Made by a program: the position numbers and the translations under genes. A stretch of DNA of 64,000 nucleotides from the NCBI GenBank assembly GCA_002067325.1, contig MVQY01000037.1, positions 3,343 through 67,342 on the forward strand, in the 5' to 3' direction. The notes under the pieces were generated by a model. The model was not told where the DNA came from, searched no databases, and was given only the letters and a program-made list of their open reading frames with translations. The stretch is from Methanobacterium sp. PtaU1.Bin097 (GTDB lineage Archaea > Methanobacteriota > Methanobacteria > Methanobacteriales > Methanobacteriaceae). Positions 1 through 64,000 of the stretch are shown piece after piece (positions within the stretch are counted from its first letter, which is position 1; each line of letters begins with the position of its first letter).

Positions 1-2
1 CA

Positions 3-797
3 GACCTGGGGGTTGGAGTTGTAATCGGATCGAACATCTGGAACATCGCCGGTATTCTAGGAATTTCCGCTATTTTCGCCGGTACCATCCGATCCAGTCC
101 CAAAGGACTTACACGAGACGGTGCGTTCACTCTATTAACCGCATTTATTCTTTTAGGTTTCATGTACTTCCTGGGTGTAGTGGACATATATGCTTCAATA
201 ATCTTTGTTATTGTCTATTCCATTTATCTATGGATTTTAATTAGAGATCAGAAAAAAGAAGCTGAAAATGACGTTAAAAAAGAGGAAATAAAAGTTAAAC
301 CAACAGAACAAATATCATATCATCCCCCCGAAGAAAAGAAAAAAATTGGCTTCGGCATGATAGCATGGAGTCTCGTGGGACTTGTTGGTTTAATTGTAGG
401 CTGCCGTTTACTGGTCTACAGCGGAACAGAACTGGCCACCATAGCCAACATTCCACAGATGATCATGGGACTCTTTACTCTGGCCATCGGGACCAGTATT
501 CCTGAACTGGTGGTTACCTTCAACTCCGCCCGTAAAGGGTTACACGATCTATCCATCGGTACTGTTTTGGGGAGTAACACCTTCAACATCATGATTGGAC
601 TGGGAATTCCCGCTATTTTCATGAGCGTCCCAATAGAACATCTTTCCTATACCTTCGATGCTCCGGTGATGATATTTGTCACTGTTCTGGTGCTCTTACT
701 CATTAAGAGGGGCATGAAACTTACTAGAGTAGATGGATTTATACTAGCACTGACATATATTACATATGCAGTGTTAAGAATCTACGTATTAGGGTGA
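3..797 (+). CDS. Ca2+/Na+ antiporter, CaCA (YrbG-like) family; 5' end outside window
   Basis: Frame is open from base 3 ([20 protein letters not shown]..., alpha-repeat-like). Second alpha repeat [17 protein letters not shown]...[12 protein letters not shown]. Polytopic membrane protein. Confidence 0.85.
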
Positions 798-801
798 TAT
801 T

Positions 802-1233
802 ATGGTTTATAAGAAAATATTAGTTACCAGTACTGGAGAATATCTGGATCAAATTGCCAAGGAAACTATGGAGCTCATTGCTGATTGGGATACCGATGTA
901 ATCGGAGTATATGTGGTGGAAACCTCCACACCCTTCTTAACTCCAAAAAAAGTAAAGGAAATGATGGTAACAGAATTAACCCAAAGAGGAAAGCAGGTTT
1001 TAGATGCCATGGAGGAAAAATTCAGAGCCCCCAACATCCACTTCAGTAGGATCCTTAAGGAAGGCGATCCAGCAGATGAGATAGTTAAGATCGCCGAAAA
1101 AAACGATGTCGATCTATTAGTGATGGGAACCGGTAAAAGTATAGTGGATAAACATCTTCTGGGAAGTGTTTCAGAGAAGGTTGTTCACTCTGCACCATGT
1201 ACTATCCTGCTTATCAGGACAGTATCCGAATAA
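802..1233 (+). CDS. universal stress protein (UspA family)
   Basis: 143 aa. KILVTSTG N-terminus and C-terminal [11 protein letters not shown]...[19 protein letters not shown] nucleotide-binding motif. Starts 4 nt after the antiporter stop. Confidence 0.85.
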
Positions 1234-1415
1234 ATTATCCAGGCCACCCCACAGCTTAAAAAAATCTTTTATTTTTCATTTATTAGTTAAATTTTATTTT
1301 ATAATTTCTTATTAAAAAAAATTAATTTCATTTTACTTAATATTTTTATAAAATCCATGAACTAATTAATATTAATTTTATACGAATTTCAATCATTCAC
1401 CTTGGAGGGACAAAA

Positions 1416-2795
1416 ATGCATATTAACTTTCAAAAATTAGGCATCCCACTGGCCGTAATAGCTTTCATATTAGTCATGCTGGTGCCTACCCCCGGATTAA
1501 ATCTTTCAGGCCATGCAGCTATTGGTCTACTAGTGTTTGCAGTCATAATGTGGGCCACCGAAGCCTTACACTTAGCTGTTACCTCACTTATTATCCTCTT
1601 TATCCAGCCTATAATCCAGGTAGCCAGCTTTACCGATGCGGTTATTGGATTTGCCAACCCAATTATCTTCCTGATGATTGGTGGTTTTATTATTGCAGAG
1701 GCCATTCGTAAAAGCGGTCTTGCCCAGCGTTTCACTTACGTTTTGCTGAATAAGCTGGGCAGCACTCCCAATAAAAGTCTCTTTGTAACTGTATTTTCCA
1801 CAGGACTTCTTTCTGCATTCATTGAAAATGTGGTGGCATTTGCCATGCTTCTTCCCATCATCAAACAGATCATACCCATGATGGGTGTGGACAACCCAGA
1901 GAAAGGAAAGAGTAACTTTGCCAAGGCAATGGTTCTAGGAGCATCCTATGGTTCTCTGGCGGGTGGATTTGGAACAGAGATAGGAACCGCACCCAACCTT
2001 ATGGCCGCAGCGTACACCCACATCCCATTTGTGGAATGGATGATATTCGGTTTTCCATTATCCATCATCATGATGCTGGTAATCTGGAAAGGCCTTGGAC
2101 GTATGTTCCCGGCGGAGGTTAAGGGAATAGTTGGCGGAAAGGATACCATAACTTCTAAAATGATGGAATTAGGGGTTATGGCTCGAAAAGAAAAAATCGC
2201 CCTGGTGATCCTGCTTTTCACCATAGGTCTATGGGTCACCACCGGTTTAACTGGACTGGACAGTTACTCCATAGCGTTGATCGGGGCGGTGCTGATGCTG
2301 GCCTTTAAAATCATCGACTGGAAAGATGCGCAGAGTAACGTTGATTGGGGTCTTATAGTATTCTTTGGAGGTGCGTTATCCTTAGGGGCGGCACTTCTAA
2401 ATACTGGAGCAGCAAACTGGTTGATACAGGATATAGTAAGTGTTTTCGGAAGCGATCCATCCACTCTGCTCATCATGGTGGTGCTGATGATCATCGCCGT
2501 CTTGATTACCCAGGTAATGTCCAACATTGCTTTATCAGCTATACTGGTACCATTGTCAGTTACTCTGGCAGCGGCTCAGGGCCAGCCAATCGGGATATAT
2601 GCCGTACCTGTAGCTATAGCCTGTTCATTGTCGTTCATGTTTCCCATGGCAGATCCTACAGTTGCCATGGCCTACGGAACGAATTATGTTAACATAAAGG
2701 AGATACTGAAAGCAGGAGTACCAATGGTGATTATTGGTATTATAGCTACTTTATTCGTAATTTTGACCATAGCCATTCCCCTTGTTCTTAAATAA
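1416..2795 (+). CDS. SLC13/DASS-type anion permease (ArsB/NhaD permease superfamily)
   Basis: 459 aa with many TM helices throughout. GGAGGG RBS 6 nt upstream of the ATG. Confidence 0.7.
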
Positions 2796-2796
2796 A

Positions 2797-2829
2797 ATGC
2801 AGATTAAATTTCTGCATAACTTTATTTTT
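2797..2829 (+). terminator. hairpin plus T-tract just after the permease stop codon
   Basis: ATGCAGA (2797-2803) / TCTGCAT (2811-2817), a perfect 7-bp stem with a 7-nt loop, followed by TTTATTTTT (2821-2829). Confidence 0.45.
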
Positions 2830-2879
2830 AAGTAAAAAATAGATATAATAATATACCTAACTTACTGGAGGATGACATT

Positions 2880-3326
2880 ATGATTAAAAGGATACTACTT
2901 CCTACAGACGGATCTGATGCGGCTGAACGGGCTGGAGAAGATGCAATAGCCATGGCGGATGTTGGTGGTCAGGATATAATCGTTTTATATGTAATTGATA
3001 CTTCTTACTTGAATGCTTTACCACAAAGGGATCTAAGGGAACAGTTGAGTGATGAACTTAGAAAAGAGGGAGAAGAAGCAGTGGAGAAGTTCAAAAAACG
3101 GTTGGAAGAAAGCCAGTGTGAAGGTTACTGTAAGAATATCAACCTCATAACCATGATCAAGGAAGGCAAACCAGCCGATGTCATCCTTAAAACAGCCGAT
3201 GAAGAAGATGTGAATTTAATTATCATGGGAAAATCAGGAAAGAATGGCCTGGAAAAATTAATCCTGGGAAACACCACAGAACGGGTGGTAAGGGGAGCTA
3301 AAGTACCAGTTCATGTGGTAGCATAG
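2880..3326 (+). CDS. universal stress protein (UspA family)
   Basis: 148 aa. ILLPTDGS N-terminus and VNLIIMGKSGKNGLEKLILGNTTERVVRGAKVPVHVV C-terminal USP motif. Confidence 0.85.
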   Translation: MIKRILLPTDGSDAAERAGEDAIAMADVGGQDIIVLYVIDTSYLNALPQRDLREQLSDELRKEGEEAVEKFKKRLEESQCEGYCKNINLITMIKEGKPADVILKTADEEDVNLIIMGKSGKNGLEKLILGNTTERVVRGAKVPVHVVA

Positions 3327-3440
3327 AACTTAAATTTCTATTTTTTTATAGGTCTGATAATTTCAGTCGAAAGACTTATGTACCTATATACTCTATTTTA
3401 TAAAAGTTCAAATTTCACTGGAATTTCAGGATTTTTTGTG

Positions 3441-3476
3441 AAAATTCTCCAATTAAAGTAAAATTCTCGAATTAAA
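3441..3476. repeat. 2 x 17-bp direct repeat AAAATTCTC(C/G)AATTAAA, period 19, just upstream of trkA
   Basis: Copies at 3441-3457 and 3460-3476 differ at one base. They end 24 nt before the trkA ATG. A/T-box-like content suggests a duplicated promoter element. Confidence 0.7.
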
Positions 3477-3499
3477 TATCATATCCTTAGGTGTTCCTG

Positions 3500-4153
3500 A
3501 TGTACATAGTAGTTATGGGCGGCGGAAGGGTCGGTTTAAATTTGGCGTCTTTCCTGATTTCTGATGGACATGACGTGACACTAATTGAAAGTGACAGTGA
3601 GCTATGCAACAACGCTGCTTCTGAGCTGGATGCCCTGGTAATTTGTGGTAATGGTACCGATACAAAGATCCTGGAAGAAGCCAATCTAAAGGATGCAGAT
3701 GTTTTTGTAGCGGCTACTGGACATGATGAGACCAATCTACTGGCCTGCGTACTGGTGAGGGATTATAACGTTGGTAAGATCATAGCCCGGGTGAGTGACC
3801 CCAGCCATTCCCCAGCGTTTAAAAAGATCGGCGTAGACTCAGTCATAAGTCCAGAACTAACCGCAGCCAGTTACCTGGAAAAACTTATCATAAGGCCGAA
3901 AATAGCCGATTTAGTTGTTTTAGGTAGGGGAGATGCAGAATTACTGGACATGACCCTGGAAAATAAGGAGGTAATCGGGAAACGGGTGGGGGAGATAAGT
4001 CCTGGTGAGCACTTCATCATAGTCGCGGTCTACGATAATGGTAAAATAAACATTCCCCGGCCAGAACTGATTTTAGAGCAGGGGATGAAGATTTCTGTCC
4101 TGGTTAAAACCAAATATGCCAAGGAAGTTTTGAAAAGATTCACCAAACTCTAG
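3500..4153 (+). CDS. trkA: TrkA/KtrA-type potassium transport NAD-binding (RCK) protein
   Basis: Rossmann motif VVMGGGRVG; TrkA-N plus TrkA-C organisation. ATG at 3500 is preferred over the in-frame GTG at 3491 because AGGTG (3489-3493) lies 6 nt upstream. Confidence 0.85.
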
Positions 4154-4264
4154 ATTCTACCAATCCTTTAATTTTTAAAGTCTAATTTTCTTTTATATTC
4201 TAATTCTAATCTTTTAATTCTAATCTTATTAAATCCTAGTTCTAATTTTTTTTAAATTCTAATT

Positions 4265-5776
4265 CTAAACCTTTTCAATCAAACCCTCAATAACACTCAT
4301 ATCAATATTATCTTCAAATATATACGCCAGCCGATCGATGGAGAACCTTTTTAAATCTTCAAAGTCGTCCCTGACAAATCCTAGTTCATCAAGGCCCTTT
4401 TCCTTCCGCAGAAGGTCGGTGAAAAACCTCCTGAAGTGGAAGTTGTGGAATACACCATGGAAGTAGGTGCCTGCCACCTGGTCTGCTACTGCACCGTCGT
4501 ACCCTGAACCGGGGCCGTTACCAACACCTTTAATGATCCTGAAGAGTGGTTTAACATCACCTAAGACGGTGGTGCCTTCGTGTAATTCGTAGCCGTCCAC
4601 CAGGTTTCCTTTGAAGCTTTTAAACATGCCGTTTCCCAGTAGTTCACCCTGGCTCTGGGTTATTATCTTATCCACCTTGCCGAAACTGGTTTTCATATCC
4701 AGGAGCCCAATCCCGTCCACGGAACCATACTTGGACTCTTTAAGGGTTTCATCTAAAATTTTAGTCCCCATCATCTGGTAACCACCGCAGAGACCAAAGA
4801 TAGGTATCTCCTTTGAGATGGTTTGGATATCATCCACGAAACCAGCCTCCTCTATGGCCATCATGTCGTTGATGGTGTTTCTGGTCCCGGGGAGTATTAA
4901 AGCATCTACCTTTCCCATGTTGTCTCCCAGTTCAATGAGTTCAATCCCAATATCTGGCTCATATTCCAGGGGGTCTATATCGGTGAAGTTGGCTATGCGG
5001 GGGAAGCGCATCAATCCCATGGAGATCTTCTCATTTTTACTGAACTTATGTTCCGATAGGGAGGCGGAATCTTCCTCTGGAAGCTTAAGGCTTTCATCAT
5101 AGGGGATGACCCCTAAAATTGGCACCCCTACTATCTCTTCTATCTGCTCTATCCCAGGCATCAGTATATCCAGGTTACCACGGAACTTGTTAATTATAAT
5201 CCCCTTTATCCTTTTGCGATCTTCTTCTGGTAAGAGAGAGAAGGTACCGGCGATGGAGGCGAAAACACCTCCCCGGTCGATATCTGCCACCAGGAGCACG
5301 TCGGCATCGGCCAGTTCTGCGATCTTCATGTTGGCCATATCCACGTCCAGCATGTTGATCTCCGCTGGAGAACCCGCACCTTCAATTACCACTATTTCAT
5401 ACCTGTCTTTCAGGTAATCCAGGGAAGTTTTAATGGCTTTAAGTGCTTCCTCCCGGAAATTATTCTGGTAATGGTAAAAATTCATATCCCCAGCGGGTTT
5501 TCCATGAACTATGACCTGGGAGATGAAATCTTCCTTGGGCTTTAGGAGGATGGGGTTCATATGATAGGATGGTTCCAGGCCGGCGGCTTCTGCCTGAAGC
5601 ACCTGGGCCATGGCTATTTCTGCATTTTCACTGGTGGTATAGGAGTTAAGGGACATATTCTGGGATTTGAAGGGAACCACCTGATAACCCCTTTTGGAGA
5701 ATATCCTGCATAGGGCAGCCACAACCACGCTTTTACCTGCGTTGGATGAGGTCCCCTGGACCATTATACACATCAT
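4265..5776 (-). CDS. cobQ: cobyric acid synthase
   Basis: 503 aa. N-terminal P-loop-like GTSSNAGKS, NPILLKP motif, C-terminal glutamine amidotransferase domain (GLCGGYQMMG). Confidence 0.9.
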   Translation of the reverse strand: MMCIMVQGTSSNAGKSVVVAALCRIFSKRGYQVVPFKSQNMSLNSYTTSENAEIAMAQVLQAEAAGLEPSYHMNPILLKPKEDFISQVIVHGKPAGDMNFYHYQNNFREEALKAIKTSLDYLKDRYEIVVIEGAGSPAEINMLDVDMANMKIAELADADVLLVADIDRGGVFASIAGTFSLLPEEDRKRIKGIIINKFRGNLDILMPGIEQIEEIVGVPILGVIPYDESLKLPEEDSASLSEHKFSKNEKISMGLMRFPRIANFTDIDPLEYEPDIGIELIELGDNMGKVDALILPGTRNTINDMMAIEEAGFVDDIQTISKEIPIFGLCGGYQMMGTKILDETLKESKYGSVDGIGLLDMKTSFGKVDKIITQSQGELLGNGMFKSFKGNLVDGYELHEGTTVLGDVKPLFRIIKGVGNGPGSGYDGAVADQVAGTYFHGVFHNFHFRRFFTDLLRKEKGLDELGFVRDDFEDLKRFSIDRLAYIFEDNIDMSVIEGLIEKV

Positions 5777-6080
5777 TTATGAGCCTTCCTTAATTAAAAT
5801 CTCTTATTGGATATAAATAATAGTTGAATATTCTACTAGATAAATTGATTTCTATATATGGATCAATATTTCCAGATCAGGATATGATATATGAAGAAAT
5901 GATATAAGAGACGAAATAGTAATATATAAATAAGACTAATTGCATTAATAATTAGTTCACAATAAAAGCAAATATTCATATATTAGATTACAAATATCCA
6001 ATACTTGTAAAAACAATTTTAAACTAATAAAACACTTTTATTTTTTGTTTTGTGGAAAATAAAGGAGGTTGTCATAGTAA

Positions 6081-7988
6081 ATGGCAAATTTAAACTCGAA
6101 TTCAACCAGTTCAGTGAAGAACACACTTAACATAAGGTCTTATAATAACTCCGGGGAGATTGATGTCCCGGATAAGATAATAGACCAGATCATCGGTCAG
6201 AAAGAAGCTGTAGAAACAGTGAAAAAAGCAGCTAAGCAGAGAAGAAACGTTCTCTTAATTGGTGAACCGGGTATAGGAAAGTCCATGTTAGCTAAGGGAA
6301 TGGCGGAGCTACTCCCTGCTGAAGAACTTCAGGATGTCCTTGTTTATCCTAATATAGAGGATAACCACAACCCATTAATTGGAGCCATGCCTGCTGGTGA
6401 AGCTAAAAAAGTAGTAACCAACTACAAGGTAAAGGCCAAAGGATCAGAAGAGAGAAAGAACATGTTGATGATGGTTGTCATTGCCTTTATCCTGATTGTA
6501 GGATTCTATCTGCAACAATTTTTAGCAGCGGTAATCGCCGCAGGAATTGTCTTTTTAGCTCTACAGCAGATGAAACCCAAATCCTCAGTTATGGTGCCCA
6601 AGTTATTGATCAACAATGACAATCACAAAACAGCCCCATTTATAGATGCCACTGGTGCACACGCCGGCGCACTCTTAGGTGATGTAAGGCACGACCCTTA
6701 CCAGTCCGGGGGGCTGGGAACTCCTGCCCATGAAAGGGTGGAAGCAGGTATGATACATAAGGCCAACAAAGGAGTGCTTTATGTGGACGAAATCGGAACC
6801 ATGAAGATGAAAACCCAGCAGGAGCTCTTAACTGCCATGCAGGAGAAAAAATATTCTATAACCGGTCAAAGTGAGACCAGCAGTGGAGCTATGGTAAGGA
6901 CCCAGGAAGTACCCTGCGACTTCGTACTGGTGGCTTCCGGTAACATACAGATCCTTGAAGGAATGCACATCGCATTACGTTCCAGGATAAGAGGGTATGG
7001 TTACGAAGTTTATATGAAAGATTCCATGCCAGACACCCCGGAAAACCGGGATAAACTCATACAGTTCGTGGCACAGGAAGTTAAAAAGGATGGAAGAATC
7101 CCCCACTTCAGTAAAGAAGCTGTGGGAGAAATTATCAGAGAAGCTCAAAGAAGAGCCGGTAAAAAAGATTCACTAACCCTCAAACTAAGGGATTTAGGTG
7201 GCCTGGTTAGGGCCGCTGGAGATATAGCCAAGGGTGAAAGGGCTGAATTAGTCACGTTAGAACATGTAATCAGTGCTAAAAAACTCGCAAGAACATTAGA
7301 ACAGCAGATGGCAGATAGAAACATCTCACATATTAAACAGTACAATGTATTTAAATCGGAAGGTACTCAGGTTGGTCGTGTAAACGGATTGGCCGTAATG
7401 GGTGGCCGTAGCGGAATAATTCTCCCCATTGAAGCGGAAGCAGCCCCGGCCCAGAGTAGCTTAGAGGGTAAAATCATAGCCACTGGTAAATTAGGTGAAA
7501 TAGCCAAAGAAGCAGTAACCAACGTAAGTGCCCTAATTAAGAAGAACACAGGTACAAGTATCTCGAACTACGACATACATATTCAGTTTGTACAGGCTCA
7601 TGGTGGTGTAGAAGGGGACAGTGCCAGTGTATCGGTGGCAACTGCAGTTATATCTGCTCTTGAAAACATTCCAGTTGACCAGTCACTAGCTCTAACAGGT
7701 TCTTTAAGTGTAAGGGGGGATGTACTCCCTGTTGGTGGAGTGACAGGTAAGATAGAAGCAGCAGCCGAAGCAGGTATTAAGAAGGTTTTAATACCCAGAG
7801 CCAACATGGAAGACGTGTTAATAGAGGACAGGTACCGCAGGAAGATTGAAATCATACCTGTAGATACTCTAAGTGATGTCCTGGAACATGCCTTGGTAGG
7901 TAAAGGTAAAAAAGGCTTGCTCCAGAAAATGCGTAAAATCACAGACATCATGCCAACCGGTATCCTGCAGAACCCAACCACCAATTAA
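6081..7988 (+). CDS. lon: archaeal membrane-anchored Lon protease (LonB type)
   Basis: Walker [14 protein letters not shown]. Two TM helices are inserted in the ATPase domain ([15 protein letters not shown]...[11 protein letters not shown]). Walker B LYVDEIG. C-terminal protease domain with GDSASVS serine motif. GGAGG RBS. Confidence 0.92.
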
Positions 7989-7991
7989 TGG

Positions 7992-8030
7992 GATTTTAGG
8001 AGACAAATTCGAATTTTAGGAGATAAACTT
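7992..8030. repeat. 2-unit tandem repeat GA(A)TTTTAGGAGA(C/T)AAA, period ~19-20, downstream of lon
   Basis: GATTTTAGGAGACAAATTC (7992-8010) and GAATTTTAGGAGATAAACTT (8011-8030), followed by a T8 run. Confidence 0.7.
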
Positions 8031-8116
8031 TTTTTTATATCTCCATTGTTCACTTTTTTTGAAATTGAACCTGATTTTAATCTAATTTTTTATACAATTA
8101 AAAGGAAAATAACAAC

Positions 8117-9700
8117 ATGGAAAAACTAAATTTTAAAGACATAATATCTAAGCCAATGGAGAAGGCAGTACTCGATATGGGTTTTGAAGAGGCCACACCC
8201 ATCCAGTCCCTGGCCATACCCCACATCATGGAAGGTAGAGATGTGATAGGCCAGGCACAGACCGGAACAGGTAAAACCGCTGCCTTTGGAATTCCCATAT
8301 TAGAGAAGATCCATCCCCACCAAAAGGAACTACAGGCCATAATACTATGCCCCACCAGGGAACTGGCCATCCAAGTGGCAGAGGAACTGAAAAAACTCTC
8401 CAAATACCTGAAGAACATCCGAGTACTACCCGTCTACGGTGGCCAGCCTATAGAAAGACAGATCAAAGCACTGGATAAGGGCGTGCAGATAGTGATAGGC
8501 ACACCCGGCCGGGTCATGGATCATATGAGGCGGGGAACCCTGGACATGAGCAGTGTAAGAATCATAGTACTGGATGAAGCCGATGAAATGTTAGATATGG
8601 GCTTTAGAGATGATATTGAATTTGTTTTAAGGGATATGCCTGATGAAAGGCAGATGTTACTCTTTTCAGCGACCATGTCCCGGGAAATACTCAGGTTAAC
8701 CAAGAAATATCAGGACGATCCGGAATTTTTAAAGGTAGTTCCCCAGGAACTCACCGTCCCGGAAACCCAGCAGATATACTTCGAAGTCAAGGAGAAGATG
8801 AAACTGGACTTACTATCCCGATTACTGGACATACACAACCCCAACCTCTCCCTGGTATTCTGCAACACCAAGAGACGCGTCGACCGATTGGTAAGCCACT
8901 TACAGGTAAGGGGATACCTGGCTGATGGCCTGCACGGTGATCTCACCCAGAAACAGAGGGACCGGGTGATGAACAAGTTCCGCAAGGGAACCATCGACGT
9001 CCTGGTGGCTACCGATGTGGCTGCCCGGGGGATCGACGTGGATGATATAGAAATAGTCTTCAACTACGACGTACCAAACGATGATGAATACTACGTCCAC
9101 CGTATCGGCCGGACAGGTAGAGCGGGTAAAAATGGTAAAGCATTCACCTTCGTATCTGGTAAGGAAATCTACCGGTTGAGAGATATACAAAGGTATACTA
9201 AAACCAGTATAGAACAGCAGGAGATACCAACCTTACGCCACGTGCAGGAGATGAAGACCGACCAGTTCATCAAGAAGGTAAAAAATGTCATAAACACCGA
9301 GGATCTGGATAAACAGATACTCATAGTGGAAAGGTTGATAGAAGAAGATTACACTTCCCTGGAAACCGCGGCAGCCCTGTTGAAGATGGCCATGACCGAG
9401 GAAAATACCGATGGTGAATCAGATAACGGCTTTGGAGATACTGGTGCGAGTATAGGTATGGTACGATTCTTCCTGAATATTGGGCGCAAAGACAGAGTCA
9501 AGGCAAAGGATATAGTGAGGGCTGTAGGGGATAAAACAGGCCTCTCCAGTAGCGTAATAGGTAAAGTCGATGTTTACGATAAGTTTTCCTTCATGGAAAT
9601 ACCGGATAGCAGCGCTAAGGATGTGTTTTCCATTATGAGGGGTGCTAAAATTAAGGGAAGATCGGTGAACATAGAACCGGCTAATAAGAGGATGAAGTAG
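8117..9700 (+). CDS. DEAD-box ATP-dependent RNA helicase with DbpA-like C-terminal RNA-binding domain
   Basis: Q motif (F..ATPIQ), AQTGTGKT, PTRELA, DEADEML, SAT, VATDVAARGID, HRIGRTGRAG. C-terminal RRM-like extension. Confidence 0.92.
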   Translation: MEKLNFKDIISKPMEKAVLDMGFEEATPIQSLAIPHIMEGRDVIGQAQTGTGKTAAFGIPILEKIHPHQKELQAIILCPTRELAIQVAEELKKLSKYLKNIRVLPVYGGQPIERQIKALDKGVQIVIGTPGRVMDHMRRGTLDMSSVRIIVLDEADEMLDMGFRDDIEFVLRDMPDERQMLLFSATMSREILRLTKKYQDDPEFLKVVPQELTVPETQQIYFEVKEKMKLDLLSRLLDIHNPNLSLVFCNTKRRVDRLVSHLQVRGYLADGLHGDLTQKQRDRVMNKFRKGTIDVLVATDVAARGIDVDDIEIVFNYDVPNDDEYYVHRIGRTGRAGKNGKAFTFVSGKEIYRLRDIQRYTKTSIEQQEIPTLRHVQEMKTDQFIKKVKNVINTEDLDKQILIVERLIEEDYTSLETAAALLKMAMTEENTDGESDNGFGDTGASIGMVRFFLNIGRKDRVKAKDIVRAVGDKTGLSSSVIGKVDVYDKFSFMEIPDSSAKDVFSIMRGAKIKGRSVNIEPANKRMK

Positions 9701-9745
9701 AGCTAATAAAAGAATAAAATAGAGCTAATAAAAGAATAAGTAAAA
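9680..9745. repeat. 3 x 22-nt tandem array whose first unit encodes the helicase C-terminus and stop codon
   Basis: GCTAATAAGAGGATGAAGTAGA (9680-9701), GCTAATAAAAGAATAAAATAGA (9702-9723), GCTAATAAAAGAATAAGTAAAA (9724-9745). Confidence 0.9.
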
Positions 9746-9759
9746 ATAAGTTCTTTCTA

Positions 9760-10080
9760 TTATTTTTTCATTGCTTTCCCATCGCTGCAGTAGAGAAAGT
9801 CGGGTTTAGCATTCTCCAGGCCAAATTCTTTATAAACCATGCATTCATTACATAAGCAGTTTTTTTCTGTTTCAATATCTTCACATTCTGCTTTTCCATT
9901 AGCGCAGTACATGCCAGGGTAATCCTCTGGTTTAGGGTCATCCTCACTTTGCAAGAGTTCCTGGAAATTCATCATCTTTTCCTTGGCGCACGTACTGTTT
10001 TCCTGCACAGGACAGGTTGGACACAGGCATCTGATGATGTTTTCTTTTATGTATGGGATTTCAAACTTTTCTTTGTTCAT
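9760..10080 (-). CDS. cysteine-rich small protein (DUF2769-like)
   Basis: 106 aa with CLCPTCP, CAKE, YCANGKAEC, CLCNEC, YCSDG motifs. Family name is from memory of this Cys pattern. Confidence 0.6.
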   Translation of the reverse strand: MNKEKFEIPYIKENIIRCLCPTCPVQENSTCAKEKMMNFQELLQSEDDPKPEDYPGMYCANGKAECEDIETEKNCLCNECMVYKEFGLENAKPDFLYCSDGKAMKK

Positions 10081-10160
10081 TTTATTTCCTCATAAACGTT
10101 GGACTAAAATAGATATAACAAAAAAATAAGAAAATAAAAAAAAGAACTTTTTTATTCTGG

Positions 10161-10523
10161 TTAAGCAGCTGGTTCTACTGGGTTCCTGTTTAATAATCCA
10201 CCTATGGCACCACCGATTGCGCCTATTATTGCGAAGAGGATAATTAAAACCACTGCTAAAATTCCACCAGCGGCTATTCCTGCTGCAGCACCGAATATGG
10301 CGCCTCCAAATATAGCTACTATGATGCCTACAATGATTCCACCTATGACTCCTGCTAAAGCTCCGTGGATTGCTCCGTTACCTGCGCCGCCGACCATGTA
10401 ACCGACGATTATAGTTGCTATCAAGACTCCAATGATACTTCCCCAGCCACCTATTAGTCCGAAGATTATACCTAAAACGATTACTAAAACTGCACCAATA
10501 CCAGCCCATTTCCAGTCAACCAT
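10161..10523 (-). CDS. glycine-zipper small membrane protein, paralog 1 (DUF5518-like)
   Basis: MVDWKW start preceded by GGGGGTGA RBS; the track's upstream GTG lies inside the RBS. About 4 TM helices rich in GxxxG. C-terminal GAIGGAIGGLLNR is shared with paralog 2. Confidence 0.7.
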   Translation of the reverse strand: MVDWKWAGIGAVLVIVLGIIFGLIGGWGSIIGVLIATIIVGYMVGGAGNGAIHGALAGVIGGIIVGIIVAIFGGAIFGAAAGIAAGGILAVVLIILFAIIGAIGGAIGGLLNRNPVEPAA

Positions 10524-10735
10524 GCTTTTCACCCCCTTTTAAATTGTTTAAAAGATAAGAAACTGGATAGTTTCTTTAATCTTGATTATACTATTTGTGT
10601 ATGATGGCATTTATTATTTGTTATTAAATTTAACTGTAAAATATTTGAATTTACTCCAGACCAGCCACAATAAAAGAAGAAAAATAAAATGAAGAAAGTA
10701 GAAAAAGAATTTTTCTATTCTGGTTCAGAAGCCGG

Positions 10736-11104
10736 TTATACCGATTTCCTGTTTAATAATCCGCCGATAGCACCGCCGATAGCGCCTACTATTGCGTATG
10801 CGACGATAATGATTATGATGGCAATGACACCAGTGGTAATTCCAAGTGCAGCTCCAGCAGTGATAGTAACTAGGGTACTTCCAATTAAAGCTGCTATAAT
10901 GGCTACGATGATTCCACCCAGAATTGCTGTTAAAGCTCCATGAAGTGCACCATTAGATGGGCCGCCACCGGCCAGATAACCTGTAATAATAGTGGCAATA
11001 AAGAATCCTATGGAGCTTGCGATATTTCCGACGAATATTCCCAGGAGTAAACCTAAAACGATTGTTAAAATGAAACCGATGATGACTGCTTTCCAATCGA
11101 CCAT
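10736..11104 (-). CDS. glycine-zipper small membrane protein, paralog 2
   Basis: MVDWK start with the same GGGGGTGAAAAT leader as paralog 1. Collinear similarity over the full length. Upstream and downstream flanks are also duplicated. Confidence 0.7.
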   Translation of the reverse strand: MVDWKAVIIGFILTIVLGLLLGIFVGNIASSIGFFIATIITGYLAGGGPSNGALHGALTAILGGIIVAIIAALIGSTLVTITAGAALGITTGVIAIIIIIVAYAIVGAIGGAIGGLLNRKSV

Positions 11105-11269
11105 ATTTTCACCCCCTTTTAAATTGTTACCAAATAAAAACCTTCAGTTTTAATTTTATTATTTATCACAATACTTATCCTTTGCCTTTGGTTTTTTAAA
11201 AATTAACTATTAAAATCGTAATAAGTTACAAATAATCAGAGTAGATCAACTATTATTGGGAAATAAACC

Positions 11270-12133
11270 TTATTTCCCAATAAAATCAGCAATCAAGGGA
11301 GCAACAGAGATGGTACTTGCATCTGACTGTAGTGTGTCGGTGGCGATGACATCATCTACACCTGAAGCGAATATTCTAAGCAGTGCATCTTCCACTAGGA
11401 CGGGGTGGACGCAGGACACCACTATTTTACTTGCGCCGTGTTGACGTAGGATATGGGAGGCGTTTATTATGGTTCCCCCGGTGCTTATTATATCGTCTAT
11501 TATCACCGCTTCCCTACCCTGGACATCCAGATCCTTGGTTCTAGTTTCCACCTTATCTGGTAATATGCGGGTTTTTTCCAGATGGTCCGAGTCACATCCC
11601 AGTATACCGGCTATTTCACTGGCAAATCCCAGGGCACCCTTATCTGGAGCAACTATCACTGGATCATCTAAATGTTCCTCTATATATTCAGCGATGAGGG
11701 GCATGGCAGATAGGTTGTGGGCTGGGATGTTGAACAGGTTACGCAGTCCGTCTTCGTGGAGGTTGATGGAGAAAATCTCAGAAGCCCCGCACGCTTCCAG
11801 GAGTTCAGATACCACCTGGGCAGAGATGGCCTCCCCTGTTTTGAAACGTTTTTCCTGTCTTGCGTAACCGAAGTAGGGTATTACCACCTTTATGTTTTCT
11901 ACGTCTAAACTTTTAAGGGTTTTGAGGATTAAAAATAGTTCTAGTAGGTTCTGGTCCTGAGGATATCCAGTTGACTGGATGACTACTGCATCTGATTCCA
12001 GGTTACCTCCTATTCTAATGTATCGTTCACCGTCAGGAAATTTTCTGGTCTCCAGGGGGCATAATGTTTCGTCTAGTTCTTTTGAAATTAATGCCGCCAG
12101 TTTCTGAGATGCAGATCCTCCTATTATCATCAA
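11270..12133 (-). CDS. prs: ribose-phosphate pyrophosphokinase
   Basis: 287 aa. Archaeal Prs layout with PRPP-binding loop VIIDDIISTGGT and FPDGE motif. Confidence 0.9.
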   Translation of the reverse strand: MMIIGGSASQKLAALISKELDETLCPLETRKFPDGERYIRIGGNLESDAVVIQSTGYPQDQNLLELFLILKTLKSLDVENIKVVIPYFGYARQEKRFKTGEAISAQVVSELLEACGASEIFSINLHEDGLRNLFNIPAHNLSAMPLIAEYIEEHLDDPVIVAPDKGALGFASEIAGILGCDSDHLEKTRILPDKVETRTKDLDVQGREAVIIDDIISTGGTIINASHILRQHGASKIVVSCVHPVLVEDALLRIFASGVDDVIATDTLQSDASTISVAPLIADFIGK

Positions 12134-12194
12134 TATACATCACCAACATTTTTTATGAGTATGGATATTTAATGGAAAATACTTTAATAAACTT

Positions 12195-12344
12195 TTATAT
12201 GGACACATTCAATTCCTTTAAAAGCTTGTCGCGTTCTTCCTTCAATTTTTTTAGAAGTTCTTTATCACAGTTTTCATCTTTCTCCATGAAGGCTATACTA
12301 TGGGTTATTGCTTCTAAATTTGCTTCCTTTATATTTACTGACAT
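12195..12344 (-). CDS. possible 49-aa coiled-coil protein (not in ORF track)
   Basis: ATG at 12344 is preceded by a GGGGAT RBS. MSVNIKEANLEAITHSIAFMEKDENCDKELLKKLKEERDKLLKELNVSI. No family recognised. Confidence 0.35.
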   Translation of the reverse strand: MSVNIKEANLEAITHSIAFMEKDENCDKELLKKLKEERDKLLKELNVSI

Positions 12345-12590
12345 TTTTTATCCCCTACTCTGCCGTTAAGAAATCAAAAATTTCTACAGTAGAAATACGT
12401 TCCAGATTAACTTCTCATTATTAAACTCTGCTTAAACATCTATAAAAAGTATTTTCTTTTTCTTTTTATAGCATATCTAATTTAAAGAAAAATTCACTGT
12501 TCATGTTTTGTTTAAAGTTAAATAGAAACATTTTTTAAGGCATATTGACATAAAAATAAATATTAAAATAAGTAAGAGGAGGTGTAAGGT

Positions 12591-13070
12591 ATGGCAAAAA
12601 CTTCAACCGGTATATTGTTGATAATTTTGGGTTTAATTGTTTTGGCCCTCCCACTAGCAGGATTAATTGCCGTGAGTTGGCTCACAGGCTTTGCTCTTGC
12701 CCTTTTGGGAATTGGACTTTTAATATTCGGATACGGTGACACCAAAGAAAGCACTGCTCTAGGCGTAATAGAGATTATCCTGGGAATAATAGCCATAATA
12801 TTTGGTATTGGATTTATAGTCTCTCCTGCATTATTCGCCTTTGTAGCCGGATTCTTGATATATCTCGCTGGTATTTTCCTAGTTATAGTCGGTCTGATCG
12901 CCATATTCGCTGCAGCAGGCGCCAGATGGAACGGAGTAGTAACCCTGATAATCGGTCTCATATACCTGATACTGGGATACTTCGTATCAGATCCATTCTA
13001 TCTCGGCGTATTAATCGGTCTCTGGCTGCTCATCGTGGGAATAATGAACGTACTCCAGAAGGAAGACTAA
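12591..13070 (+). CDS. DUF308/HdeD-like membrane protein
   Basis: 159 aa made of repeated ~20-aa hydrophobic hairpins (GILLIILGLIVLALP...). GAGGAGGTG RBS. Confidence 0.65.
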   Translation: MAKTSTGILLIILGLIVLALPLAGLIAVSWLTGFALALLGIGLLIFGYGDTKESTALGVIEIILGIIAIIFGIGFIVSPALFAFVAGFLIYLAGIFLVIVGLIAIFAAAGARWNGVVTLIIGLIYLILGYFVSDPFYLGVLIGLWLLIVGIMNVLQKED

Positions 13071-13210
13071 GACCATCATTTTTTTCTTTCTTTTTTTGAA
13101 TAATGAAATAATGAAATTTGAATTTTCCTAGTTTCTCCGAGTTAAGGGATAATGTTTTTATTCAAGCTTATCACTATTTAATACATCATAGAAGATAAGA
13201 AGGTGGCCTG

Positions 13211-13582
13211 ATGCACGAATTATCCATGGCTGATGCCATAGTGAAGACCGTACTGGATGTTGCAGAGAAAAATCAAGCAGAAGAAATACTGGAAGTAACC
13301 ATCGAGGTAGGCAAACTCACCATGCTCAATCCTGAGCAATTAAGATTCCTTTTAGATGTTTTAAAAGAAAACACGTTACTGGAAGGGGCTGAAATAATAA
13401 TAGAAGAGATACCAGTGGAAATTAAATGTCTCTCCTGTGGTTATGCTGGATCGACCAATCTTAATGATTCTGATCACTATTTGATGATAGTCAAATGTCC
13501 GGAGTGTGATGAAAGAAACCTGGAGATAGTTACTGGACAAGAATGTAACGTAAAAAACATCCGTATTGAAAAGCCTGAATAA
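13211..13582 (+). CDS. hypA: hydrogenase nickel-incorporation protein HypA
   Basis: MHE N-terminal Ni-binding motif. Zn-ribbon CxxC...CxxC (CLSCG...CPECD). Confidence 0.9.
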   Translation: MHELSMADAIVKTVLDVAEKNQAEEILEVTIEVGKLTMLNPEQLRFLLDVLKENTLLEGAEIIIEEIPVEIKCLSCGYAGSTNLNDSDHYLMIVKCPECDERNLEIVTGQECNVKNIRIEKPE

Positions 13583-13658
13583 AAAATATAAATTCCAAAA
13601 TTCTAATAATCCAAATATTATAAATTCTGATAGTTCCAATATTGTAAAATTCTAATAA
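13571..13658. repeat. about 4-unit degenerate tandem array (~25-bp period) starting in the last codons of hypA
   Basis: AAGCCTGAATAA (13571, includes the stop), AAATTCTAATAA (13598), AAATTCTGATAG (13622), AAATTCTAATAA (13647). Each of the last three is preceded by a TCCAA(A)(A/T)ATT segment. Confidence 0.75.
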
Positions 13659-13702
13659 AATTGATTTTAAAAAATATTACCAAACTTTGGAAGTGAATAG
13701 AT

Positions 13703-14362
13703 ATGCATAAAATCGCAGATGTAGAGATACAGCACGACATAATGGTGGCCAATAAAAAGCTCGCCCAGAGAAATCAGAGAATCCTAGATAAAGCCAACGT
13801 ATTTTCAGTGGATGTTTTAGGAGCCATAGGCTCAGGTAAAACATCACTCATCGAACTTTTAATAAAAAAATCTGATGAAAAGATAGGTGTCATAGCCGGT
13901 GACGTCATCAGCAAATTCGACGCCGGCCGGTTCCAGCAATATGACATACCAGTGGTAGGCTTAAACACTGGTAAAGAATGCCACCTGGACGCCCATCTGG
14001 TGGAACACGCCATAGAAGACATGCCTTTGGACGAAATAGACACACTCTATATTGAAAACGTGGGAAACCTCATCTGTCCCGTTGACTTCGACTTAGGAAG
14101 CCACATGCGCATGGTGGTGATCAGTGTCAGTGAGGGAGACGACACCGTGGAAAAACACCCCCTGATCTTCAAGGACGCCGACCTGATAGTCATAAACAAG
14201 ATAGACATCGCAGATGCAGTGGGTGCAGACGCGGAAAAGATGGTAAAAGATGCTAAATACCTAAACCCTGATGTTAAAATAATAAAAAGCAGCCTTAAAA
14301 CAGAAGAAGGATTGAATGAGATCATTAAGGCAATAAAAGATTTCAGAGATAGCATCAACTAG
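13703..14362 (+). CDS. hypB: hydrogenase nickel-incorporation GTPase HypB
   Basis: P-loop GAIGSGKTS, ENVGNLICP metal-binding CP motif, NKID guanine-specificity motif. Confidence 0.92.
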   Translation: MHKIADVEIQHDIMVANKKLAQRNQRILDKANVFSVDVLGAIGSGKTSLIELLIKKSDEKIGVIAGDVISKFDAGRFQQYDIPVVGLNTGKECHLDAHLVEHAIEDMPLDEIDTLYIENVGNLICPVDFDLGSHMRMVVISVSEGDDTVEKHPLIFKDADLIVINKIDIADAVGADAEKMVKDAKYLNPDVKIIKSSLKTEEGLNEIIKAIKDFRDSIN

Positions 14363-14486
14363 TTTAGATTAAAATTATCTACTGGGTTTGATTAAAGATC
14401 GACTAGATCTTCTAATTAAACATCACTAGATATGTTAAAACATTCAACTACATCTGATTGAAAACATCGCCTGGATCGAATTAATT
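14351..14486. repeat. 6-unit degenerate tandem array (period 21-24 bp) whose first unit is the hypB 3' end and stop codon
   Basis: Anchors: ATCAACTAG (14354, contains the stop), ATCTACTGG (14377), ATCGACTAG (14398), ATCACTAG (14422), TTCAACTAC (14443), ATCGCCTGG (14466). Each is followed by a ...GATTAAA-like tail. Confidence 0.85.
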
Positions 14487-14513
14487 TACTTAATACAATA
14501 TATTGGTGATTCA

Positions 14514-15539
14514 TTGAAAGTATGGATAGACATAGTAAACGCGCCGCATGTTTGGTTTTTCAAGAACATAATAAAATATCTGGAAGATGAGGGTGAAGAG
14601 GTGTTCATCACCGCCCGTAAGTTTGGTGATGTCCATCAGCTTATGGACTTATTTGATCTCCCCTACACTTCGGTGGGCAGGCACGGTGCCACCCTGGAAC
14701 AGAAGCTTCTGCGGAGCACAGAAAGGGTTTACAACCTATCGAAGATCATCGAAAAAGAAAAACCAGATGTAGCGGTGTCTAAACATTCAATTGAACTTCC
14801 CAGGGTGTCTTTCGGACTTAAAATACCCAGTGTGTATGTGCTGGATAATGAACATGCCATAGCAGCAAACAGGCTCACACTACCCCTCTGTAATAAGATT
14901 GTAGTACCAAAGGCCATGAGCGTATGGGATGTGCTGAAAATCGGTGCAGATCCCAATGCACTGGTACGTTACAATGGAACATCGGAGGTTATACACTTCG
15001 TGGATTTCCAGTATAACCCAAACATCTTCGAAGATTTGAATTTGGATTTAAATAAGGATAAGACCATACTGATGAGGCCGGAACCCGCCCTGGCATCCTA
15101 CCTTGACGCTGACTGCCATGAATCTGTCTTGTCTCCAATCGTGGAAAATATTGGGGAATATGCAAATATCCTGGTCATCCCCCGATTTAAACAACAGCAG
15201 GAAATATTCGCTGGCAACGAGAATGTAACCATAATCAAACCACCAGTGGACACATTCAGTCTGATGAAAAGATGTGATCTGGTGATTGGTGCGGGAGGTA
15301 CCATGAACCGGGAGGCAGCCCTTTTAGGAACCCCAGTCATATCCTGTTACCCCGGGAAATTACTCGCCGTGGATGGATTCTACATTGAAAAAGATCTTAT
15401 GAAGAGATCACAGGACATAGGCGAAATAGTTGACCTGGCACTGGAACTCATGATGGAACATAAGGTAAAAAAACAGCTTAAAACCGATGATCTTCTCCAG
15501 ATCATGATAGATAATATATATGGTGCGGTGGAAGGTTAA
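14514..15539 (+). CDS. DUF354 family protein (GT-B/epimerase-like fold, function unknown)
   Basis: 341 aa. N-terminus KVWIDIVNAPHVWFFKNII is typical of DUF354 as I remember it. TTG start with GGTGAT RBS. Confidence 0.65.
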   Translation: MKVWIDIVNAPHVWFFKNIIKYLEDEGEEVFITARKFGDVHQLMDLFDLPYTSVGRHGATLEQKLLRSTERVYNLSKIIEKEKPDVAVSKHSIELPRVSFGLKIPSVYVLDNEHAIAANRLTLPLCNKIVVPKAMSVWDVLKIGADPNALVRYNGTSEVIHFVDFQYNPNIFEDLNLDLNKDKTILMRPEPALASYLDADCHESVLSPIVENIGEYANILVIPRFKQQQEIFAGNENVTIIKPPVDTFSLMKRCDLVIGAGGTMNREAALLGTPVISCYPGKLLAVDGFYIEKDLMKRSQDIGEIVDLALELMMEHKVKKQLKTDDLLQIMIDNIYGAVEG

Positions 15540-15598
15540 TCCTACTTACCTGTAAAGTTAATCCCACCTGATTTAAAGTTAATCCTATTTGATTTAAA
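15535..15598. repeat. 3 x 21-22-nt tandem array beginning at the stop codon of the DUF354 gene
   Basis: GTTAATCCTACTTACCTGTAAA (15535-15556, contains TAA stop 15537-15539), GTTAATCCCACCTGATTTAAA (15557-15577), GTTAATCCTATTTGATTTAAA (15578-15598). Confidence 0.9.
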
Positions 15599-15640
15599 AA
15601 ATTGTCTAACTCTTATCCATTTAATTTGAAAAAATAAGGA

Positions 15641-15715
<75 letters not shown>

Positions 15716-15734
15716 TATACAAGATTATATACAA

Positions 15735-15745
15735 TTATATTTAAA
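15735..15745 (-). promoter_or_regulatory. candidate TATA box for tRNA-Ala
   Basis: The minus strand reads TTTAAATATAA, centred about 26 nt upstream of tRNA position 1. This is typical archaeal promoter spacing. Confidence 0.5.
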
Positions 15746-15820
15746 TGTAATGCATCGGTTTTAAATGTAACGTACCTGTAACAATTCTAGATAAAATTGA
15801 ACCTGAAACCTGGTATAAAC

Positions 15821-16312
15821 ATGAATAAATATAATATCAGAAATGCTGTAGAAGAGGACTTCCTGTCCATTGCAGAAATTGCGGCATACTGCCCTCCCAT
15901 GGTTACTGAGAGGAATTCCATCTACCATATCTTTACTAAATTCTTTAGAACCACATCCTTGGTTATTGAACATGAAAATAAAAAGATCATAGGCTTTTTA
16001 CTGGGATTCATATCCCAGGACGATCCTCAGGAAGGATACATACATCTCCTATGTGTAATGCCTCCGTGGAGAAATAAGGGCCTGGCCAAGGGCCTTGTAG
16101 AGGAATTTCTGGATATCTTAAGGAAAGAGGGATGCCAGAGGGTTCATCTTATAACCAGCCCTGGAAATAAGAAGGCGCTGAGCTTCTATGAGAAAATGGA
16201 ATTTAAAATCAGTAATGAAGGAGAAGAAATAGTAATAAATGGTGTTAAAACCAGTAAAAATTATAATGGACCCGGAGAGCATAAATTGATATGTACTAAA
16301 CTACTAGATTAA
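15821..16312 (+). CDS. GNAT family N-acetyltransferase
   Basis: Acetyl-CoA binding motif A (LCVMPPWRNKGLAKGL). ATG at 15821 is preferred over the upstream in-frame TTG in the track. Confidence 0.8.
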   Translation: MNKYNIRNAVEEDFLSIAEIAAYCPPMVTERNSIYHIFTKFFRTTSLVIEHENKKIIGFLLGFISQDDPQEGYIHLLCVMPPWRNKGLAKGLVEEFLDILRKEGCQRVHLITSPGNKKALSFYEKMEFKISNEGEEIVINGVKTSKNYNGPGEHKLICTKLLD

Positions 16313-16425
16313 CTGGGGCTTATAGTTATATTTAAGAGGAAAAAAATTAAATAGATAAATTCTAAAATTATATTCTTAAAATCTTACATTAAAATTCTTA
16401 AAACTTTCAAAATAGGGAGAATTCA

Positions 16426-17508
16426 ATGCCTTTAATCGCTCAAAATCATTTACAACTCATTATAGAATTTGGATTGATGCTACTACTGGGTGTCAGTTTC
16501 TTAATTAACATAGTACCCTTATCATTAAGTGCAGTGTTGCTGGGTGGCCTGCTTGTCAGCATAGGAATGGTAGTCCTATTTGGATTCGATGCATTTTCAC
16601 TATTACTGCCCGGTATCGGTATCCACGAGTTCACCCACCCTTACGGGGCTATCGCCCTGTTTTCAGTTGTCACTTCCCTGGCTGCAATTTATATAATGGA
16701 TGATGTGGGAATAAACACCAGGAGCCTTAAGACATTCTTAATAATGATCATCCTGGCCATCACCTTATTTGGAGGGATGATGCACCGGGATTTCCTTCTC
16801 ATGTGGATTGTGGGACTGTTCATAGCATTCTTCGTGCTATCTAAAACCTTCCGACGTAAATCAGTGTTAACCGTTAAAAGGGTGATCATGGTAGGGGTTG
16901 TGGTGCTGGTTGCCTTCGGTTTCATGGAAGTTCTATCCAGATTACTGAGCATGCCCATAATAAGCCCCATCTCCAGGATAGAGAGAATCCTGGACAACTC
17001 ACTGCCCAGCATAAAGATGGTAATACAGAACACCTATCTAATAGGACACAACCCCGCCACGTCCTTTTGGGGGGCTGAATCATCCGGATTTTCCGATGGA
17101 TACATAACCCTTCCCATAAGTTTAATAACCACCTTCGGATTAGCTTTACCCGTATTTTACGGGGTCCTGACCAATCAGAAGGATGTGATAGATTATTTCA
17201 CATCAGGAATTTTTGCCTGGGGCTATGAATTTGGTTATATCATCCTCATCCTGGTTCTACTAGCCGTTCTGGGTGTAATAATTATAGGGCTTAAAATAAT
17301 GAAGGTCTACAAGGAGAAAAGGGAAAGAGGAAATAAAACATTACTGGGTAGAGAGGCACTGTTGATTGGTTCTTTAACCGCCTTTATGGGCCAGGCCTGG
17401 GCAGGATTTTTCATAATCAACCGTGATATAAATGGAACGGCACTGGTAACCTTTTTATTCCTGGGTGCTATGGTACTGGGACATGTGTTGATGGTTAAAA
17501 AGAGTTGA
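16426..17508 (+). CDS. polytopic membrane protein, unclassified
   Basis: 360 aa, about 10 TM helices, with one larger hydrophilic loop (ISRIERILDNSLPSIKMVIQNTYLIGHNPATSFWGAESSGFSDGYI). No family recognised with confidence. Confidence 0.6.
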   Translation: MPLIAQNHLQLIIEFGLMLLLGVSFLINIVPLSLSAVLLGGLLVSIGMVVLFGFDAFSLLLPGIGIHEFTHPYGAIALFSVVTSLAAIYIMDDVGINTRSLKTFLIMIILAITLFGGMMHRDFLLMWIVGLFIAFFVLSKTFRRKSVLTVKRVIMVGVVVLVAFGFMEVLSRLLSMPIISPISRIERILDNSLPSIKMVIQNTYLIGHNPATSFWGAESSGFSDGYITLPISLITTFGLALPVFYGVLTNQKDVIDYFTSGIFAWGYEFGYIILILVLLAVLGVIIIGLKIMKVYKEKRERGNKTLLGREALLIGSLTAFMGQAWAGFFIINRDINGTALVTFLFLGAMVLGHVLMVKKS

Positions 17509-17529
17509 CAGCTCAAGGAGAGTGTTAAA

Positions 17530-17991
17530 TTGAAAAAAGCTTTAGTTTTACTGGGATGCCCGGAGGCCCCATCTCAAAACCCCATGGCAGTGTATTCTGT
17601 GTATAAACTTACCAGTCTGGGCTACCAGGTTACCGTGGCCAGTACTCCATCGGCTCTGAAGCTTTTAGAGGTTTCAGATCCCGAGGAATTTTATGTAAAA
17701 AATAAAATCGACATAGAAACATGTCTGGAGAATTTAGAGGAAGGATCCTTTGATTTACTGGTAGGATTCGTGCATAAGGATGCTGCAGTTTCCTATTTCG
17801 TAACATTCTACCATATCCTGAACACCAATTCCATTGCAGTGGTCTTTGAAAAGGATCCCGAACTACTGGAAAATTACGTAGAATCAATAACAGGAAGTAC
17901 AAATGCTACCATAGTATCAGCCAGGGCATACCATAACCCCACACCCATAAGAGTTAAATTTGACAGGGCACTGAAGAAATTGGAGGATTAA
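17530..17991 (+). CDS. methanogen-specific conserved protein (DUF1890-like)
   Basis: 153 aa. Flavodoxin-like start KKALVLLGCPE. Position upstream of the metE-thyA-mch cluster matches the M. thermautotrophicus MTH777 neighbourhood as I recall it (unverified). Confidence 0.55.
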   Translation: MKKALVLLGCPEAPSQNPMAVYSVYKLTSLGYQVTVASTPSALKLLEVSDPEEFYVKNKIDIETCLENLEEGSFDLLVGFVHKDAAVSYFVTFYHILNTNSIAVVFEKDPELLENYVESITGSTNATIVSARAYHNPTPIRVKFDRALKKLED

Positions 17992-17993
17992 CA

Positions 17994-18302
17994 GTGACTT
18001 TTTGCTTGGAAACGTACCTGCAGGAATCTGAAAATTACGAAATACTCATCTCTAGAGCGGGGTTTAAAGATTGTATAGAGGTTATAGAAGACCACGCTCC
18101 AGAAACCATCCATGTAAAGCCGGGGGAAAAAATATTGGGTGTAAGAATAATAGGAATTCCCCCTATAACCATAGGAATAGATGAAAAAAAGGGTACCATA
18201 ACCCTGCCTTATACTAAACCGTGTTATGGTACGGCGGTGGTTGAATTACCAGTGGATAAAGAGGAAATAGTTAATATTAAAGCGTTGGATATTAAAGAGT
18301 AA
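17994..18302 (+). CDS. methanogen-specific conserved protein (DUF1894-like)
   Basis: 102 aa. GTG start with GGAGG RBS, 2 nt after the preceding stop. Family name is from memory of DUF1890/DUF1894 adjacency. Confidence 0.5.
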   Translation: MTFCLETYLQESENYEILISRAGFKDCIEVIEDHAPETIHVKPGEKILGVRIIGIPPITIGIDEKKGTITLPYTKPCYGTAVVELPVDKEEIVNIKALDIKE

Positions 18303-18464
18303 GAGATTCTTTAAACTAAAATTCCTTTTTTAATTAATTAGTTCAAATTCCCAATTTTTTTTTAATCATAAAAATTATTTATTCTAAAATCCTAACATAT
18401 TTTAAACTGAAAATTCAACCAAATTTCTGAATTTAAAAGAACCAATTTAAATCCGGTAATAAAA

Positions 18465-19442
18465 ATGCTGACCACTGTAGTAGGAAGTTATCCTGTAGTT
18501 ATGGGGAAACCCGAATCCTTCATCGAGAAAATCAAGTCGACACTAGGAAGTTACGATCCATACCAGCGTGCTCTGGATGTGGCAGTCACCGATCAGGTAA
18601 ATGCTGGGGTAGACCTCATATCCGATGGACAGGTGAGGGAAGGCATGCTGCAGATATTCGCCAGTCACATTCCAGGAATGTCTGTGGATGATAATAAACC
18701 GGTTATTGAGGGAAAGATTAATCCAGCACCCTATTCCATTGGAACATCGGATATTAAATCAGCCCTGAACACTGCCAAGAAGATCAACCCTGATTTTGGA
18801 AAGAATTTAGATCTATTCCATGGTAAGAATTTTAATGAAGGTTTTAAAGGGATCAAAGGGATTATAACCGGACCAACCACCTTAGCACTTTCCAGCCTCA
18901 TTGAAGGGTTCTACAGTAAAGATAAGAGGGAAGAGATAGTTGTTGATCTCGCCTGGGCCCTGAAGAAGGAAGCAGGATTTCTTCAGGATGCCGGGGCAGC
19001 CACCATCCAGATAGATGAACCGTATCTCTCCACTGGCATTGCAGATTTAAAGACGGCCCGAAAGGCGGTGGATATTATAACCCAAAATTTATCGATCCCA
19101 GTGACTATGCATGTTTGTGGGGAGTTGGTTGATGTTTGGGATGAACTTTTAAGGTTTAAAGTTGATATCCTTGATGGTGAATTCGCAGGCCAGCCGAAAA
19201 ACCTGCAAATACTCGAGGATACCAGTTTAAGGGGTAAAAAGCTGGGACTGGGCTGCGTGAACAACAAAACCGATGAAATCGAAAGCAAAGAGCAAGTTGC
19301 AGAAGTAATAAAGAAGGGTATAGAAAACCTTGGAAAAGAGAATATAATAGCTGACCCAGACTGTGGAATGCGTCTACGCTCGCGGGAAGCGGCTTATTCG
19401 AAACTAAAAGTTATGGTGGAGACGGTGAAATGGCTCTCTTAA
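18465..19442 (+). CDS. metE: cobalamin-independent methionine synthase catalytic-domain protein (core MetE, methylcobalamin:homocysteine methyltransferase type)
   Basis: 325 aa single UROD/MetE-like barrel. LTTVVGSYP start. Zn ligand motifs MHVCG and DPDCGM. Confidence 0.85.
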   Translation: MLTTVVGSYPVVMGKPESFIEKIKSTLGSYDPYQRALDVAVTDQVNAGVDLISDGQVREGMLQIFASHIPGMSVDDNKPVIEGKINPAPYSIGTSDIKSALNTAKKINPDFGKNLDLFHGKNFNEGFKGIKGIITGPTTLALSSLIEGFYSKDKREEIVVDLAWALKKEAGFLQDAGAATIQIDEPYLSTGIADLKTARKAVDIITQNLSIPVTMHVCGELVDVWDELLRFKVDILDGEFAGQPKNLQILEDTSLRGKKLGLGCVNNKTDEIESKEQVAEVIKKGIENLGKENIIADPDCGMRLRSREAAYSKLKVMVETVKWLS

Positions 19443-20092
19443 TTGAAGCAGATGAAATAGCAGACGGATGGGAAGAACTGGTTAGAAAGATAATGAAGGA
19501 AGGAAAGGAGATAGAGGATGAAAGGGGTTCTTTAACCAAGGAACTCCTGAATATATTGGTCCATGTTAAAAAGCCCCTGGGTAAAAATGCGGACTATTAT
19601 CTGAGTAATATAGCGAGGCTAAAGAATATCCGGATACCAAAGGGATACTTCTGGAGTGGGGAGAAACTGGAGATTTATTCCCAGCAGTTTTTAAGCAAAG
19701 ATAGGCAGGGATTTGTCTACACCTATGGTAATAGACTCCGGGAACATTTCCAGGGAGTTGACCAGATACAGGAAGCTATAAACAGGCTTAGAAACTGTGA
19801 GGAATCCCGCCGGGCAATTTCAGTAACCTGGGATCCGGTGATGGACACAGAGAATGATGAGGTACCCTGTATGATGCTGGTCGACCTGAAGATCCGTGAT
19901 GGTAAACTCAACGTCACCGGTCTCTGGCGTTCACATGACATCTATGGGGCCTGGTTCCCCAACGCCGTTGGCCTTGCCAATTTAGCCCAGTACGCTGCAG
20001 GAGAACTGGGCGTGCAGGTGGGAACCCTTACCATACACTCCATCAGCGCCCACATCTATGAAGTTAACTTCGATGAGGCAAACAGGTTTTAA
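19430..20092 (+). CDS. thyA: archaeal short-form thymidylate synthase (ThyA-like)
   Basis: 220 aa. RRAISVTWDP and catalytic EVPCMMLVD Cys motif. Overlaps metE by 13 nt. Confidence 0.85.
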   Translation: MALLIEADEIADGWEELVRKIMKEGKEIEDERGSLTKELLNILVHVKKPLGKNADYYLSNIARLKNIRIPKGYFWSGEKLEIYSQQFLSKDRQGFVYTYGNRLREHFQGVDQIQEAINRLRNCEESRRAISVTWDPVMDTENDEVPCMMLVDLKIRDGKLNVTGLWRSHDIYGAWFPNAVGLANLAQYAAGELGVQVGTLTIHSISAHIYEVNFDEANRF

Positions 20093-20279
20093 TTTTCTAT
20101 TTTAAGCCAATTTTAAGGTAAAGCAGGGTTTGATTTTTTATTTTTTATCCTTAAAAATTAAATAAAAAAACTTAAAACCAGTGGAGATTTAAAAAGAGAA
20201 ATGGAAAATGAATTTTTAAATTCAAAGATGAAATGATTTCAAAAGATGAAATATAATTTTAGATTTATGAGGTGTAAGA

Positions 20280-21242
20280 ATGGTAAGTGTCAATGTGGAA
20301 GCGAAAAAAACCGTGGATTTAATGATTAAAAAGGCAGACGAACTCAACATAGCTGTGGATGTCTTAAGCAACGGATCAACCGTGATAGATGCGGGTGTAA
20401 ACGTATCAGGAAGCTTTAAAGCAGGGGAACTTTACACCAAGGTATGTTTAGGTGGGCTGGCCGATGTGGGAATCTCCATCCCTGGAGACCTATCAGAGAA
20501 ATTCGCCCTGCCATCGGTGAAGATCAAAACAGACTTCCCATCCATATCCACCCTGGGTTCCCAGAAAGCAGGATGGTCAGTAAGTGTGGGAGACTTCTTT
20601 GCACTGGGAAGTGGACCAGCACGTGCCCTGGCACTTAAACCCGCAGAAACCTATGAAGAGATAGGATACAAGGACGATGCAGACATAGCCATACTGACCC
20701 TGGAAGCAGACCAGCTACCCGGAACCGATGTAACAGAAGCCATAGCTAAAGACAGCGGAGTGTCACCAGAAAACGTCTATGTACTGGCAGCACCTACATC
20801 ATCCCTGGTAGGCTCTATACAGATATCCGGAAGGGTAGTGGAAAATGGAACCTATAAGATGCTGGAATTCCTCCACTTCGATGTGAATAAGGTAAAACAC
20901 GCAGCCGGAATAGCACCCATCGCACCAGTAGACCCAGACGGACTTAAAGCCATGGGAAAAACCAACGACGCAGTACTATTCGGTGGAAGAACCTACTACT
21001 ATGTGGAATCTGAGGAAGGAGACGACATAAAATCGGTGGCTGAAAAGCTGCCATCATCAGCCTCTGATGGCTATGGCAAACCATTCTTCGACGTCTTCAA
21101 GGAAGCAGAGTTCGATTTCTACAAGATAGACAAAGGCATGTTCGCCCCTGCTGAAGTGGTGATAAACGACTTACGCACTGGGGAAATATTCAAAGCAGGA
21201 TACGTAAACAGCGAACTCCTCCAGAAGTCCTTTGGATTATAA
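20280..21242 (+). CDS. mch: methenyltetrahydromethanopterin cyclohydrolase
   Basis: 320 aa. Full-length resemblance to Mch (VSVN...AGELYTKVCLGGLADV...GSGPARAL...). Confidence 0.92.
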   Translation: MVSVNVEAKKTVDLMIKKADELNIAVDVLSNGSTVIDAGVNVSGSFKAGELYTKVCLGGLADVGISIPGDLSEKFALPSVKIKTDFPSISTLGSQKAGWSVSVGDFFALGSGPARALALKPAETYEEIGYKDDADIAILTLEADQLPGTDVTEAIAKDSGVSPENVYVLAAPTSSLVGSIQISGRVVENGTYKMLEFLHFDVNKVKHAAGIAPIAPVDPDGLKAMGKTNDAVLFGGRTYYYVESEEGDDIKSVAEKLPSSASDGYGKPFFDVFKEAEFDFYKIDKGMFAPAEVVINDLRTGEIFKAGYVNSELLQKSFGL

Positions 21243-21316
21243 AACCCTTAGAACCACTTGAATTATTTAATAAATTTTTAATTTTTTTCCTTGATTTTAA
21301 TGTAATTTGGGGATAG

Positions 21317-21778
<462 letters not shown>

Positions 21779-21869
21779 ATAAATTATTTTTTCTATTTTT
21801 AAGTTTAAGATAGATTAATTACCGCCTATCTACATAATATAACAGTGAGGATAATAAAGGGGTGATATC

Positions 21870-22190
21870 ATGAAGGAAGAGGTATTTTACAGCACAGGAA
21901 TGAAGAAGATTAAAGAGGACTACCCGGATCTTTACCAGGCAAGTGTGGATTTAAACGAAGCAGCTTACACTGGAAAGGTCCTTGACTATAAAACTCAGAA
22001 GCTGATAGCCCTGGGTATAACCGCAGCGAATTCTGATGATAGGGCTACTAAAAAACAGATACTCAGTAACATGCAGGAATTCGGAGCGACCAAAGACGAA
22101 ATAATGGATGTCCTGAGGGTGGTCCTGCTGATTGCAGGTAAACCAGCCTTTATGAAGGCGGTTAATATCCTGTATAAAATTGAAAAATAG
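21870..22190 (+). CDS. carboxymuconolactone decarboxylase (AhpD-like) family protein
   Basis: 106 aa all-helical. LDYKTQKLIALGITAA motif is typical of the CMD family. Confidence 0.75.
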   Translation: MKEEVFYSTGMKKIKEDYPDLYQASVDLNEAAYTGKVLDYKTQKLIALGITAANSDDRATKKQILSNMQEFGATKDEIMDVLRVVLLIAGKPAFMKAVNILYKIEK

Positions 22191-22399
22191 TTTTTAACTT
22201 TTTTTAAGTCTTTCTTTTTTTTTAGAAGTATTCTTTTTTTTAAAAAATTTTTTTTTAGATCAGGCAATTTTTGATTGGGGCCCATATATTTTATCTGGTA
22301 CTCTATTATATTATATTTAAATCCATTATCTAAAACCTAGTATATTTACCTGAAATTCTCCACGGCAGCGAAAATGGGAGGATATTAATTTTTTAATGT

Positions 22400-22466
22400 G
22401 GTAATAAACTAAAGGGACAGTTTCAAATTGGATAATAAACTAAGGGGACAGTGAAATACAGTGAAA
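22400..22466. repeat. nested direct repeats upstream of and overlapping the MATE start codon
   Basis: GGTAATAAACTAAAGGGACAGT (22400-22421) and GGATAATAAACTAAGGGGACAGT (22430-22452), period 30. Also ACAGTGAAA x2 (22448-22456, 22458-22466) spanning the GTG start. Confidence 0.8.
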
Positions 22467-23897
22467 AATGATAAGTCATCATCAGAATCTGATCATACAT
22501 CTTCTGAGTTTCATGAACTGGAAGGGAGAACAGAAGGAGTCAACCTGATTTTAGGAGACCCTAAAAAGGCGGTTATCAAACTTTCCGGACCGATGATCAT
22601 TGCCATGATTCTTCAAACCACTTATAACCTTGTTAACGCTATCTGGGTTGCTGGTCTTGGGGGAGAAGCCCTGGCTGCTGTAGGGTTTGTCACACCACTT
22701 TTTATGATAATGGTGGGTCTAAGTAACGGTCTGGGTGCTGGTGCCGCTTCATCTGTAGCGCGTTTTATCGGTGCCGGTGATAAAAGAAGTGCCAACAACG
22801 CCGCCATTCATTCCCTGCTAATTACCATCGTGATTTCAGTTATCATTACCTTTCTACTTTTGATATTCCTGGAACCTATTCTGATTTTCTTAGGAGCAGG
22901 AAGCACCCTGGATCTGGCGGTGCAATTCGGTAGGGTGACCTTCGCCGGTACCATCTTCATGTTATTTACAGGTGCGGCCTATGGTATTCTTCGAGCAGAG
23001 GGGGATACTAAAAGAACCATGTATGCCATGGTGGTTTCATCGGTTTTAAACATGGTATTAGACCCTATACTTATATATTCAGCGGGCTTAGGAATTTCCG
23101 GAGCGGCATATGGTACGGTGATATCCATGGCCATGGTGTCCCTGGTAATTCTATACTGGTTCTTCCTGAAGAAGGACACCTACGTATCATTCTCACTTAA
23201 AGACTTCTTGCCTGATTTTAAAGTGGTTAAAGATGTTCTGTCTGTAGGATTGCCTGCCAGTGCGGAATTTCTTATAATTTCCATAAACGTTGGTATCCTT
23301 AATGGATTACTGGTTTTAGTTGCCGGGACAGATGCAGTTGCAGTCTATTCTGCAGGATGGAGAGTGGTTATGATGGCAATACTGCCAATAGTAGCCATTG
23401 GAACGTCCGTTATTACCGTTGCCGGGGTCTCATTCGGATCCAGAAAATTTGAAAACCTTTCTATCACCCATAACTACTCTGTAAAAATAGGATCTCTTAC
23501 AGCTTTAATATTGGCTATTTTAACCTTCATATTAGCCCCTTATATGGCGATGTTATTTGCTTACACCCCACAGAGTGCTTATTTAGCACCGACCATTGCT
23601 GCTTTCCTTCAGGTGATGTGTTTCTTCTATATCTTCATGCCTCCGGGGGTTATGTCTGGTTCTATTTTCCAGGGAACAGGTAAGGGAATGTCTTCATTGA
23701 CCCTGGCCGTACTTAGAAACATGATACTGGTGATCATCTTCGCGTATATTCTGGCCATACCCCTTAATATGGGCGAAAGGGGAGTTTGGTGGGGTATTGT
23801 AGCGGGAGATATTGTGGGAGGTATAGTTGCCTATGTCTGGGCGCGTTTCTATATAAGAAGACTCCAGGACACCTATAAAGGGGAAGTTCTCTCCTAA
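22461..23897 (+). CDS. MATE family efflux transporter
   Basis: 478 aa, 12 TM. N-terminal LSGPMIIAMILQTTYNLVNAIWVAGLG is typical of MatE repeats. GTG start is uncertain. Confidence 0.85.
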   Translation: MKNDKSSSESDHTSSEFHELEGRTEGVNLILGDPKKAVIKLSGPMIIAMILQTTYNLVNAIWVAGLGGEALAAVGFVTPLFMIMVGLSNGLGAGAASSVARFIGAGDKRSANNAAIHSLLITIVISVIITFLLLIFLEPILIFLGAGSTLDLAVQFGRVTFAGTIFMLFTGAAYGILRAEGDTKRTMYAMVVSSVLNMVLDPILIYSAGLGISGAAYGTVISMAMVSLVILYWFFLKKDTYVSFSLKDFLPDFKVVKDVLSVGLPASAEFLIISINVGILNGLLVLVAGTDAVAVYSAGWRVVMMAILPIVAIGTSVITVAGVSFGSRKFENLSITHNYSVKIGSLTALILAILTFILAPYMAMLFAYTPQSAYLAPTIAAFLQVMCFFYIFMPPGVMSGSIFQGTGKGMSSLTLAVLRNMILVIIFAYILAIPLNMGERGVWWGIVAGDIVGGIVAYVWARFYIRRLQDTYKGEVLS

Positions 23898-24110
23898 GTT
23901 GAATAAAATCAGGTTTCTTCCATTATGAAATCAGTTACCTTTCATATGGTATTCACCGGTTCAAACTTATGTAACTCCTGTCAGGGCCCAAAACCTTTTT
24001 AAGGTGTTATGACCAACAATTGGTTACTGTAAATTTAAAGTATAACCTACTTTTTTTAGGGACACAGTCCCATGGATGTGGCGAAAGCTGAACGAAAAGA
24101 GGTGTTTTAA

Positions 24111-24656
24111 TTGTATAAATATATTAGACAAGCTTGGAAAAATACTGACGACTCCTATATCAAGGAGTTAATGCAGAAGAGAGCTCCTGAGTGGAGAAAA
24201 GAAAACGTAATTACGAGAATTGACCGACCCACCCGACTTGACCGGGCCAGATCCTTAGGCTACAAAGCAAAAAAAGGATATGTACTTGTGAGGACCCGTG
24301 TCCGTAGGGGTGGAAGGAGAAAAACCCGATTCAAAGCAGGTAGAAGGCCTAAAAGAATGGGTGTAACTAAGATCACCCCCCAAAAATCCATAAAGAGGAT
24401 AGCTGAGGAGAGAGTGGCCAGGAAATACCCCAATTTAGAGGTTTTAAATTCTTACTGGGTATGGGAAGATGGGAAATTCAAGTTCTATGAAGTTATTCTG
24501 GTAGACCCAAACCACCCATCCATTAAAAATGACTCAAACATCAACTGGATAGGGGAAAAACAGCACACCAACCGGGTTTTCAGAGGCCTTACCAGTGAAG
24601 GTCAAAAGACCAGAGGCCTTCGAAATAAAGGTAAAGGAGCTGAGAAGGTCCGGTAA
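24111..24656 (+). CDS. rpl15e: 50S ribosomal protein L15e
   Basis: YKYIRQAWK...[15 protein letters not shown] signature. TTG start with GAGGTG RBS. Confidence 0.92.
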
Positions 24657-24659
24657 ATA

Positions 24660-25073
24660 ATGATCCATAACATCTCTTATCGAACCTTTGTTTATGGAAC
24701 AGAAAACGAGGAAAAAGTGAAAACAGCAGTTAAAACTCTTTTTCCCAACTCCTCACCCCAAAAGGAATACACTGAAGGCTACTGGAAAAATCCAGTACTA
24801 ATTTTGCACGATAAAATCGAAAAAAAGAAGGAGATCAGAGATTTTATCGGTACACTCCAAGATACATCTACTGCAGATAAAATCCGGAAGGATCTAGATA
24901 GGAAGATGGATGATAAAGGCAACTTATTTCTCCGTTTTGATAAACAAAGGGCCTATCTTGATGAACTAGAGATAGTGGAACATGGTGACTCCATCCATGT
25001 TAAGATCAAAATCGCAGCATACCCGGCCCGAAAAGAAGTTGCCATGAAACTTGCCAGGCAAATTTGGGGGTGA
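24660..25073 (+). CDS. predicted RNA-binding protein of the exosome superoperon (UPF0201/COG1931-like)
   Basis: 137 aa. Position between rpl15e and RNase P subunit genes matches the conserved archaeal superoperon. No catalytic motifs. Confidence 0.6.
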   Translation: MIHNISYRTFVYGTENEEKVKTAVKTLFPNSSPQKEYTEGYWKNPVLILHDKIEKKKEIRDFIGTLQDTSTADKIRKDLDRKMDDKGNLFLRFDKQRAYLDELEIVEHGDSIHVKIKIAAYPARKEVAMKLARQIWG

Positions 25074-25075
25074 AG

Positions 25076-25804
25076 ATGATTTTATTTTTTGATTTCCATG
25101 TAAAAGATGATCCTGAACTGGTTAAAGAAGCTGATAGATTAGGGTATGCTGGTTTAACACTGTTTTCGAATGGAAATGGGAATAATTCTAATGGAAATGA
25201 GAATAAAGTTGAAGTTGCAAGTGGAGAAACAACAAACCAGGAAAATTCCATTAAGAAAGAAAATCCTATCAAAACTTATAAAGGAGTCTTCATTTCCGCG
25301 AAAAACCCAGAAAACATGAGGCAGAAGGTTAAAAAGTCCAGGAAAAATGCCGATGTTATCATGGTGCGTGGTGGTGACCAGAAGATAAACAGAGCGGCCT
25401 GTGAAGATCCTCAGGTAGATATACTATCAGCACCCTACCTAAAACGGAGAGACTGTGGCATCAACCATGTTATGGCCAAAAAAGCCGCCCTTAACGAAGT
25501 GGCAGTTGAATTAAACATTAAATATCTGATTAAAACTAATTCTTATCTACATTACAAGGTATTATCTCATTTTAGGGAGATAATTAAATTGAAAAGGAAA
25601 TATGGCTTTCCCCTCATCATCACCAGCGATGCAGAGTCCATCTACGACCTGCACATACCCCAGGATCTAATTGCCTTATCGGGATGTTTTGGAATGGATC
25701 GGGAAGAAGCAGAAGCTGCACTTTCTGAAACTCCACAGAAAATAATTGAAAGGAGTGAAACTAGAGATAAAGTCGTTGTAGACGGAGTTAAGATTATCGA
25801 GTAG
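25076..25804 (+). CDS. rnp3: RNase P protein component 3 (Rpp30 homolog)
   Basis: TIM-barrel PHP-like pattern (FFDFHV...VIMVRGGD...DILSAP...GINHVMAK...PLIITSDA). Start is ambiguous (TTG 25064, GTG 25070, ATG 25076). Contains an Asn/Gly-rich insertion. Confidence 0.8.
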   Translation: MILFFDFHVKDDPELVKEADRLGYAGLTLFSNGNGNNSNGNENKVEVASGETTNQENSIKKENPIKTYKGVFISAKNPENMRQKVKKSRKNADVIMVRGGDQKINRAACEDPQVDILSAPYLKRRDCGINHVMAKKAALNEVAVELNIKYLIKTNSYLHYKVLSHFREIIKLKRKYGFPLIITSDAESIYDLHIPQDLIALSGCFGMDREEAEAALSETPQKIIERSETRDKVVVDGVKIIE

Positions 25805-25868
25805 GATTATTGACATTATAGGAGTAGAAATATCATAAAGTAAGATTGCCGATTTTACCGTGGTTTAA

Positions 25869-26249
25869 ATGAAGCTTAAAATATTACCCCCGCATCTCAG
25901 GAACAAGAAAAGATACCTGGCATTTGAAGTCCGGTCGCAAAATCCCCTCACCCGTGATGAAGTAATATCACTCATATGGGGGGCTGCAGGAGGTTTATAC
26001 GGCTCCTGTGGTGTCAGCCGCTTTGATCTGTGGGTGGTTAAGGTATGGAAATGTAATTCATCCGGGCAGAATATTACTAAGGGAATTCTCCGCTGCAGGA
26101 GGGAGGAGGTCGACAGGGTAAGATCGGTTTTTCCAGTTATAAATCGTTTTAAAGGTAAAAGAGTAGTATTCCATACATTAGGTGTTTCTGGGACAATTAA
26201 ATCAGCGAGACGTAAATTTATTAAAGAGGGTTCACAAAGTTTATTTTAA
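25869..26249 (+). CDS. rnp2: RNase P protein component 2 (Pop5 homolog)
   Basis: 126 aa. LPPHLRNKKRYLAFEV start is typical of archaeal Pop5. Superoperon position. Confidence 0.8.
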   Translation: MKLKILPPHLRNKKRYLAFEVRSQNPLTRDEVISLIWGAAGGLYGSCGVSRFDLWVVKVWKCNSSGQNITKGILRCRREEVDRVRSVFPVINRFKGKRVVFHTLGVSGTIKSARRKFIKEGSQSLF

Positions 26250-26414
26250 TTATTGATTAATTTTTAATTCGAATCTTTTTTATAGTAAAATTATTATAAG
26301 ATATTATTGTTATTTTCTTGATACTAAAAAATATCTGGTAATTAACTAAATCATAAAGAAAGGGTTTAAAGAGTACGTTCATTTCGTAATTAAAAAAAAT
26401 GAGAGGTATATTAT

Positions 26415-27173
26415 ATGCAACCGTTTCCAGCAGCAGGATATGATAAGGGTATATCCATATTTAGCCCCGATGGAAGGCTTTTCCAAGTTGAATATGCAAG
26501 AGAAGCCGTAAAGCGAGGTACAACTTCATTGGGCGTTAAATCAACGGAAGGAGTGGTGCTGGTGGTAGATAAAAGACCAACCAGCAAACTGGTAGAGCCC
26601 AAATCAATTGAAAAGATATTCAAGATCGATGAGCATATAGGCGCAGCAACGTCAGGTCTGGTGGCAGATGCCAGAAACTTAATCGAGAAGGCCAGGATGG
26701 AATCCCAGATCAACAGAATAACCTATAACGAGCCCATACGTGTAGAAGCACTGGCCAAGAAGATATGTGACCTGAAACAGATGTACACCCAGCACGGTGG
26801 GGTAAGGCCATTCGGTTCAGCCCTGATAATAGGCGGAGTAAACGATACTGGCTGCCGGTTATTTGAAACCGACCCCAGCGGGGCGCTGATAGAGTACAAG
26901 GCCACCGCTATAGGTTCAGGAAGGACCAATGCCATGGATGAATTTGAGAAAAAATATAGGGAAGACATGAACCTGGAAGAAGCCATGGAACTGGCACTCG
27001 ACGCTGTATATGAAGCAACTGAAGGAAAAACCACAGTAGAAAGCGTGGAGATAGCGGTAGTGGAAAGTGCCACCAAGAAATTCAGAAAACTAACCGATGA
27101 CGAGATAGCCGAACACGTTGAAGAATTACTTTTAAGAAAACCTAAAGAAACAGAAGGAGAAGAAGAGGAATAA
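26415..27173 (+). CDS. psmA: proteasome subunit alpha
   Basis: [24 protein letters not shown] alpha-subunit signature; acidic C-terminal tail. Confidence 0.95.
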
Positions 27174-27177
27174 GATA

Positions 27178-27870
27178 ATGGTAACTCTTGAAGACGCAGT
27201 AATAGCCCGACTGGAATATTACGGCGAACACTTTGAAATTCTGGTAGACCCAGACCTGGCTGCTGATTTCAAGAGGGGTAAAGAGATAGAACTGGAAGAC
27301 ATACTGGCCGTGGAAGAGATATTCAAGGATGCTAAGAAAGGAGATAAAGCATCCGAAGAGGCCATGTTAAAGGCTTTTGAAACCACCGACCCAGCTGAAG
27401 TCGCTGCCTTTATAATAAAAAAAGGACAGGTGCAGTTAACTGCCCAGCAACGTAAAGAGATGCAGGAAGAAAAGAGGAAGATGATCGTAGCTACCATAAC
27501 CAGGGAAGCAATAAATCCTCAGACAAAACTTCCCCATCCAGCAAGAAGAATAGAAATAGCCATGGAAGAAGCTAAAATACACGTAGACCCATTTAAGAGC
27601 GTTGATGAGCAGGTTACAGAGACCTTAAAAGCCATCCGTACCAAGATACCCATCAAATTTGAAAAGGTCCAGGTAGCCATAAAGATACCGGGGGACGTCC
27701 AGGGGAAAGTGTACAGCATCATCCCCGAATTCGGGACCACTAAAAACGAGGAATGGCAGCGGGATGGTTCATGGATAGCTGTGGTGGAAATACCCGGCGG
27801 TATGCAGGACAACTTCTATCAAAGGTTGAACGAGTTAACCCACGGACAGTTAGAGACCAAACTATTATAA
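27178..27870 (+). CDS. ribosome maturation protein SDO1/SBDS homolog
   Basis: 230 aa. [23 protein letters not shown]-domain start. Superoperon position after psmA. Confidence 0.88.
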
Positions 27871-27991
27871 AAATTACCCATAAACCAATATCAAAATATT
27901 ATAATACATAACCAATGTTATTAATAACGATACCAAACAGAGTACTATAGGAGACTTATTCTTATTTTTTCTTAAAATAGGAGGATTTTCA

Positions 27992-28756
27992 GTGATATTT
28001 ATAGAAGATAAACAGATGGTAATACCAGGAGATGTGCTGGCAGACAAGGAGTACCAGTCAGGGAGAGGAACTTTCAAGGAGGATGATAAGATATGTTCCT
28101 CACTGGTGGGTCTGGTGGCCATAAGAGATAAAAAAATCAGCGTCATACCCCTGCAAAGTAAATACATCCCTAAAAGGGGAGACGTGGTAATTGGAGAAAT
28201 AACAGACATCAGATTTTCCATGTGGAATCTGGATATAAACTCACCTTATTCTGGAATTTTACCCGCATCAGATGTTTTTGGAAAGGAAAAAAGAGATTTA
28301 AACAAAGCATTTAACGTGGGAGATGTCTTATTTTTACGGGTAGTCGATGTCGACGAAGTAAAAAAGGTAAAATTAGGCCTTAAGGGACGGGGCCTGGGGA
28401 AATTCAGGGACGGAATACTCATCTACATAACCCCCACCAAAGTACCCCGACTGATCGGTAAAAAGGGATCCATGATCAACATGATCAAGGATGAGACCAA
28501 ATGTGAAGTGGTAGTGGGACAAAACGGAGTAGTATGGGTAAAAGGCGACCCCTCCATGGAGAGGGTGGCTGAGAAAGTCATAAACATGATCGAAGAACAG
28601 GCCCATACCTCAGGATTAACCGACCGGGTAAGGAACATGCTTTTCGAACTTCTGGGTAAAGAAATACCCGAAAAAGAGGAAAAACCAGAAGCAACCGAAG
28701 AAGCAACCGATGAAGAGGAAGAAGAGGAAGAAAACGGAGAAAATTTAATTCAATAG
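27992..28756 (+). CDS. rrp4: exosome complex RNA-binding protein Rrp4
   Basis: S1 domain ([11 protein letters not shown]...W.LDINSPY) followed by a KH domain ([11 protein letters not shown]). GTG start with GGAGG RBS. Acidic tail. Confidence 0.9.
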
Positions 28757-28784
28757 AATTGAATTAAAACAAAATTAAAGTAAG

Positions 28785-29513
28785 GTGATTACAATTATAA
28801 CCAATAAAATTTTAGGTAAAAATTCTACGTCCAGTAAAAGAGCCGATGGACGGGCTTCTGATGAATTAAGACCATTTAAAATTGAGGCAGGAGTTTTAGA
28901 GAGGGCAGATGGATCAGCCTATCTGGAACTGGGAGGTAATAAAGTTATCGTGGCAGTGTACGGTCCCCGGGAGCTGCACATAAGAAGATTGATGCAGCCA
29001 GACAGAGCAGTGCTCAGGTGTAGATACAACATGGCGCCCTTCTCTGTAGATGACCGGAAAAGACCAGGACCAGACCGTAGATCAGTGGAGATATCCAAGA
29101 TAACTTCAGAAGCACTGATGCCCGCAGTATTCCTGGAAAAATTCCCCAGATCAACCATCGACGTATTCATAGAAGTATTGGAAGCTGAGGGAGGAACTAG
29201 ATGTGCCGGTATAACTGCGGCATCCGTGGCATTAGCCGATGCAGGTGTCCCCATGCGTGACCTGGTAGTGGCCTGTGCCGCTGGAAAATCCGAGGGTGAA
29301 GTCGTACTGGACCTTTCAGAAGTTGAAGATAAAGATGGTGAAGCAGATGTACCAGTGGCCATCATGCCCCGTACAGGAGAGGTAACCCTGCTGCAGAGTG
29401 ATGGAAATTTAACACCTGAGGAATTCGGAAAAGCCCTGAATTTAGCCATAGAAGGGTGTATGAAATTATCCGAAGCACAGAAAGAAGCTATAATAAAGAG
29501 GTACGGTGATTAA
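28785..29513 (+). CDS. rrp41: exosome complex exonuclease Rrp41 (RNase PH domain)
   Basis: [45 protein letters not shown] RNase PH signature. Confidence 0.92.
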
Positions 29514-30321
29514 AATGGGAGTTACAATTATTCCTGAAATAATAAGAGAAAGCTTAAACAACCTGGTAAAGAATGGAGAAAGGTCCGACGACCGATCATT
29601 TGATGATTACCGGGATATCTACCTGGAAACCGGGGTGATAAGTAAGGCGGAAGGATCTGCCCGGGTTAAAATCGGTAAAACCCAGATAATGGTGGGTGCC
29701 AAACCCCAGATCGGCGAACCATTCTCTGACACACCCAACGTGGGTGTTCTAATGACCAACTCCGAATTAATACCCATGGCATCTCCAGATTTCGAGCCAG
29801 GACCCCCAGATGAACGTTCTGTTGAACTGGCAAGGGTAACTGACCGCTGCATGAGAGAAGCGGGAGTGGTTGATCTGGAAAAACTCTGTATCATAGAGGG
29901 TAAAAAGGTGTGGATGATCTTCCTGGACCTCCATATAATAGACTACGATGGAAACCTAATGGATGCAGCAGTACTGGGAAGTATGGCGGCCCTCATGGAC
30001 GCCAAGATCCCAGAAGCCAAAGTGGAAGATGATGAAGTGGTTATCGACCCAGAAAAGAAGGTATCCCTCCCCATAAAAGAAAAGGCGCTGATGTGCACCT
30101 TCGCCAAGATAGGCGGCGAATTAATAGTTGACCCTTCCTTAGAAGAGGAACAGGTCATGGACGCCCGTATCTCCATAGGCATGAGAGCAGACGGTAGTAT
30201 CTGCGCCATGCAGAAAGGCGGTATGCAACCTTTAAACAAGGATGAGATCCTAAAAGCCGTGGAAAGGACCGGGGAGATAACCAAGAAACTCATGGAACAT
30301 CTGCCACAGAACAATCAATAA
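29506..30321 (+). CDS. rrp42: exosome complex protein Rrp42 (RNase PH-like, non-catalytic)
   Basis: [39 protein letters not shown] pattern. GTG 29506 overlaps rrp41; an alternative ATG lies at 29515. Confidence 0.9.
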
Positions 30322-30386
30322 GTAACTGAAAAACTAACCAATTTACAGGTTAAAAATTTACAAGATTAAATATTCAAGGTGATAAT

Positions 30387-30656
30387 ATGGCAAGAACAAA
30401 GAAAGTAGGGGTAACCGGAAGATTCGGTGCCCGATACGGTAGGAAAGCAAAGAGAACCGTAAAGAAGATAGAAGAAAACATGAAAAAATACCATACCTGC
30501 CCTCAGTGTGACAGGCCTGGTGTAAAAAGAGTTTCCACTGGCATATGGAAGTGCCGTAAATGTAACACAGTATTTACTGGTGGAGCATACCTTCCATCAA
30601 CACCAATGGGTAAAACCGCAGCCAGGAACATCAAGAGGATTGTAGGAGGAACATAA
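30387..30656 (+). CDS. rpl37ae: 50S ribosomal protein L37Ae
   Basis: [15 protein letters not shown] start and Zn ribbon CPQC...CRKC. Confidence 0.95.
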
Positions 30657-30657
30657 T

Positions 30658-30789
30658 TTGTATAAATGTGCTAAATGCGGTGTCCTGGTAGATATCAAAG
30701 GATACACCGAATCAAAATGTCCCAGCTGCCGGTACAGAATCCTCTTTAAGGAAGTACCTCCGGTAAGAAGGGTGTTAAAATCCAGATAG
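30658..30789 (+). CDS. rpoP: DNA-directed RNA polymerase subunit P (Rpo12/RpoP), 43 aa, absent from the ORF track
   Basis: Hand translation from TTG 30658: (M)[42 protein letters not shown], stop TAG 30787-30789. Zn ribbon CxxC...CxxC. Canonical position after rpl37ae. Confidence 0.85.
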
Positions 30790-30868
30790 ACCAGGCAACT
30801 AGATAAGAACTAGTAATCTACAAATAAAACAGCAATCAATATTTACCCGTAAATGCGGATATAGTCTA

Positions 30869-31441
30869 ATGTTAATAACCACATCCAGAAAGCCATCTCC
30901 CCGAACCCGGTCCTTTGCCGGAAGCCTGGAAAGAGTTTTTAACTCTAAATACATAAACCGGGGCAAGATGAGTATGCGAGATGTGCTCCTTAAATTAAGG
31001 GCATCGGACCATACTAAGGTAGCGGTTATATCCGAGATGAAGGGTAATCCCAGCAGGATAGAATTCTTCAATCTGGAAGGCGATTCAATCCTTATCATGG
31101 ATATTACTGTCTCCAATCCCATGGGTAGCGGTAGAGTTAAGAAAAAAGAGTTACGGCTCAGATGGCAACTGGACGAGCCAGATCTCAGAGGGATTGGATT
31201 AGCTCCCAGAGATAATAGCTCAACTCTTAAAGAGACGATCATCTACGTCTTAGAAGTCCCGGAAGATCCAGTCGATCTGATTCGGAAGGACACCCTTAAG
31301 GATGAAATGAGAGAGTATTCAAATTCCAATTTAGTACTGGTTAAGGATGAAGAAAGTAAAGCATTGATGGAGTTCCATGACCAGGAGGGACAGATAACCG
31401 GGCCCCGGATATACATACATAAGTGTAGAACTGGTGATTAA
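30869..31441 (+). CDS. Brix-domain ribosome biogenesis protein (Imp4-like)
   Basis: MLITTSRKPSPRTRSFAGSL start is characteristic of archaeal Brix proteins. Superoperon position. Confidence 0.82.
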   Translation: MLITTSRKPSPRTRSFAGSLERVFNSKYINRGKMSMRDVLLKLRASDHTKVAVISEMKGNPSRIEFFNLEGDSILIMDITVSNPMGSGRVKKKELRLRWQLDEPDLRGIGLAPRDNSSTLKETIIYVLEVPEDPVDLIRKDTLKDEMREYSNSNLVLVKDEESKALMEFHDQEGQITGPRIYIHKCRTGD

Positions 31442-31702
31442 ATGACACTTCGAGGGGTGGACATGGAGTTTCAGATAGAATTCCAGGATGTAAAACAGGC
31501 AGAAATAGTCTTGAAGGCACTAGAGCCTGAGGTAGATTCTTCCCCATCTGAAAGATCCCGGGTGGAGTTGAACTTAACCGGTAAGGTACTGGATGTAAAC
31601 ATCACTGCTTCAGACGCTACATCTTTAAGGGCGTCGGTGAACTCCTATCTAAGGTGGATAATGCTGTCCCTGGATGTATTGAATGTGAATAAATCGATGT
31701 AA
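31442..31702 (+). CDS. pcc1: KEOPS complex subunit Pcc1-like protein
   Basis: 86 aa. ...AEIVLKALEPE...LRASVNSYLRWI pattern. Position between the Brix and prefoldin genes. ATG abuts the preceding stop (TAAATG). Confidence 0.65.
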   Translation: MTLRGVDMEFQIEFQDVKQAEIVLKALEPEVDSSPSERSRVELNLTGKVLDVNITASDATSLRASVNSYLRWIMLSLDVLNVNKSM

Positions 31703-31755
31703 TAAAAGATTAAAACTTTAATTAAACGTTAAATTTTAATTTAGAGGTGAATGAA

Positions 31756-32114
<359 letters not shown>

Positions 32115-32118
<4 letters not shown>

Positions 32119-32387
32119 GAAGGCTAACCGACGAGGAACTGGGTAAGGTCTCAGAGGTAGCTGTGGAAGCTGCAGAAAACTATATACTTTCCAGGGTTTC
32201 CAAAAAAGAGATCCTGGACCTGGATATAAACGCTGATATCACATACGAAGATGTATTGAACGTGGATATAACGGTAGATATTGATTTGGATGAGTTATCT
32301 GCTGCTGATGAAAATGAAATAGCAGAAAGTGCAGTGGATGCAGCTTTAAAAGAATTAGATGTTTTTATCGATGAAAATTTTAGGTGA
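32115..32387 (+). CDS. small acidic protein (DUF3194-like)
   Basis: 90 aa. TTG start overlaps the pfdB stop (TTGA). Family name is from memory. Confidence 0.5.
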
Positions 32388-32447
32388 ACAATTTTATTCT
32401 TAATTAATTAATTTTTTTTTATTTAAAAACGAAAGTGGGGTATATCT

Positions 32448-33134
32448 TTGACCGAGTTAATACCTGTCCTGGATTTAATGTCTGGAATTGCAGTATCCGG
32501 TAAATCAGGCCAGAGGGACACCTATAAGCCACTCCGCACTGTTTATTCCGGAACTCCAGATCCAGTTGACATAGTCATATCCCTTAAAAGAGAGGGATTT
32601 AAACGTATCTACGTGGCTGACCTGGATGCCATTGAGGGGAGAGGTTCTAACCTGGAAATCGTCCGGAAAATTAACCATGTACTGCCGGTTATGCTGGACT
32701 GGGGGGTTAAAGATATTGAGAGCTTTGCCTTTGCCCTGGATTTTGCAGATAAAATCATAATCGCCACGGAAACCCTTACAAGCTGGGCAGATTTAGGGGA
32801 AATATTCCATAAATTCCCCAGGCAGAGGATGATGGTTAGTATTGATGTAAAAGATGGACAGATACTAAGCAGAGATCCATCTCTCACATTCGGTGAAGTT
32901 AAATCTATACTGGAAAAACTGAAACTGGAAGAAATTATTTTACTTGATATCTCTGGGGTGGGAACTTTAAGTGGATTTAACTTGGACCTCCTGAATAATT
33001 TCAGAGGGATGGAAGATGCTTTGATACTCGGCGGGGGAATCACACCAGAAGAGGTAAAGAACCTGAATGATCGGGGGGTGAATAAATTCTTAATAGGCAC
33101 TGCTTTGCATTCCGGTAAAGTTGGTCTACAGTAG
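32448..33134 (+). CDS. HisA/HisF-family (beta/alpha)8 barrel protein, non-canonical paralog
   Basis: LIPVLDLMSG...IYVADLDAI...IIATE...ILLDISGVGT...LGGGI phosphate-binding pattern of HisA/HisF barrels. No other his genes are nearby. Confidence 0.7.
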   Translation: MTELIPVLDLMSGIAVSGKSGQRDTYKPLRTVYSGTPDPVDIVISLKREGFKRIYVADLDAIEGRGSNLEIVRKINHVLPVMLDWGVKDIESFAFALDFADKIIIATETLTSWADLGEIFHKFPRQRMMVSIDVKDGQILSRDPSLTFGEVKSILEKLKLEEIILLDISGVGTLSGFNLDLLNNFRGMEDALILGGGITPEEVKNLNDRGVNKFLIGTALHSGKVGLQ

Positions 33135-33201
33135 AAAATGAGCAGGTTCAAAACCCAAAAAATCCCTAAACTTATTTGATATCCTGTTTATAGATTTAAC
33201 C

Positions 33202-34080
33202 ATGCCAAAGTTCATGATCATCGGCCCTTTAACCAAAGACCGAATTGTAAAGAGGGACAACGTTTGTAACACCGTTGGAGGTGGTGTTTACTACCAATCA
33301 GCAGTACTATCAGGATTGGGAATGGACAACACCGTCATTACCACTATGTCAAAGATGGACAAAGGCTTAATGAAACAATTCCCAGGAGCCGCACAGATAA
33401 TCCCCATATATACCGAGAAAACCATGGAATTTGAGAATATCTACCCTGATGATAACCCCAATCACAGAATACAGAAAACACAAATCCCGGTAAATCCAAT
33501 AAAACCCGCTAATTTTAAAGATTTAAACTTCAAAGCCTACGATGCCCTACTCTTATCCCCATTATCTCCCTATGACATTCCCCAAGAAACAGTGCAATAT
33601 CTAAGTAAACAAGATATACCCATCTACCTGGGTGCCCAGGGATATTTAAGGCATGTTGAAAGTGGAAATGTGGTTTTAAAACCCTGGAGAGGCTATAAAA
33701 GATTCCTCAAACTGGTTGATTTCCTGTTTTTAGACGAACTGGAAGCCCGGGTGATACTGGGAAATTCCAGTGATAACTGCGCAGAAATCGCCCAGGTATT
33801 ATCCAATTTTGGGCCGGAAGAGGTGATTATAACCAGAGGCGACCGTGGCGCTGTTATATATTCCCAAATAACAGCCGAAAATAAAAATATCCACGATATA
33901 CCCTCTTTTCCACCAGAAGAGATAGTTGACCCCACTGGGCTGGGCGACACCTTCATGGCCGCCTATGCAGTAAAAAAACTGGAAACTCCCGATCCTGCAG
34001 AATGTGGAAGGTTCGCAGCCCATATCTCATCACTTAAGATGGGACAGAAGGGAGCTTTATTTGAAATAAAAAGAAAATAA
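33202..34080 (+). CDS. PfkB-family carbohydrate/nucleoside kinase
   Basis: N-terminal GG motif (TVGGGVYYQS) and C-terminal DPTGLGDTFMAAY anion-hole motif. Confidence 0.8.
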   Translation: MPKFMIIGPLTKDRIVKRDNVCNTVGGGVYYQSAVLSGLGMDNTVITTMSKMDKGLMKQFPGAAQIIPIYTEKTMEFENIYPDDNPNHRIQKTQIPVNPIKPANFKDLNFKAYDALLLSPLSPYDIPQETVQYLSKQDIPIYLGAQGYLRHVESGNVVLKPWRGYKRFLKLVDFLFLDELEARVILGNSSDNCAEIAQVLSNFGPEEVIITRGDRGAVIYSQITAENKNIHDIPSFPPEEIVDPTGLGDTFMAAYAVKKLETPDPAECGRFAAHISSLKMGQKGALFEIKRK

Positions 34081-34170
34081 AGATTTTTTAAGGATTCCTA
34101 GAATAAACTTTCCTTTTATCCTGGTTTCCTGAGATAAATTATTATTCTGGTTTCTTTTAAGATGAATTAT
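34070..34170. repeat. about 4-unit degenerate array (~28-31-bp period) starting at the stop codon of the PfkB-like gene
   Basis: AGAAAATAAAG (34070, contains the stop), TAGAATAAAC (34099), TGAGATAAAT (34130), TAAGATGAAT (34158). The last two units also share TAT(C/T)CTGGTTTC (34117, 34143). Confidence 0.65.
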
Positions 34171-34173
34171 TTA

Positions 34174-34377
34174 TTATCCCAGCAGTAACGGTAAAATTAC
34201 GAAGGGGGATAGTCCTGCTATTAAAAATATTAAAGCGCCAATTAGAGTTTGACGGTTATTGGAATCCATTATTCCTGTAGTTATAATTATTATCCCTGTA
34301 AATGCCAGTATAGGGGGAATTATATGGGAGAATATCAGTGAACTTTCTACCAGTGGACTGTATGCTATTTTAATCAC
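34174..34377 (-). CDS. possible small membrane protein (2 TM)
   Basis: 67 aa, hydrophobic. GTG start without a convincing RBS. Lies directly downstream of the sortase gene on the same strand. Confidence 0.4.
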   Translation of the reverse strand: MIKIAYSPLVESSLIFSHIIPPILAFTGIIIITTGIMDSNNRQTLIGALIFLIAGLSPFVILPLLLG

Positions 34378-34428
34378 CTAACTTGTATTTGATCGGTAAA
34401 ATTTATTAATTTAACGGTTTTATTCTAA

Positions 34429-35397
34429 TCAATTTATAGTTTCTATTCTAATCAATTTACAGTGTACCATCCAGGCTGCTTGTGTTGTGCCTGGAGGATA
34501 ACAGGTTACCAGGGTAAGGTTGTTGTCTCCTGGTGGGAATTTTATGGGGTCGGTTTTATAGTCCCATTTAATATCTCCATTGGACACCACCTGATAAATA
34601 TATTTCCTCTGGGTAAGATAGTCATTTATCACCACTTCATCTTCTGGCTTGAGCTGGTTGATACTTTTAAATGGGGCTGAAAAAATAGTACGATGACCTA
34701 ACAAACCCATGGTGCCGTTTTGATCGGGATAGGAACTTTCACCGTAATAAAAAACAGAATTATATCCATTTACTGTATCTGAACGAATTCCCCAGTTTAC
34801 ATCCAAGGATGGGATTGATACACTGCCCCAGAAGGGAGTTTTCGCGGGTATTAATACTGAATTTACTTTAAAGTTATTTTTGATGACTTCAAAGCCATAC
34901 TGGGCAGTTAAGATTTCCATATTGGAGGTGGAACCAAGATCATTCAGGGGGTCACCTGAGATCACCTTTTGGGTGTAGATGACGGTGTATAGATTACCAT
35001 TTTTGGGTACCCATACCTCCTTTTGCAGGTAGATATTTCCATCTCTTTCGATCTTATAGGTATTTTCGTAGATAACATCCATATTAATGGTTTTCTTGTT
35101 AGAGGAAATCAACCTGAATCCGGAATCGTATGCGGTGGTGGAGTTAAGGATGTAATCTTCCGGGGACTGATACCCTGGAGGGATGACCTGTTTGTTGATG
35201 TTTATGTTCAAATTAGGTGATGGTTGGAATGATACCACCTGCGATGAGTTAGAGCCTGGTTTTTCGTCCCAACCCTGGGGATAATCAAAGGAAATTTCCC
35301 CATCATCATAGTGTTTGGTCAGTCCAAAGTTGAAGCCAAGGTATGCTGCTGATATGATTATTAAAATTAATACAATCAGAGATAAGTGTTTTTTCAT
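34429..35397 (-). CDS. sortase-family transpeptidase with N-terminal signal anchor and extra beta-rich domain
   Basis: C-terminal domain has catalytic His (LLGHRT), the TLVTC Cys motif and a downstream Arg (KLIRIE). N-terminal TM (LSLIVLILIIISAAYLGF), then a ~150-aa domain starting ISFDYPQGW. Confidence 0.8.
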   Translation of the reverse strand: MKKHLSLIVLILIIISAAYLGFNFGLTKHYDDGEISFDYPQGWDEKPGSNSSQVVSFQPSPNLNININKQVIPPGYQSPEDYILNSTTAYDSGFRLISSNKKTINMDVIYENTYKIERDGNIYLQKEVWVPKNGNLYTVIYTQKVISGDPLNDLGSTSNMEILTAQYGFEVIKNNFKVNSVLIPAKTPFWGSVSIPSLDVNWGIRSDTVNGYNSVFYYGESSYPDQNGTMGLLGHRTIFSAPFKSINQLKPEDEVVINDYLTQRKYIYQVVSNGDIKWDYKTDPIKFPPGDNNLTLVTCYPPGTTQAAWMVHCKLIRIETIN

Positions 35398-35574
35398 TAA
35401 ATCAACATTTTCTGGGTATTTTTTTATTTAAATAGACTCTATGTTTTGTTAAATAGACTTCTACGTACATAAAAGAATTTTTTAATTAAAGGCACAATTC
35501 TACATATAAAAATTTAGACACATAAAAAAAATCTTTTCTTAAAGATATGATTAAAATTTAGCTACATATAAAGT

Positions 35575-37128
35575 TTATTCATAATGCTCCAGTATGGTTC
35601 TACGTAACTCCTTTTCAGATTCAGCTATTATTTCTACATTATCTACTGGAATATCCTGTTCTTTAAGATATTCTAAGAGTTCAGCCGGGGTTTTGTTTTC
35701 TTCTAAGTCTACTACCACTGCATTTGACTCAGAAGATATTTTTATAGGTGAATAATCTTCCAGGGCCTGGTAAGCCTCCTCAACAGCACCTGTTTTCACC
35801 CGGAAGGTGCGTATTTTGTTGGATATTTGAGCAATGTCGATGTTCATTCTCTGCAGAACAATTAAAACATGCTTATTTAAGGCTTCTTCAAGGATGGGGA
35901 TGTCAATTAAATCTTTATTTTGAATTATACGGACGGACTGGGCAATTTGAGCCACATCCCTGGCATGGGCGAAGCTGGGTTCCAGACCTTCCCCTCCTTT
36001 TTTACGAGTTTCATAAACTTTTCTGAACCGTTCCAGCACCCCTTCATTGTAATCTTCATCAAGGAGCTCCATGTTTCGTCTGAAGACCTCTACAACATCG
36101 TCCAGGTTGGGATTCATTAGAAAAATGTGTAGAGGAGCTCTTCTAAGGTGGGCTTCGTCCATGATACTTATATCCAAGTTGGTGGAGAACGCTGGAATGA
36201 AATGAGTATGTACAATGACCGGTATCCCTCTCACATAGATGGCGTCTTTTTTATTTTCCATGGGAACGATGAGACGGTTTAAGATCATCTCATGGTCATC
36301 CCTCTGTCTTCCTAAATCATCTATAAGCAGTATCCCCCCGTTTGCCTTTATTATGGGTGAGGTTTCATACACACCTTTATTGGCGTCATAATTGGTTTCT
36401 AATTTATTTAAGCTCAATTCAGCACCAGTTATAACAAATGGGGCGTATATTTTCACCCAACGTGGATCCTGGGGTTGTTCTTCGCATTTTTTATGGAAAT
36501 CCTGATCGTAAAGCTGTATCACCCTACCACTGAACTCTATAAATTTGGGAATTACGAGTGGGGGTAGTAGTTCCGGCATTTTACTAATAATAAATGTTTT
36601 ACCAGTTCCTGGGGAACCGTAGACAAATATGCCCTTACCAATGGTACATGACTCCATCATACACTCTTTAGCGTAATTAACTCCCACTATATCTTTAAAT
36701 GCATATTCTACCACATCACTGGGGATTTTTATGGGATAACGGTCTTTCATCTGTAATTCCATTACAGTATAGTAATCTTCATAGGCCACCGGGGCGATTC
36801 CGATGTAGGGATTTTCTTCAGTAACACCACGGGCTTTTTCACGGCCTTTCTGGGTTATGGTGAATTGTATACTGGAAAATAAGAACCCTCCACTGGTAGG
36901 GGCGCAAAAACCTCCTTTTTCCAGGTCATTTAATACTTTTTCCATTATATCCCAGTGTATCCCGGTAATCTCATTGATCACGCTGGTTTTAACGGTACCA
37001 AAACTAGAGACAATTTTCAAAATCAAATCTTTTATAAAAGATTCAGACAAATTAAGTTCTTCCAGGGTTCTGGGTTGTTCAAGATATTTAAATAGTTTTT
37101 CCATCTTAGGACCGTGATAATAATCCAT
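35575..37128 (-). CDS. AAA+ ATPase with N-terminal winged-helix-like domain, unclassified
   Basis: Walker A GIFVYGSPGTGKTF, Walker B GGILLIDDLGRQ, sensor-1-like AFSTNLD, Arg-rich EAHLRRAP. ATG 37128 is preceded by a GGGGAT RBS; the track's TTG 37164 is less likely. Confidence 0.75.
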   Translation of the reverse strand: MDYYHGPKMEKLFKYLEQPRTLEELNLSESFIKDLILKIVSSFGTVKTSVINEITGIHWDIMEKVLNDLEKGGFCAPTSGGFLFSSIQFTITQKGREKARGVTEENPYIGIAPVAYEDYYTVMELQMKDRYPIKIPSDVVEYAFKDIVGVNYAKECMMESCTIGKGIFVYGSPGTGKTFIISKMPELLPPLVIPKFIEFSGRVIQLYDQDFHKKCEEQPQDPRWVKIYAPFVITGAELSLNKLETNYDANKGVYETSPIIKANGGILLIDDLGRQRDDHEMILNRLIVPMENKKDAIYVRGIPVIVHTHFIPAFSTNLDISIMDEAHLRRAPLHIFLMNPNLDDVVEVFRRNMELLDEDYNEGVLERFRKVYETRKKGGEGLEPSFAHARDVAQIAQSVRIIQNKDLIDIPILEEALNKHVLIVLQRMNIDIAQISNKIRTFRVKTGAVEEAYQALEDYSPIKISSESNAVVVDLEENKTPAELLEYLKEQDIPVDNVEIIAESEKELRRTILEHYE

Positions 37129-37312
37129 AATAATACATCCCCTACAATGTTTAATCTCTTTCAAATTAAATATGTTGTAATATATTAACCCTCTTCATAT
37201 AAAAACTAGAAACCAGTAAAGATCACTGAGAAATTGATGATAGGTGGTTTATGTAAAATCTATGGGTGCTTTTTTTAAAACAAAATCAGTGTTTGCAAAA
37301 ATAATGTTGGGT

Positions 37313-37993
37313 TTAAAGTATCTTCTTAACGTCCTGAAGGTTGGGCAGAACTTCCAGTTCAATATTCCTCTCCTTCAAGAATAACTTCTCCTCTCGACTT
37401 AACTCAGAATTAACCAAGATAGCATCCATTCCAATATCAATAGCCCCCAGGATATCTTCGCTGAATTTATTACCGATCATGATGGAATTTTCCGCATTAC
37501 ATTCCATCCTATCCAGGGCCTGCTGGAATATTTTCTTATCTGGTTTCTCCGCACCTACCTCTTCAGAAGTTATTACTTCATCGAAAAAATGGTGCAGACC
37601 AAGTCTTATAAGCTTCTCCCATTGTTTAATGGTAATTCCATTGGATATAACCCCTAAATGGTAGCCCTGACTTTTCAAGTAGATCAAAGTGGGTATGGTC
37701 TCTGGAAACAGTCTTAAAAGAGCGAATTTAACGTTATGGTAGGTTATCATTCCCAGGGCAATTAACAGGGGTTTTTCCTCACCAAATACCTGTTTGGTCA
37801 AGACGTTGAAATGCTTATCATAGTTGGAGCCTTTCTCCTTGATTATCTCCCGGAGTAATTTATAGGCCTCATCTGAGGACAAGGGTAACCCCGCATCTAT
37901 CATCACACCAATGGCTGCCTTTCTAGCTAATTTGGCAAAACCAGATGTGTCGTATAAAGTATCATCAATATCAAAGAAGACAGCTTTGCTCAT
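37313..37993 (-). CDS. HAD-superfamily hydrolase (subfamily IA)
   Basis: Motif I FFDIDDTLYD, motif II VISNG, motif IV IGNKFSEDILGA. Start at MSKAVFFD is preferred over the upstream extension in the track. Confidence 0.85.
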   Translation of the reverse strand: MSKAVFFDIDDTLYDTSGFAKLARKAAIGVMIDAGLPLSSDEAYKLLREIIKEKGSNYDKHFNVLTKQVFGEEKPLLIALGMITYHNVKFALLRLFPETIPTLIYLKSQGYHLGVISNGITIKQWEKLIRLGLHHFFDEVITSEEVGAEKPDKKIFQQALDRMECNAENSIMIGNKFSEDILGAIDIGMDAILVNSELSREEKLFLKERNIELEVLPNLQDVKKIL

Positions 37994-38115
37994 GTACATA
38001 CTCTTTAGCAGAAATACTATTAAACCTTTTATAAAATTGATCAAAAAAAATTCTATTAGAAAATTCTATTAAAAAAAATTTGTTTATAAAAAGAAATTTA
38101 CACGATGCATTTCAC

Positions 38116-38787
38116 CTAAAAAAATGCATCCAGACTGCTCTGTTTTTCCTTATGAATAATATCCTCCTTAGGATAACCCACAGCCTCTATAATTCGGGTA
38201 ACAGCCGGTAAAACCTGATTATCAATGTAGTATGATGGATCGTACTGGGAGACATCGGCGTCTTCCAGGGGAACCGCCCTTTGACTGATGGCTTCCCTCC
38301 CCCTTACCACCACGTATCTGATGATGGTACCGGGACCAACCTTCCTACCCTTCGCCATGGCCTTTTTAGCAGCCATCACATGGGGTGCGCTTTGAACGTA
38401 TTCCTCGGGGTTTTTGGTTAGCTGGGTGTGGATCACCAGATTTTCCAGGGAGATATTCCCATCCTTTATCTCCTGCATAGTATCCTGAACGATTCTCACG
38501 GCCTTCTGGGGTGATCCTTCCTCCAGCAAGGCCCTTAATACTTTTTCCTGGGTTTTTTTAGCTACAGGGGCCCAGTCTCGCCTGACAAGTTCCAGGCCCT
38601 TTACCACGATGTTGCCGTCCTGTATCAGGGCGTACCGTTTCTTGGTTACGAAGAAGCCCCTCTGGAAAAAACCCTCAAACTCAAGCTCCATACCTTCTGG
38701 AAGGTCCTGATTAACCTGGGAAGTGAAGCTTTGTGCTTTATCTTTGATCTCTAAAAATCGGCTGTTATCATTCAACCAGTACACCAT
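38116..38787 (-). CDS. polB: family-B DNA polymerase, small C-terminal subunit of a split PolB (palm end plus thumb)
   Basis: 223 aa, collinear with the region of euryarchaeal PolB that follows the YxDTD motif: LEFEGFFQRGFFVTKKRYALI (KxY motif), GLELVRRDW, VIHTQLTK, YYIDNQVLPAV. Exonuclease, motif A and DTD are absent. Clean start and stop. Confidence 0.88.
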   Translation of the reverse strand: MVYWLNDNSRFLEIKDKAQSFTSQVNQDLPEGMELEFEGFFQRGFFVTKKRYALIQDGNIVVKGLELVRRDWAPVAKKTQEKVLRALLEEGSPQKAVRIVQDTMQEIKDGNISLENLVIHTQLTKNPEEYVQSAPHVMAAKKAMAKGRKVGPGTIIRYVVVRGREAISQRAVPLEDADVSQYDPSYYIDNQVLPAVTRIIEAVGYPKEDIIHKEKQSSLDAFF

Positions 38788-39148
38788 TTATGATGCCATG
38801 TTGACCGGGCCGGGATGTTACCTTTACTTTACCCAGACTGGTTTCCACCACGGCACCTTTGTTTATAATGTTCCTTCTTACAAATTGGATGTTGGCCGCA
38901 TTTTCGATGACGTTTAGAATCTCAGTTACCTGGACTTTGTTGTTTTTAGGGTCCACCACGTTTATCTTGTTTTCATTGGTAAGGCGGATCTTTTCATTTC
39001 CCCCTTTAGCACGGATCTTCTTGATCTTACGTTCACCAATTTTGGTCTCTGCTGGGTCCCTTCCAAATTCGATCTTTCTTTTATTTCGATTAGATTTACT
39101 CCGTCCGCCGGTGTGTTTTCTCAATGATTTTCCTTGCCATATTGCCAT
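38768..39148 (-). CDS. rps8e: 30S ribosomal protein S8e
   Basis: MAIWQGKSLRKHTGGR start and ...TSRPGQHGIINGVLVE end. Its 3' end overlaps the polB small-subunit start by 20 nt. Confidence 0.93.
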   Translation of the reverse strand: MAIWQGKSLRKHTGGRSKSNRNKRKIEFGRDPAETKIGERKIKKIRAKGGNEKIRLTNENKINVVDPKNNKVQVTEILNVIENAANIQFVRRNIINKGAVVETSLGKVKVTSRPGQHGIINGVLVE

Positions 39149-39471
39149 TATTTCACCTCAAATAACAAATCTTATAAAAATGAAAGCATTCAATCACTTT
39201 TGTTATCTTAAATTAATTCCATCTAAATTTATACTTTCATTAAATTAAAACATAGTTACATTACAAGTTATTTAATTTTTTGATGGATAAACCTTAGTGA
39301 TGTTTGTACTGAATATATATGACTATACTTAAATATGTGTAAGATGAAATGAAATTAGTTATCTAGTAAATCAAAACTATTTTCAATATTAATTATATTT
39401 TTTTATTAATCAATTGAACGTTGAAATTTAAGAGGTAATAATCTAAATTTTCAAAGTAAAGGTGAGATAAA

Positions 39472-40482
39472 ATGAAAATCGGGATGTCACATGGGGCCGG
39501 CGGAGAAATCATGCAGGGCCTGATATCAGGAATCATACTGGAAAATATCAAAAATAAAAGTGTAAACGGTGGAATCGGATTAGAGGAACTGGACGACGGA
39601 GCCACCATCCCCCTGGATGAATATGAAATCGTAATAAGCACAGACAGCCATACCATCGATCCAATCTTCTTTCCTGGAGGAGATATAGGAAAAATATCCA
39701 TAGCTGGGACTGTAAATGACGTGTCAGTCATGGGCGCTAAGCCACTGGCCATAGCCAGTGCCATGATTATCAGCGAAGGTTTTTCCAGTGAAGACCTGGA
39801 GAAGATAGTGAAATCCATGGATGCAGTGGCTACTGAAGCAGGAGTAGCCATAGTAACCGGTGATACAAAGGTCATGGAGAAAGATAAACTGGACAAGATA
39901 ATAATAACCACCACGGGCATAGGAATCGCCCGAAAAGGAGAAATTAAAAGGGATTCAGACTTAAAGGTTGGCGATAAGGTAATCCTCACCGGGAGTGTGG
40001 GTGACCATGGGATATCCCTCATGTCCTTCCGGGAAGGGTTCGGATTTGATACAGACCTTAAATCCGATGTCGCCCCAGTATGGGGAATGGTTAAAGCCGC
40101 ACTGGAAATTGGGGGTGTCACCGCCATGAAGGACCCTACCCGGGGAGGTATTGCCAACGCCCTGAATGAACTGGCCTCTAAATCTGGAGTGGGAATGCTC
40201 ATCGACGAGGAAAAGATACCATTTAAAAAGGAAGTCAATGCTGCCTCTGAAATGCTGGGAATAGACCCTTATGAAGTTGCAAATGAAGGAAAGGTCATAT
40301 TGGGGGTAGAAAAAGAGAAAGCCCCGGAAATTTTAGAGGCCATTCGAAAGACCAAGTATGGAAAGGAAGCCCAGATAATTGGTGAGGTCACCGAGGATGA
40401 ACACGTGATTATGATAACCACCCTCGGGGGTAAAAGGATTCTGGAAGAGCCAATAGCTGATCCAGTGCCCAGGGTCTGTTAA
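39472..40482 (+). CDS. hypE: hydrogenase maturation protein HypE
   Basis: AIR-synthase-like fold (HGAGG, DDGA, TDSHT...), and the characteristic C-terminal PRVC cysteine tail. Confidence 0.92.
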   Translation: MKIGMSHGAGGEIMQGLISGIILENIKNKSVNGGIGLEELDDGATIPLDEYEIVISTDSHTIDPIFFPGGDIGKISIAGTVNDVSVMGAKPLAIASAMIISEGFSSEDLEKIVKSMDAVATEAGVAIVTGDTKVMEKDKLDKIIITTTGIGIARKGEIKRDSDLKVGDKVILTGSVGDHGISLMSFREGFGFDTDLKSDVAPVWGMVKAALEIGGVTAMKDPTRGGIANALNELASKSGVGMLIDEEKIPFKKEVNAASEMLGIDPYEVANEGKVILGVEKEKAPEILEAIRKTKYGKEAQIIGEVTEDEHVIMITTLGGKRILEEPIADPVPRVC

Positions 40483-40566
40483 ATAATTTAGTTTGGTTCA
40501 TTAAATACATTTATAAACTTATTTAAACATAAAATAGTATTAACAAATTGAGAAGGAGAGGATCCC

Positions 40567-41010
40567 ATGCCAGGTTTATGGGGAAAGCGATTTGTGGCTT
40601 TGATTATTGATGCTTTAATTATCACACTGTTATTATGGGTTATAGTAGCTGTTATTTATCCAGTGATTGTATTACTTAATCTACTTGTACTTTTTAATAT
40701 CTGGGTTCCACTTGCCGCAGTAGTGATCGTGGCCTATTTCACTTACTTTGAAGGTAAATACAGTACCACACCAGGAAAGAACGTTATGAAATTAAAAGTC
40801 AGGGCAATCAAGGGGGAAATAGGTTATAAAAAGACATTAATACGGAATTTATCCAAAATTTTATGGTTCCCACTAGTAGTGGATGTTATAGTGGGCTTTG
40901 CCATGGGAAAACCCAGGGAAAGATACTTGGATCGCTTGGCTAAAACAGAAGTGGTTAAAACAGAGGAAGTGGAAGATTCACAGAAAAATCTGGAACAATC
41001 CACAACTTAA
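40567..41010 (+). CDS. RDD-family membrane protein
   Basis: KRFVALIIDALIITLL start, 3 TM helices, conserved R..D..D spacing (RNLSKILWFPLVVD). Confidence 0.7.
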   Translation: MPGLWGKRFVALIIDALIITLLLWVIVAVIYPVIVLLNLLVLFNIWVPLAAVVIVAYFTYFEGKYSTTPGKNVMKLKVRAIKGEIGYKKTLIRNLSKILWFPLVVDVIVGFAMGKPRERYLDRLAKTEVVKTEEVEDSQKNLEQSTT

Positions 41011-41025
41011 TCTGATTTAGTTCTT

Positions 41026-41157
41026 AAAAAAAATTTTATTCTTTTTTAAATTTTTTTGGAGTTTGTAAAGTTATTGGATGTTGATTTTTTTCGTGTTTGT
41101 GTGTCCATTTTTTTATTTTAGGTTTAGGTAGTTGAGTATTCCTTTGTTGGTTGTGTA
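41026..41157 (+). repeat. copy A of a ~130-bp T/G-rich intergenic repeat
   Basis: Starts 16 nt after the RDD stop. About 90% identical by eye to 42893-43026 (shared core GGAGTTTGTAAAGTTAT...GGTTTAGGTAGTTGAGTATTC...TTGTTGGTT.TGTATCTTGTTTTT). Confidence 0.9.
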
Positions 41158-41469
41158 TCTTGTTTTTATTTTGTTCTGGGTCTGTTTGTCTGTAGTAATT
41201 TTCAATTTTGTTGGATGTTCGTTGTATATATGGGTTTTTCATATTGTGTGAGTCTTTCAAAGTCAGGAATTAATTCAGTGCAAAGCACTAAAACAAGATT
41301 TTCAATGCTATACAATAATATAAAATATCTACCACCAATTATAGGAAAATTCCTTCACAAACTAAGCAAAATATTCAATAAAACAATCAATCACATAGGC
41401 AATGACGATATACCCTCCACAAATGACAAAAAGAACGACACTAACGGTATAACACTACTAGGATACCTG

Positions 41470-41570
41470 AAAAAAAGGATACAAAACAGACCAAGGACTA
41501 AAAATGCATCTAAACTTCGCCGAATACCGATGGACACAAGAAACACCAAAAAAAACTAAAACAGCAACAT
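41470..41570 (-). repeat. copy C: diverged inverted copy of the same repeat
   Basis: The plus strand AAAAAAAGGATACAAAACAGACCAAGGACTAAAAATGCATCTAAAC...GATGGACACAAGAAACACCAAAAAAAAC aligns at roughly 65-70% by eye to the reverse complement of copy A. Confidence 0.6.
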
Positions 41571-41766
41571 TTTAGACAGAACCATGAAATATGCATTTTT
41601 ATGTATAACACCTAATTTATCCAATATTCTTTTATATCTTCGCCGACGTTATACCTTTTTTATATTCGAACTGTTAAATCTATATAACGAATATAAGTCT
41701 TTCTAAATGAACTTATTACAAAGGTTTATATGATATCCAACTAGACCATTTAGTATCTCATATATA

Positions 41767-41864
41767 TCATGAACATTCATGAAGGATTGATCAAAACACA
41801 GATTAAATTCAGAAATTTTTCAATTTTCAGTGAATGATCATGAAAAAATCGTTGAATGATCATA
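41767..41864. promoter_or_regulatory. cluster of TCATGA/TGATCA-core palindromes upstream of the Roadblock gene (candidate operator array)
   Basis: TCATGAA-CA-TTCATGA inverted repeat (41767-41782), TTGATCA (41787-41793), and TGAATGATCAT twice with ATGATCAT palindromes at 41834-41841 and 41856-41863 (22-bp phasing). Confidence 0.35.
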
Positions 41865-41939
41865 GGGGAAATAAGATAATCCGTCTATGACGCTAGACAC
41901 GGAAGGACAATAGTTTATTTGATTTTAGAGGTAGTTTAA

Positions 41940-42284
41940 ATGATAGATAGGGTGCTAAAAGACTTAGGTAGAATTCAAGGTGTGAATGGGTCTTTGGTTG
42001 TTGGAAAGGATGGTTTAATTATAGAAAAAGAAGTCACCTCCGATATAGACTCTGAACTTGTGGGAGCCATGTCTTCAGCTGTCTTCGGTACAGCCGAGAG
42101 ATCTACAGAAGAAATGAAACATGACCACCTTCAACAGGTTATGATAGAGGGTAACAAGGGTAAAACACTGATGATAGACTCCAAAGAGGCTATTTTAGTC
42201 GTAATAACCGATGTAAATATAAATCTCGGACTGATTCGATTGGAAATGAAAAGAAGTTCGGAACGAATAATCGATTTAATATAA
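41940..42284 (+). CDS. Roadblock/LC7 (MglB-like) domain protein
   Basis: 114 aa. ...[17 protein letters not shown]...[11 protein letters not shown]...LVVITD pattern is typical of Roadblock/LC7. GAGGT RBS. Confidence 0.8.
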
Positions 42285-42295
42285 AGGTTGATCAA

Positions 42296-42874
42296 ATGCC
42301 AGAATACAAAAATTACGACGAGTATCTACAAAACATGGGGTTAATTTTGAAAGAGGGCGCCAGCGTACTATGTTTAAAACCAGAAACAAACGCTACCAGA
42401 CTGGGACCGTTCTGTGAAGAAAGAAAGAGTCTGGTATCTGCAAATTCCGTGGGTGCCATAAGATCTATCATCATTACAGGGAGTAAACAGTTTGGCATGG
42501 GGACCATGGGCTCCATACTCAGAATAGCAGGTGGTGAATTTTCATCTCTAAGAGCTAAACAAATGATGGATACAGGGAAAGTGGAGAAAGGAGATGTCCA
42601 AGGCTGGCTTGACATTGTAAAATTTGATTTTGGAAATTGGGGCTACGGCATCCTGACTGCCGAAAGCATTGAAGACGAAAAAATCACTATCAAAATCGAT
42701 GAATGCATGAGCTGTTCTGGAATGCCAATTTTAGGTAATCCCGTATGTTATTATGAAGGAGGACGAATTACCGGAGGTCTTTCAGAGATAACAGGCGAAA
42801 AATGGCAGTTTATAGAGGTGAACTGCTGGGCACTTGGAGATGATTTCTGTAGATTCGAACTAACCAAGATTTAA
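42296..42874 (+). CDS. V4R (4-vinyl reductase) domain protein
   Basis: The C-terminal half carries the V4R Cys pattern (IDECMSCSG...PVCYYEGGRITGGL...VNCWALGDDFCRFEL). Starts 11 nt after the Roadblock stop. Confidence 0.8.
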   Translation: MPEYKNYDEYLQNMGLILKEGASVLCLKPETNATRLGPFCEERKSLVSANSVGAIRSIIITGSKQFGMGTMGSILRIAGGEFSSLRAKQMMDTGKVEKGDVQGWLDIVKFDFGNWGYGILTAESIEDEKITIKIDECMSCSGMPILGNPVCYYEGGRITGGLSEITGEKWQFIEVNCWALGDDFCRFELTKI

Positions 42875-42892
42875 CTACGTGTTAAACTTCAA

Positions 42893-43026
42893 TTTATTTT
42901 TTTTAAATTTTTTGGAGTTTGTAAAGTTATGGGGTGTTGATTTTTTTTCGTGTTTTTTGTGTCTATTTTTTCATTTTTAGGTTTAGGTAGTTGAGTATTC
43001 TTTTGTTGGTTTTGTATCTTGTTTTT
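42893..43026 (+). repeat. copy B of the ~130-bp T/G-rich intergenic repeat
   Basis: Starts 19 nt after the V4R stop, in the same orientation as copy A. Lies in the convergent spacer with the minus-strand gene ending at 43068. Confidence 0.9.
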
Positions 43027-43067
43027 CAAGAAAAATGCCTCAACACCCAAAACTTTACACCCTCTAT

Positions 43068-43331
43068 TCATTCCACTATTCTAACTTCCTGCACCGATGG
43101 TTTGGCTATAACTCTAGCAATTATCAGGGTGGCTACCACTGCTATTATGGTTATCAAAATAGCGTATATTAACAATCCTGTAATACCGCTGTCTGCCTGG
43201 AAGTACTGGAGTATTATTGCCTTAATAGCTTCATTCCAGGCGAGTGCCGCTATTAATCCAAATGCTGTGGTCATCAAAGTGGCAATTGTTTGAGATACCT
43301 GACCTTTTATATCTTTTACATCCTCTTTCAT
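43068..43331 (-). CDS. small membrane protein (DUF5654-like)
   Basis: ATG 43331 (MKEDVKD...) with GGAGGT RBS 6 nt upstream. Two TM helices. Family name is from memory only. Confidence 0.6.
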   Translation of the reverse strand: MKEDVKDIKGQVSQTIATLMTTAFGLIAALAWNEAIKAIILQYFQADSGITGLLIYAILITIIAVVATLIIARVIAKPSVQEVRIVE

Positions 43332-43515
43332 CAGTTTACCTCCAATCAAACTATGTTACTATTCTATTAAAACTTATTAAAGTAATTTCACCTAAATTTC
43401 TCCTTGAATGGTTTAAATTCAATGAATTTGTTTAAAAAAATTAAAATAATAGGTTAATTAAAAAACATCAATTGACGAATTAAAAATAAAAACTAAAACT
43501 CCAATAAAGGATACC

Positions 43516-44178
43516 ATGAGAAATATAAAAAATTTTATCTCAACCAACATGTTCATGGGCGCTTCAACCAAACAGGGCCATGAAATTGCCACAAAAAGCA
43601 GAAAAATAGTGAAATCCCTGATAGATGATAAAACCAGGCACCTGAAACCGGAAGAGAGATCCATAGTGGAGAGGATAGTGCACTCCACAGCCGACCCAGA
43701 ATATGCGGAAATCACCAGGATGAGCCCGGATTTTGTAGATGAAAGCTTAAAATCAATCCAGGCCGGTAAGGACATATTGACCGATATAAACATGGTGAAA
43801 GTGGGTATAAATAAATATCCCGGTAAAGTCAGGTGCTACATCAACCATGAAAAGACCCTGGAAATTGCAAAAAGGGAAGGAATAACCCGGGCAGCCGCCG
43901 CCATGCAGGTCGCTGCAGAGGATGGATTCGACGGCATAGTGGCCATAGGAAACTCACCAACCGCCTTGCTCGAAGTCCTGGAGTTAACCCGGAAGGACCT
44001 GATGAAGGTAAAATCAGTAATAGGTGTCCCAGTAGGATTTGTAGGGGCTGCTGAGGCAAAAAAAGCACTGGATGAAACTGACATCCCTCATCTAATAACC
44101 GGGGGGCCTAAAGGCGGGACTCCCGTGGCGGTTGCGGCTGTAAATGCCCTGATCAATCTTGATAAAGCATCGAGATGA
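43516..44178 (+). CDS. cbiC: cobalt-precorrin-8 methylmutase
   Basis: IVHSTADPEYA motif, INMV...I, IGNSPTAL, GGPKGGTPVAVA; CbiC/CobH pattern. Confidence 0.88.
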   Translation: MRNIKNFISTNMFMGASTKQGHEIATKSRKIVKSLIDDKTRHLKPEERSIVERIVHSTADPEYAEITRMSPDFVDESLKSIQAGKDILTDINMVKVGINKYPGKVRCYINHEKTLEIAKREGITRAAAAMQVAAEDGFDGIVAIGNSPTALLEVLELTRKDLMKVKSVIGVPVGFVGAAEAKKALDETDIPHLITGGPKGGTPVAVAAVNALINLDKASR

Positions 44179-44273
44179 CTTGTTTTATTTAAAAAGGGGA
44201 TTTCATTGATTGATTTAAAATAGGGATTTATAAGGATAATTAAAAATTCTATGGATTTAAAGGAGAATACACC

Positions 44274-45527
44274 ATGAAATCAGAAGATCTATTTAACGAA
44301 GCTAAAAAATATCTACCTGGAGGGGTTGATTCCCCGGTAAGGGCCTTCAAACCCTACCCTTTCTTTGCTGAATGTGCTTCCAGCTCACATCTAAAGGACG
44401 TGGATGGTAAAGATTATATAGATTATTGTCTGGCCTACGGTCCCCTGGTTCTAGGACATTCCCACCCAGACATAGTTAAAGCAGTGGAAAAACAGCTTGA
44501 ACTGGGTACAGCCTACGGTGTGCCCACTCAGAATGAGATAGAATTAGCTAAGTTGGTTACTGGGAGGGTGCCCTGTGCCGACATGGTGAGATTTGTAAAT
44601 TCAGGTACAGAGGCCACCATGAGTGCTATAAGACTCGCGAGAGCCGTAACCGGCAGGAAGAAGATCGTTAAATTTGAAGGATCCTACCACGGAGCTCACG
44701 ATTACGTGCTGGTGAAATCCGGATCAGGGGCCATGGGGTTGCCTGATTCACCAGGAGTACCCGAGGAAACCACTAAAAATACCGTACTGATTCCATTTAA
44801 TGATACTGAGGCAGTGGAGGATTTGATCCGAGAAGAATGGGAGGAGATAGCTACCATTATCGTTGAACCGGTGATGGGCAACGTGGGCTGCATCCCACCA
44901 AGAGAGGGTTACCTTGAATTTTTACGCCAGATCACCAGTGAAAACGGCATCATACTCATCTTCGACGAGGTGATAACTGGTTTTAGACTGGCAGAGGGAG
45001 GTGCTCAGGAATATTACGGTGTAACACCCGATCTGGTAACTTTTGGGAAAATATTAGGTGGTGGATTCCCTATAGGGGCAATATCTGGAAAACGAGAGTA
45101 CATGGAGAAATTAGCCCCGCAGGGGGATGTTTACCAGGCAGGTACCTTTAATGGAAATCCTATATCAATTACAGCCGGTCTCACCACACTGGAACTTCTC
45201 GATAAAAACTTCTACACCCAGCTGGAGAAGAAAGGCCAGTACCTGCGAAAGGGTATTGGAGATATTTTAGAAGAACAGGATTTAGATTATAAGGTTGCTG
45301 GATTAAGCTCCATGTTCCAGATATACTTCACTGGTAAGGATGTGCACGATTACCAGGATGCAAAAACAGCCGATACTCAGAAGTTCGACAAATATTTCCA
45401 TGAACTCCTGGAAAAAGGGGTGTTTATTCCCCCATCCCAGTTTGAATGCTGCTTTATCTCCTTAAAACACTCTGAAGATGACTTAGAACATACCTTAGAG
45501 GCTGTTGGGGAAGCACTGAAGGGATAA
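44274..45527 (+). CDS. hemL: glutamate-1-semialdehyde 2,1-aminomutase
   Basis: [12 protein letters not shown] start, class-III aminotransferase motifs. PLP lysine context [11 protein letters not shown]. Confidence 0.95.
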
Positions 45528-45595
45528 ATTTACCAAACTCCTTTTAAATTAATCTATTAAATTTCTTTTAAATCAATCAATGGAGTCCCCTTTTT

Positions 45596-45652
45596 AAATA
45601 AATAAAAACAGTAAAACCACGACTTTCAAATAAATAAAAACAGTAGAACCAC
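45596..45652. repeat. 2 x 25-nt direct repeat; one copy encodes the C-terminus and stop of the minus-strand gene, the other lies just downstream
   Basis: AAATAAATAAAAACAGTAAAACCAC (45596-45620) and AAATAAATAAAAACAGTAGAACCAC (45628-45652), period 32, one mismatch. Confidence 0.9.
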
Positions 45653-46204
45653 CACTACAACGATAACTACCAGAATAATAAATAAAGGAGTTTTTAAAAA
45701 ACCAGTAAATGTGAGTTTCTCACTCTCATATGCCTTGGTCCGCTGTTCTCTTACGATGGACATCAACCTATCTTCATTATCTGAGATATCATCCAGGAGT
45801 CTTTTCTGATTTTTGATATCAGCCTGCAGATTTCTTTCGTTTAAAACATCCCATACTGTCCATCTTTCCTCTTTGATCTCGTTGAGCAGTTCTTCCTGGA
45901 TATGTATATGTTTGGAAAGATTTTTAATTATGGCCTTTCTTTTTGCTGATTTACTCTTAAGCAAGGTCAGTAACTGCTCTATTTCTTCTGTATCGTCCAA
46001 TTCATCAAGCCCGGAATAATGATCAGAAGATTGGGTAGGTAGACTTTCAATGAATTCTAACTCCCATCCACATTCACATGAGACAAAATCATCCTTACTC
46101 TCACCATCCTGAAGACGGTAGTAACCCTGACATTTTCTACAATACAGATACCCATTAGATTCAAGTGGGAGTTGTTGTTTAGTAGCATCTTTAGGTGTGG
46201 TCAT
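45626..46204 (-). CDS. Zn-ribbon / coiled-coil / C-terminal TM (tail-anchored) protein, function unknown
   Basis: 192 aa. CRKC...CEC ribbon, long charged helix, C-terminal PLFIILVVIVVVVVLLFLFI anchor. Confidence 0.6.
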   Translation of the reverse strand: MTTPKDATKQQLPLESNGYLYCRKCQGYYRLQDGESKDDFVSCECGWELEFIESLPTQSSDHYSGLDELDDTEEIEQLLTLLKSKSAKRKAIIKNLSKHIHIQEELLNEIKEERWTVWDVLNERNLQADIKNQKRLLDDISDNEDRLMSIVREQRTKAYESEKLTFTGFLKTPLFIILVVIVVVVVLLFLFI

Positions 46205-46339
46205 TTTACAAACCTTATATATCGCTGTTAATGATTAGTAACTTATTGCCTATATATATTACCCTTTTTTTATTAGGTAAAATCATATATTAATAGAGAT
46301 CAAACTTGGCTCGGTTAAAAAGTTATGGAAGGGTATTAA

Positions 46340-47035
46340 ATGACGATAATTGCTGGTGTGGGGGGAAATAAAAATATAATAACCGCCTCACAGAGGGTAG
46401 ATTTCCCTGTGCAACTGGTGGATTCTCCAGAAGAATTTGTAGAGTCCATAATAGGTAATAAAGCTCAGGCCTATGTAAGGGGGTCCCTGGGTGCTTCCCA
46501 GATTATGGCTGGACTGAAAAACAGGTATAAGGAATTCTATCGTGCGTCTTTTATAGAAATTAAGGGGCATAAATTTTTCCTGGCACCAGTGGGCATCGAT
46601 GAAGGGGACCATCTGGAACAGAAACTGCAGATAATAAAGCTGGGGGCACGATTCCTGGAAAAAATTAATATTAAACCTAAAATAGCCATACTTTCCGGTG
46701 GCAGAGTCCAGGATCTTGGAAGAAGCCAGAAGATCGATAGATCCATTGCAGAGGGAGAGTTGTTAACAGAGATCACAAGGAATAAATATCCAGTTAAACA
46801 TCATCATATATTGATTGAAGAAGCAATTCATGATAATTCAAATTTTATACTGGCACCAGATGGTATCACCGGGAATTTAATATTCAGATCTCTTGTTTTA
46901 TCAGGATGTGGAGAAAGCCATGGCGCTGTAACCCTGGGAATGGACGTGATATTAATCGATACTTCACGATCCCTCACAGTGGAAGGTTATACCCGGGCGT
47001 TGAAATTCGCCAAATACCTGATGGATTCAGTGTGA
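46340..47035 (+). CDS. methanogenesis marker protein 4 (Mmp4/MtxX-like, phosphotransacetylase-like fold)
   Basis: 231 aa. ...AYVRGSL...[11 protein letters not shown]...IAILSGGR...[16 protein letters not shown]. Assignment is from memory of the marker family. Confidence 0.6.
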
Positions 47036-47095
47036 TGAGGTATTAGAATTGATGGAAGAGGAAAGTTGAAATTCGCCAAATACCTGATGGATTCA
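46999..47095. repeat. perfect 31-bp direct duplication of the 3' coding end of the MtxX-like gene, 66-bp period
   Basis: GTTGAAATTCGCCAAATACCTGATGGATTCA at 46999-47029 (codes ...[10 protein letters not shown]) and again at 47065-47095, downstream of the stop. Confidence 0.95.
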
Positions 47096-47281
47096 AAGAT
47101 TAATAACCTTAGAAATAAAATTTAGCAATTATTTGAAATGGAAAATAAGATTAAAAAGAAAAAAAGCACTGATTTAAGTAAATAATAGGTCAATAAGCAT
47201 CTTTTTTATATCTGATTATGATAGTTTATTTTTTATAGGATCACTTATAAATCTAAATATACTAAGATGCTGGGAGTAACA

Positions 47282-48049
47282 ATGTCACTTTTAAAACCAC
47301 TATATACAGTATACGAATGGTACATCTCTCGAAATCTCCGTACAGAAAACATGCCCAGACACGTAGCCCTAATAATGGACGGTAACAGAAGATACTCCAA
47401 AATACAGGGTGACATGGATTCAATTGAAGGTCACAAACGGGGAGTGGACACCCTGGAAAAGGTGCTGGACTGGTGTATTGATTTAGGGATAGAGATAGTC
47501 ACCGTATACGCATTTTCCATAGAAAACTTTAAAAGACCACCAGAGGAAGTAAAAGGTTTAATGGAACTATTCAAGTACAACTTCGCATCCATAGCCCAAA
47601 ATAAAAGGATCCATAAAAACGAAGTAAAGCTAAAGGCGGTGGGTAAACTGGAACTCTTACCGGATGATGTAAGAGAAGCCATAAGACATGCGGAAGAATC
47701 CACCAGCAAATACAATAAAAGACAGGTAAATATCGCTATAGGATACGACGGACGTTTAGAAATAGTCGATGCCATGCAGAAAATAGCAGATCAGGTTAAA
47801 GATGGTAAACTCGACCCAGAGGATATAGATGAAAAGGTTATAAATGAAAATCTATACACCGCCGGACTGGCGGACCCCAACCTGATCATAAGAACCAGTG
47901 GAGAAGAAAGACTCAGCGGATTCTTACTCTGGCAATCATCCTACAGTGAACTCTATTTCTGTGACAGTTTATGGCCACAACTCAGGAAAGTAGATTTCCT
48001 AAGGGCTTTAAGAGATTACCAACAGAGGGAAAGAAGGTTTGGGGTATAA
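47282..48049 (+). CDS. uppS: cis-prenyltransferase (undecaprenyl diphosphate synthase family)
   Basis: [51 protein letters not shown] signatures. ATG 47282 is preferred over 47267. Confidence 0.92.
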
Positions 48050-48190
48050 TAATTAGGAGTTGTAAATTTTTTATTTTCATAAGGTGGGGTTAATTATTAG
48101 ATACAGATAGAATTTCTTTTATTTTCATTAGGGGGGTTTAAAATTCAGATAGGAATAGGATTTTTTTTATTTTCATTCAGACTGGAGGTT
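48050..48190. repeat. 3 x ~47-bp tandem units, each ending in TTTTATTTTCAT plus a G-rich block
   Basis: ATTTTTTATTTTCATAAGGTGGGGTT (48066-48091), ATTTCTTTTATTTTCATTAGGGGGGTTT (48112-48139), ATTTTTTTTATTTTCATTCAGACTGGAGGTT (48160-48190). Units 2 and 3 also share an AGATA..ATAG.A prefix. Confidence 0.8.
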
Positions 48191-48237
48191 AAGATTTAAT
48201 ACATAATTTTCATATCATATAATCGGGAGTTTGGAAA

Positions 48238-48987
48238 ATGATCGACGCACACTGCCATGTAGACTTCAAAGAATACAACAAAAACAGGGGAGAAGTAATG
48301 CAAAGGGCCCAGGAGAAACTACGGGCCATCATCAACTCCGGAGCAAGTCTAGGTGGTAACCGGCGCACATTAAAACTGCAAGAAGAATATCCTGGATTTC
48401 TATATGCCACTCTTGGTTTCCACCCACACAATGCAGTTAAAGCCGATTCTACGATTATAGACCAGGCCCTAGGGGAAATTGTTGATAATATAGATAAAAC
48501 AGTGGCCTTAGGCGAGACAGGTCTTGATTTCCACCAGATAAAGGGTGAAGAACAAAAAAAGAGACAGATAGATATATTTAAAAGATTTATAGATTTGGCG
48601 GTTGAGTTTGAAAAGCCCCTGGTTATACACGCCCGTGATTCTGAGGAAACCGCCCTGAACATGGTAAAAAACACAGTACCCCAGGTTATATTCCACTGCT
48701 ATGGGGGCAACGCCCGGACAGCCAGTGCAATAGTAGATGAAGGGTACTACCTATCCTTATCAACCATCATCAGCTTTTCCGACCACCACCAGGAACTGGC
48801 AAGGGAAATCCCCCTCTATAGCATGCTCACAGAAACTGACAGTCCCTACCTATCCCCATTTAAAGGCCGTAATGAACCAGCATACGTGGAAGAAGTGGTG
48901 AAGACCGTTGCCCAGGTAAAGGATACAAGCAGGGACGAGATTGACCGGGTAACCCAAAAAAATGCAGAAAAAATTTTCAGGTTGTAA
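48238..48987 (+). CDS. tatD: TatD-family metal-dependent hydrolase
   Basis: [10 protein letters not shown] start, [29 protein letters not shown] motifs. Confidence 0.9.
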
Positions 48988-48991
48988 GTGA

Positions 48992-50059
48992 ATGGCTCGC
49001 AGATCATATGTAGTGGTGGTAGTTTTAATTTTGGCAGTTGCACTAATTTTTTCGATATTATATATTAATCCAAGCTTCAACAACAGCCAAGAACAGAAGT
49101 CAAGGTTACAGGAAGCAAATATATCCATCATCTTCACTGGAGATGTGATGCTGGGACCAAGAGTGGGAACAGCACTGGCCGCCGGTCAGAACGTGTTTGC
49201 AGATCTAAAACCGATGTTTGAAAAATCAGATCTGGTCGTCGTAAACTTAGAAGCTCCATTTACCAATTCCAATCAAAACTGGAAGCAAGTCATACCATTT
49301 AAGGCAAACCCCCAATTTGCACATTACTTAAAGGATAACTTCATCGATGTGGCTACCCTGGCCAACAACCATATCATGGATTACGGGCCCACAGGGTTAC
49401 ATGATACCATAACAGCTTTAAAGGAGAATAATGTCTCCTACGTGGGGGCCGGGGAGAATATTGATGAAGCCAGTCAGCCACTCTATTATAAGGTGAACAA
49501 CGTTACCATCGCCATTTTAAGTTTCTATGACAACACCACTTTCCCCTTTGATCCGACAACACAGGTCCAGGCAGCCACAGATTCACGGCCAGGATATGCT
49601 CCTATGAACTGGGATCTGATTAAGAAGAGCATAGCCACGGTTCGAAATAATTCTGACCTGGTGGTGGTGTGTTTCCACTATGGAGTTGAGTATTCCCTAT
49701 GGCATGATGAAAGTCAGGAAGAAGTATCCAGAAAAAGTATAGATGAGGGTGCTGATCTCATCATAGGCAACCATCCCCATGTAACACAGGAAATAGAGAT
49801 GTACAAGGGAAAGCTGATCTTCTACAGTCTAGGTAACACTGTGTTCTATGATCTTACCGCAGGAAGTCCAAATAACATCATTGTAGAGTATAAGGTCACA
49901 AACGGAACTGCGCAGACAATAATACACCCCATCCTTGTTTATAATTATGCTCCCCACATCATGGATGATCAGAGGGCTAATGCCTTTTTAAAAAGTATAG
50001 AAGACAAATCAAACGTCAACATGACCATAGAAAATGGACTGGGTATCATTGATATTTGA
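48992..50059 (+). CDS. capA: CapA-family (PGA_cap) metallophosphoesterase-like protein with N-terminal membrane anchor
   Basis: IIFTGDVMLG, NLEAPFT, LANNHIMDYG, VGAGEN, CFHYGVEY, IGNHPHV, YSLGN motifs. Confidence 0.85.
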   Translation: MARRSYVVVVVLILAVALIFSILYINPSFNNSQEQKSRLQEANISIIFTGDVMLGPRVGTALAAGQNVFADLKPMFEKSDLVVVNLEAPFTNSNQNWKQVIPFKANPQFAHYLKDNFIDVATLANNHIMDYGPTGLHDTITALKENNVSYVGAGENIDEASQPLYYKVNNVTIAILSFYDNTTFPFDPTTQVQAATDSRPGYAPMNWDLIKKSIATVRNNSDLVVVCFHYGVEYSLWHDESQEEVSRKSIDEGADLIIGNHPHVTQEIEMYKGKLIFYSLGNTVFYDLTAGSPNNIIVEYKVTNGTAQTIIHPILVYNYAPHIMDDQRANAFLKSIEDKSNVNMTIENGLGIIDI

Positions 50060-50115
50060 AAGCTTTAGAAGTATATTACCCTCCCACTGGAAGTACATTA
50101 CCCCCACTACTTTCC

Positions 50116-50511
50116 TTACTCATCTAACTTGGTGAAAACCTCTTTTGCAGCATTTATACCGTTGATGGCTGCAGGGAAACCGGCATAAACCGCCATCTGT
50201 ATTATTACCTCTACAATCTCTTCACGGGTGCATCCGCTGTTTAAAGCACCTTCTATATGGCTCTGGAGTTGCAGAGGCGCATTGCCCAGGGCAGTGAGTG
50301 CAGCCACCGTGGCTATCTCCCGGGACTTCAGGTCAAGACTAGGTCTGCTGTAGATGTCGCCGTAGGCAAATTCAGCAACGTATCGTGCTAGATCCGGTGC
50401 AATATCCCCCAAGTTTTCCCTTAATTTTTTATAATTTTCACTGTTATGTTCTTCGAGATGTTTTAAACCCCTTTGATAGCGTCTGTTATCCATTTCTGTG
50501 TTCTCCTTCAA
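50116..50511 (-). CDS. carboxymuconolactone decarboxylase family protein
   Basis: 131 aa. [19 protein letters not shown] and [25 protein letters not shown] are typical of the CMD/PcaC-like family. Confidence 0.82.
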
Positions 50512-50641
50512 CTAAAACTACATAAAACAATAAAAACTTAAGTTTAACTAATTATAATAGGAATTATATTTATAAATATTTTTTATAGCCAACACCTGGT
50601 TAAGTAATTAGTCCACTTAAAAATCTTTTACAGGTTAGAAA

Positions 50642-51322
50642 ATGAAGCCCCATGTTATATTAAATTCTGCCATGACCTTGGACGGGAAGATAGCCACCAG
50701 AACAGGTAGTTCAGAAATTTCCGGCCCGGAAGATCTTCTAAGAGTGCACCAGCTTAGAAGGAAACTGGATGCCATAATGGTGGGGGTCAACACGGTCTTA
50801 GAAGACGATCCAAGGTTAACCGTTCATAAATTCCAACCAGATGAATCTGATAGTTCATTAAGGGAATTTGATAACCCGTTAAGGGTGATAACAGATAGTA
50901 AAGCCAGAACTCCCTTAAATTCACGTGTGCTTAACCAGGAAGCCGGGACTTTAATAGCTGTTTCCCAGAAAGCACCAGGAGAAAGAGTCAAAGCATTGAG
51001 GGATAAGGGGGGAAATGTAGATGTAATACTGGCTGGTGAGGCCAGGGTGGATCTTGCCATCTTAATGGATGAACTGGCCCAGAGGGGGGTACGGTCATTA
51101 CTCCTGGAGGGCGGTTCGACCTTAAACTTCTCCATGCTCCAGGCCGGCCTGGTGGATGAAGTCAGAGTATGTATCGCACCCATGATAGCCGGGGGAGTAG
51201 GTGCTAAAACTCTGGCAGGGGGTGAGGGCGTGGATTACATGAAGGACGCCTTTAAATTAGAGCTTAAAAAGAGTTATAAATTAGGAAAAGATTTTATACT
51301 GGAATATGAAGTCTTAAAATAA
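50642..51322 (+). CDS. 2,5-diamino-6-(ribosylamino)-4(3H)-pyrimidinone 5'-phosphate reductase (archaeal RibD C-terminal type)
   Basis: MKPHVILNSAMTLDGKIATRTGSS...VHQLRRKLDAIMVGVNTVLEDDPRLTV...LLLEGGSTLN; DHFR-like reductase pattern. Confidence 0.88.
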   Translation: MKPHVILNSAMTLDGKIATRTGSSEISGPEDLLRVHQLRRKLDAIMVGVNTVLEDDPRLTVHKFQPDESDSSLREFDNPLRVITDSKARTPLNSRVLNQEAGTLIAVSQKAPGERVKALRDKGGNVDVILAGEARVDLAILMDELAQRGVRSLLLEGGSTLNFSMLQAGLVDEVRVCIAPMIAGGVGAKTLAGGEGVDYMKDAFKLELKKSYKLGKDFILEYEVLK

Positions 51323-51334
51323 AAAAAAGGTTGG

Positions 51335-51493
51335 TTAGTTTTTTTTCAAAAACAGCAGGTATATTCCAGCTAAGATGGCAACTATAGCGATTATCCATAA
51401 GAGATAACCGAAGAACCATATGGCAGTGAACCATACCACTATGATTAAAATTCCAAGAATCAAATATATTATGCCCATTATTTTATCGTTCAT
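51335..51493 (-). CDS. possible 52-aa two-TM membrane peptide (not in ORF track)
   Basis: Hand translation: MNDKIMGIIYLILGILIIVVWFTAIWFFGYLLWIIAIVAILAGIYLLFLKKN, stop at 51335-51337. GAGGTG-like RBS upstream (rc of cacctc at 51501-51506). Confidence 0.4.
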   Translation of the reverse strand: MNDKIMGIIYLILGILIIVVWFTAIWFFGYLLWIIAIVAILAGIYLLFLKKN

Positions 51494-51560
51494 TTAACAC
51501 ACCTCATATTATTTAATTAGTTCCCTGACCTTAATTAAACTTACTATTTTCGTGAAGTGT

Positions 51561-52223
51561 TTAATATCCATTTTTACCCAATATATTCAGGGGGTTGGTT
51601 CTTAAAATTTTATGAACTTCTTTATCTGGAATCCCAGCACCTTTAATTATCTTAAGTGCGGTTTCATAGGATATTAAGTCTTCTGGGGCGTGTGTATCGG
51701 TGTCCATCACCAGGTTGGCTCCTACCTCCATTGCCACCTTGGCCACATATCCGTTGGCAAGGCAGTGCCCCCTTCTGGAACTTATCTCCAGTGCGATATC
51801 ATTATCACGGGCAATTTCAGCTTCTTCAACGGTTATAAGTCCTGGATGGGCCAGTATATCAATTTCTGGAATGTTAACCGCGGTGAAATTCGTGCCCTCC
51901 AGGACTGGTTCCACCAGAGTCTCTCCGTGGGCTACGATAATTTCTGCACCTAACTTCCTGGCTTGGACGGCCAGTTTATCAATTACTTCAACTGGTGCAT
52001 GGGTTATTTCAGCCCCAGGAATAACGTTGATATCCCAGTTATCCCGGATATCATTAATCGCGTTTATTATTTTTCCCACACTGTCGATGTTGGACGCGTC
52101 GACATGGTCGGTTATGGCCACGGCCTCATGATCCAGGACCTGTGCGCGTCTGGCTATTTCAGATGGGAGCAGTTCACCATCACTGAATATGCTGTGGGTA
52201 TGTAAATCTATTCTTTTACTCAT
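51561..52223 (-). CDS. PHP-domain metal-dependent phosphoesterase
   Basis: [31 protein letters not shown] motifs of the PHP family. ATG 52223 is preferred over the TTG at 52232. Confidence 0.82.
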
Positions 52224-52326
52224 GAGAATCAACTCAAATTTATTATTAGCTATACTTTAAACAATTACCTTGATTGTGCTTATTGTTATATGGTATTCTT
52301 GGCATAAATAATAATGGTGATTTTGA

Positions 52327-53208
52327 TTGAAAAGTTCTTTATTCGTTCCTTCACATATAACCGGGTTTTTCCAGATTATACCTGACTTAGATCCACTGAG
52401 AAAGGGTTCCCGGGGTGCAGGGATAGTCCTGGATAAAGGGGTAATAACCGATGTATCCATTGAAGATGGTGATGGTGTAGATGTTATAATTAACGGTGAA
52501 TCAGATTCTAAACTTTCTTCTATAACCTACAAGACTATAGATTTAATTAAAGAGCGATTTACAATTGTTAATGAAAAAATTACCATCAACCATGAGTTTC
52601 AAATCCCGGTGGGCAGTGGATTCGGGGTTTCAGCCGCCTGTGCCCTGGGAACATCGCTGGGAATTGTAAAAGCCCTTAAACTCCCTTTAACCTATAATAG
52701 GGCGGCATCCATAGCCCATCTGGCGGAGATTGAGATGAAAAGTGGTTTAGGTGATGTCATAGCAGAGATCACCGGCGGACTGGTCTTAAGGCTTAAAGAA
52801 GGCGCCCCAGGATACGGTAGAACAGATAGGATTCTTCCCGGTCGAAGCCGGGGTGTTGATGAATATTACATCATCAGCAAGACCCTGGGAGAAATTGAAA
52901 CATCCACCATAATCGAAGATCCCTACTGGCAGAAGAAAATCAACCAAACCGGTGAAACCCTGCTGGGTGAACTTCTGGAAAAACCAGATATCCATAACTT
53001 CTTTAAACTATCCCAGAGATTTGCAGAGAAAACCTCACTCATGAATTCACAGCTTAAAGAAGTGGTGGACATACTGGAAGAAGAGACCCTGGGGGCCAGT
53101 ATGGCTATGCTGGGAAACACGGCATTTGCACTCTCTGAAACACCAGATACAAGTTTAGATGATGCTATAATCTCTAAAATTGATGATATGGGTTGTAGGT
53201 TCCTTTAA
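52327..53208 (+). CDS. pantoate kinase (archaeal CoA pathway, GHMP kinase superfamily)
   Basis: VPSHITGFF start and GHMP motif II PVGSGFGVSAACALG. Length and N-terminus fit the COG1829 family. TTG start is uncertain. Confidence 0.72.
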   Translation: MKSSLFVPSHITGFFQIIPDLDPLRKGSRGAGIVLDKGVITDVSIEDGDGVDVIINGESDSKLSSITYKTIDLIKERFTIVNEKITINHEFQIPVGSGFGVSAACALGTSLGIVKALKLPLTYNRAASIAHLAEIEMKSGLGDVIAEITGGLVLRLKEGAPGYGRTDRILPGRSRGVDEYYIISKTLGEIETSTIIEDPYWQKKINQTGETLLGELLEKPDIHNFFKLSQRFAEKTSLMNSQLKEVVDILEEETLGASMAMLGNTAFALSETPDTSLDDAIISKIDDMGCRFL

Positions 53209-53252
53209 AATTACCTAAAATAAGTTATTTTTTAACATCCTCGAGGGCATGT

Positions 53253-54047
53253 TTACTTCTTAACATCCTCAACCAAGTATTTAATATCTTCATCATCCAG
53301 TTTACGGGTTATGATATTGGTCATCTTACCCACGGCAAAGACCAGTACGTTGAGGCCCCTTTTGGCGGCGGCCACGGCTGCCTCAGGGGTTGCAAATTCA
53401 AAATCAGCCTGTATACCTAATTTTTCCGCAACCACCCGGGACACGGTTCCCATTATTCCCATGCGGTCGATTTCTTCCTTCCTGTCCGTCAGGATGTCTT
53501 TAATTTTTTCCAGATCAGAGGCACTTGAACCGCCCTGATTGATGGTTGGAAGCTTAATTATAATTACATATCCGGGATCAAGTTCTATGAGTCCACTTAA
53601 CTTGGTGAGTGCCACGTCTTCACCTTCCCTGGCGTCGCTCAGCACTTCTGCATGGGCGGGTGTTTCACTGGTGGTGGCGTAGAGAACTCCTTTATCCATC
53701 TCCATCCAGACTTCATCACCGGATTTAAGTTCTTCCCGGGCTATGGCTGGCCATATGGATTTATAAGCATTCATGGTATCCAGGACCTGTTCTGAATACT
53801 TTCTAAGGTCCATGGCCTCACGCTTAACCCTTTCAATACCCCTCTTGGTGATCTTGTAGTGGACGTGTCCCTTACCAGTTTCAACCAGACCTTCATCGAC
53901 TAAACTTTTGATATTTTCTGAGACGGCCTGGACTGTTATTCCCAGCTCCTCTGCAATGTCTTTCTGACGCAGATGAGGCTCCTGCTTGGCTATTTCTGCC
54001 AGTATCTGGAAACGGGTGAGTTCACCCTTCTTTTTAAAGACCTTCAT
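53253..54047 (-). CDS. winged-helix transcriptional regulator with C-terminal uncharacterised domain
   Basis: N-terminal wHTH ([45 protein letters not shown]). About 190-aa C-terminal domain of unknown function. Confidence 0.65.
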
Positions 54048-54107
54048 GTTACACCAATTAAATTTATTTACATAGTACTATTAACTTTTCATTCATTATT
54101 TAACTAT

Positions 54108-54782
54108 ATGGTGACATGGCTAATAAGAGCAGTTGATTGGGGAAATATTCAGCGCAGCCCAACTTTTCAGGCGATATTCAATTACTTTTTTTCAGATTCC
54201 TCTAAATTAACTATACCTGTTATTTTCGATAGTGCCGGTACACGTGTAGATGATATCATGGGGGATTCTACACCAGTTACAAAGAAACTGGATATGATTC
54301 ATGCGGGTATACACTATGATATTGTCAAAGGAGCAGATAAAAGTTTGGCTGATGATTTCTTGAGTAAGTGGTATGGAAAAGACGAGACACACATCCCTCT
54401 TAAAGAAAAAAGAGGAATAACCAGGATATATTCCAAAATAAAAACAGACGTCCACTTAGAGCAGATGCGATTTAGAAATGTAGCATTGATGGAAGCAGGT
54501 ATCCCTGAAGAATTTTTACCAGGAATGAGGGTTCCATTTCGGCATAATAAGAATTTGAGGTTAATACTTCCTTTGGAAGAAAACATCGTCCAGCAAGTTG
54601 AAGATTATTACAAATCTTCGAGTAATAAGCAGCCGTTGACAAAAATATACGGTGATTTAGTAGGAATAGACTATTTAGAAGATGAACTGGTTGGAGGAAT
54701 TAAAACTGCCAGAAAACAGGTGGAATATTTCATGAACACCCGTGACGAAGCAATGGAGGAAATAACAAAATTGCTTGGATAG
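54108..54782 (+). CDS. hypothetical protein
   Basis: 224 aa from ATG 54108. The track's upstream extension to 53973 overlaps the divergent regulator gene. No recognised motifs. Confidence 0.55.
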   Translation: MVTWLIRAVDWGNIQRSPTFQAIFNYFFSDSSKLTIPVIFDSAGTRVDDIMGDSTPVTKKLDMIHAGIHYDIVKGADKSLADDFLSKWYGKDETHIPLKEKRGITRIYSKIKTDVHLEQMRFRNVALMEAGIPEEFLPGMRVPFRHNKNLRLILPLEENIVQQVEDYYKSSSNKQPLTKIYGDLVGIDYLEDELVGGIKTARKQVEYFMNTRDEAMEEITKLLG

Positions 54783-54791
54783 GGGATTTAT

Positions 54792-56198
54792 TCATACAAC
54801 ACCATTTAAAGCAGTATCAAATTTCTGCAGGAATTCACCCACTTTTGATTCTGGAACATAAGCTCCACAGGCTACTGAATGCCCTCCGCCACTGCCTCCC
54901 ACTTTTTCGGCCACCTTCTTGATCATGTTTCCGAAGTGGATGCCGTCGTAAGCTAAAAGGCGTGAACAACGTAAGGACACCTTGATATCGTCTTTCTGGT
55001 CACTTATATCTGTAAGGCCTATGATAGGTTTCCTCCAGTCACCGTAACTTAAAAGCATCCCAGTTATGGTTCCGATGACTTCGCTTTTTATCCCGTTTCC
55101 CTCGAAGTACTGGAGGTTGTCCAGTTTGTTGATCCGATCCTCTTCCCTCACCCATTCCATCTTCTGGGCAAGGTATCTCCGGTGTTGCCGGGCCAACTTC
55201 CCCATATCCTTTAATGCAGCCTCTCTATCGCCTTTTAACACGTTAAGGGCGATTTCGTGTCTTTTGTTTCGGCTGCAGGCGTTTACGGCGGTGGAAAATT
55301 CACTGGCATCCCGTAGTGGGGTGTATAGCTTTTCGTTTAAGAATTCGTAGGCATCTCCAGAGACCAGTTTGGGGATGTGCTTGACGTATCTATGGGGGAC
55401 CTCCCTGCTTAACAACCTCACCAGTTCAGAGAATATCCTCCGCTTCTCATCCATGCTTAAGTCATAGAGAGTCCGTTGTTTGCCGTCCTTTGTAGTGGGG
55501 ATTTCAAGTTTCCTCAGGAGTAACATACACTCATTACGATTGTTGGTTATGGGGAGGTTAACATCTCCGAAGTAGGAAAGTGCAACGAAGAGTGGTCTAG
55601 TCTGTCTTCCATAGATGGATAGGTCGTAGCTGGAATTCACCAGGCCGAGTTTTACGGCATCCTGGAGTATCTCCTGGTTTAAACCCTGTAATTTGCCTGT
55701 AAAACTATCCTGCATATCACCCACAGCACTTAAAACACCCATCCAGCTTAGTTTGTAGAACCCGAAGGTTTTAGCCAGTAAATAGGACATTCCGCCTCCG
55801 GATATTTGGTAAGATCCATCGATACCATAATGATGGGGGTTAAGTTCCAGGAAATTTCCATTAAACTGGTTATGACTCCGGAGGGGTGGGTGGTGGTCTA
55901 AAATCAGGACTTTGGAGTTTGAGGTTGCAAATTTATCCAGGTTCTGCCCGGATGCCAGGTCAGAAAAGATTGTGAGCTCATTTTCCGGGCGTAAATCCTC
56001 TATCCGGTCTAAACTTATAAATTCGATTTCATGGTCTATTTCAAGCTCATCCAGTGTTGAGGAGAGAATTGCACCTGCTGATAAACCGTCACAATCGATG
56101 TGACTGTATATTTTCACATCTTCAGCATTTTTAACCATGTTATGTGCTTTATCGAATCCTTTTATCATCGTGGATTTTGGATGTTTCACCTTGAACAA
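54792..56198 (-). CDS. archaeal RecJ-like DHH/DHHA1 phosphoesterase
   Basis: DHH motifs ([23 protein letters not shown]) and DHHA1 [10 protein letters not shown]. Start is uncertain (TTG 56198, GTG 56189 or ATG 56168). Confidence 0.85.
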
Positions 56199-56387
56199 TC
56201 TCCTGTTATAATAAAGATTTCACCATAAAAATAAATGATTAAACCAACAATTAAACTTATTATTGATTTTATTAACTTAAATAAGTTTCTAAATGAGTTA
56301 ATTACTTGGAATATGGTAATAACCATATGGGGATAGTAATAATGATATGGTCTAAAAAATTAAGCCACATATCAAACTGAACAAGAT

Positions 56388-56660
56388 TTATTTGCGGAAA
56401 CCCCGGATGGTGTTGCTAATCTTAATTAGAATTTCCCTTTTAGGCTGGTTTTTATCGATGATTACCCTTCCTGAATTTTCCCACCAGGATTTAGGGTAAG
56501 ATTTATCTTTTTCCACTTCAGGGTTGAGTCCCAGTTTACCCGCTGCCCGGGATATCTCCCTGAGTTTTGGTGTGCTTACAGCATACTTTTTAGAGATCTT
56601 CCTCCCTTCTTTCACCGTTTTTTTCGAGTCGATGTTGGCCGGCCAGATAGTAGCTTTCAT
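56388..56660 (-). CDS. srp19: signal recognition particle protein SRP19
   Basis: 90 aa. [24 protein letters not shown] start is typical of archaeal SRP19. Confidence 0.9.
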
Positions 56661-56699
56661 TATTTCACCAGTGAACGTTTTTATTTACTTATTATTTAC

Positions 56700-57482
56700 T
56701 TAATCCATTTCTTCCCTTAACCTGTCTAACATAGATTTAACTGTATACTCGTCAGGGGTTATGGTGGGTATATCATATTTTTCTAAGGCTCTTGCAGTGA
56801 CCGGGCCTATAGCTGCCACCAGGACCTCACCGCTGCGGAGTGGTTCCAGTAATCTCTCCTTATCTTCCCCTTCAACCATTTTAAACAGGTTGCTGGCGGT
56901 GAGTGTGCTGGTGAAGGTGACTGCATCAACTTTCCTATTTATGATGCCCTGAACCAGTTCATTGACCTTGCTGCGATCCCCGGGAAGGTCTGACTTGTAG
57001 GCTTCCACCAGGAAAACGTTAGCACCTCTATCTTTTAATCCATCGGGTAGCACGTCACGGGCTGCCAGAGTCCGGGGGAGGCCTATGTTCTTATTTTCAA
57101 CATCCACATCTTCAAATATTTCCAATAAACCCTCAGCCGTGTAGTCATCAGGGATAACATCCGCTTCTAAGCCGTATTCACTTAAGTTTTTCCCGGTGCG
57201 TGGTCCGATAACCGCGATCCGGCAATCAGGGTTCAACCTGTCTTTAAGGTCTTTGCAGTGTTTAAATAGAGATAAAATTGCAGTGGATGAGGTGAAGATA
57301 AGCCAGTCCAGCTTACCTACATTTTTACATAAGTCTTTCAGTGGCTGGGTGTTGGTGATGACCAATTCCAGTGTAGGGGCAACCAGGACTGTCCCACCGT
57401 AGTCTTCGATTATTTTAATTGCTTCCTGGCTCCTCTCTATAGGCCGGGTTATTGCGATCTTTTTTCCTTTAAAATCGTTCAT
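56700..57482 (-). CDS. hemD: uroporphyrinogen-III synthase
   Basis: 260 aa two-domain HemD pattern (KKIAITRP...LIFTSS...VTFTS...AAIGPVT). Confidence 0.85.
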   Translation of the reverse strand: MNDFKGKKIAITRPIERSQEAIKIIEDYGGTVLVAPTLELVITNTQPLKDLCKNVGKLDWLIFTSSTAILSLFKHCKDLKDRLNPDCRIAVIGPRTGKNLSEYGLEADVIPDDYTAEGLLEIFEDVDVENKNIGLPRTLAARDVLPDGLKDRGANVFLVEAYKSDLPGDRSKVNELVQGIINRKVDAVTFTSTLTASNLFKMVEGEDKERLLEPLRSGEVLVAAIGPVTARALEKYDIPTITPDEYTVKSMLDRLREEMD

Positions 57483-57512
57483 AAGAGTACCTTCTTATTA
57501 TAAGTTTCCTGT

Positions 57513-58220
57513 TTATTGTAACCGTACCTTCTTAAATACATCCACCACTTGCCCTATGATGACCAGGGCAGGGGGTTTAATATCCTTAGTGTGTATGTCC
57601 TCCAGAGTACCAGTGATGATCCTCTGTTCAGGTAGAGTACCTCTTTCTATTACACACACTGGGGTTTGGGGATCTCTATATTTCATTAATTTTCGGGTGT
57701 TGTCTTCCAGTTTCCCCACACCCATCAGGATCACGATGGTATCTGCTTTAAAATCCCATTTAACCTGTTGTTCGCTCTTGGTGGGGTCTTCATGTCCAGT
57801 TACAATGGTCAGTGATGTGGCAACTCCCCTATGGGTTACTGGTAGTCCTATGGTTGTGGGAACTCCTATAGCCGAGGTTACGCCGGGGATTATCTCGAAG
57901 GGGATTCCTTCTTCCAGGAGGGCGAGCATCTCCTCGCCGCCCCTTCCAAATACGAAGGGGTCTCCTCCTTTAAGCCTTACCACCAGGTCGTTGGTTTTGG
58001 CTTTATCAATGAGTATCTGGTTTATTTCTTCCTGTTTTTTGTAGTGCTGGCCGGCCTTTTTACCTACGTAAATTAACTCCGCATCCCTGGCATGTTCGAG
58101 TATTTTCTCATTGGATAGGTAGTCGTATAAAACCACATCTGCCTTTTTAAGGACGTCCACTGCCTTCAAGGTGAGGAGATCTGGATCACCAGGTCCTGCG
58201 CCTACTAGATACACTGTCAT
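57513..58220 (-). CDS. cobA: uroporphyrinogen-III C-methyltransferase (SUMT)
   Basis: [43 protein letters not shown] motifs. Confidence 0.93.
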
Positions 58221-58284
58221 AATATTTTACACCTTTTGATTAAATGAAAAAGAAATAATATCCTTATAAAAATGAGATGGGGGT

Positions 58285-58935
58285 TTAATAATTGACTATT
58301 CCCTTGAAGAACTTCAAACCATCATCTGAACCTAGGATTACTTCGGAGGCTCTCTCTGGATGGGGCATCACTGCGCATACCAACCCATCTTCATCACACA
58401 CTCCGGTAATTGCTTCCATGGAGCCGTTGGGGTTTTCGCCTTCGAAGGCCAGCACCACCTGGTCCTGATCCTTCAGTTTCTGTATTTCATCGTTGTAGTA
58501 ACGTCCTTCTGCATGGGCTATGGGCATTTTGATGATGTCACCAGCACTGTACATACTGGTGAAGGGTGTTCTGGTGGTTTTAACCTTCAATTCGGTCCAT
58601 CTGCACAGGAATTTTGCGTGGCTGTTGTTGGTGAACACTCCCGGGACCAGGCCTATCTCTGCCAGGATCTGAGCCCCGTTACATATTCCCAGGACAGGTT
58701 TCCCCGCTTTAACAGCGTCTTTAATTCCATTGATGACGGGGGTGATGGCTGCGATGGCTCCAGCCCTTAAATAATCACCGTAGGAGAATCCTCCAGGGAT
58801 TATTATACCATCAAATGATGAGAGGTCCCTCTGGTTCCACCAGGCATATTCAGGTTCCCCCCCGGCTAGTTCAAGGGCGTGGTACACATCCCGGTCACAG
58901 TTGGTACCTGGAAATCTTATAATCGCCACTTTCAT
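58285..58935 (-). CDS. purQ: phosphoribosylformylglycinamidine synthase subunit I (glutaminase)
   Basis: [13 protein letters not shown] start, GICNGAQIL nucleophile elbow, MPHPER motif. Confidence 0.95.
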
Positions 58936-58936
58936 T

Positions 58937-59188
58937 TTAATCCTCCGGGGCTATTCCTATCTCGTAGTTATGGATCACCGGGTTGCAGAGCAGTTTTTGA
59001 CACATCTCATCCACCTTCTGGCGGACAATATCTTCACTATCCCCTTCTATGGAGAATTTAATTATTTGAAGGGTTTTGGTGTTTTCTACCTGGTACTTCA
59101 GGAGCGCCAGTGCCCTTTGGATGGTGGCTGCTTCCGGGTTCAGCATGCCTTTTTTTAAACTTATTTTGACCTCTGCATCGTACTTCAT
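58937..59188 (-). CDS. purS: phosphoribosylformylglycinamidine synthase subunit PurS
   Basis: 83 aa. [12 protein letters not shown] pattern. Ends 1 nt before the purQ start. Confidence 0.9.
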
Positions 59189-59227
59189 CTTCTTTCACCT
59201 ATATTCGTAGCCTTTCGCCTAATATTA

Positions 59228-59293
59228 ATAGCCAGATAATTATTATACCATAGCCAGATAATTATTATACCAATGCTAGATAATTATTATACT
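59228..59293. repeat. 3 x 22-bp tandem repeat in the purC-purS spacer
   Basis: ATAGCCAGATAATTATTATACC (59228-59249), an identical copy (59250-59271), and AATGCTAGATAATTATTATACT (59272-59293). On the gene strand each unit carries TATAATAATTAT. Confidence 0.95.
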
Positions 59294-59298
59294 CTTAA

Positions 59299-60054
59299 TC
59301 AATTTGTGATGTCCTTAATATTCCATTTTTTCTTGTCTTCAATGTCCAGTATCCGGGATGCTACTTCCTGGTAGGCGTCCATCACACCGGTTTCTCCCTT
59401 TCTAAATAGGTCTTTATCCAGTACCTCGCAGGTTTCACTGTCCCAGAATCTGCAGGAATCAGGGCTGATCTCATCTCCCAAGATTATTTCGCCTTTATGG
59501 TTCCTGCCGAACTCGATTTTAAAGTCAGGGAAGGTGATCCCCTTTTTTAGTAGGAAGTCTTTAAGTACCTGGTTGATCTTCAGGGTTATCTTTCGGATTT
59601 CATCCAGTTCCTCCCTGGTGACGAAGCCCAGGGCTACGGCTATGTCGTCGTTTACCATGGGGTCGTGGAATTCATCGCTCTTATAGTCCATCTGTATAAT
59701 GGGTGGGTCGAATTCCTGCCGTTCCTGGAAGGGGAACTTTCGAAGCAGGCTTCCGGCGGCGATGTTCCTGGTTATAACCTCTAATGGTATCATATCCAGG
59801 CGGTGTGAGAGCATAACTCCAAGTTCCAGTAGTTCGATGTACTGGGTTTTAATCCCTGCTTCCTCCAGGACCTCGAAGAACTTCGCTGAAATTACGGAGT
59901 TGAAATGACCTTTATCCGTGAGTGTATCCTTTTTTTCACCATCTCCTGCCGTTATATCATCCCGGAATTTAACTATGACCACTTCAGGATCGTCTGTTTC
60001 GTACACACTCTTGGCTTTTCCTTGGTATATTAACTGGTGATCTTGTGGGTTCAT
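59299..60054 (-). CDS. purC: phosphoribosylaminoimidazole-succinocarboxamide synthase
   Basis: [11 protein letters not shown] start, [17 protein letters not shown] motifs. Confidence 0.95.
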
Positions 60055-60268
60055 GGTGATACTCCCATTATTTAGTGGTAAGATTTTTTTTATCCAAAAA
60101 GTAATCTATTTTGGGCTTTAAATTGTGGAACTTTTAAACTGTGATATTTAATTTACTCATTATCAAATATTTATATACTTCTTAATTTACAATTAGTGAT
60201 ATTGACTAGGTTAAATGGAAATATAAATATTATTTGTTCAAATTTATTTGCAATCTTTGGTGAAAAAT

Positions 60269-62047
60269 ATGTGTGGTATCGTAGGATGCGTACTTAAGGA
60301 TGATGAAGCCGCACCAGTACTTCTAGAGTGTGTAGGAAAATTAGAATATAGAGGCTATGATTCGGTGGGTATAGCCACCTCGGACAGTGATATTAAAATC
60401 ATAAAGGATCAAGGTAAAATAGATAAATACAAGGAAAACCTGGATTTAAAAGAGCTACCCGGCAAATCAGGCATTGCCCATGTGAGATGGGCCACCCATG
60501 GCAGTCCCACTAAGGAAAACGCACACCCCCACACAGATTGTAAAAACAGGATAGCCGTGGTTCATAACGGGATCATTGAAAATTTTAAGGAATTAAAGAC
60601 AGAGCTTCTAAACTCAGGCCATAAATTTAAATCTGAAACTGATACTGAGATTATACCCCACTTAATTGAGGAATATATGGATGAGGGACAGGATCTGGAG
60701 GGAGCCATCCGTTCAACCACCCGGAGATTAATTGGTTCCTATGCCCTGGCAGTCATGTCCACAGATGAAACAGGCAAGATAATTGGTGTTAGGAAAGAAA
60801 GCCCACTCATCGTGGGGTTAGGAGAAGATGAATATTTCTTAGCATCTGATGTTCCTGCAGTCTTAAACCACACCAATCAGGTGATCTACCTTGATAACAG
60901 GGAAATGGCAATTCTGGATGGTAATGATGTCATCATTAAAAATTTAGATGGAGATATAATATCTAAGGAAGTCCACACCATTGAATGGACACCGGATATG
61001 GCTGAAAAAACAGGATATAATCATTTCATGCTTAAAGAGATACATGAACAGCCAGATGCGGTGAAAAACACCCTCATGGAAGAAAAAGAAATTAGAAACG
61101 TGATAGAGAAGTTCCCCAAATTCAGCAAGATATGCTTCGTGGCCTGCGGAACATCATATCATGCTTCTCTGGTTGGTAAATACCTCTTTGAAACACTGGT
61201 AGGCATACCTACAGATGTGATACTGGCATCGGAGTTTGAATATACATCGGGAGCTTTAGATAAGGATACGCTGGTAATATTCATCTCCCAATCAGGTGAG
61301 ACGGCCGATACCCTCAAGGCCCTGAAGATTGCCAATCGTAAATCACATACCCTGGCCATAGTAAATGTGGTGGGAAGCACCGCTACCAGAGAGGCTGAAC
61401 ATGTAATATTCACTAGAGCAGGGCCTGAAATAGGCGTAGCTGCTACTAAAACCTATATTAGCCAGTTAACTGCCATCTATCTCATGGCCATACTGATGAG
61501 CGGTAAAGAAGAGCTTCTCCAAACACTGGAAAAGATGCCGGATTATATGGAGGAAGCCTTAAAGAGTGAGGAACAGATAAAGGAAATTGCTGGGAAGTAC
61601 AAGGACACCACTGATTTCTTCTTCATTGGCAGGGGCTTCTCGTACCCTACTGCCATGGAAGGGGCTCTTAAACTAAAAGAAATTACTTACATCCACGGTG
61701 AGGGGTACGCTGCCGGAGAACTAAAACATGGGCCCCTGGCCCTGATAGATGAGGAGGTACCGGTAGTTGCAGTTACACCTCCTGGCAGTAGTCATGATAA
61801 GACCTTAAGCAACGTGGAAGAAGTTAAAGCCAGGTTTGCCCATGTGATAGCACTGGGTTCCCATGATGATGATGTTTTAAAGTCGGATTCTGATGAGTTT
61901 ATTGGCTTTCCAGATGAGATCAATGAGATGTTTTCTCCCCTTCCATACGTGATTCCGATGCAGCTTCTATCCTATTATATCAGTGTGGAAAGAGGTTTCG
62001 ATCCAGATAAACCAAAAAACCTGGCTAAATGCGTTACTGTAGAATAA
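60269..62047 (+). CDS. glmS: glutamine--fructose-6-phosphate aminotransferase (isomerizing)
   Basis: MCGIVG N-terminal nucleophile start, so ATG 60269 rather than the track's 60248. Two SIS domains. C-terminal [10 protein letters not shown]. Confidence 0.95.
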
Positions 62048-62164
62048 TCAGGCAGTTTCAAAAGGGGTTCAAACTCAACTATGGAAATTATAATAACCTA
62101 GAATATTATAATAGACATATAATTTACTAAAGTTTACAGGATATTCAATGAATGGTGATAAACT

Positions 62165-62440
62165 ATGAATCCTAAAAAAAGCGGGACAATCTTCATCGTG
62201 CTCATGATAGCCTTCGTTGCATTTGGAAGTGGATCCATTGCCGATGCTCTGAATTTAGATGGAGATGCCATAGTGAACTTAATTCCAGATAACTTCACCT
62301 CAATAAACCAGCAACAGATAACCCAGATTGATGATCCCTCATTTAAACCAGTACCGTTAACCACTCATGTTGTGGAAAACAACACCAACAGCACACCCCA
62401 TAATAATTCTACCAATGGGACCAATCAAATTACAGGATAA
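62165..62440 (+). CDS. small secreted or membrane-anchored protein with Asn/Thr-rich tail
   Basis: 91 aa. N-terminal hydrophobic segment (GTIFIVLMIAFVAFG). C-terminal NNTNSTPHNNSTNGTN contains several N-x-S/T sequons. No family recognised. Confidence 0.45.
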   Translation: MNPKKSGTIFIVLMIAFVAFGSGSIADALNLDGDAIVNLIPDNFTSINQQQITQIDDPSFKPVPLTTHVVENNTNSTPHNNSTNGTNQITG

Positions 62441-62539
62441 TAAAAATAGGATACTTTTTTAGAATATTTTTATTAGGATAGGTAGGTCTATTTACAGAAT
62501 TTAATGGAATAATCTGATATTTAACAATTTTATAAAAGA

Positions 62540-62590
62540 AATTAATCATTAAAAATTAAAAAAATTAACCATTTAATTAATCATTTAAAA
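62540..62590. promoter_or_regulatory. three copies of AATTAA(T/C)CATT(T)AAA upstream of the XRE-cupin regulator gene
   Basis: Copies at 62540-62554, 62563-62575 and 62575-62590. The last ends 16 nt before the ATG at 62607. Confidence 0.4.
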
Positions 62591-62606
62591 TATAAACAGT
62601 GATTCG

Positions 62607-63182
62607 ATGGCAGAGGATAATAAAATTGGTGAGAAAATTCGCCAGGTAAGAGAACGTAAGGAGATGTCAGTAGAGGAACTGGCAAAGGCCAGTGGAAACA
62701 GTGTGGAACTTATAGAAAGCCTGGAAGACGGGTCATATATCCCCTCCATGACCCCCTTATTCAAGATAGCAAGGGCATTAGGGGTGCGCCTGGGAACTTT
62801 TCTGGATGACATGCCCCAAACCGGACCTTTCCTGGTGAAGTCAGGACAGTCGGAGGAGGTAATTCACTTCACAGGGAGCATCAGCAACCTGGAAGAAAGT
62901 ACCCTTGATCTTTATTCCCTGGCATATGGGAAGGGCGACAGACATATGGAGCCCTTCATAGTGGATCTACATCCAAAAAGTGCCGATAAATACGAGTTAT
63001 CATCCCATGAAGGTGAAGAATTTATTTACGTCATGGGCGGCGAGATAGAACTTTGCTACGGCCAGGAAAAGTATGTGTTAGGTACGGGGGACAGCATATA
63101 CTACGATTCAGTTATACCACACGATCTACACGCCTACCAGAAGGACGCCAGAATACTGGCAGTGGTCTACGCACCATTATGA
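62607..63182 (+). CDS. XRE-family HTH transcriptional regulator with C-terminal cupin domain
   Basis: HTH_3 ([26 protein letters not shown]) plus a cupin ([16 protein letters not shown]...[12 protein letters not shown]). Confidence 0.88.
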
Positions 63183-63231
63183 TCATAAAAGAAAGATTTC
63201 ATGGATTAAACTATAATTAAAGAGGAATAAA

Positions 63232-63660
63232 ATGTTCACCATAAAGGTTACACCCCGATTTGGAGATGCCGATGGCCTGCGCCACATCAACAACATAGCA
63301 CTGGTAGAATGGTTTGAAGTAGGTAGAAATCCAATATTCCGTATATTTACTCCAGATCTGGATTTAAGCTATGAGAAATGGAGACTGATACTGGTAAGAA
63401 CAGAATTTGATTACATAGGCCAGATGTACTACGGTGAAGATGTGGAGATCAGAAGCTACATAACCAAGATCGGCAACACCTCATTCACCATCGGACACGA
63501 GGCCTGGCAACACGACGAGCTAAAAGCACGTGGAAAGGCAGTACTCGTCCATTACGACTTCATCGAAGGGAAATCAAAACCAATATCAGATTCCATCCGT
63601 AAATCCCTGGAAAAACATTTAGTTAAAGAGGATGAGCTGACCGGCGCCCCTGAAAATTAA
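63232..63660 (+). CDS. acyl-CoA thioesterase (4HBT hot-dog fold)
   Basis: V.PRFGDADGLRHINNIALVEWFE start is typical of YbgC/4HBT thioesterases. 142 aa. Confidence 0.82.
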   Translation: MFTIKVTPRFGDADGLRHINNIALVEWFEVGRNPIFRIFTPDLDLSYEKWRLILVRTEFDYIGQMYYGEDVEIRSYITKIGNTSFTIGHEAWQHDELKARGKAVLVHYDFIEGKSKPISDSIRKSLEKHLVKEDELTGAPEN

Positions 63661-63764
63661 ATAATAAGAACTTAAAGATGATAAGAACCCTGGAGATAAC
63701 AACAGATTACTCACTTAATAAAAGAGATTTAAAAACAGGTAAAAAGAGATAGAAGGTTTTAAAA

Positions 63765-64000
63765 ATGGTTTTTACTGAAGAAACTCTGGGGAACTTCTTG
63801 GAGGCCATGGTGGAAAAAAATCCCGATCAGGAATTCATGGTCTACCCTGACCGGGACTTACGCTTCACTTATAAAGAGTTTGATGAAAGAGCGAATCAAA
63901 TGGCCAAAGGTCTTCTGGAGATAGGAATAAAAAAGGGAGATCATGTGGGTATATGGGCGAAAAATGTACCCGACTGGCTCACCTATATGTTCGCCACCGC
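63765..64000 (+). CDS. AMP-dependent synthetase/ligase (acyl-CoA synthetase family); 3' end outside window
   Basis: N-terminus ...[41 protein letters not shown] is typical of adenylate-forming acyl-CoA ligases. Truncated by the window edge. Confidence 0.8.

Follow-up and report, generated by a model that had tools for sequence, protein, structure and literature searches.

Short tandem arrays at and past gene ends in a Methanobacterium clade: probable fast-turnover duplications without anchoring at stop codons

Across 5374 prokaryotic genomes, tandem repeats are known to be enriched past stop codons and ahead of start codons, with a mean genome coverage of 2.1% (PMC12418385). In the 64-kb stretch of Methanobacterium DNA analyzed here (the window), repeats covered 1.49% of the sequence as measured with a different tool. 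A first-pass annotation had noted, at nine places in the window, gene ends whose last codons and stop codon seemed to open a short tandem array, and had considered this pattern undescribed; the general pattern is already published, and the arrays are a known kind of feature. Like the intergenic tandem repeats of other prokaryotes (PMC12418385; 10.64898/2026.02.28.708716), they consist of local sequence copied head-to-tail, are scarce in coding DNA and enriched past stops or before starts, may be flanked by partial copies, gain or lose units between relatives, and have decayed older copies. Nothing essential was different; the distinguishing points were a roughly three-fold density in this clade and a lack of unit polymorphism within the species. 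A literature search yielded no publication dealing specifically with repeats that overlap stop codons in Methanobacterium.

Three further systems resemble the arrays in part. The repeats of the Borg elements of Methanoperedens (PMC9879509) are likewise archaeal, with units of about 20 nt that are locus-unique, independently arisen and accompanied by partial repeats at the flanks. Borg repeats, however, are perfect, have at least three units, vary within populations and in about half of cases lie in frame inside ORFs, whereas the units described here match one another at 74-93%, are fixed in the species and hardly occur in coding DNA. We rejected perfect tandem repeats of the Borg type on the basis of this matching and the lack of variation in six same-species assemblies. 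Iterons are direct repeats of about 22 bp bound by replication initiators; compared by sequence only, the arrays have this period in common with them, but show no cross-locus consensus or initiator gene, are scattered after housekeeping genes and are unconserved. Finally, archaeal oligo-U terminators, which act with aCPSF1 (PMC8716108, PMC7515710), lie in 3′ flanks as the arrays do, and a minority of the arrays duplicate a T-run; most array units, however, carry none, the canonical T-tracts are separate, and the arrays are unconserved.

The tandem repeats themselves proved real at all nine places. In gapped self-alignment the observed score was reached by none of 200 dinucleotide shuffles at any of them, with z-scores of 20 for MtxX, 12 for both the minus-strand Zn-ribbon gene and DUF354, 8.8 for the DEAD-box helicase, 8.5 for hypB and 6.8 for the trkA spacer; the lowest three were lon (4.5), hypA (3.7) and PfkB (3.4). 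The weakness of the hypA and PfkB values, and the many TRF matches in shuffles of very AT-rich relatives, would fit chance similarity in AT-rich low-complexity DNA. Given the shuffle results, this explanation is extremely improbable and for the strong cases largely refuted: TRF found 14 arrays outside coding sequence in the window against about 0.4 in shuffles (4 versus 0.0 for stop-overlapping arrays, 10 versus 0.4 for other intergenic arrays), and orthologous spacers differ by whole units. The non-coding excess over shuffles had the same direction in about 80 related species, and head-to-tail direct copies exceeded composition-matched chance, as duplication predicts. Furthermore, six assemblies made independently from this species (98.6% nucleotide identity) had identical arrays, which are therefore not assembly artefacts. 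The degenerate hypB array was invisible to TRF at default scoring and was checked by hand alignment and gapped self-alignment.

The proposal that the first unit of each array contains both gene end and stop codon held at the DEAD-box, hypB, DUF354, minus-strand 45626 and MtxX genes, and was doubtful or absent at hypA, PfkB, lon and trkA. The hypB array (14345-14480, plus strand) comprises six units of 20-24 nt with the consensus CATCnACTAGATCTGATTAAA and a mean column identity of 67%; unit 1, CATCAACTAG, contains the gene end and the stop codon TAG. At DUF354 (15535-15598, plus strand) there are three units of 21 nt (GTTAATCC...), the first of which includes the TAA (GGTTAA). The DEAD-box helicase gene (8117-9700) is followed by three units of 22 nt (9680-9742, plus strand), of which unit 1 (9680-9701) is made up of the last six codons and TAG. 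Copies had been described as progressively more degenerate downstream; identity to unit 1 was instead flat in hypB (0.70, 0.74, 0.74, 0.71 and 0.61 in successive copies), in the DEAD-box array (0.82 and 0.82) and in DUF354 (0.68 and 0.73). Across the DEAD-box units G+C fell from 36% to 18%, and unit 2 differs from unit 1 by, among other changes, four G-to-A substitutions.

At hypA, about three 24-nt units lie between that gene and hypB (13597-13665, plus strand), and the supposed unit 1 (13571-13596), which spans the hypA stop, was only 50-54% identical to the others and is doubtful. The PfkB-family array (34085-34170, plus strand; about three degenerate units of 26-30 nt) begins some 5 nt, and at most about 17 nt, past the stop, which is excluded either way. 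Downstream of lon, a pair of units, each about 20 nt long (ATTTTAGGAGAyAAA; 7992-8030, plus strand), begins 4 nt past the stop; the second makes up the 5′ side of a hairpin, after which comes T8, and of these elements the relative L010 has the hairpin only. The TTCTAA-rich array with a period of about 23 nt (4197-4275) fills the spacer between trkA and a convergent cobyrinic-acid-synthase-like gene, and overlaps the stop of the latter (4265-5776, minus strand) rather than that of trkA; this spacer measures 111 nt in the window and 97 nt in L007.

The minus-strand Zn-ribbon gene (45626-46204) ends in two units of 32 nt (45592-45656, minus strand), the first being the end of the gene including its stop; the array is also found in L088. 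At MtxX (46340-47035) the last 11 codons recur 66 nt downstream (46999-47097, plus strand), and the downstream copy diverges 5 nt ahead of the stop. In L088 (96% nucleotide identity) one of the 66-nt units is missing, which gives the protein a different C-terminus; the tail variants we saw were ..MDSV*, ..IDSKINKP* and ..KDMG*. Within the MtxX unit, a 33-nt A copy is identical at 32 of 33 positions and the remainder is far more diverged, so that gene conversion or more than one event, not a simple duplication, is needed. A metagenome scan based on MtxX returned two loci only, too few for statistics. Three repeats missed in the first-pass annotation also contain stops (34429, 53253 and 27870): 2.3 units of 23 nt over the stop of a sortase-domain gene (34429-35397; array 34408-34463, minus strand); a repeat at a MarR/DUF7839 gene (53253-54047; repeat 53225-53270, minus strand), whose end GAGGATGTTAAGAAGTAA (last five codons plus stop) recurs 28 nt downstream as GAGGATGTTAAAAAATAA; and one at an SBDS-family gene (27178-27870; repeat 27858-27917, plus strand), whose end with TAA recurs about 34 nt downstream with indels.

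Other arrays lie wholly past a stop. The SAICAR synthetase gene is followed, from 7 nt past its stop, by three units of 22 nt (93% matches) and two of 21 nt (59192-59292, minus strand). On the plus strand, arrays follow the genes at 47267-48049 (48067-48177; 2.3 units of 48 nt, from 18 nt past the stop), 43516-44178 (44180-44229; 1.9 units of 26 nt, from 2 nt), 802-1233 (1267-1316; 2 units of 25 nt, from 34 nt) and 21870-22190 (22211-22256; 2.5 units of 19 nt with T8-T9 runs, from 21 nt), as well as an acetyltransferase gene (16356-16403; 2.2 units of 21 nt, from 44 nt), where TRF counted 2.9 copies in L008 and L009. On the minus strand, the gene at 38116-38787 has 2.3 units of 28 nt (38028-38091) from 25 nt past its stop. 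L088 is 14 nt shorter at both the 44180 and the 38028 arrays.

The position of the arrays is not tied to stop codons. Of the non-coding bases of the window 7.2% lay in repeats, compared with 0.35% of the coding bases, and arrays were depleted in coding sequence and promoter-proximal DNA, again as duplication predicts. Around gene ends, coverage rose from 0.4% at -45 nt through 5% at -15 and 10% at 0 to +14 to 22% at +45, declining beyond, with its maximum at +30 to +60 nt; the stop codon itself was covered in 6.6-6.7% of cases and a random intergenic base was covered about as often (4.1%). Among 18 arrays (64 kb of this genome), seven overlapped a stop, where random placement of each array in its own spacer predicted 8.1-10.5 overlaps, so that unit 1 does not include the stop beyond expectation. 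For scoring, the stop-anchored measure was confined to the gene end and stop codon; it replaced an earlier version that allowed rightward extension, in which internal spacer repeats inflated the swapped-downstream control.

These data bear on the suggestion that the arrays are the footprint of a mutational process specific to gene ends, such as damage or template switching tied to transcription termination or ribosome release, with a preference for stops. Overlaps with stops outnumbered those with starts by 33 to 7 across about 1400 genes, coverage was 22% in 3′ flanks and 9% in 5′ flanks, and all 18 window arrays lie 3′ of some gene, with none in eight divergent spacers. The excess of stop over start overlaps is also what selection predicts, as is the finding that, among 75 window genes (score at least 10), five gene ends were copied downstream and no start with its first codons was copied upstream. 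The mutational direction of the suggestion was right; its tie to gene ends was not, because the coverage maximum lies away from the stop and random placement yields at least as many stop overlaps as observed. Moreover, divergent 5′-5′ spacers of relatives (orthologous pieces of about 20 kb) carry 0.7-2.1 arrays per kb, similar to other spacer types, and zero arrays in the 1.6 kb of divergent spacer would arise in about 7% of cases by chance, an estimate from counts. The stop/start asymmetry is explained by the protection of promoters, which counts further against a gene-end process, and we regard such a process as quite improbable.

A recurrent period of about 22 bp had likewise been noted. 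The units might on this view be phased binding sites, spaced by some two turns of the helix, for a chromatin protein, a regulator or a 3′-end factor. Many window arrays do have periods of 19-26 nt, and some precede the start of the following gene (the hypA-hypB spacer and the 59228 array). The pooled periods, however, were broadly distributed between 12 and 32 nt and did not peak at 21, and we rejected a period of two helical turns for this reason. Units were unique to their locus; no k-mer was common to different arrays, and no core was conserved across units (as the column identity at hypB illustrates), loci or related species. A shared TTCTAA motif, apparent by eye, reduced in a k-mer count of 3′ flanks to the usual oligo-T bias. 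Furthermore, arrays appear and vanish between sibling species and are missing at 80-92% nucleotide identity, and the hypB array is about 96% identical between the window and L007 (our own count, from a few substitutions plus two short indels in about 150 nt), no more conserved than the 94.8% seen genome-wide. Phased binding sites are thus a very improbable explanation.

We assign a similarly small probability to the idea that selection favours the arrays as stacked fail-safe terminators, in which repeated stops, oligo-T or both would catch read-through translation or transcription. U-tracts are used in archaeal termination (PMC8716108), 6 of the 18 arrays have sense-strand runs of at least five T, and several duplicate a T tract (T9, T8 and T9 in the 22211 array, among the clearest such duplications and one of the six; two T8 tracts in the 38028 array; also the 48067 and 45592 arrays). 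The other 12, including hypA, hypB, DUF354 and DEAD-box, have no such run, and ordinary oligo-T signals sit separately in the 3′ flanks. TAG has been lost from three of the six hypB units, in-frame stops are present in AT-rich spacers regardless, and species at 80-92% identity have the same genes without the arrays. No Rfam model matched an array, and a known structured RNA family was rejected on that ground; scans for Rfam families, tRNAs and bacterial promoters or terminators gave nothing besides a tRNA-Ala at 15641-15714, the sole feature to reach the Rfam gathering score.

The origin of the units is local. Array units were absent elsewhere in the window, and the lone borderline match (the 44180 unit, 5 of 26 positions mismatched) was not a copy; a dispersed element of the MITE or REP type was rejected, there being no real copies beyond the arrays. 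At DEAD-box, the minus-strand 45626 gene, MtxX and MarR/DUF7839, unit 1 corresponds to the 3′ end of the gene itself. Judged from these comparisons, each array is locally derived. Alignment of orthologous regions showed the arrays to be lineage-specific, with copy number varying between sibling species that are 92-96% identical in nucleotide sequence; at 80% the arrays are missing. Whole units were gained or lost between close relatives: DEAD-box has three units in the window, two in L007 and none in L010; DUF354 has three in the window and L008, four in L007, two in L009 and none in L010 and beyond; hypB has six or none, its array being limited to the window species and L007 (L008, L009 and L010 have spacers of 40, 74 and 44 nt after hypB, respectively); and MtxX shows a difference of 66 nt. 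The six same-species assemblies did not differ in unit number, so that ongoing slippage is inferred from between-species differences only. In young two-copy arrays (n = 56), an extra in-phase match of at least 4 nt was present in 38% (4% by chance) and of at least 6 nt in 23% (0.6% by chance), in agreement with the microhomology arms reported in 10.64898/2026.02.28.708716. At the single empty sites of the DEAD-box, 38028 and 44180 loci microhomology was ambiguous, with AATAAG arms 2 nt out of phase at DEAD-box.

We therefore consider it probable that the arrays are ordinary fast-turnover short tandem duplications, driven by microhomology or slippage and filtered by selection. Replication slippage or microhomology-mediated tandem duplication would copy a local stretch head-to-tail (unit lengths are roughly 14-66 nt, mostly 19-32 nt), and further slippage would add or remove whole units. 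As the distribution of the arrays shows, selection purges duplications in coding sequence and near promoters or start codons, and survivors consequently accumulate in the free 3′ part of short spacers. Where the left edge of an event fell less than one unit inside a gene, the stop codon and last codons would be duplicated together, and such duplications would survive as well as intergenic ones because the protein is unchanged. The copy within the gene would stay constrained and downstream copies would drift to the AT-rich composition of the spacer, which would give the appearance of decaying gene-end echoes. No function of the arrays has been demonstrated, and their visible effects are on spacer length and occasionally on a protein's last few residues; some arrays may nevertheless have a secondary function. 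Repeats that seem to sprout from stops thus need no dedicated system, tolerated sites of short duplications being sufficient.

With shuffles subtracted, array density in this clade (the window species, L007-L009 and L088) exceeded that of most other sampled Methanobacterium loci about threefold, and neutral retention alone is insufficient to account for it. A heritably raised rate of 20-30-nt duplication, with arrays as a regular source of gene-end innovation, is a possible though unlikely reading, and its cause would perhaps be altered processing of Okazaki fragments or altered polymerase slippage. If it were true, arrays would swap protein C-terminal tails, as at MtxX, and separate overlapping operon genes: hypA and hypB overlap (ATGCATAA) in more distant species, and their spacer measures 120 nt in the window and L007, 156 in L008, 103 in L009 and 56 in L010. 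Such separation would make room for new internal promoters or terminators. The MtxX tail and the hypA-hypB spacing offer concrete cases of remodelling through neutral duplication and collapse, and the three-fold density, if genome-wide, would point to lineage differences in archaeal replication fidelity. The arrays are also good markers for very recent divergence of sibling Methanobacterium species. New arrays have arisen independently at the hypB gene end in L013 and L015, and L010 carries one of 5.1 units of 20 nt (97% matches) at a gene end that also bears an array in other species.

The first-pass annotation had reported tandem arrays after nine genes. Pfam matches support HypA, HypB (cobW family), DUF354, the DEAD-box helicase, Lon, TrkA, the PfkB-family kinase and methanogenesis marker protein MtxX, and a family scan of the so-called Zn-ribbon gene (45626..46204) matched no family. 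The repeats are legible by direct reading of the sequence at all reported places, and in gapped self-alignment each region outscored 200 of 200 dinucleotide-preserving shuffles (maximum z = 20 for MtxX; the lowest two 3.7 for hypA and 3.4 for PfkB). Six independent same-species assemblies (98.6% nucleotide identity) carry the arrays base-for-base, and they are therefore not assembly artefacts. TRF detected 4 stop-codon-overlapping arrays in the whole window versus 0.0 in ten spacer shuffles, 10 further intergenic arrays versus 0.4, and 1 start-codon-overlapping array versus 0.3. These results demonstrate that the repeats are real and that the shuffle control suggested in the annotation does not reproduce them; the observation as a whole is confirmed in part. 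The window belongs to a Methanobacterium species with a G+C content of 41%, the window HypB protein is identically encoded in GCA_022837835.1 and several metagenome assemblies, and hypB of MAG UBA279 shows 99% identity to it. Single-base length differences from other same-species assemblies were seen in the T8/T9 homopolymers at 4246-4253 and 8013-8020.

We found that the first unit includes the stop codon, as had been claimed, in the DEAD-box gene, hypB, DUF354, the 45626 gene and MtxX, and that the claim fails for hypA, PfkB, lon and trkA. The first hypA unit is only 50-54% identical to the other hypA units, the PfkB array starts 3' of the PfkB stop, the lon units begin 4 nt past the lon stop, and the stop overlapped on the trkA side belongs to a convergent gene. 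In MtxX, the downstream copy diverges just ahead of the stop. Stop-overlapping repeats missing from the original list lie at 27858-27917, 34408-34463 and 53225-53270. Progressive decay of the downstream copies was not borne out, identity to the first unit being flat along the arrays, and the proposed ~22-bp period is only part of a broad 12-32 nt spread with no peak at 21.

The anchoring score counts only downstream copies of the gene end together with its stop codon. Of 75 genes, 5 scored at least 10, compared with 0.2% when downstream regions were swapped, none of 75 start codons and, inside genes, 0 of 960; 4.1% of random intergenic positions scored as high. Metagene repeat coverage forms a ramp, from 0.4% at -45 nt through 5% at -15, 10% at 0 to +14 and 16% at +15 to 22% at +45 before declining, and is 6.6% exactly on the stop codon. 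Coverage 5' of start codons is at most about 9%, down to 3% in the final 15 nt. When the 18 arrays were randomised within their own spacers, with intrusion into a gene end limited to one period, 8.1 stop overlaps were predicted with no promoter zone protected and 10.5 with 40 nt protected, versus 7 observed. The first unit thus does not fall on the stop codon more often than expected, and the arrays are not anchored there. With spacers of ~60-250 nt, arrays that are 50-130 nt long will frequently reach a stop codon, and those that do are tolerated because the first copy preserves the reading frame and stop.

It has been reported for 5374 prokaryotic genomes that tandem repeats are rare in coding sequence, cover a mean of 2.1% of the genome and rise in frequency 3' of stop codons and 5' of start codons (PMC12418385). 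Because such placement is already reported there, the window arrays are further instances of a described phenomenon; their coverage is 1.49%, obtained with a different tool from that behind the 2.1%. With shuffles subtracted, array density in the window is similar to that of Methanobrevibacter-type genomes and ~3x that of most other Methanobacterium loci, a residue that the present explanation leaves unexplained. In the pooled loci L007-L086 of relatives, twenty TRF arrays with a period of exactly 76 nt form an outlier spike; tandem tRNA genes or some other element may account for it.

We compared hypB loci of 80 Methanobacteriaceae species (one scan of species-representative genomes) and two more loci from an MtxX metagenome scan. 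The DEAD-box array has 3 units in the window, 2 in L007 (siblings have 92-96% nucleotide identity to the window) and none in L010 (80.7%). DUF354 carries 3 units in the window, 3, 4 and 2 in siblings L008, L007 and L009, and none in L010 and beyond. The six-unit hypB array is present in L007, and the spacer is only 40 nt in L008, 74 nt in L009 and 44 nt in L010. Length differences between orthologous spacers concentrate in those that hold arrays. Other species have arrays of their own, unrelated to the window's, at these same gene ends: L013 and L015 after hypB, and L010 after the acetyltransferase gene. The L010 array (12495-12595) is the youngest of all those observed; its 20-nt unit (ATCAACCGAGTCTATAGTAA) is present in 5.1 copies with 97% matches, begins 24 nt past the acetyltransferase stop and has no counterpart in the window clade. 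A few substitutions and two short indels separate the hypB arrays of the window and L007; at ~96% identity (our count) the array is no more conserved than the genome (94.8%).

Some gene ends have been remodelled. More distant Methanobacterium species (junctions of L016-L023) have hypA and hypB overlapping or directly adjacent (ATGCATAA or TGATTAACTATG), and the window clade has between them a spacer of 103-156 nt consisting mostly of repeat units (13583-13702 in the window; 120 nt there and in L007, 156 in L008, 103 in L009, 56 in L010), which may uncouple translation or make space for an internal promoter. The presence or absence of a 66-nt unit gives close relatives different MtxX tails: the window (46999-47097) ends ..YLMDSV*, sibling L088 (10655-10760; 96% identity), which lacks one unit, ..YLIDSKINKP*, and L087 (4153-4260) ..YLKDMG*. 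The variable tail lies outside the conserved MtxX profile, which matches as far as residue 224 of 231. A 33-nt downstream copy is identical to the coding copy at 32 of 33 positions and the remainder of the unit has diverged much further, a pattern suggestive of gene conversion or of multiple events.

Downstream copies are richer in AT than the coding copy; G+C of the DEAD-box units falls from 36% to 18%, and unit 2 has four G-to-A changes relative to unit 1. The third unit shares the changes of unit 2 and was therefore copied from it rather than from the gene. When 56 young arrays of two copies were pooled across species, an extra in-phase match of at least 4 nt occurred in 38% versus 4% expected, and of at least 6 nt in 23% versus 0.6%. 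In bacteria, archaea and eukaryotes alike, such a signature has been reported for microhomology-mediated tandem duplication (preprint 10.64898/2026.02.28.708716), by which the arrays probably formed. Selection filters them, as their distribution shows. Of the gene-end-specific mutational footprint proposed in the annotation, the footprint is retained and the gene-end specificity is not (7 overlaps against 8.1-10.5 predicted).

Stacked terminators and phased binding sites had also been proposed. In 12 of 18 arrays the sense strand has no stretch of at least five T, and 3' flanks carry a normal oligo-T bias independent of arrays (T7, 39 sense versus 10 antisense). TAG is kept in only 3 of 6 hypB units, unit sequences are private to their own locus, and an RNA family search gave no match for the arrays. 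The interpretation as a whole is partly supported.

Directly after the lon stop, a hairpin followed by a T-run occurs in the window (8013-8046) and in L010, L012, L013, L016, L021 and L022, with a stem that varies by species (GGAGATA..TATCTCC in the window, GGAGAAA..TTTCTCC in L010). Judged by sequence, it looks like a conserved hairpin-plus-oligo-T element, which is not how archaeal terminators are usually described. A 48-nt unit is repeated 2.3 times at 48067-48177, immediately ahead of gene 48238..48987, each copy with a T-run and a AGGTGGGG-like purine motif; the array may duplicate a terminator or ribosome-binding region. Finally, DUF354 faces a convergent tRNA-Ala(GGC) (15641-15714, minus strand), which has a T6 run after it on the tRNA strand; the position of the tRNA is retained in all relatives, directly after hypB where DUF354 is missing (L017, L018, L020, L021).

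Follow-up and report, generated by a model that had tools for sequence, protein, structure and literature searches.

Compound transposons and pseudo-compound transposons of the IS26 type carry passengers bracketed by IS-derived repeats in the same orientation, and such repeats permit one IS copy and the passenger to loop out together as a circle. Chromosomal integrons likewise hold cassettes between repeats of ~125 nt, and MITEs are short, non-coding sequences with inverted-repeat ends that arise by internal deletion of an IS. The locus described here, a Roadblock/LC7-V4R gene pair flanked by two direct repeats of ~130 nt, lies in a window of 64 kb (the whole stretch of Methanobacterium DNA that was analysed) and invites comparison with each of these systems. 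As in compound and pseudo-compound transposons, the repeats share one orientation and are apparently IS-derived, the block is a precise intergenic insertion whose flanks are conserved in relatives and which has no target-site duplication, and one IS-derived copy could loop out with the passengers. Unlike the IS copies of IS26-type elements, those found here are dead stubs of 132-225 nt; the transposase resembles those of ISL3, IS66 and ISH6 rather than IS6/IS26, the passengers are housekeeping-type archaeal signalling genes rather than resistance genes, and the mechanism must be read from the scar only. With the VCR/attC repeats of Vibrio the locus has in common that a short cassette lies between direct repeats of comparable length that are highly identical to each other, but here no attC hairpin is possible, an integrase is lacking nearby, the cassette carries no such repeats in other genomes, and their sequence appears to be transposase-derived.

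The direct repeats and the genes between them

The first-pass annotation had proposed direct repeats of about 90% identity, and these are real: blastn aligns copies A and B (Table 1) at 91.2% identity over 136 columns (E = 5e-45), with a start-to-start distance of 1,858 nt. The extent given earlier for copy B stands, whereas copy A, formerly placed at 41026-41157, runs ~10 nt further right. The two were said to differ mostly by 1-nt indels; in fact ~7 substitutions outnumber 3-4 short indels in T runs. Similarly, the plus strand is strongly skewed but not the almost pure T/G once described, T+G being 80% in copy A and 83% in copy B against 50% window-wide. Exact repeat cores of 25 and 30 nt each occur in the window in A and B alone (shuffles expect 0), and no further close copy of the 130-base repeat was found in the 64 kb. 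Copy A begins 25 nt and copy B 19 nt past the stop codon of the upstream gene, and the sense strand of that gene shows four to five T runs, 5-8 nt long, in each copy. The DNA past copy A and that past copy B are dissimilar at once.

Table 1. Positions of the features discussed (coordinates are those of the window)
Feature	Position	Strand	Remarks
Empty site, 77-nt spacer between mch and a riboflavin-synthase-like gene	21243-21319		The closest relative carries Roadblock-V4R here
RDD-family membrane protein gene, left flank	40567-41010	+	Pfam PF06271, E = 5e-17
Lineage-specific block, RDD stop to DUF5654 stop	41011-43067		Absent at the orthologous site in relatives
Spacer of T and A runs, probably the original bidirectional terminator spacer between RDD and DUF5654	41011-41057		T-run, A-run, T-run layout like the 27-39 nt spacers of relatives
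Direct repeat copy A	41035-41167	-	Putative last ~30 codons of transposase pseudogene and IS right-end inverted repeat (~41058-41084)
Putative transposase remnant A, full extent	41058-41269	-	Frameshifted; profile positions 47-97 of 102
Putative transposase pseudogene remnant C	41272-41577	+	C-terminal ~100 residues, frameshift near 41478
Third repeat copy, inverted and diverged	41468-41574	+	Last ~107 nt of remnant C
Roadblock upstream (promoter) region, travels with the cassette	41647-41939	+	Inside the match to the closest relative
Roadblock/LC7 gene, passenger	41940-42284	+	Pfam PF03259 (Robl_LC7), E = 2e-18
V4R-domain gene, passenger	42296-42874	+	Pfam PF02830, E = 3e-17
Direct repeat copy B	42893-43026	-	First ~18 nt are T-rich V4R 3' flank; from 42911 (GGAG...) putative IS right end and last ~30 transposase codons
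MITE-like, internally deleted IS (copy B and box)	42911-43065		~155 nt
Box: inverted copy of the outer 25 nt of the repeat, read as IS left inverted repeat	43036-43063	+	Motif, hairpin
DUF5654 gene, right flank	43068-43349	-	Pfam PF18898, E = 7e-25

Pfam upholds the labels given earlier to the RDD, Roadblock/LC7 (Robl_LC7) and V4R genes, and 41011-41939 is indeed the longest stretch of the window without a sizeable ORF. A scan for bacterial-type promoters and terminators told us little, giving 11 promoter-like sites where 8.3 were expected and 0 hairpin terminators, and a reading of the locus as a replication origin was set aside, there being no skew switch here. The last ~25 nt of the spacer that follows RDD, which are T-rich and lie outside the presumed IS end, align with the DNA just past the V4R stop. 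One duplication that took in the flank and two insertions into similar terminators explain this similarity equally well.

Probable transposase remnants in the repeats and in the gap

What the repeat encodes is best approached from the gap to the right of copy A. The ORF at 41215-41559 has 24 homologues among 1.84 billion representative proteins (phmmer; best outside the species, E = 2.4e-14), some of them proteins of 453-470 aa that are matched at their C-termini only, and remnant C gives a tblastn match at E = 8e-21. The last part of remnant C is a third copy of the repeat, 65% identical over 107 nt to copy B in reverse complement (E = 4e-9); neither it nor the inverted box at 43036-43063 figured in the first-pass annotation. 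The minus strand of remnant A is 41% identical over 39 aa to residues 407-445 of one homologue, P0138 (tblastn). When a profile of the transposase C-terminus was run against the six-frame window (hmmsearch), the five best matches all fell in C, A and B, with mutually consistent profile coordinates and E-values of 2.4e-25 (C), 1.7e-4 (C, shifted frame), 0.008 (A), and then 2.6 and 2.6. Copy B alone is not a significant match in this protein-level search (E = 2.6); its assignment follows from its 91% DNA identity to A, together with copy C. The repeat thus appears, from these similarities, to be the 3' end of a DDE transposase gene, now decayed, with its terminal inverted repeat, lying antisense. 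The plus strand is T/G-rich because the Lys/Asn/Thr/Gln-rich (A/C-rich) transposase C-terminus is antisense to RDD and V4R; the first-pass annotation had not linked the repeat to a transposase. The supposed non-coding gap is in turn a graveyard of IS fragments, in which remnant A on the minus strand stands back to back with the longer remnant C on the plus strand.

The transposase itself would be distantly related to those of ISL3, IS66 and ISH6. The full-length homologues of remnant C (453-470 aa) have, like DDE transposases of these families, an N-terminal zinc ribbon, DDE-like motifs and a C-terminal '(S/K)TNN.(L/I)E' segment, and P0138, at 24.1 bits, exceeds the Pfam cut-off of 23 for DDE_Tnp_ISL3, with P0146 and P0149 below it. 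In contrast to members of these families, however, the homologues score only 23-40 bits in the NCBIfam ISL3, IS66 and ISH6 models, far under the cut-offs of 180-240, and bear a long Lys-rich insertion; the window retains the last ~100 residues only. The family may be a separate, methanogen-associated lineage. One homologue, 34.5% identical, is carried on a Methanosphaera plasmid, and no clear terminal repeats were found around it.

At copy B the layout is that of a right inverted repeat, the last ~30 transposase codons, 13 nt, and a left inverted repeat, so that terminal inverted repeats (GGAGTTTGTAAAGTTATGGGGTGTTGA) as borne by an IS remnant are present. The gapped motif TGTAAAGTT..GGTGTTGA occurs in the window at 42920-42940 (+) and 43040-43059 (-) only (0 expected), and this pair is kept in all strains. 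Further, 42915-42940 pairs with 43036-43063 in a hairpin (z = -3.25; 0 of 200 shuffles fold as well). Copy B and the box fit a MITE, being short and non-coding with inverted-repeat ends and an internal IS deletion. Like MITEs and solo IS ends, the stub is ~155 nt with ~25-nt terminal inverted repeats, keeps only the last ~30 transposase codons and sits in an intergenic terminator region; unlike them, it has no target-site duplication and many copies were not found, a limited search of the window, metagenome contigs and protein database returning this locus only. Remnants A and C differ again from a MITE, since they represent a pair of right ends back to back where a MITE has one left and one right end; the inverted-repeat likeness of their ends is weak, and folded as a single long hairpin they do no better than shuffles (z = -0.44). 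Target-site duplications were found neither next to 41058/41577 or 42911/43065 nor around the whole block, which is expected if the copies were rearranged by recombination. No intact copy of the IS was recovered in any locus examined, and the ends given for it are putative.

Comparison with relatives

In four related species the spacer from RDD to DUF5654 measures 27, 38, 39 and 171 nt, gene order is otherwise conserved, and the repeat is absent. The RDD orthologues of relatives (67-86% identity) stand directly beside DUF5654, while V4R homologues at 73-95% identity are found in other genomic contexts; the Roadblock-V4R pair occupies three such contexts, the 130-base repeat accompanying it in none. 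The contexts are LigD_N-p131 | DUF192-MAT, HTH_5.. | AA_kinase-DUF166, and mch | riboflavin synthase. The closest relative, L040, matches 41647-42912 at 92.8% identity over 1,286 columns, with the cassette at another site. It has the V4R 3' flank in common with the window and diverges at 42911-42912, just where the IS end begins; upstream of its Roadblock gene lies an inverted-repeat-like box. A diverged copy B downstream of its V4R gene was sought, and the result fell short of significance, its score being equalled in 10 of 300 shuffles. The flanks of its cassette match 21583-21310 and 21244-21122, genes that are adjacent in the window, which thereby contains the corresponding empty site. A separate search of the window for genes of the relatives' donor contexts returned none.

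These comparisons indicate that the block is a lineage-specific insertion in one Methanobacterium lineage, and that Roadblock-V4R, with what appears to be an upstream IS-end remnant, resides at other sites in relatives. The first-pass suggestion of an insertion or segmental-duplication junction is thereby sustained, since the block and both repeats are absent between RDD and DUF5654 in four species and the cassette is elsewhere. Two arrangements had been named that would speak against it, namely Roadblock-V4R at this same site in relatives without flanking repeats, and occurrence of the repeat unit at many unrelated loci. None of the relatives compared at the locus has the pair between RDD and DUF5654, and copies at other loci were not found in a limited search. 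An 18-mer of the repeat core gave four chance matches in a genome collection (cyanobacteria and other bacteria), with no methanogen among them and the source genome itself not returned; a 19-mer scan of metagenomes gave three same-species contigs in known contexts and two unrelated matches; and two scans of a viral collection gave seed-length chance matches only.

Origin of the block and competing explanations

We consider it probable that A and B are same-orientation right-end stubs of a decayed IS flanking a relocated cassette, in the manner of a pseudo-compound transposon. What would be looked for in a compound transposon is seen here: IS stubs on both sides, a site that is empty in four species, and a cassette at three other sites. 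Intact flanking IS copies and movement of the unit were also looked for, and the loci examined offer pseudogene stubs only, a cassette elsewhere without the repeat, and in the closest relative only the upstream inverted-repeat-like box. The order of events would be as follows. An IS copy may first have been present in the T-rich terminator spacer that separates RDD from DUF5654. DNA that bore the cassette and a further copy of this IS could then have joined it, whether the IS copies recombined or a translocatable-unit reaction of the IS26 style took place, and the outcome would have been IS-cassette-IS in direct orientation without target-site duplications. Independent deletions would subsequently have worn the IS copies down to stubs.

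A plain segmental duplication is an unlikely alternative. Under it, a piece of ~132 nt comprising the V4R 3' flank and adjacent DNA was copied behind RDD upon insertion of a fragment that exceeded one unit of the cassette in its tandem or circular form, the old IS sequence being incidental and no transposase having played a role. The A-B similarity does extend ~25 nt beyond the presumed IS end into T-rich DNA that the closest relative identifies as native to the V4R 3' flank, target-site duplications were not found, and 1,856-nt circular contigs exist. However, remnant A continues inward as transposase sequence to 41269 and copy B is joined to a left inverted repeat, which argues that both descend from longer IS copies and not from a 132-nt copy; the immediate divergence past A and B excludes a simple concatemer, and the post-RDD spacers of relatives have the same T-run/A-run layout, so that the flank similarity may be low-complexity convergence. 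Quite improbable is the proposal that the repeat originated as a functional RNA or terminator module kept by selection, whether RDD and V4R share it as a multi-T-run terminator and 3' UTR or the minus strand yields an unstructured, A/C-rich small RNA, as the first-pass annotation had entertained in listing a shared terminator or small-RNA module. Oligo-T tracts terminate archaeal transcription, the copies with their T runs stand close behind stop codons, and variants common to A and B within strains could reflect homogenisation. Against this, the repeats have no Rfam match at gathering thresholds or at E <= 1, a strand of 80% T+G cannot self-fold, the unit is missing behind V4R in the closest relative and occurs in no other relative, its 2-nt and 1-nt indels vary across strains, and transposase codons account for the sequence. 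That origin is not supported. As they stand today, the T runs of the stubs should terminate the RDD and V4R transcripts.

Site-specific recombination sites, either attC-like (a CALIN-type cluster) or the attL/attR of an integrated element, would accommodate the integron-like size of the repeat, a cassette present at several genomic sites and the circular-junction contigs. They are nonetheless very improbable: the 10 kb to each side hold no gene for an integrase or any other recombinase, internal inverted repeats are missing from the repeat, whose T/G composition allows no attC hairpin, the empty site of relatives has no att-like copy of the repeat, and the cassette occurs in other contexts without it. 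Composition and the missing recombinase led us to reject this reading, and the repeats also have no Rfam match. Paralogous small basic proteins encoded on the minus strand (ORFs 41036-41260 and 42889-43071) can be dismissed with still greater assurance, even though the frames stay open for 74 and 60 codons and have been annotated by gene callers in several assemblies. The frames of A and B differ across the middle of the repeat, 1-nt indels among strains alter the C-terminus, database relatives come from the same locus of the same species only, no Pfam family scores above threshold, and on a T-poor strand composition by itself makes stop codons scarce. We reject the proteins because indels break the frames and homologues are lacking.

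Excision and gene conversion

Two recombinant forms occur in assemblies, namely a deletion that leaves a single hybrid repeat and a circular contig of 1,856 nt. These deletion- and circle-junction contigs bear on the earlier proposal that the cassette can loop out, but their anatomy is what small-k assemblers make at a collapsed repeat, and looping-out is possible yet unproven. It is doubtful that the 1,856-nt unit (IS stub and Roadblock-V4R) is an active archaeal translocatable unit, excised as a circle and re-entering at T-rich terminators or resident IS copies, driven in trans by an undescribed methanogen-specific ISL3/ISH6-like transposase. Such activity would explain the gene pair at four sites in closely related Methanobacterium lineages as well as circular and deleted forms in independent assemblies. 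With 91-93% identity, the repeats can in any case serve as substrates for gene conversion and, on rare occasions, for events that delete or circularise the 1,856-nt unit. Short indels (2 nt and 1 nt) in the repeat vary between strains, and strain variants are mosaic between A and B. In a test for concerted evolution the mean A-B distance was the same within strains (21.6) as between them (22.1), and the evidence for gene conversion therefore consists of individual mosaic variants only.

Implications

What looked like an odd T/G-rich repeat thus documents, with the qualifications given above, that a housekeeping-type gene pair was relocated in a methanogen in association with an IS, with empty sites preserved both in relatives (between RDD and DUF5654) and in this genome (between mch and riboflavin synthase). 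Relocation of this sort is an unexceptional form of genome rearrangement. Recognising the window's largest non-coding gap as transposase debris is of use for annotation, since gene callers name spurious small ORFs there, and a poorly classified transposase family is flagged in the process. Deletion and circle contigs recovered from metagenomes at 130-nt repeats call for caution, as they can be products of assembly. If excision were nevertheless true, the unit would provide an archaeal parallel to the translocatable units of the IS26 type.

The direct repeats and the genes they bracket

The roughly 130-bp direct repeats reported in the first-pass annotation are real, the two copies (A and B, left and right of a Roadblock-V4R cassette) aligning by blastn at 91.2% identity over 136 columns and lying 1,858 nt apart from start to start. 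They differ by about 7 substitutions and 3-4 short indels, the indels falling in T runs. The two longest exact cores occur at these two sites only in the 64 kb, where chance would be expected to produce none, and plus-strand T+G stands at 80% and 83% in the two copies versus 50% window-wide. Pfam agrees with the earlier naming of the Roadblock and V4R genes, and 41011-41939 is the window's largest ORF-poor stretch. That description lacked a third, inverted copy of the repeat, 65% identical, and a short inverted copy of its outer end. The V4R protein recurs unchanged on many contigs, including a 1.47-Mb contig of GCA_013402945.1, all with the same gene order at ~99% identity; the named near-identical proteins belong to Methanobacterium sp. 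Three JGI metagenome contigs of the same species (Ga0334882_1015252, Ga0334892_1010649 and Ga0334885_1031259) start or stop within copy A or B, so that short-read assemblies evidently break here through the 132-nt repeat.

Features of the cassette locus
Feature	Position	Strand	Basis
RDD gene	40567-41010		Pfam
Repeat copy A	41035-41167		blastn
Second transposase fragment	41039-41269	minus	E = 0.008
Transposase 3' fragment, frameshifted	41272-41577	plus	E = 2.4e-25; shifted frame 1.7e-4
Inverted repeat copy	41468-41574
Robl_LC7 gene	41940-42284		Pfam
V4R gene	42296-42874		Pfam
Repeat copy B	42893-43026		blastn
Inverted copy of outer end	43036-43063
DUF5654 gene, convergent	43068-43349	minus	Pfam

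Transposase origin of the repeat

The plus-strand ORF 41215-41559, which spans the inverted copy, has 24 homologues among 1.84 billion representative proteins. The long ones (453-470 aa), which match through their last ~90 residues only, have DDE-like motifs and, at the N-terminus, a zinc ribbon; one of them lies above the Pfam DDE_Tnp_ISL3 threshold, NCBIfam returns weak matches to ISL3, IS66 and ISH6, and the family attaches only loosely to these groups. A full-length homologue at 34.5% identity is encoded on Methanosphaera sp. ISO3-F5 plasmid pNP174 (NZ_CP118754.2 64063-65484) as a 473-aa 'hypothetical protein'; the 3' region of its gene is strongly A/C-rich too, and the family is apparently un-named in that annotation.

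Transposase fragments were located in the six-frame window by tblastn and by a profile from 15 C-termini, the next two best profile matches anywhere in the six frames being copies A and B, at matching profile positions. By these matches, the 132-nt repeat consists of the IS terminus and the final ~30 codons of a transposase gene. Its abundant AAA, AAC, ACA and CAA codons, read antisense, account for the T/G-rich plus strand. The minus-strand ORFs of the repeats are not credible as genes; the 48-109 aa hypothetical proteins with strain-dependent ends that public assemblies' gene callers draw from transposase debris at 41036-41260 (-), 42889-43071 (-) and 41215-41559 (+) are likely spurious.

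The outer 25 nt of the repeat (GGAGTTTGTAAAGTTATGGGGTGTTGA) and their inverted counterpart (hairpin z = -3.25) form a pair that is unique within the window and kept in all strains. In transposase sense, copy B and this box comprise left inverted repeat, 13 nt, internal deletion, last codons and right inverted repeat, the same layout as a MITE. The two pseudogene remnants left of Roadblock lie back to back, right ends facing outward.

The locus in relatives

Contigs from four relatives, with RDD homologues at 86, 83, 76 and 67% identity, conserve the order Mg-chelatase-like, HAD, PolB fragment, S8e, AIRS-like, RDD, DUF5654, CbiC, aminotransferase, with DUF5654 on the strand opposite to RDD, convergent, and RDD-DUF5654 gaps of 39, 27, 38 and 171 nt respectively. 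Neither the Roadblock-V4R genes nor the repeat is present at the RDD/DUF5654 site in these four. V4R homologues at 73-86% identity retain their Roadblock partner in two other contexts, SHMT..LigD_N / pair / DUF192-MAT and HTH_5.. / pair / AA-kinase-DUF166, and the repeat was not found around the pair in either. In the closest relative (V4R 95%; locus L040, 265-2165, reverse orientation) the pair sits between a methenyl-H4MPT cyclohydrolase gene and a riboflavin-synthase-like gene; in the window these genes (20280-21242 and 21320-21778) adjoin across a 77-nt spacer, 21243-21319, which is the empty counterpart of that site. Given that the RDD/DUF5654 site is empty and the pair elsewhere in relatives, 41011-43067 represents an insertion specific to this lineage, and the pair has moved repeatedly, which supports the earlier suggestion that the repeats may mark an insertion or segmental duplication junction.

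Two neighbouring features deserve record. The 223-aa ORF at 38116-38787 (-), conserved beside the S8e gene in all relatives, matches no more than part of the family-B DNA polymerase domain (PF00136) and presumably represents the split PolB that Methanobacteriales typically have. A 37-nt inverted repeat, 95% complementary and reaching ~63 nt at 82-84%, flanks the class-III aminotransferase gene (44274-45527) at 44184-44220 and 45566-45602, with a 32-nt tandem duplication (45592-45655, 91% identical) adjoining.

Origin of the arrangement

Since transposase sequence extends inward from copy A and a left inverted repeat adjoins copy B, the two probably derive from longer IS copies that flanked the cassette left and right in the same orientation. 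The window and L040 cassettes have 41647-42912 in common at 92.8% identity, and divergence begins at 42911-42912, the start of the copy B IS end (the match stops at 42912; GGAG of copy B begins at 42911). L040 also has an inverted-repeat-like box upstream of Roadblock. The cassette thus probably had an IS end already when it reached its separate sites in the two lineages. On the most economical reading, an IS copy would have been resident in the RDD/DUF5654 terminator spacer, and a unit carrying the same IS and the cassette would have recombined with it, through either homologous recombination or a reaction like that of IS26 translocatable units, to leave an IS-cassette-IS product that then eroded. 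No target-site duplications were found at the locus. In effect the structure resembles a pseudo-compound transposon with decayed IS copies; copy B is MITE-like. Alternatively, the two repeats may stem from a single duplication that took in ~25 nt of T-rich flank, which is also alike between A and B; relatives' spacers after RDD show a similar T-run/A-run pattern. An integron cassette or att pair was rejected, as no recombinase lies within 10 kb, the repeat is not hairpin-capable and the empty site lacks it.

Excision is a separate matter. Hybrid ORFs are present in the protein database, and their contigs take two forms: a deletion form, RDD / one repeat / DUF5654, on three contigs of 21-42 kb from one JGI sample, and a circle form, V4R / repeat / 41168 onward, on 1,886-nt Logan contigs from at least 3 runs, each a 1,856-nt cycle by virtue of 30-nt terminal overlaps. 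In strains of the L002 type, copies A and B have exact 32-nt and 52-nt segments in common, and every hybrid junction has one and the same A-type middle, with the switch inside these segments. One JGI contig stops elsewhere, at a direct repeat of 31 nt, and a second omits a 66-nt unit between two such repeats. A small-k graph yields such a pattern when it mis-pairs sequence around a collapsed repeat, and the evidence of artefact is substantial. Real excision of the 1,856-nt unit is thus possible, yet rather doubtful. Mosaic A/B variants occur in large-k assemblies and suggest gene conversion between the copies; comparison of A/B distances within and between strains gave no overall signal. An exact 31-nt direct repeat, its copies (46999-47029 and 47065-47095) spaced by 66 nt, is found at the 3' end of an uncharacterised gene at ~46339-47034, the second copy just downstream of that gene. 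Strains vary there: called products measure 231, 239 and 264 aa, and a 66-nt unit is missing from one contig, reflecting either a variable tandem repeat or assembly collapse.

Present-day function and significance

Each repeat stub places several runs of 5-8 T on the plus strand directly past the RDD and V4R stops, and such runs serve archaea as termination signals. Copy B is free of T runs on its minus strand, so DUF5654 transcripts may run antisense into V4R. Known RNA families gave no match. The locus represents a clear, well-bounded case of methanogen genes relocated in association with an IS, and its general interest is modest.
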